Of a DNA stretch of 16,781 nt, positions 1 to 16,781 are shown one piece after another. Made by a program: the position numbers and the translations under genes. Below the pieces are notes generated by a model that saw only the letters and a program-made list of their open reading frames with translations, searched no databases and was not told where the DNA came from. Source of the DNA: an uncultured Bacilli bacterium (GTDB lineage: Bacteria > Bacillota_I > Bacilli_A > RF39 > UBA660); contig CAKPMN010000019.1 in assembly GCA_934168005.1 (NCBI GenBank), positions 1-16,781 on the forward strand, read 5' to 3'. Within the stretch, counting starts at the first letter, position 1, and the number at the start of each line of letters is the position of its first letter.

Positions 1-126
1 CTTTAATACAAAGTATTTTTCTATTTCATCATCATTTTCTACTACATGTTTCCAAAAATAAAAAGAATTGTTGTTGGCAGTTTTTCCAACATTTTCACCA
101 AATAACCAAATATATTTATTTTCCAT
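1..126 (-). CDS. N-terminal 42 codons of a probable CDP-glycerol glycerophosphotransferase (TagB/TagF family), truncated by the window edge
   Basis: ATG at 126-124 follows AAGGAAG. The translation MENKYIWLFGENVGKTANNNSFYFWKHVVENDDEIEKYFVLK stays open to position 1. The IWLFGE...(D/N)N..(F/Y)F(W/F)K pattern resembles TagF-family N-termini. This ORF is too short to appear in the supplied track. Confidence 0.4.
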   Translation of the reverse strand, partial: MENKYIWLFGENVGKTANNNSFYFWKHVVENDDEIEKYFVLK

Positions 127-176
127 ATTATCTTCCTTTGCTCATATATTGTAACATTAAATAATAACCAATAAAA

Positions 177-199
177 GATTAAAACTTAAAATTTTAATC
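177..199 (-). terminator. Weak AT-only hairpin terminator after gpsA
   Basis: gattaaaa (177-184) pairs with ttttaatc (192-199) around a 7-nt loop. On the minus strand it is followed by CTTTTATT. The gpsA stop codon (194-196) lies inside the stem. Confidence 0.35.
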
Positions 200-1165
200 T
201 TTTTCTACCAAAAATGTCAATAACTCTGTTGGTTGTTTTTTATTAAAAATAATATCATATATAAGTGTTATCATTGGTATATCTGCATTTTTGTTTTTTA
301 GTAGTTGATGAATTGACTTTACAGTATATAATCCTTCTATTGTATGTGTATTTATATACTCATCTATTTTTTCTTTTGATTCTGTTACTAATGTATATCC
401 AAATGAAAAGTTTCTACTTTTTTTAGTTGTACATGTTAGTAATAAATCTCCAAAACCTGCGAATGACAAAATTGTTTTTTTGTCTCCTCCTAATACATCT
501 ATTATTTCTTTTATATCATGAAGAGATTCTGTTATAAACATTGCCTTTGTAGATTCGTTAGCATTTAATCCTGATAACATACCTGATGCGATAGCAATTA
601 CATTTTTTATTGCTCCACATACTTCTGTTCCTACTATGTCATTATTTTCTCTTAGTTTAAAATAACGGTTTTCTAAAGCTTTCTTAGTAAGCGATATCAC
701 TTCATCATTTGTTGACGCAATGGATAAACCTATAGGCATCTTTTCTACTATGTCAACGGCAAAAGATGGCCCTGATATTACTCCTATCTTATCAGTTTTT
801 ATGTAGTTTGAAACAACATCATTTAAAAATAGACATGTGTCATTTTCTATTCCCTTTGATGCGATTATAATTGCTTGATCATCTATATATTGTGCTAATT
901 CTTTAGAAATATCATCTATAAAAGGTGCTGGTACGGCTAATATTATTAAATCGGCATCTTTTACTGTTTCTTTCATATCACAAGAAAATTTTATTTTCTC
1001 TGGTATCACAAAATTTGGAATTAATTTTTCGTTTTTTCTTGTATTTGTTAGTAAATCTCTTTCTTGTTCAAATTTTGTCCACATCATTACTTCATGATTG
1101 TTATTATATATTGTATAACCTAAAGCTAATCCATAAGCTCCTGACCCTAAAATTGCTACTTTCAT
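194..1165 (-). CDS. gpsA: NAD(P)H-dependent glycerol-3-phosphate dehydrogenase
   Basis: 323 aa. N-terminal Rossmann motif MKVAILGSGAYGLAL, and full-length resemblance to GpsA (GPSFA, NVIAIASG). Its start overlaps the upstream stop as ATGA (1162-1165). Confidence 0.93.
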   Translation of the reverse strand: MKVAILGSGAYGLALGYTIYNNNHEVMMWTKFEQERDLLTNTRKNEKLIPNFVIPEKIKFSCDMKETVKDADLIILAVPAPFIDDISKELAQYIDDQAIIIASKGIENDTCLFLNDVVSNYIKTDKIGVISGPSFAVDIVEKMPIGLSIASTNDEVISLTKKALENRYFKLRENNDIVGTEVCGAIKNVIAIASGMLSGLNANESTKAMFITESLHDIKEIIDVLGGDKKTILSFAGFGDLLLTCTTKKSRNFSFGYTLVTESKEKIDEYINTHTIEGLYTVKSIHQLLKNKNADIPMITLIYDIIFNKKQPTELLTFLVEKD

Positions 1166-1578
1166 ATTTTCTCCTTTTTAAATACTATTAATTTGCTTAA
1201 AATGTAGTTTACTATTGTAACTACTACTTGTACTAATAATTTTGCTATTTTATCATTCATTTTAAATAATGATACTGTTATAAACATTATTAGCATATCT
1301 AACAATAAACTAAATATTCTAGATGATACAAATTTTGTTAATTCTTTCAATTTATTGTTGTTATTACTTTTAAATACATATCTTCTATTAGTAATATATG
1401 CAAAGGCTACTGCACAAATCCATGAGAGAATATTAGCTACTTGTAATTCTAATGGATTATTTGGATTTAAAATAGTTGAAGCAAAAAGATAGTATGTCGA
1501 TAGAGATACTACTGTCGTTAATACTCCTACTATTAGATAATTAATTATTTCTTCATATTTTTTGTATAAATTCTTCAT
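1162..1578 (-). CDS. GtrA-family small polytopic membrane protein
   Basis: 138 aa with four predicted TM helices. Typical GtrA size and pattern (YLIVG..TT.., NRRYVFKS between TM2 and TM3). RBS GGTGA lies upstream. Translationally coupled to gpsA. Confidence 0.75.
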   Translation of the reverse strand: MKNLYKKYEEIINYLIVGVLTTVVSLSTYYLFASTILNPNNPLELQVANILSWICAVAFAYITNRRYVFKSNNNNKLKELTKFVSSRIFSLLLDMLIMFITVSLFKMNDKIAKLLVQVVVTIVNYILSKLIVFKKEKI

Positions 1579-1593
1579 ATTTCACCTATATAA

Positions 1594-1622
1594 ACTTTAT
1601 CACAAATTACACTTTTCTTCAA
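1594..1622 (-). promoter_or_regulatory. Sigma-A-like promoter for the gtrA-like/gpsA operon
   Basis: Minus strand reads TTGAAG (1622-1617), a 17-nt spacer, then TAAAGT (1599-1594), preceded by a TGn extended -10. Confidence 0.45.
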
Positions 1623-1628
1623 CTTAAA

Positions 1629-1649
1629 AAGCATTCTTAAAGAATGCTT
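1629..1649 (-). terminator. Intrinsic terminator of the HerA-like gene
   Basis: Perfect 9-bp stem aagcattct / agaatgctt with a 3-nt loop. On the minus strand it is followed by TTTTAAGTT. The stop codon (1648-1650) lies inside the stem. Confidence 0.6.
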
Positions 1650-3399
1650 ATGCTTTCCATCTATTTTCTACATCACAGTTTGAACTATGTGGTGGAGGTG
1701 ATGGAGGATCCATTTTTATAATCATTGGAATTGTAAATGCCTTACCAAATCCAACACATGTACCTGGTTGTAAACTTTTTTGTTTTTCTATTATTTCTTG
1801 ATTAATGTTTGGTAACATTTTTCTAATGTATTCTAGATCTCTTGGGTGATTCATTTTAAATATTAAGAAATTTGAACATTGTGATATAACTGTTTCTGAT
1901 ATTTCAACTGGTCTTTGTGAAATAAGATTGAATATTAATCCATATTTTCTTCCTTCTTTTGCAACCCTATCAAATATGTTATATCCAAGTAAAAATTTAT
2001 CATTATCATTTTGAACATATCTATGAGCTTCTTCTAAAAATATATGGAATGGAATAGAAGCTCTTACTTTTAATCCTTTTGTAAATGCAAACAACATTTT
2101 TGTGTATATTTTTGTTATTACTTTAGCTAATCTATCTTCTATATCTTCTAAGTTAAAGTTTATTATTTGAGCTTTTTTTCCTGGAGCGTATGTTACTAAT
2201 GAAGCTATGTAGTTTTCTAATGAAATATATTCTGGATAATGGAAGTATTTTTCATCTTCTCCTATAGCTAATGAGTGAAGTCTAACTTTTAAAGCTATTG
2301 CTTCACTATATGTTTTTTCATTTCTAAGTAATCCTTCTGATATTAAAGTAAAATTCAAAGCTTTTTCTAAATCATTTAATGTAAAGAAATGTCTTTCTTG
2401 TGATTCATATTTATCTAAGTTATCATCAATAAATTCAGAAATATATTGTGTAACTAAAATACTTTCTACAAATGATCCATCTTTATCTATTATGAAACAT
2501 TCTCTGAATTTTCTTACGTATCCAATTCCTTGAACTGGGGCTTCCAAATTAAATTGTGGTGTTGAACATGTAGCTAGTATTGAAAATATATCATTTCTCT
2601 TACTAGATGCATTTTGGTTTGTATATAGTATTGTCATTATTGCTTTAGCTATCAAGTGATTTTTATATCTTATGGCCATTTCGTTTGATTCTGAGAACAC
2701 TCTAACTAATTTTAGCATTTCTTCTATTATTGGTATTTGAGCATGATCTGTTGCATCTAATAAAAGAGCCATATCGTCTACATCTAAAAGCCACAATGGT
2801 ATTGATAATATATTTCCTTCTTTGTCATTGATATTAGTTGTATAGTATTTAAAATAAAAATTTGGATTTATCTTGTTTATATCTTTAAAAGCTGTATGAT
2901 ATTCTCCATATGCATCAAATATAAAGAAATTTGATCTTATTGGTACAACATTTTTATTTTCAAAAACATTTTGCATTAATCTTGCAAGTCCCCATGATTT
3001 ACCAGATCCTGTATTACCAAAAATTGCTGAATGGTTTGAAAACATATCATTTACATCTATATATAATGGGTAATCATCATATAGAGGAGACTTTCCTATT
3101 AACATTGATGATGGTGTCTCCTTACCGACAATAAGTCCAAATTCTTCTTTTGTTATTAATCTTACAGCAGCTGATAAGCTAGGTTTTCTAATTACTCCGC
3201 CTAAAAATCGTCCATCTTTTATTTCACCTAAAAATCTTACCTTAATAAGTTCCATATCCATATCTTCAACTTCACCAACTATTTTTTTATTTGGGTCGTC
3301 AAAGATGATATGCATATTCATCATATCTTGAGCTAGTACATCGCCTTCTACTTTAATATGAGCAACATTGTCTGAAATGTATATAATTTTTCCAATCAT
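1648..3399 (-). CDS. HerA/DUF87-family P-loop ATPase (FtsK-HerA superfamily)
   Basis: 583 aa. N-terminal HAS-barrel-like segment (IGKIIYISDNVAHIKVEGD...VGEVEDM). Walker A FGNTGSGKSW, Walker B FHIFLEEAHRYV, and the typical EGRKYGLIFNLISQRPVEISETVISQCSNFLIFKM block. RBS AAGGGGA sits 13 nt after the ylxM stop. Confidence 0.8.
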   Translation of the reverse strand: MIGKIIYISDNVAHIKVEGDVLAQDMMNMHIIFDDPNKKIVGEVEDMDMELIKVRFLGEIKDGRFLGGVIRKPSLSAAVRLITKEEFGLIVGKETPSSMLIGKSPLYDDYPLYIDVNDMFSNHSAIFGNTGSGKSWGLARLMQNVFENKNVVPIRSNFFIFDAYGEYHTAFKDINKINPNFYFKYYTTNINDKEGNILSIPLWLLDVDDMALLLDATDHAQIPIIEEMLKLVRVFSESNEMAIRYKNHLIAKAIMTILYTNQNASSKRNDIFSILATCSTPQFNLEAPVQGIGYVRKFRECFIIDKDGSFVESILVTQYISEFIDDNLDKYESQERHFFTLNDLEKALNFTLISEGLLRNEKTYSEAIALKVRLHSLAIGEDEKYFHYPEYISLENYIASLVTYAPGKKAQIINFNLEDIEDRLAKVITKIYTKMLFAFTKGLKVRASIPFHIFLEEAHRYVQNDNDKFLLGYNIFDRVAKEGRKYGLIFNLISQRPVEISETVISQCSNFLIFKMNHPRDLEYIRKMLPNINQEIIEKQKSLQPGTCVGFGKAFTIPMIIKMDPPSPPPHSSNCDVENRWKA

Positions 3400-3412
3400 A
3401 TTAATCCCCTTC

Positions 3413-3697
3413 TTATAATATTTCTTCTATTTTATCCTTTAAATCTGATTCTTTTATTAATTCTTTTATTTTATTATTCTTTTCATATATTTTTAGTGTT
3501 TTTTCATAAAATAAAAGTTTTTCTTCTGTTTCTTTTATACTTTTATGAATAGCATTTCTCGTTACGTTGTTATTTTCACTTATTTCTTGTAATGTATAAT
3601 TATTAAAATAATAATCAATAAAGTATTCTTTTTGTTTTTCTGTAAATAAATCTCCATATATATCAAATAAGTTTATTAAATAAATTGTCTTTTCCAT
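3413..3697 (-). CDS. ylxM: YlxM/UPF0122 putative HTH protein associated with SRP genes
   Basis: LFDIYGDLFTEKQKEYFIDYYFNNYTLQEISENNNVTRNAIHKSIKETEEKL matches the YlxM pattern. I place the start at ATG 3697 (MEKTIYLINLF...). That start overlaps the stop of the upstream ORF as TAATG and gives 94 aa, the usual family size, rather than the 111-aa track ORF. Confidence 0.8.
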   Translation of the reverse strand: MEKTIYLINLFDIYGDLFTEKQKEYFIDYYFNNYTLQEISENNNVTRNAIHKSIKETEEKLLFYEKTLKIYEKNNKIKELIKESDLKDKIEEIL

Positions 3698-3939
3698 TAG
3701 CCTATAAGTCCTGCAAGTAAGCATAAAATTCCAACTATTGTATAGCATGATGTCATGCCTCTTTTTTTATATATTGTCGCATTGTTATATGCCATTGAAA
3801 ACATTGTTAAACCTAAAACTATTATTAAAAGAATATAAAACTCTTTCATAAATAATGTTAATATATATGAATATAAAACTCCCATAAATAGTACTGCTTG
3901 CACTAATAAGCTTACTTTATCAATTTTCTTATTTTTCAT
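3697..3939 (-). CDS. Small (80 aa) three-TM membrane protein of unknown function
   Basis: Strong SD (GGAGG, 6-nt spacing) lies inside the ftsY 3' end. It overlaps ftsY by 11 nt and ylxM by 1 nt. Three hydrophobic helices are separated by charged loops. Confidence 0.6.
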   Translation of the reverse strand: MKNKKIDKVSLLVQAVLFMGVLYSYILTLFMKEFYILLIIVLGLTMFSMAYNNATIYKKRGMTSCYTIVGILCLLAGLIG

Positions 3940-4915
3940 CTAAATCCTCCATATCTCCAAATAAGCCGTATATATAGTTTTCTATATCGAAAGGTTTTAA
4001 ATCGTCTTCTTTTTCTCCCATTCCAACATATTTAACTGGTATATTTAAATTTTCTTTTATCGCTAAAACTATTCCACCTTTTGCTGTTCCATCTAGTTTT
4101 GTCAAAACTATTCCTGTTATATTAGTAATCTCTTTGAAGCTTTTGGCTTGACTTATTCCATTTTGACCTGTTGTTGCATCTATTACTAATAATGTCTCGT
4201 GTGGTGCATTTTCTATTTTTGAAGATATTACTTTATTCATTTTTTCTAATTCATTCATTAAATTAACTTTATTTTGAAGACGTCCGGCTGTATCTATTAA
4301 AACAACATCGTATGATTCATTAATGGCTCTATCAAGTGCATCATATATAACACTTGATGGATCTTTATCTATCTCATACGAAATGTCTGTATTTGTTCTT
4401 TTTGACCATTCTATCAATTGTTCTACAGCCCCAGCTCTAAAAGTATCTCCCGCTACTAATAATACTTTTTTGCCTTCTTTTTTTAACTTATTAGCTAATT
4501 TTGCAATTGTTGTTGTTTTACCAACGCCATTTACTCCTACAAATAGTAGTACTGTAGGACCTGCTGGGTTATATTTTATCTTATTTGACAAAATGTCATT
4601 TCCAACATAAATAATAAACATTTCATCTACTATTATTTCTCTTAAGTCTTTTGAATCTTCTATTTTTTCACTGGCTACTCTTTTTTTTAGCCTTTCAATA
4701 AATGACATTACTGTTGATACTCCAATATCACATGTTATTAAAATATCTTCTAATTCTTCAAAGTATTCTTCATCTATTTTTTTATGTCGAAGTGTTAGTT
4801 CTGTTAATTTACTTTTCAAATTGTTTCTTGTTTTTTCTAAACCTTTATTATAAACTTCCACTTCTTTTTTATCTTTTTTACTAAGTGCATTTTTTATTCC
4901 AGTAAATAAATTCAT
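3929..4915 (-). CDS. ftsY: Signal recognition particle receptor FtsY
   Basis: 328 aa. SRP-GTPase NG domain motifs GVNGVGKTTT, DTAGR and TKLDGTAKGG, with a short charged N-terminal region. Confidence 0.95.
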   Translation of the reverse strand: MNLFTGIKNALSKKDKKEVEVYNKGLEKTRNNLKSKLTELTLRHKKIDEEYFEELEDILITCDIGVSTVMSFIERLKKRVASEKIEDSKDLREIIVDEMFIIYVGNDILSNKIKYNPAGPTVLLFVGVNGVGKTTTIAKLANKLKKEGKKVLLVAGDTFRAGAVEQLIEWSKRTNTDISYEIDKDPSSVIYDALDRAINESYDVVLIDTAGRLQNKVNLMNELEKMNKVISSKIENAPHETLLVIDATTGQNGISQAKSFKEITNITGIVLTKLDGTAKGGIVLAIKENLNIPVKYVGMGEKEDDLKPFDIENYIYGLFGDMEDLDEK

Positions 4916-4977
4916 ATTATCACTTTCCTTAAATGTAATTTTACTATAAAACTATTTAAAAAACAATCTTTTAAAAG

Positions 4978-5006
4978 TGGACAAATAAAAAAAAATAGTC
5001 TATAAT
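4978..5006 (+). promoter_or_regulatory. Sigma-A-like promoter of rnj
   Basis: TGGACA (4978-4983), a 17-nt spacer, then TATAAT (5001-5006). RBS AAAGGAGA (5036-5043) lies 5 nt before the ATG at 5048. Confidence 0.6.
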
Positions 5007-5047
5007 TAACCTGTTAGTTCACTGAAACAAAAAAGAAAGGAGAATTT

Positions 5048-6763
5048 ATGAAATTTATACAGAGCGAAGATACAAAGATATTTGCGCTTGGTGGTTTAGG
5101 TGAAGTCGGGAAAAATATGTACTGTGTTATGCATGGTAATGAACTTATAATAACAGATGCAGGAATGCTTATGCCTGATAGTAATTTGATGGGTGTTGAT
5201 TATATCATTCCTGATTATACTTTTTTAAAGAAAAACGAGAGTAAAATTAAGGGTTTATTTATTACTCATGGTCATGAAGATCATATTGGTGGTATTCCTT
5301 TTTTACTTCAAATGGTTAATATTCCTGTCATATATGCTCCTAATCAAGCTGCAGGTTTGATTAGAAAAAAACTAGAAGACAGAAATATTCAATACAAAAA
5401 TTTAGTTGTTTATGATGAAAAAACAAGAGTAAAATTTAAAAATATAGAGGTAGAATTTTTTAGAACTACTCACTCTATACCAGATTCTCATGGAATTTGT
5501 ATAACTACTCCAAATGGAGTTATTGTTACAACTGGGGATTTTAAATTTGATTTGACACCTATTGGTCCTATGGCTAATTTACATAAAATGGCCGCTATTG
5601 GAAAACGTGGTGTTACATTACTTTTAAGTGATTCTACTAATGCCTTATCTGAAGGATTTTCTTTAAGTGAATCTTGTGTTGATAATGCCTTATCTGAGAT
5701 TTTTGAACAAAAAAATAGTAGAATTATTATTGCAACTTTCGCTTCAAATATTTATAGATTAAAACATATTGTTGATACATGTCAAAGAAATGGTAGAAAA
5801 ATAGCTATATTTGGTCGCAGTATGCAAAACAATATAGAAATTTCTATAAATGGTGGTTATATAAAAAATAAAGACATATTTATTACACCAGAAGAAGCAA
5901 ATCATTTACCTTTAAATAAAGTTTGTCTTTTATGTACTGGTAGCCAAGGTGAACCATTAGCTGCTTTATCCCGTATTGCTGATGGGTCTCACAAACAAAT
6001 TAAATTACAGAAAGATGATGTTGTTATATTCTCATCTTCTGCTATTCCTGGTAATGCTGCTAGTATTGGAAAAGTTATAAATAAATTATATTTAAAAGGT
6101 GTTGAAGTTTATACTACTTCTTCATTAAGCAATATTCATACTAGTGGACACGCTAACGAAGAAGAATTAAAACTAATGTTCCGACTAATAAAACCTAAAT
6201 ACTTTATGCCATTCCATGGCGAATATCGTATGTTAAAAAAACACGCGGATATTGCAGTTCTTTGTGATATTCCAAAAGAAAATACTTTTGTTTTAGGTAA
6301 CGGTGAAGTTTTATCTATGAGAAAAGGTGTTGTTAAAAAAGCTGGTATTGTCCAAGCTGGCGACACTTATGTAGACGGTAATCGTATTGGTGATGTATCT
6401 GCTTCCATTATTCGTGATCGTAAAGTCATGGCTAATGATGGAATTATAGTTGTTATTGCCAACATAGATGCTTCTAAACCTGCTTTACTTGGAAAAATAA
6501 ATGTTACTACTAGAGGATTTGTTCTTGTTAATGACAATATAGAACTTTTAAATCAAATAGAAAACATTTCCAAAAAAGCTATACTAAACAAATTAAAAAA
6601 ACCTGTAAATTATAATGATGTTAAAGCTGATATTATTTCTAGTGTTTCAAATTATGCTTTTGAAAAGACGGGAAGAAAACCTATAATATTGCCTATCATT
6701 ATGGATATAAAACCTAAACAAAGTAAAAACAAAGATAAAGAAAAAGATATTCTAACTAAATAG
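5048..6763 (+). CDS. rnj: Ribonuclease J (beta-CASP metallo-beta-lactamase RNase)
   Basis: 571 aa, collinear with B. subtilis RNase J1 as I recall it (MKF...FALGGLGE.GKN, ITHGHEDHIGGIP, FRTTHSIPDS, TGDFKFD, LLSDSTN, CTGSQGEP, HTSGH, PFHGEYRM). It carries a Lys-rich C-terminal tail. Confidence 0.95.
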   Translation: MKFIQSEDTKIFALGGLGEVGKNMYCVMHGNELIITDAGMLMPDSNLMGVDYIIPDYTFLKKNESKIKGLFITHGHEDHIGGIPFLLQMVNIPVIYAPNQAAGLIRKKLEDRNIQYKNLVVYDEKTRVKFKNIEVEFFRTTHSIPDSHGICITTPNGVIVTTGDFKFDLTPIGPMANLHKMAAIGKRGVTLLLSDSTNALSEGFSLSESCVDNALSEIFEQKNSRIIIATFASNIYRLKHIVDTCQRNGRKIAIFGRSMQNNIEISINGGYIKNKDIFITPEEANHLPLNKVCLLCTGSQGEPLAALSRIADGSHKQIKLQKDDVVIFSSSAIPGNAASIGKVINKLYLKGVEVYTTSSLSNIHTSGHANEEELKLMFRLIKPKYFMPFHGEYRMLKKHADIAVLCDIPKENTFVLGNGEVLSMRKGVVKKAGIVQAGDTYVDGNRIGDVSASIIRDRKVMANDGIIVVIANIDASKPALLGKINVTTRGFVLVNDNIELLNQIENISKKAILNKLKKPVNYNDVKADIISSVSNYAFEKTGRKPIILPIIMDIKPKQSKNKDKEKDILTK

Positions 6764-6776
6764 AATATCTTTTTTT
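6740..6776. repeat. Copy 1 of a perfect 37-bp direct repeat (gaaaaagatattctaactaaatagaatatcttttttt)
   Basis: Identical to 8011-8047. The flanking bases differ (6739 a vs 8010 t; 6777 g vs 8048 a). Confidence 0.95.
6741..6776. terminator. Bidirectional intrinsic terminator shared by rnj and pilin-like gene 1
   Basis: 14-bp stem aaaaagatattcta / tagaatatcttttt with loop actaaa, an A-tract on the left and a T-tract on the right. The rnj stop TAG (6761-6763) begins the right arm. Confidence 0.8.
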
Positions 6777-6820
6777 GTTTATATAAAAACTTTTTAATGA
6801 TAAATATTACACAGTTAATC

Positions 6821-7714
6821 TTAACTATTTTTAGTTACATAAACATCATATAATGTATATGTTAATCTCATAGCGGCATATGAATCTTTATTTGCATGAT
6901 AACAAGCTCCTATAGTTAATATTCCTGTTGAAGCATTATAACTTTTTGTCCAAGTTTGATATGAAACATATTGAGATTCATTATAAATATATTGTGATGC
7001 TGTATTAAGTGGTGTAATAATAAAATCTGCTGCTGTTAGTTTTTCATACCCATCAATACTTGTGCAATTAATGGTTACTTTATTAATCGATGATGCTTTA
7101 GATGCTACTTTTTTCCAAGTTGATAGATTCCCACTTTGTTCTTTTGATCCTGTTATAAGATTTCCCTGAACAACAGCTGTTTTCCCCTTAGTTATATCGT
7201 CTTCTGTTGCATTTCCTTTTGATTTTAGATCATTTAGTTCATTTTGTAAACTTGATATTTGATTTTTTAATATATCAACATCACTTATAATTGTAAAATC
7301 TCCAGTTTCTCCATCATATGAACATATCCCTTTTCCAGTAGTTAGATTCGTATCATTGACATTTTTATATGCATAGTTGGTGTTATCATCTATGCATAAT
7401 GCCACTTCTCCCTTGTTTGTTAATATCAATTTACCATTTTGAATATTACCTTTGTATTCTAAAAGTTCATTATTTGAACTAGTTTGCTTACCGTTTGAAA
7501 AATTATATTCAATTTTATCAAAGTCAGAATTTTTTATCATTGTTTGTGCGTAATAATAATTAGCTGATTCTATTAAACCATATGCAGAATCTTTTAAAGC
7601 ATTTTTTTTACCTTCTTGTACCATTCTATTTATTGTCGGTACAGCAACCAATGCGATTATAGCTAATATTACAATGACTGCTAGTAATTCAACTAATGTA
7701 AACCCTTTTTTCAT
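6821..7714 (-). CDS. Type IV prepilin-like protein with a large non-pilin C-terminal region
   Basis: MKKGFTLVELLAVIVILAIIALVAVP is a class III signal: a short basic leader, G|F cleavage site, Glu at +5 and a hydrophobic helix. I place the start at ATG 7714 (297 aa). The track's TTG at 7732 lies only 5 nt from the predicted -10. The C-terminal part has a coiled-coil-like stretch (ILKNQISSLQNELNDLKSKG) and a beta-rich tail. Confidence 0.8.
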   Translation of the reverse strand: MKKGFTLVELLAVIVILAIIALVAVPTINRMVQEGKKNALKDSAYGLIESANYYYAQTMIKNSDFDKIEYNFSNGKQTSSNNELLEYKGNIQNGKLILTNKGEVALCIDDNTNYAYKNVNDTNLTTGKGICSYDGETGDFTIISDVDILKNQISSLQNELNDLKSKGNATEDDITKGKTAVVQGNLITGSKEQSGNLSTWKKVASKASSINKVTINCTSIDGYEKLTAADFIITPLNTASQYIYNESQYVSYQTWTKSYNASTGILTIGACYHANKDSYAAMRLTYTLYDVYVTKNS

Positions 7715-7736
7715 ATTATCCCTTACTTTCAACTAA

Positions 7737-7765
7737 ATATTACACTATACGACGTTAAATGTCAA
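7737..7765 (-). promoter_or_regulatory. Near-consensus sigma-A promoter of pilin-like gene 1
   Basis: Minus strand reads TTGACA (7765-7760), a 17-nt spacer, then TAATAT (7742-7737). RBS AAGGGA lies before ATG 7714. Confidence 0.6.
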
Positions 7766-7812
7766 TATGATTAAAATTTAAAACATGTGATAATAAAATT
7801 AGGTGGTGTATA

Positions 7813-8034
7813 GTGATAAAAGAGAAAAGAATGTTGCTAAATTATACACAAAGTGATATGGCTAACTTACTTGGAATTAGTATCCGTCAATATCAGAGAA
7901 TAGATACAGAAGAAGATATACCTAGAAGAGATGTATTAAAAAATCTTATTAAGATTCTAGATTTAAATAATGAAGAAATTGGTGAATATATTAGGAAAAT
8001 TATTAACAATGAAAAAGATATTCTAACTAAATAG
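7813..8034 (+). CDS. Small XRE-family helix-turn-helix transcriptional regulator
   Basis: 73 aa. IKEKRMLLNYTQSDMANLLGISIRQYQRID fits the XRE HTH pattern. GTG start lies 6 nt after AGGTGG (7801-7806). An extended -10 TGTGATAAT sits at 7786-7794. The last 7 codons and the stop lie in repeat copy 2. Confidence 0.7.
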   Translation: MIKEKRMLLNYTQSDMANLLGISIRQYQRIDTEEDIPRRDVLKNLIKILDLNNEEIGEYIRKIINNEKDILTK

Positions 8035-8047
8035 AATATCTTTTTTT
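8011..8047. repeat. Copy 2 of the perfect 37-bp direct repeat
   Basis: Identical to 6740-6776, offset 1271 bp. Confidence 0.95.
8012..8047. terminator. Bidirectional intrinsic terminator shared by the XRE gene and the histidine kinase
   Basis: Same 14-bp stem and loop as 6741-6776. The XRE stop (8032-8034) is in the right arm and the kinase stop (8023-8025) is at the end of the left arm. Confidence 0.8.
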
Positions 8048-9237
8048 AATGGTAATGTCATAGTTACTGTTGTACCTACATTTTCTCTACTCTTATACAT
8101 TATATTTCCGTTATGAGCTTTTACTATTTCTTTCGATAAATAAACACCTAAGCCTGTTCCATTTCTTTTTGTTGTAAAAAATGGATTTTTTAATTTTTCT
8201 AATTCTTCTTTTGTCATTCCTTTTCCTGTGTCTATTATTTTTACAATTATATTATTTTTATCTATTTTTGTTTCTATTGTTAAAACTTTTTTATCTTCCA
8301 TTGATTCTAAGGCATTTTTTATTATATTTATCATTACTTGGCTTAATCTATTATAGTCTCCTTCTATAAATATTTCATCTTCTGTATCTTTAAATTTTAA
8401 TTTTACACCTTTCTCTTTTAATAATGGTTTTACTGAAGATACAACATTTTCTAATAAATAATTTATATCCATTGTTTCTTTTTCTATATGTATTTTATTT
8501 AATGATAAAAAGTCTTGTAATAATGTTAGTACTTTTGATATTTCGTCTTTAAGTATTGGAATATATTTTTTGGAATGTTCAATATTTGTTGTATCAAACA
8601 TATCTAAATATCCTTTGCACACTGCTATTGGATTTTTTATCTCATGTGTTATCTTAAATATTGAATTTCTAAATCGTTTTTCTTCTTCCAATTTGGAAAC
8701 ATTTACTGAATATGATATTAGATCTTCTGTTTTATCTATTAATCTTACTAAAAAATACGCTAATAATGGAAAAACAATTATAAGTATAGCCATATCAGCT
8801 AATGAAATTTCCACATAATTTATTAAAAATGGTACGAAGAATAAATATTTAGAAAATATAAATGTATATAGTATATATTTTTTATCTACAAATAAATACA
8901 TAAAATAATAAATGTTTGATATTAAATATTCAATAACTAATAAGTCGGCATTTTTATTTATATTAAAAATAACCATTATTGTTAAAAATTCAAATAAAAA
9001 TGTTCTTTTCTTATAAAAAGCTATTATTATTGGAACTTGTTCTATTAGTATTAATATACCAGTATCTATATTTTTTAGTTTAATCATCAGATAAAAACTT
9101 GTTAAAATAGAAAAATCAAACGTTATTCTTTTTATTTTTCTATCTAATGTTTTTTCATATATTTGGTATAATGCCCACATCGATAATGGAAAAACTATAT
9201 AAACTGTACTTAATAAAATATTGTCAAATATTGTCAT
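8023..9237 (-). CDS. Orphan membrane sensor histidine kinase
   Basis: 404 aa. About 170 aa of polytopic N-terminal membrane domain, H-box THEIKNPIAVCKGYLDM, N-box INIIKNALES, G1 IIDTGKGM and G2 GTGLGVYLSKEIV. No response regulator is encoded in the window. Confidence 0.85.
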   Translation of the reverse strand: MTIFDNILLSTVYIVFPLSMWALYQIYEKTLDRKIKRITFDFSILTSFYLMIKLKNIDTGILILIEQVPIIIAFYKKRTFLFEFLTIMVIFNINKNADLLVIEYLISNIYYFMYLFVDKKYILYTFIFSKYLFFVPFLINYVEISLADMAILIIVFPLLAYFLVRLIDKTEDLISYSVNVSKLEEEKRFRNSIFKITHEIKNPIAVCKGYLDMFDTTNIEHSKKYIPILKDEISKVLTLLQDFLSLNKIHIEKETMDINYLLENVVSSVKPLLKEKGVKLKFKDTEDEIFIEGDYNRLSQVMINIIKNALESMEDKKVLTIETKIDKNNIIVKIIDTGKGMTKEELEKLKNPFFTTKRNGTGLGVYLSKEIVKAHNGNIMYKSRENVGTTVTMTLPLKKDILFS

Positions 9238-9252
9238 TTTATCACCAATATT

Positions 9253-9300
9253 ATTATAGAAAATTATTATGTCGAACTTTGTCGAATTTTGTTGAAAAAA
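9253..9300 (-). promoter_or_regulatory. Kinase upstream region: a -10 box plus phased TTCGAC direct repeats
   Basis: Minus strand reads TTCAACAAAA-TTCGACAAAG-TTCGACATAATAATTTTC-TATAAT. The TATAAT is at 9258-9253. The 6-mers fall at 9271-9276 and 9281-9286, with a degenerate copy at 9291-9296, exactly 10 bp apart. No good -35 sits at 17-bp spacing. Confidence 0.45.
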
Positions 9301-9323
9301 TAAAAAAAGTGATTTCTCACTTT
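9291..9323 (-). terminator. Intrinsic terminator of the EIIB-like gene
   Basis: Stem aaagtga (9306-9312) pairs with tcacttt (9317-9323) around loop tttc. On the minus strand it is followed by TTTTTTTATTTTTT. The stop TGA (9317-9319) lies inside the stem. Confidence 0.6.
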
Positions 9324-9631
9324 AGTTCATCAATATGTTTCTTTAATTGGTGTGCTCCATCACCTAAAATTATTTTTAGTTGGTTATCAATCTCAACTAT
9401 TCCTTGAGCTCCTAATTTTTGAATTGCTTCTTTATTTACTATATCAACATTCTTTAGTGTTACTATGAATCTTGATTTATTTACCTCATAGTTTATTATG
9501 TTATCTTTACCACCTAAATATGTTACAAGTTTATTTACTTCATATTGAAAATCTTTCTTTTTTGATTTTGTGATCGCAAAAGCTATTATGATTAATATTA
9601 ATGCAATCAATAAATATTCTAACCAATTCAT
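9317..9631 (-). CDS. Membrane-anchored PTS EIIB(Glc-class)-like domain protein lacking the phospho-cysteine
   Basis: 104 aa. One N-terminal TM helix is followed by KSKKKD. LGGKDNIINYEVNKSRFIVTLKN...IQKLGAQGIVEID...ILGDGAHQLKKHIDE aligns with the E. coli PtsG IIB segment [21 protein letters not shown]...LKKLGAAGVVV as I recall it. Asn replaces the active-site Cys. Confidence 0.6.
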   Translation of the reverse strand: MNWLEYLLIALILIIIAFAITKSKKKDFQYEVNKLVTYLGGKDNIINYEVNKSRFIVTLKNVDIVNKEAIQKLGAQGIVEIDNQLKIILGDGAHQLKKHIDELK

Positions 9632-9646
9632 GTTATCACCTATTTA

Positions 9647-9675
9647 ATTATACTATATTTTAAATATTTAATCAA
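9647..9675 (-). promoter_or_regulatory. Sigma-A-like promoter of the EIIB-like gene
   Basis: Minus strand reads TTGATT (9675-9670), a 17-nt spacer, then TATAAT (9652-9647). RBS AGGTGA lies before ATG 9631. Confidence 0.5.
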
Positions 9676-9754
9676 TTTTTTATATTTTGACTAGTTTTGT
9701 CGAATTCATTGTTTTTTATAGCTATAGTGTTTATATTTATTTTATGGTGATAAT

Positions 9755-10867
9755 ATGTTAAAAAAATATTTTCCTTTTACTATTATATTATTTACATTCA
9801 TGATTATTAGTATTTTATCTATTTATAGCGCTGAAGTATTAATTGGATTTGATAATTATTATATTAAACAAATGATTTTTTATATTATTGGCTTTATTTT
9901 TATTTTAATTATATATTTTATTGGACCTTCTTTTTTTATTAAATATAGTTTATATTTTTATGTATTTTTTAATTTACTTCTTTTATTACTATTATTTTTT
10001 GGTAAACCTATTAATGAGGCTAGATGTTGGTTTGTTATTCCTGGATTTGGCACATTTCAACCTAGTGAATTCATGAAGATATCCCTTATTTTATTTTTAA
10101 CTAAGGTTTTAAATGATTTTAATGATAGATATAAGTATAAATCTGTTAAGCTAGAACTTATCTTACTTTTAAAAGTCGGTGCAATCCTTTTTATTCCTTG
10201 TGTTTTAACATTTTTAGAGCCTGATACAGGTAATGTACTTATTTATATATTAATTACTCTTATTATGCTTTTTATATCTGGAATTTACATAAGATTTTTT
10301 GTTATTTTATTTTCTATTATAGGATTTTTTGGTATTGTTTTTTGTATATTTTATTTTAAATTTCATGATACTTTTGTAAATGTTTTTGGTGCTTCTTTTT
10401 TTCTTAGAGTGGATAGAATTATTAATTGGTCTAGTAGTAGTGGCTTTCAACTTGAACATGGTCTTTATTCTATTGGTTCTGCAGGTTTTTTAGGGCATGG
10501 ATTTACTAATACACCTCTTTATTTTCCAGAGGCTAATACTGATTTTATTTTTGCTGTATTTTCTTCTAATTTTGGATTTATTGGTTCGTTTATATTAATA
10601 ACTTTATTTCTTTATTTTGACTTAAAATTAGTAAATTTAGGATTAAAATCAGATAAATATGTATATAAGATATTACTTTCTGGTATTATTGGAATGCTTA
10701 CTTATCAAGAATTTCAAAATATAGGTATGACTGTTGGTCTACTTCCTATAACGGGTATTACTCTTCCCTTTATTAGTTATGGCGGTTCTAGTTTATTATG
10801 TTATATGATTTTAATAGGATTTTCTTTTGGTATTTTAAAAGAAAATAGGTCTTTGTACAAAAATTAA
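9755..10867 (+). CDS. SEDS-family peptidoglycan glycosyltransferase (FtsW/RodA/SpoVE)
   Basis: 370 aa with about 10 TM helices. Family motifs FQPSEFMK, EPDTG, TDFIFAV and LPITGITLPFISYGGSS. RBS GGTGA lies upstream. Confidence 0.9.
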   Translation: MLKKYFPFTIILFTFMIISILSIYSAEVLIGFDNYYIKQMIFYIIGFIFILIIYFIGPSFFIKYSLYFYVFFNLLLLLLLFFGKPINEARCWFVIPGFGTFQPSEFMKISLILFLTKVLNDFNDRYKYKSVKLELILLLKVGAILFIPCVLTFLEPDTGNVLIYILITLIMLFISGIYIRFFVILFSIIGFFGIVFCIFYFKFHDTFVNVFGASFFLRVDRIINWSSSSGFQLEHGLYSIGSAGFLGHGFTNTPLYFPEANTDFIFAVFSSNFGFIGSFILITLFLYFDLKLVNLGLKSDKYVYKILLSGIIGMLTYQEFQNIGMTVGLLPITGITLPFISYGGSSLLCYMILIGFSFGILKENRSLYKN

Positions 10868-10868
10868 A

Positions 10869-10886
10869 ACAGTAGATATCTACTGT
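10869..10886. terminator. Perfect 18-bp palindrome between the convergent SEDS gene and pilin gene 2
   Basis: acagtagatatctactgt. A T-rich tract follows only on the minus strand. Confidence 0.45.
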
Positions 10887-10887
10887 C

Positions 10888-11259
10888 TTATGAACAACTA
10901 CTTGTTGTCTGTAGTGAATAAGTAAATTCTTTATATTCATTTACAACTACTTTTATTCCTAATGATAAATCAAGTGCTGAACCATCTTGAAAATTTGTTA
11001 TTGGCTCTTCTAAAAGTTCTTTATCTACTAAATCTTGTAAATGAATGCAATAAGTATTTCCAACTTCTTTTTTATATGTATGGCTATCTGCTGTTACATA
11101 TAACTCTGCTGCGTCATAAATCATTCTTAAAGTAGTTTCATGAACTGCTGTTTTTTTGTTGGCTACTTCATTTTGAATTTGTGGGATAGCAATTATTAGT
11201 ACAAGTCCTAAAATAACAACAACTGCTAACATTTCTACTAGTGTAAAACCTCTTTTCAT
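10888..11259 (-). CDS. Type IV prepilin/pseudopilin-like protein (ComGC/PilE-like size)
   Basis: 123 aa. MKRGFTLVEMLAVVVILGLVLIIAIPQ is a canonical prepilin N-terminal cleavage/methylation motif. RBS GAGGA lies upstream. Confidence 0.85.
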   Translation of the reverse strand: MKRGFTLVEMLAVVVILGLVLIIAIPQIQNEVANKKTAVHETTLRMIYDAAELYVTADSHTYKKEVGNTYCIHLQDLVDKELLEEPITNFQDGSALDLSLGIKVVVNEYKEFTYSLQTTSSCS

Positions 11260-11281
11260 AACTATCCTCTTTTCTTTTTAT

Positions 11282-11310
11282 ATTATAACTTTTAGAAAAA
11301 AAAAATGCAA
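11282..11310 (-). promoter_or_regulatory. Sigma-A-like promoter of pilin gene 2
   Basis: Minus strand reads TTGCAT (11310-11305), a 17-nt spacer, then TATAAT (11287-11282). The -35 overlaps the rpmF terminator. Confidence 0.55.
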
Positions 11311-11321
11311 CTATGCTGCAT
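11296..11321 (-). terminator. rpmF terminator
   Basis: 5-bp stem ATGCA/TGCAT (11305-11309 / 11317-11321) with a 7-nt loop. On the minus strand a run of 10 T follows. The stop TAG (11311-11313) is in the loop. Confidence 0.5.
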
Positions 11322-11517
11322 CTTCTTTTTTAATAACTTCTTTACCTTTGTAAGTTCCACATTCTTTACAAACTCTGTGTGGTTTTACTGTTGCACCACA
11401 TTTTGGACATGTAGTAGTAGTATTTTCAGAAATTTTGTAATGTGTACGACGTTTTCTTCCTCTTGTTTTACTTACTTTTCTGAATGGAACAGCAAATAAT
11501 TGTAATTCTAATTTCAT
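11311..11517 (-). CDS. rpmF: 50S ribosomal protein L32, zinc-ribbon (C+) form
   Basis: [18 protein letters not shown] followed by CPKCG...CKECG. The ATG at 11517 has a good SD (GAGGTG), which gives an 8-residue N-terminal extension (MKLELQLF). Confidence 0.9.
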
Positions 11518-11531
11518 CTTAACACCTCGCT

Positions 11532-12011
11532 TTACTTTAATAGATCGTTCAGTTTCTCAAAAGGTGAGTTTAACTTCACTTCATCATCCTTGATAAGTCT
11601 CCAGCCATCTCCTTCAATAGTGAAGTCTTTGGCTTCTGGACTAACAACTTTCATGGGAATTTCCATTACTATATTTTCCCATATAATCTCGAAAATATCA
11701 ATAGAATTTTCACATCTTTTATAACTTTTTTGGTTATTTTCAAAGTATTCTCCTAATATTTCGTCTATTTTTATACTAAATGGAAGCGCAACTTCTTTTA
11801 ACGTTACTGAACATGGTAATATCATAGTTCCTGACACTGTTACATCTAAGTGGTAATCATCATAGCTATTTTCTAAAAACCCAACTATTTTTGCATTATC
11901 TAATCTAATTATATCTGTTCCTTTTAGTTCTTCTTCACTAAAGGAATAAGTTAGGTCTATATCTACATATGACTCATATCCACTTTTTAATTTTGTGATG
12001 TCTATCTGCAT
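11532..12011 (-). CDS. yceD: YceD/YlbN (DUF177) family protein
   Basis: 159 aa, acidic, sitting immediately upstream of rpmF (classic yceD-rpmF pair). Carries the family-typical C..C/E-rich pattern. Confidence 0.8.
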
Positions 12012-12031
12012 AAATCACTTCCTTCTTGTGT

Positions 12032-12060
12032 ATTATAACCTAAAAAATTAAATTAGACAA
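12032..12060 (-). promoter_or_regulatory. Sigma-A-like promoter of yceD-rpmF
   Basis: Minus strand reads TTGTCT (12060-12055), a 17-nt spacer, then TATAAT (12037-12032). RBS GAAGGAAG lies downstream. Confidence 0.55.
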
Positions 12061-12082
12061 CATTTATTTTTTTTGATATTAT
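12053..12082 (+). promoter_or_regulatory. Sigma-A-like promoter of tmcAL, back-to-back with the yceD promoter
   Basis: TTAGAC (12053-12058), an 18-nt spacer with TGn, then TATTAT (12077-12082). RBS GGTGA lies downstream. Its -35 overlaps the -35 of the divergent promoter. Confidence 0.5.
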
Positions 12083-12097
12083 ATTTTTGGTGATAAT

Positions 12098-13246
12098 ATG
12101 ATTAAGATTGGTATTATTGTTGAATATAATCCATTTCACAATGGACATTTATATCATATTAATAAGATTAAAGAGATGTATCCTGATTCTTTAATTATCG
12201 CAGTTATGAGTGGTAATTTTACTCAACATGGAGAAGTTTCTATTATTAATAAGTGGGACAAAACAGAGATTGCTCTAAACTATGGTGTTGACTTAGTTGT
12301 TGAACTTCCATTTGTTTTCGCTACTCAAAGTGCAGATATATTTGCTAAGGCAAGTATTGATATATTAAGTGCACTTGGTGTTGATAAGATTGTTTTTGGT
12401 AGTGAATCTAATAATGTTAGTCTACTTAATGAATTAGCTCATATTCAGTTAAATAACAACAAGTATGATAAACTTGTACTGGACTATATGTCAGAGGGAT
12501 TTAATTACCCTACAGCATCTAGTAAAGCTTTATTTTATCTAACTGGTAAAAAGATAAGTGAATCTAACGATATACTTGCTTTAGCATACGTTAGAGAGGT
12601 TATTAAACACGGTGATAATATTGAATGTATCTCTATTAAGAGAAATAATGATTTTAATAGTGTAGAGCTTAACGATAATATGACTAGTGCAACTAGTATA
12701 AGGTATGCTCTTAAAAATGGTGATAATGTAGATAATTATGTTCCAGAGTTTACTTTATCAAAATTAAATAATCTTTGTTTTACTGATGATTTATTTTCTT
12801 TACTTAAATATAAAATATTAACTGATAAGGACTTAAGTATTTATCAAACAGTTGATGAGGGCATTGAAAATAGATTAGTTAAATATGTAACTAGTTCTAG
12901 AAATATGAATGAATTTTTATTAAAGGTTAAAAATAAACGTTATACATATTCTAAATTAATGCGTATGTTTATTCATATTCTAGTTGGTTTTACTAAGGAA
13001 GAAGCTAAAAATTGTAAAAGCGTAACTTATATTAGGATATTAGGATTTAATTTTAAAGGTAGAGAATATTTAAATAATATTAAAAATGAAATTTCTATCC
13101 CTCTTCTTTCTAGATTCGCATCTACTAGTGATAATATTTCATCTTTAGAATACCGTTCAACTTGTTTATATGCTTATCTTTTTGACAACGAAAAAAGTGT
13201 TAAAATAATAGAAAGTGAATATAAAAATACTCCTATAATGTATTAA
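12098..13246 (+). CDS. tmcAL: tRNA(Met) cytidine acetate ligase (YlbM/UPF0348 nucleotidyltransferase)
   Basis: 382 aa. GIIVEYNPFHNGHLYHI, MSGNFTQHGE, VELPF, FGSE, SATSIR and KNKRYTYSKLMRM match B. subtilis YlbM. Divergent from ylbN-rpmF as in Bacillus. Confidence 0.85.
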   Translation: MIKIGIIVEYNPFHNGHLYHINKIKEMYPDSLIIAVMSGNFTQHGEVSIINKWDKTEIALNYGVDLVVELPFVFATQSADIFAKASIDILSALGVDKIVFGSESNNVSLLNELAHIQLNNNKYDKLVLDYMSEGFNYPTASSKALFYLTGKKISESNDILALAYVREVIKHGDNIECISIKRNNDFNSVELNDNMTSATSIRYALKNGDNVDNYVPEFTLSKLNNLCFTDDLFSLLKYKILTDKDLSIYQTVDEGIENRLVKYVTSSRNMNEFLLKVKNKRYTYSKLMRMFIHILVGFTKEEAKNCKSVTYIRILGFNFKGREYLNNIKNEISIPLLSRFASTSDNISSLEYRSTCLYAYLFDNEKSVKIIESEYKNTPIMY

Positions 13247-13275
13247 AAAAAGTAGAATCAAAATCTACTTTTTTT
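13245..13275. terminator. Bidirectional intrinsic terminator after tmcAL
   Basis: 12-bp stem aaaaaaagtaga / tctacttttttt with loop atcaaaa. An A-tract and a T-tract flank it. Confidence 0.7.
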
Positions 13276-13381
13276 ATTCAGTAGCAGAGTTTACCCTCCA
13301 ATAAGATTTAAAGGATATAATAAGTATTAACAGGACAATCAATACAGTTCCTATCAGAGAGTAAGTTCTACTACTGAATTA
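13276..13381. other. Long imperfect hairpin (~105 nt) in a convergent intergenic region; possible structured RNA or 3' UTR element
   Basis: attcagtagcagagtttac (13276-13294) pairs with gtaagttctactactgaat (13362-13380), with one mismatch and two G-U pairs. T7 follows on the plus strand. On the minus strand the 13245-13275 terminator follows. Confidence 0.3.
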
Positions 13382-13386
13382 TTTTT

Positions 13387-13941
13387 TTATTTAAGTTCTC
13401 TATCACTAAATTGGAATATAGATGTATATTCTAAAACTTTCCATTTATTATCTTCTTTTACTATAGTAAATGGTTTTTCTATTTCATAATAGCCATCACT
13501 TGTACATCCTTCTCCATAACTTACAATTGATTCTTTCTTACACATTTTAGTCATGGCTTTATATTCTATTTTATTTTTTCTTATTTTTTTAATTTTTAAT
13601 ATAGTTCCATAATAATTTGATATACCTTTTCCAATTGGATTTATATAATATTTATTATCTTTTTCTTCTATATTTAAAAATTCATTTACTTTTGGTATAA
13701 AAGATTTACTTACAATATTTTCTATAATTGAATAATTTGTTATAACATATTTATCATTTTCTTTTTTATAGTCTAAATCTCCACCATAATAATACAAATT
13801 ATGTATTTCTTCATATATAGAACTTCCTTGTTCTATTTTTTTATTATTTTCTTTTTTTATTTTATTAATAGTTAATGTTATTACTAATACTATTAAAAGC
13901 ACTAGTAACAACACTAACATTCTCTTTATATTCCTCTTCAT
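13387..13941 (-). CDS. Membrane-anchored (N-terminal signal-anchor) protein of unknown function
   Basis: 184 aa. MKRNIKRMLVLLLVLLIVLVITLTI is followed by a Lys/Tyr-rich ~150-aa domain ending ...VKEDNKWKVLEYTSIF. The ATG lies 2 nt after the stop of the glycine-rich gene. Confidence 0.6.
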   Translation of the reverse strand: MKRNIKRMLVLLLVLLIVLVITLTINKIKKENNKKIEQGSSIYEEIHNLYYYGGDLDYKKENDKYVITNYSIIENIVSKSFIPKVNEFLNIEEKDNKYYINPIGKGISNYYGTILKIKKIRKNKIEYKAMTKMCKKESIVSYGEGCTSDGYYEIEKPFTIVKEDNKWKVLEYTSIFQFSDRELK

Positions 13942-13943
13942 AA

Positions 13944-16781
13944 TTATGACCCTAAATATGTTATCTTAGCATAACCATCGCCTGTATTACCAACAACTGT
14001 CTTCCCTTCTTTTGATGGCATACCAGATGATGAACCAGATTTCTCCGTTGTCCAAGGATAACCAGCCCCATCAATCATTTGTGTATTAATAAAGGTATAT
14101 CCAGTATACGATATTGAATCAACTAACTTAGAATATGTTGATGCAAGTGACTTTCCTGATGAATTAACACCTATACATCCAGCATGACCAGATATATAGC
14201 TAGAGCCACCAGAATTTAATCCTGAAGCATAACTTCCTCCTGCTCCACCATACCAACCGCTTCCACCGCCTCCGGCAGCCCAAGTATACGAAACAGAATC
14301 TCCACCAAAACCAAAACCACCACCTTGTCCAGAATAATTAGAAAATGGTTTTCCACCAGCTATTTGATTAGCAGCTGTTCCAGAATAACTAGACGAGTTA
14401 CTAGTTCCGCTTCCTATATTACTTATAAGGCCTCCACCAGCTCCACCAGTACTATACCAAGAAGAATTATCATGAGCAGATCCGCCTCCGCCACCAGCCG
14501 CAACCATAATTCTTGACTTTAATGAAGTAGCCTCATTCCATGAGCTTAACAAAGACGTAGCAATAGTTCTAATATCTGTCGCTCCGCCTCCTCCACTTCC
14601 TGTTCCTTTAGCAGAAAGTCCTTTACCTCCGCCATTCCAGCCACCATTTACATACATATAGCCTTTTGGCATTTCTCCAACATATATGTATAATTTTTGA
14701 CCAACATTTAATTTTATTTCTCCATACGTATAACCTCCAAAACCGCCTGGCTTACCATTTGATCCACCTTGGGCTCCCCATAATTCAATTGCATACGTTC
14801 CCGCTTTGTTAACTGTAAACAGCTGATAAGTTTGTGAAAAGTAAAAATATTCGTTGTTTTCATTTGATTTAGTTGTCAAATTTTTTTCTCCTAGATATGT
14901 TATTTTTACTTTTCCGGAACCTTCAGACTGTCCGCTTTCCATACTTGCATTATTGAAATAGTAGCCACTGTAGTGATAAGCATTACCACTATGAATAATT
15001 GACGATTTTTCACTATTCTCATAAATCGAAGAACATCCTTCATATCCTGATATATATGAAGTTCCTCCATTAGTAGGTCCTGCTGCATAAGTCGATCCTG
15101 TACCTCCATAATATCCGCCTCCTCCTCCGCCACCGGCCCAATCGTTAGTTTGACTATTACCGCCATAGCCAAACTCTCCATTTTCTGAGGGATTGTTATT
15201 AGATAATGGAAAACCACCTATCGTCTGTGTTGGAACTGATGGCATATAACCATTTGCATTTGAACTTCCAGTTCCATTTATTCCAGTAAGTCCGCCTCCT
15301 GCTCCACCTGTACTATACCAAGAAGAAGCATCATGATTAGCTCCGCCACCGCCTCCTGATGCAACCATAATTCTCGTCTTTAATGAGCTAAATTCTTTCC
15401 AATCATCATTCAAAATTAATCTTATATCTGTTGCTCCGCCTCCGCCACCTCCTGTTCCTTTAGCAGAAGTTCCTTTACCTCCGCCATTCCAACCGCCATT
15501 TTCAAATAGAGGTTGTTCACCTACATAGACGTATAAATTTTTGATTTTATCAGTATCTAGATAAATATTTCCAGAAGTATACGCTCCTTTTCCACCAGTT
15601 CTTCCATATGATCCACCTTGAGCTCCCCATAATTCTATTCTATAAGTTCCCGTTTTTTCTATATTAAATTTCTGGTATTGTCCAGAAAATACATAATTTC
15701 TATTGTACATATTATCAGTTTTTTCTAAACTATCTTTAACAATAACTGATTGTAGGGTAATTTTTGCATAGCCATTTCCAGACCTTTGTGCTGACTTCAT
15801 TTCTGTGTTTACAAAATACTTACCGCTGTAATGATATGCACTTCCATTATGGATTATATTTATTATCGTACTTTCTTCTTCTATTGAAGAACATCCATTA
15901 TGTCCACTTATATAACTAGATCCACCAGATGTATATGAGCAAGCATATGCAGAACCAGCTCCGCCGTAATATCCGCCACCGCCTCCACTTCCAGCCCAAT
16001 TATTAGTTTGACTATCTCCTCCTCTTCCAAAACTTCCTGATTGTCCTGGATAAGTTTTTGTAATCGATACTCCACCATATGACTGGCTAGGTGCAAGTGT
16101 TTTGTAGCTTGAAGCGTTACTACTCAAAGTCAGTGATATTTCTCCTGCAAAAGTACCTCCATTTCCTCCAGAACTATACCAATCATTTGCGTGAACACAT
16201 CCACCTGCTCCTCCTGCTGCAACCATAATTCTTGACTTTAATGATTCAAAATCTGACCATTGATCTTGGCTTGTACTGTTTGTTAACCTTATATCAGTGG
16301 CCCCGCCTCCTCCGCCTCCAGTCCCACTGCTTGAATAACCATTTCCGCCTCCATTCCAACCACCTGTTATTGAGGTTGGTTGTCCACCTACATATACATA
16401 TAAAATTTCCCCCGCATTTAAATATATTTCTCCTGATGTATACGATCCTTTTCCACCAGTACTATTAGATGTATTTACAGTTTTTCCTTGGGCTCCCCAT
16501 AGTTCTATTTTGTAGTATCCTGAAAATACGGCTTTAAATGTTTGGTATTTTCCTGTATAGTCATATGTTTTTGTTATCTCAGCATTTATATCTGTTCCTG
16601 TTAAATCTACATAATTATTTTTTAAATTAACATAGTATAACATTGTCCATGATTCACCGTTATAAACATATGATTTCTTTAATACCCATTTATTATTTTC
16701 ATACTGCATTACATAACTTATACCGATTCTATTCCAGTCACTTGTTACATAATAATTACTTGTATTATCTTGTACTATCCA
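13944..16781 (-). CDS. Very large glycine-rich repeat protein with three tandem ALK/LTK-type glycine-rich-domain-like modules; 5' end lies outside the window
   Basis: The frame stays open from the TAA stop at 13944-13946 to the window edge. Upstream of the listed ATG (16709) there are 24 more sense codons (WIVQDNTSNYYVTSDWNRIGISYV) and no SD. Three modules carry the same ordered motifs. Confidence 0.85.
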   Translation of the reverse strand, partial: WIVQDNTSNYYVTSDWNRIGISYVMQYENNKWVLKKSYVYNGESWTMLYYVNLKNNYVDLTGTDINAEITKTYDYTGKYQTFKAVFSGYYKIELWGAQGKTVNTSNSTGGKGSYTSGEIYLNAGEILYVYVGGQPTSITGGWNGGGNGYSSSGTGGGGGGATDIRLTNSTSQDQWSDFESLKSRIMVAAGGAGGCVHANDWYSSGGNGGTFAGEISLTLSSNASSYKTLAPSQSYGGVSITKTYPGQSGSFGRGGDSQTNNWAGSGGGGGYYGGAGSAYACSYTSGGSSYISGHNGCSSIEEESTIINIIHNGSAYHYSGKYFVNTEMKSAQRSGNGYAKITLQSVIVKDSLEKTDNMYNRNYVFSGQYQKFNIEKTGTYRIELWGAQGGSYGRTGGKGAYTSGNIYLDTDKIKNLYVYVGEQPLFENGGWNGGGKGTSAKGTGGGGGGATDIRLILNDDWKEFSSLKTRIMVASGGGGGANHDASSWYSTGGAGGGLTGINGTGSSNANGYMPSVPTQTIGGFPLSNNNPSENGEFGYGGNSQTNDWAGGGGGGGYYGGTGSTYAAGPTNGGTSYISGYEGCSSIYENSEKSSIIHSGNAYHYSGYYFNNASMESGQSEGSGKVKITYLGEKNLTTKSNENNEYFYFSQTYQLFTVNKAGTYAIELWGAQGGSNGKPGGFGGYTYGEIKLNVGQKLYIYVGEMPKGYMYVNGGWNGGGKGLSAKGTGSGGGGATDIRTIATSLLSSWNEATSLKSRIMVAAGGGGGSAHDNSSWYSTGGAGGGLISNIGSGTSNSSSYSGTAANQIAGGKPFSNYSGQGGGFGFGGDSVSYTWAAGGGGSGWYGGAGGSYASGLNSGGSSYISGHAGCIGVNSSGKSLASTYSKLVDSISYTGYTFINTQMIDGAGYPWTTEKSGSSSGMPSKEGKTVVGNTGDGYAKITYLGS
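13947..14849 (-). repeat. Glycine-rich module 3 (aa 621-921), with a longer C-terminal tail
   Basis: YFYFSQTYQLF...YAIELWGAQGG...GGFGGYTYGEIKL...LYIYVGE...GGWNGGG...GTGSGGGGATDIR...SLKSRIMVAAGGGGG...WYSTGGAGGG...WAAGGGGSGWYGG...GGSSYISGHAGC...GDGYAKITYLGS. Confidence 0.85.
14889..15698 (-). repeat. Glycine-rich module 2 (aa 338-607)
   Basis: NYVFSGQYQKF...YRIELWGAQGG...GGKGAYTSGNIYL...LYVYVGE...GGWNGGG...GTGGGGGGATDIRL...SLKTRIMVASGGGGG...WYSTGGAGGG...WAGGGGGGGYYGG...GGTSYISGYEGC...GSGKVKITYLG. Confidence 0.85.
15750..16571 (-). repeat. Glycine-rich module 1 (aa 47-320 of the listed ORF)
   Basis: YDYTGKYQTF...YKIELWGAQG...GGKGSYTSGEIYL...LYVYVGG...GGWNGGG...GTGGGGGGATDIRL...SLKSRIMVAAGGAGG...WAGSGGGGGYYGG...GGSSYISGHNGC...GNGYAKITLQ. 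Confidence 0.85.

Follow-up and report, generated by a model that had tools for sequence, protein, structure and literature searches.

The stretch of DNA analysed here, which we refer to as the window, is 16,781 nt long and comes from an uncultured low-GC human-gut Bacilli bacterium. At its end it carries most of a minus-strand gene for a protein with tandem glycine-rich domains (GRDs), together with a small partner gene, small184, and two canonical prepilin genes (Table 1). An open frame runs from position 16781 to a stop codon at 13944-13946, with 945 codons and 0 internal stops; the ATG open reading frame as listed spans 13944-16709. Contigs that are 99-99.96% identical to the window supply the rest of the protein, for a total of 1081 aa, and L085, with 99.96% identity, carries the gene out to residue 10. 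P0001, a protein of 1081 aa, is 99% identical to the window protein, and we used it for the full-length analyses below. The original prediction had called the protein giant, which it is not, since full-length copies in the databases reach only 1081-1082 aa.

Table 1. Features of the GRD locus and the prepilin genes in the window (a slash marks the leader junction)
Feature	Position	Strand	Basis or remark
GRD protein gene, 3' 87%	13944..16781	-	Residues 137-1081 and stop codon; runs off window end
Stalk end and linker to module 1, residues 137-206	16572..16781	-	P0017 homology; AlphaFold β strands
GRD module 1, 274 aa	15750..16571	-	Own HMM envelope 71-344 of open frame; best PF12810 stretch 87-343
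GRD module 2, 270 aa	14892..15701	-	Modelled with AlphaFold; PDB, phage and PHROG matches
GRD module 3, 302 aa	13947..14852	-	HMM envelope 644-943; insertion of ~30 aa; conserved tail ...GYAKITYLGS
small184 partner gene	13387..13941	-	Starts 2-24 nt past GRD stop codon
Canonical prepilin gene, 123 aa (MKRG/FTLVEM), ComGC/GspG-like	10888..11259	-	PF07963; TIGR02532, ComGC and GspG profiles
Canonical prepilin gene, 303 aa (KKG/FTLVEL)	6821..7732	-	PF07963, TIGR02532

The gene begins at an ATG preceded, 8 nt upstream, by a Shine-Dalgarno sequence (AAGGAGG), and its product is rich in Gly (20.9%) and Ser (13%). It is unbroken in nine near-identical database copies and has no internal stop, which rules out the alternative that it is a pseudogene. 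Between the window and L001, the gene shows 42 synonymous and 12 other differences; as these changes are mostly synonymous, there is no sign of positive selection between these two strains. The chain ends in ...GYAKITYLGS, 2 residues past the third GRD. A scan of the whole protein found no LPXTG-like motif (LP.[TSA]G), as had been noted for its C-terminus, and this C-terminus is not that of a sortase-anchored protein. The whole protein had no match in NCBIfam or among PDB sequences, and no terminator was detected near the 3' end of the cassette.

Three tandem modules of the ALK/LTK glycine-rich family

The motif ELWGAQG lies at residues 69, 359 and 642 of the ATG open reading frame, which reproduces the periods of 290 and 283 residues reported earlier. 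The motifs LY[VI]YVG, GGWNGGG, GGGGATDIR, SLK[ST]RIMVA, WYS[ST]GG, GG[ST]SYISG and G[YK][AV]KIT each occur exactly three times and in the same order. In pairwise comparison the modules are 52-59% identical as protein and 73-75% as DNA, with alignment scores 29-43 SD above those of shuffled controls. Pfam PF12810 (ALK_LTK_GRD), with a curated gathering threshold of 24.5 bits, matches the window protein three times at 406.5 bits (E 7e-122), and the best stretch spans model positions 7-242 of 243. Full-length P0001 gave the same outcome, and the only other Pfam family seen in the protein was a sub-threshold match to MG2. The window modules almost certainly belong to the ALK/LTK GRD family; the triplet of such domains that had been proposed from motif order is borne out both by this profile and by the structure model described below. 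Across 258 relatives' modules and the three of the window, conserved Gly motifs alternate with ~10 hypervariable segments.

AlphaFold modelled module 2 with high confidence (pLDDT 94.9, pTM 0.93) and with ~11 β strands. Model residues 131-249, a stretch of 119 residues with 27% Gly, have little α/β structure and a pLDDT of ~94; an ordered, Gly-rich region of this kind is expected of a glycine lattice. In the PDB, the model's top 21 matches are without exception ALK/LTK GRDs, each at probability 1.0, and the next is the tail fibre of cyanophage Pam3 (7YPX, probability 0.90). Disordered Gly-rich loops, the outcome that would have counted against the proposed domains, do not describe a model of this confidence whose best PDB matches are GRDs. 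The predicted fold is a TNF-like β-sandwich combined with a glycine-rich lattice, with only a moderate fit to solved ALK/LTK GRDs (TM 0.37-0.49, rmsd 9.5-13 Å, identity 15-22%). Predicted phage proteins fit the model better (TM 0.6-0.72): in BFVD, 42 proteins match with E < 1e-3, the highest TM being 0.72, and the PHROG families phrog_7388, 1589 and 5811 match module 2 at E values of 1e-24 to 1e-36.

A pilin-like N-terminal segment and a β-rich stalk

The full protein starts MKNKKG/FVVSAVLY…, with a basic leader, a Gly-Phe pair and ~22 hydrophobic residues. A signal peptide or an anchor had been considered for the missing 5' end; the near-identical contigs revealed this pilin-like Gly-Phe hydrophobic segment there instead of a Sec signal peptide or wall anchor. 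The junction MKNKKG/FVVSAVLYPLLVLFLAIIMGLLSM is read from P0001 and is confirmed from residue 10 by the window's own lineage. We call the first ~45 residues the carrier, which consists of the leader MKNKK, the Gly-Phe junction, the hydrophobic stretch and a conserved RKxxLDKxK.

The leader-Gly-Phe junction is the same as that in both canonical prepilins of the window, and hhalign aligns it with the junction of canonical prepilins over 14 columns, at a probability of 84%. Mature position 5 is Ala (FVVSA), so Glu5 is absent. PF07963, TIGR02532 and the ComG/Gsp, ComGG, GspK, Pfam and NCBIfam pilin profiles matched nothing at E values up to 10, either in whole P0001 or in its first 71 and 206 residues. 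P0001 also lacks a globular pilin head on its α1 helix, which in canonical relatives is a module of ~140 aa between helix and stalk. In AlphaFold, residues 1-86 have a confidence below 50, and residues 90-205 form β strands at pLDDT 55-83. Between the carrier and the GRD array lies a β-rich stalk of ~120-150 residues. P0001 residues 79-184 share 46% identity with residues 146-250 of P0017, which is a GRD protein of the canonical-prepilin type.

Homologues of the N-terminus came from an exhaustive HMMER scan; word-indexed searching with the first 206 aa had yielded nothing but fragments. Among the 44 proteins that share it, G6, F7, Y14, R34, K35, D39 and K42 are conserved in at least 90%. Behind this same N-terminus, the payload is a GRD array in 17 of the 44, and in the others it is Ig-like, lectin-like or of no assigned type.

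Relatives and cassette copies

Tandem GRD proteins are common in bacteria: at least 3037 proteins were found. In reference genomes, where single-protein patterns found no relative, a profile scan gave over 552 loci. These relatives bear 2-7 tandem modules, and their hosts are mostly uncultured gut or rumen Bacilli, along with Clostridia, Muribaculaceae and Segatella albensis. P0017, P0021, P0035 and others have the same stalk and GRD array behind GFTLVE N-termini with N_methyl (PF07963) matches. Automatic annotation currently names such proteins 'glycine-rich protein' or, misleadingly, 'receptor protein-tyrosine kinase'.

Prokaryotic relatives of the ALK/LTK glycine-rich domain have, to our knowledge, never been studied, and a full-text literature search found no paper on bacterial GRD proteins. 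Adhesive modules on modular pilins are established, and the 2021 survey of such pilins lists the architectures IPR012902-PF12810 and IPR012902-PF12810×3 in its Dataset S1 and one PilY1 with PF12810 in its Dataset S2 (PMC8179133). The original prediction knew of no characterised tandem arrangement in bacteria; because tandem GRD proteins are common and a pilin with three PF12810 domains is tabulated in that survey, the arrangement is uncharacterised rather than unknown. Both the domain family and the architecture are already catalogued, and no bacterial member has a demonstrated function.

Within a single genome the cassette occurs at least twice, with two copies ~70 kb apart on a contig of 323,715 nt. 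Copies whose N-termini are 94-99% identical bear arrays of 2, 3 or 4 modules, and the identity among these modules is only 48-63%, which contradicts the earlier view of an old and maintained triplication. Among paralogues the last 78 aa are 47-83% identical, against ~50-58% for the module cores. When loci are compared as DNA, the cassettes are homologous only in their first ~850 nt and their last ~0.9-1.5 kb. Carrier and stalk are strongly constrained, and the GRD array varies in sequence and module number between paralogues of the same genome.

The small184 protein has 177-184 aa and one N-terminal transmembrane helix. A homologue directly follows the GRD gene at three different loci (59-93% identity), and the family comprises just 46 proteins, several of them on contigs of the same size as those with GRD genes. 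Between the window and L001, small184 is the most divergent stretch. It had no match in Pfam, PHROG or PDB (best PDB hit YoeB/IseA, non-significant at E 0.065), and an exact-match look-up of the protein returned none. No homologue was found near the GRD genes of more distant loci, so small184 is specific to this clade.

Genomic context

Housekeeping genes flank the GRD gene at three loci (Lon, YqeH, TmcAL, YceD-L32, Obg, LysRS and similar), and neither the window nor the 10 kb upstream holds a prepilin peptidase, a platform protein or an assembly ATPase. Neighbour clustering across 80 diverse GRD loci revealed no conserved neighbour, the maximum being 7 of 80 (LepA), and hence no family-wide operon partner. 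A prepilin-GRD gene sits beside a T2SSE ATPase gene and a further pilin-like gene in 4 of the 80 related loci. We list the two canonical prepilins of the window as context only. The 303-aa prepilin matches the N-terminal 140 aa of P0017 (BLASTP E 2e-27), and its pilin module is fused to GRD arrays in other genomes.

Discussion

Our reading of the whole is that the gene product is a protein of the cell surface that binds a receptor and possibly caps a type IV filament, and we give this a probability of roughly 0.6. That it is an extracytoplasmic binding protein is probable. Each GRD module would form a rigid β-sandwich with a glycine lattice, and its variable loops would bind a ligand in the manner of ALK/LTK and phage tail-fibre tips; the paralogues would supply a repertoire of specificities or antigenic variants. 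In Pam3 gp24, the same unit of a TNF-like and a Gly-rich part makes up the tip that binds the receptor, and it is similar to C. elegans ALK (PMC9608196).

Display at a pilus tip is a more tentative part of this reading, and we hold it at somewhat below even odds. The protein would be a pilin-like subunit, cleaved after Gly6, which for want of Glu5 would cap the type IV filament of the canonical pilins encoded nearby. Subunits that lack Glu5 cap the tips of type IV filaments (PMC10191384), and a large extra domain would fit at the filament tip only (PMC10191384, PMC12153270). More speculatively, the downstream membrane protein small184 may act outside the cell as an aid to folding or assembly of the GRD array.

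The same features could belong to a surface protein with no link to pili, held by an uncleaved hydrophobic segment as signal anchor, with the stalk and three GRDs projecting through the wall. The ~22 hydrophobic residues with Lys and Arg on their flanks fit such an anchor; so do the lack of a pilin HMM match, of Glu5 and of a pilin head, the lack of pilus assembly genes in the window or 10 kb upstream, and the housekeeping surroundings of the gene. However, an anchor does not explain why Gly-Phe stands at the start of the hydrophobic stretch, or why RKxxLDKxK is conserved among proteins that are otherwise 20-35% identical. Moreover, homologous stalk-GRD proteins have bona fide prepilin N-termini, and the genome encodes canonical prepilins with the same style of leader. 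On balance, we regard a plain membrane anchor as rather unlikely. Release into the medium as a soluble Sec-secreted protein has very little probability: some other GRD proteins of the family do start with Sec-type or SipW/TasA-like signal peptides, but substrates of signal peptidase I rarely have a hydrophobic core as long as these ~22 residues, and by inspection no AXA-like site follows it.

The structural matches raise a different question, namely whether the protein is a phage-derived receptor-binding protein, namely the tail fibre of a prophage or tailocin, whose assembly chaperone the downstream gene would encode. Its best structural matches are phage proteins, PHROG families match it, and, as is typical of tail-fibre loci, a conserved N-terminus is combined with a variable distal part and a small gene downstream; both the domain pair and a neighbouring chaperone are also seen with Pam3 gp24 (PMC9608196). 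Yet all three loci are free of phage genes and have housekeeping flanks, the N-terminus is of membrane or pilin type rather than a baseplate-attachment domain, and the partner protein, which has a transmembrane helix, matches no PHROG family. We consider this origin very improbable; a recent one is rejected, given that tblastn of one module against 50,697 phage genomes found no match, and the genomic context disfavours the reading as such. Equally hard to credit is a cassette akin to polymorphic toxins or bacteriocins, in which a conserved N-terminus delivers a variable effector and the downstream gene encodes immunity. The conserved N-terminus, the variable remainder and a small downstream membrane protein that is itself variable would suit it. 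No toxin domain was detected, however, PF12810 being the sole Pfam family besides the sub-threshold MG2, and the variable part is the GRD array, with the extreme C-terminus better conserved. Polymorphic toxins show the reverse.

The preferred reading, a surface receptor-binding protein that may cap a filament, has partial parallels in known systems. As members of PF12810 (formerly Gly_rich), the window modules are each full-length and high-scoring, and the domain itself is no different. The ALK/LTK receptor kinase GRDs (7LRZ, 7NX1, 7N00) belong to the same Pfam family and are the sole solved structures at probability 1.0. In contrast to these receptors, the window protein is bacterial, has three GRDs in tandem instead of one, and ends without an EGF-like domain, transmembrane helix or kinase after the GRD; it has no known ALKAL-type ligand. 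Among protein folds, the glycine-rich domain of ALK/LTK is one of the rarest, and it is medically important.

Modular type IV pilins likewise combine an N-terminal carrier with grafted binding modules, and P0017, P0021 and P0035 fit this design exactly. Known examples in S. sanguinis are PilB with a vWA module and PilC with a lectin module (PMC8179133). The window protein differs in having no globular pilin module, Glu5, pilin profile match or pilus operon. With the Glu5-less cap subunits (GspK/PilX-type, and ComGG at the tip of the Com pilus) it shares the retained Gly-Phe junction and the absence of Glu5, but it has no sequence match to ComGG or GspK, and no partner minor-pilin operon was found. 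Its likeness to the Pam3 gp24 tail-fibre tip (7YPX/7YFW) lies in the same two-part fold, in Gly motifs that alternate with hypervariable loops, and in the small gene directly downstream, positioned like that of the fibre chaperone gp25. Unlike gp24, it is encoded by a chromosomal gene in non-phage surroundings, its modules follow one another along a single chain instead of standing at the tip of a trimeric fibre, and small184 shows no detectable similarity to fibre chaperones. The phage S16 protein gp38 is another polyglycine-rich adhesin.

A bolder and improbable extension is that the Glu5-less 'KGF..S..LY…RKxxLDKxK' N-terminus defines an undescribed class of tip-capping pilin carriers with swappable payloads (GRD, Ig-like or lectin-like). 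GRD cassettes would then diversify as paralogous loci recombine through their conserved 5' and 3' ends, the co-inherited small184 would chaperone the glycine lattice outside the cytoplasm, and the bacterial and phage GRD would be the receptor-binding fold ancestral to the ligand-binding domain of ALK/LTK. The carriers of this proposed class would be those of uncultured gut Bacilli, and small184 would be comparable to the assembly chaperones of phage tail fibres.

The practical gain at present is an annotation better than 'glycine-rich protein' or 'receptor protein-tyrosine kinase'. Gut commensals use the GRD fold as tandem arrays, in several variable copies per genome and on carriers that we infer to be of pilin type, and structurally the fold is closest to the receptor-binding tips of phages. 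Provided that the proposed binding function holds, the proteins would be candidate host, mucus or cell-cell adhesins of abundant uncultured gut Bacilli, and they would offer a tractable bacterial model for polyglycine-II lattices that present variable binding loops.

Three tandem ALK/LTK-type glycine-rich modules

The GRD protein, which carries three tandem ALK/LTK-type glycine-rich domain (GRD) modules, is encoded by a minus-strand frame in which all 945 codons from 16781 to the stop at 13944-13946 are open. As originally noted, the listed ATG ORF contains ELWGAQG three times (aa 69, 359 and 642). Another seven motifs are likewise present in triplicate and keep a constant order, in keeping with the proposed ordered motif set. 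The three modules share 52-59% protein identity, with alignment scores 29-43 SD over shuffles, and 73-75% DNA identity. Gly makes up 21% of the protein, and no LPXTG motif is present in it, which agrees with the absence originally stated for the C-terminus. A 103-aa GTG ORF that lies within the gene in a different frame (14906-15217, minus strand) is most likely a side product of Gly-rich codon usage and no gene.

GRD modules and canonical prepilin genes of the window
Feature	Position	Strand	Remark
GRD module 1	15750-16571	-	Placed in this analysis
GRD module 2	14892-15701	-	Placed in this analysis
GRD module 3	13947-14852	-	Placed in this analysis
Canonical 123-aa ComGC/GspG-like prepilin gene	10888-11259	-	Directly 3' of yceD and rpmF (L32) (11260-12011), same strand
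Canonical 303-aa prepilin gene	6821-7732	-	In other MAGs, its N-terminal pilin module is joined to GRD arrays (E 2e-27 to the relative P0017)

The domain identity proposed from the motifs was confirmed by a Pfam search, in which PF12810 (ALK_LTK_GRD) matched the protein with E 7e-122 in three stretches covering almost the full model. Searches of NCBIfam and of PDB sequences with the GRD protein gave no match. The full-length AlphaFold model (36 aligned relatives) had a pLDDT of 83 and a pTM of 0.77, with the modules at ~90, while module 2 alone (30 aligned modules) reached 94.9 and 0.93. When full-length and single-module models were compared with the PDB by Foldseek, all 21 top matches in either search were glycine-rich domains of ALK or LTK (probability 1.0, E 1e-7 to 1e-3), and the next match for the single module was the tail fibre of cyanophage Pam3 (probability 0.90). 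Superposition on the solved ALK/LTK structures was moderate only (TM 0.37-0.49). A single module comprises ~11 β strands and a confidently modelled 119-residue region of 27% Gly with little α or β structure, as a polyglycine-II lattice would give.

Predicted phage proteins superpose better on the module than the solved ALK/LTK structures do, with TM up to 0.72. At E < 1e-3, 42 predicted phage proteins were matched in BFVD, from gut sipho- and myoviruses, cyanophages and Caulobacter phages, and three PHROG families were matched at E 1e-24 to 1e-36. Many of the same-fold phage proteins in BFVD bear the automatic name 'receptor protein-tyrosine kinase', evidently an annotation artefact spread from the ALK/LTK domain entry. 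The Pam3 fibre tip and ALK/LTK are the two characterised settings of this fold, which binds a ligand or receptor in both (PMC9608196); by this analogy, the GRD modules may act as binding heads. In 258 modules of relatives together with the three of the window, conserved Gly motifs alternate with ~10 hypervariable segments.

A constrained N-terminus and a variable array

The closest database protein, P0001, has 1081 aa and is 99% identical to the GRD protein. Contig L085, which is 99.96% identical to the window across 15.2 kb, extends the gene to residue 10, and on contig L084 a Shine-Dalgarno AAGGAGG stands 8 nt upstream of the ATG. Independent assemblies (L084, L085 and L086) have their contig ends within the 5' part of the gene or next to it. 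At the N-terminus, the sequence is MKNKKG/FVVSAVLYPLLVLFLAIIMGLLSMTDTRKRILDKMK, with a short basic leader, then Gly-Phe and ~22 hydrophobic residues (this N-terminal part is here called the carrier); residues 1-86 were modelled with low confidence. Between carrier and modules lies a β-rich stalk (residues 79-184), 46% identical to the matching part of P0017. Since the stalk domain (P0001 residues 85-195) also opens the ~250-aa proteins P0237 and P0243, which have neither an N-terminal helix nor a Pfam match, it is an independent, undescribed domain.

Some proteins match P0001 at 94-99% identity over the first 206 residues and have two, three or four modules that are only 48-63% identical to the P0001 modules; they sit at different loci. 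Two such copies are found ~70 kb apart on a single 323,715-nt Hadza contig (ERZ4560474 NODE_16) and are therefore paralogues within one genome. DNA homology between loci starts 6 nt upstream of the ATG and extends over ~850 nt, with 91% identity. Protein identity in this part is 98%, which indicates that carrier and stalk are under purifying selection. Homology is lost across the array and reappears with the last module, continuing into the downstream gene; the final ~0.9 kb is ~99% identical between both loci of one genome. A homologue of this downstream partner gene (13387-13941, minus strand), encoding a membrane protein of 177-184 aa, follows each cassette copy. We conclude that the GRD protein consists of a constrained carrier and stalk followed by a variable array of three modules, and that a genome holds several copies of the cassette, all accompanied by a partner gene of their own.

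Several assemblies, the window included, end inside the 5' part of the GRD gene, which is repeated at other loci with ~91% DNA identity; truncation of the ORF at 16781 is thus probably an assembly effect of this paralogous repeat. Comparison with L091 and L081 shows that the 110-kb contig L092 (12980-13870) passes from locus A, represented by its left flank and cassette, to the right flank of locus B. The join spans ~0.9 kb of sequence with ~99% identity between the two loci; it is a genuine recombinant or else a chimera made in assembly. A deletion alone would take out essential genes.

Only 46 proteins belong to the partner family, which lacks any known domain; the one similarity to a solved structure, B. 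subtilis YoeB/IseA, was non-significant (E 0.065). Between the window and the related contig L001, differences per kb number 2-4 in housekeeping genes, 9-38 in the GRD gene and 54 in the partner gene, the most divergent stretch. In the partner protein, 10 of 13 amino-acid changes fall in residues 121-141. The GRD gene shows 42 synonymous versus 12 other differences, and this mostly synonymous pattern points to import or conversion of sequence, not to positive selection.

Relation to type IV pilins

The leader, Gly-Phe and hydrophobic layout resembles that of the two canonical prepilins of the window (MKRG/FTLVEM and KKG/FTLVEL), which carry Glu at mature position 5 (Glu5), whereas the GRD protein has Ala there. 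By hhalign, its N-terminus and those of canonical prepilins align in register (probability 84%, over 14 columns). A regex count over the N-termini of the 120 best relatives gave 18 of type GFTLxE, 33 of a Glu5-less GF type and 13 of type GITLIAL, with further E5-bearing variants such as GFVLLE falling in the class 'other'. Pfam N_methyl is present in several relatives. In P0017, P0021 and P0035, the order is prepilin, a ~140-aa pilin module homologous to the 303-aa prepilin of the window, the same stalk as in the GRD protein, and 2-3 GRD modules; the C-terminal ~160 aa of the 303-aa prepilin are without known domain. Among 80 related loci, four have a prepilin-GRD gene immediately 3' of a pilin-like gene and, just upstream, a divergently oriented gene for a T2SSE ATPase (E 5e-118).

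When the first 206 residues were used in an exhaustive HMMER scan, residues 3-50 were found again at the start of many proteins. In 44 such N-termini, G6, F7, Y14, L17, L19, R34, K35, D39 and K42 are at least 90% conserved; the payload is a GRD in 17, and elsewhere DUF6273, an Ig-like domain, Flg_new, Laminin_G_3 or nothing known. P0214 has its first 65 residues in common with P0001 and a different payload.

We infer a link to pili, and display of the GRD protein at the tip of a type IV filament would be the most economical reading (tentatively, a probability of about 0.4), as it accounts for the Gly-Phe junction, the lack of Glu5 and the relatives with canonical prepilin N-termini. A Glu5-less subunit caps filament tips (PMC10191384), and modular pilins are established adhesins (PMC8179133). 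Pilin profiles gave no match to the N-terminus, even at E up to 10; no pilus assembly genes were found near the GRD gene in the window or in the 10 kb upstream of it, and no neighbour of GRD genes was conserved across diverse loci. The main rival to tip display is that the protein is held by an uncleaved membrane anchor, which we regard as rather unlikely. Genomic context and domain content both speak against a phage origin, a toxin and a soluble secreted protein, and these readings are disfavoured.

Tandem-GRD proteins including P0044, P0057, P0067, P0068 and P0072 start ...AYSAFSSTMNITG..., and their resemblance to SipW/TasA-type signal peptides suggests that GRD arrays may also be attached to another fibre-forming export route.

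Genomic setting and novelty

The 123-aa prepilin may be the major pilin; its place behind yceD/rpmF is unusual for such a role and could mean constitutive expression. Two genes for HerA/DUF87 ATPases (583 and 590 aa) are paralogues with 77% DNA identity over 670 nt; one lies in the window after ylxM (1648-3399, minus strand), the other just upstream of the GRD gene, past the window end (L001 7931-9703). Upstream of the GRD locus, a gene with SpoVID-N-like and LysM domains (L001 4269-4874) hints that the organism may form spores.

Tandem bacterial PF12810 members are abundant (at least 3037 proteins), and reference genomes, for the most part MAGs of gut and rumen Bacilli, contain more than 552 loci. 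Dataset S1 of PMC8179133 already lists the pilin plus PF12810x3 architecture, and Dataset S2 one PilY1 with PF12810. A literature search for studies of bacterial PF12810/GRD members found no paper. The domain family is already known and its bacterial kind uncharacterised; what may be new is that the carrier lacks Glu5, that a variable cassette with a partner gene occurs in multiple copies, and that the modules are close to phage receptor-binding tips.
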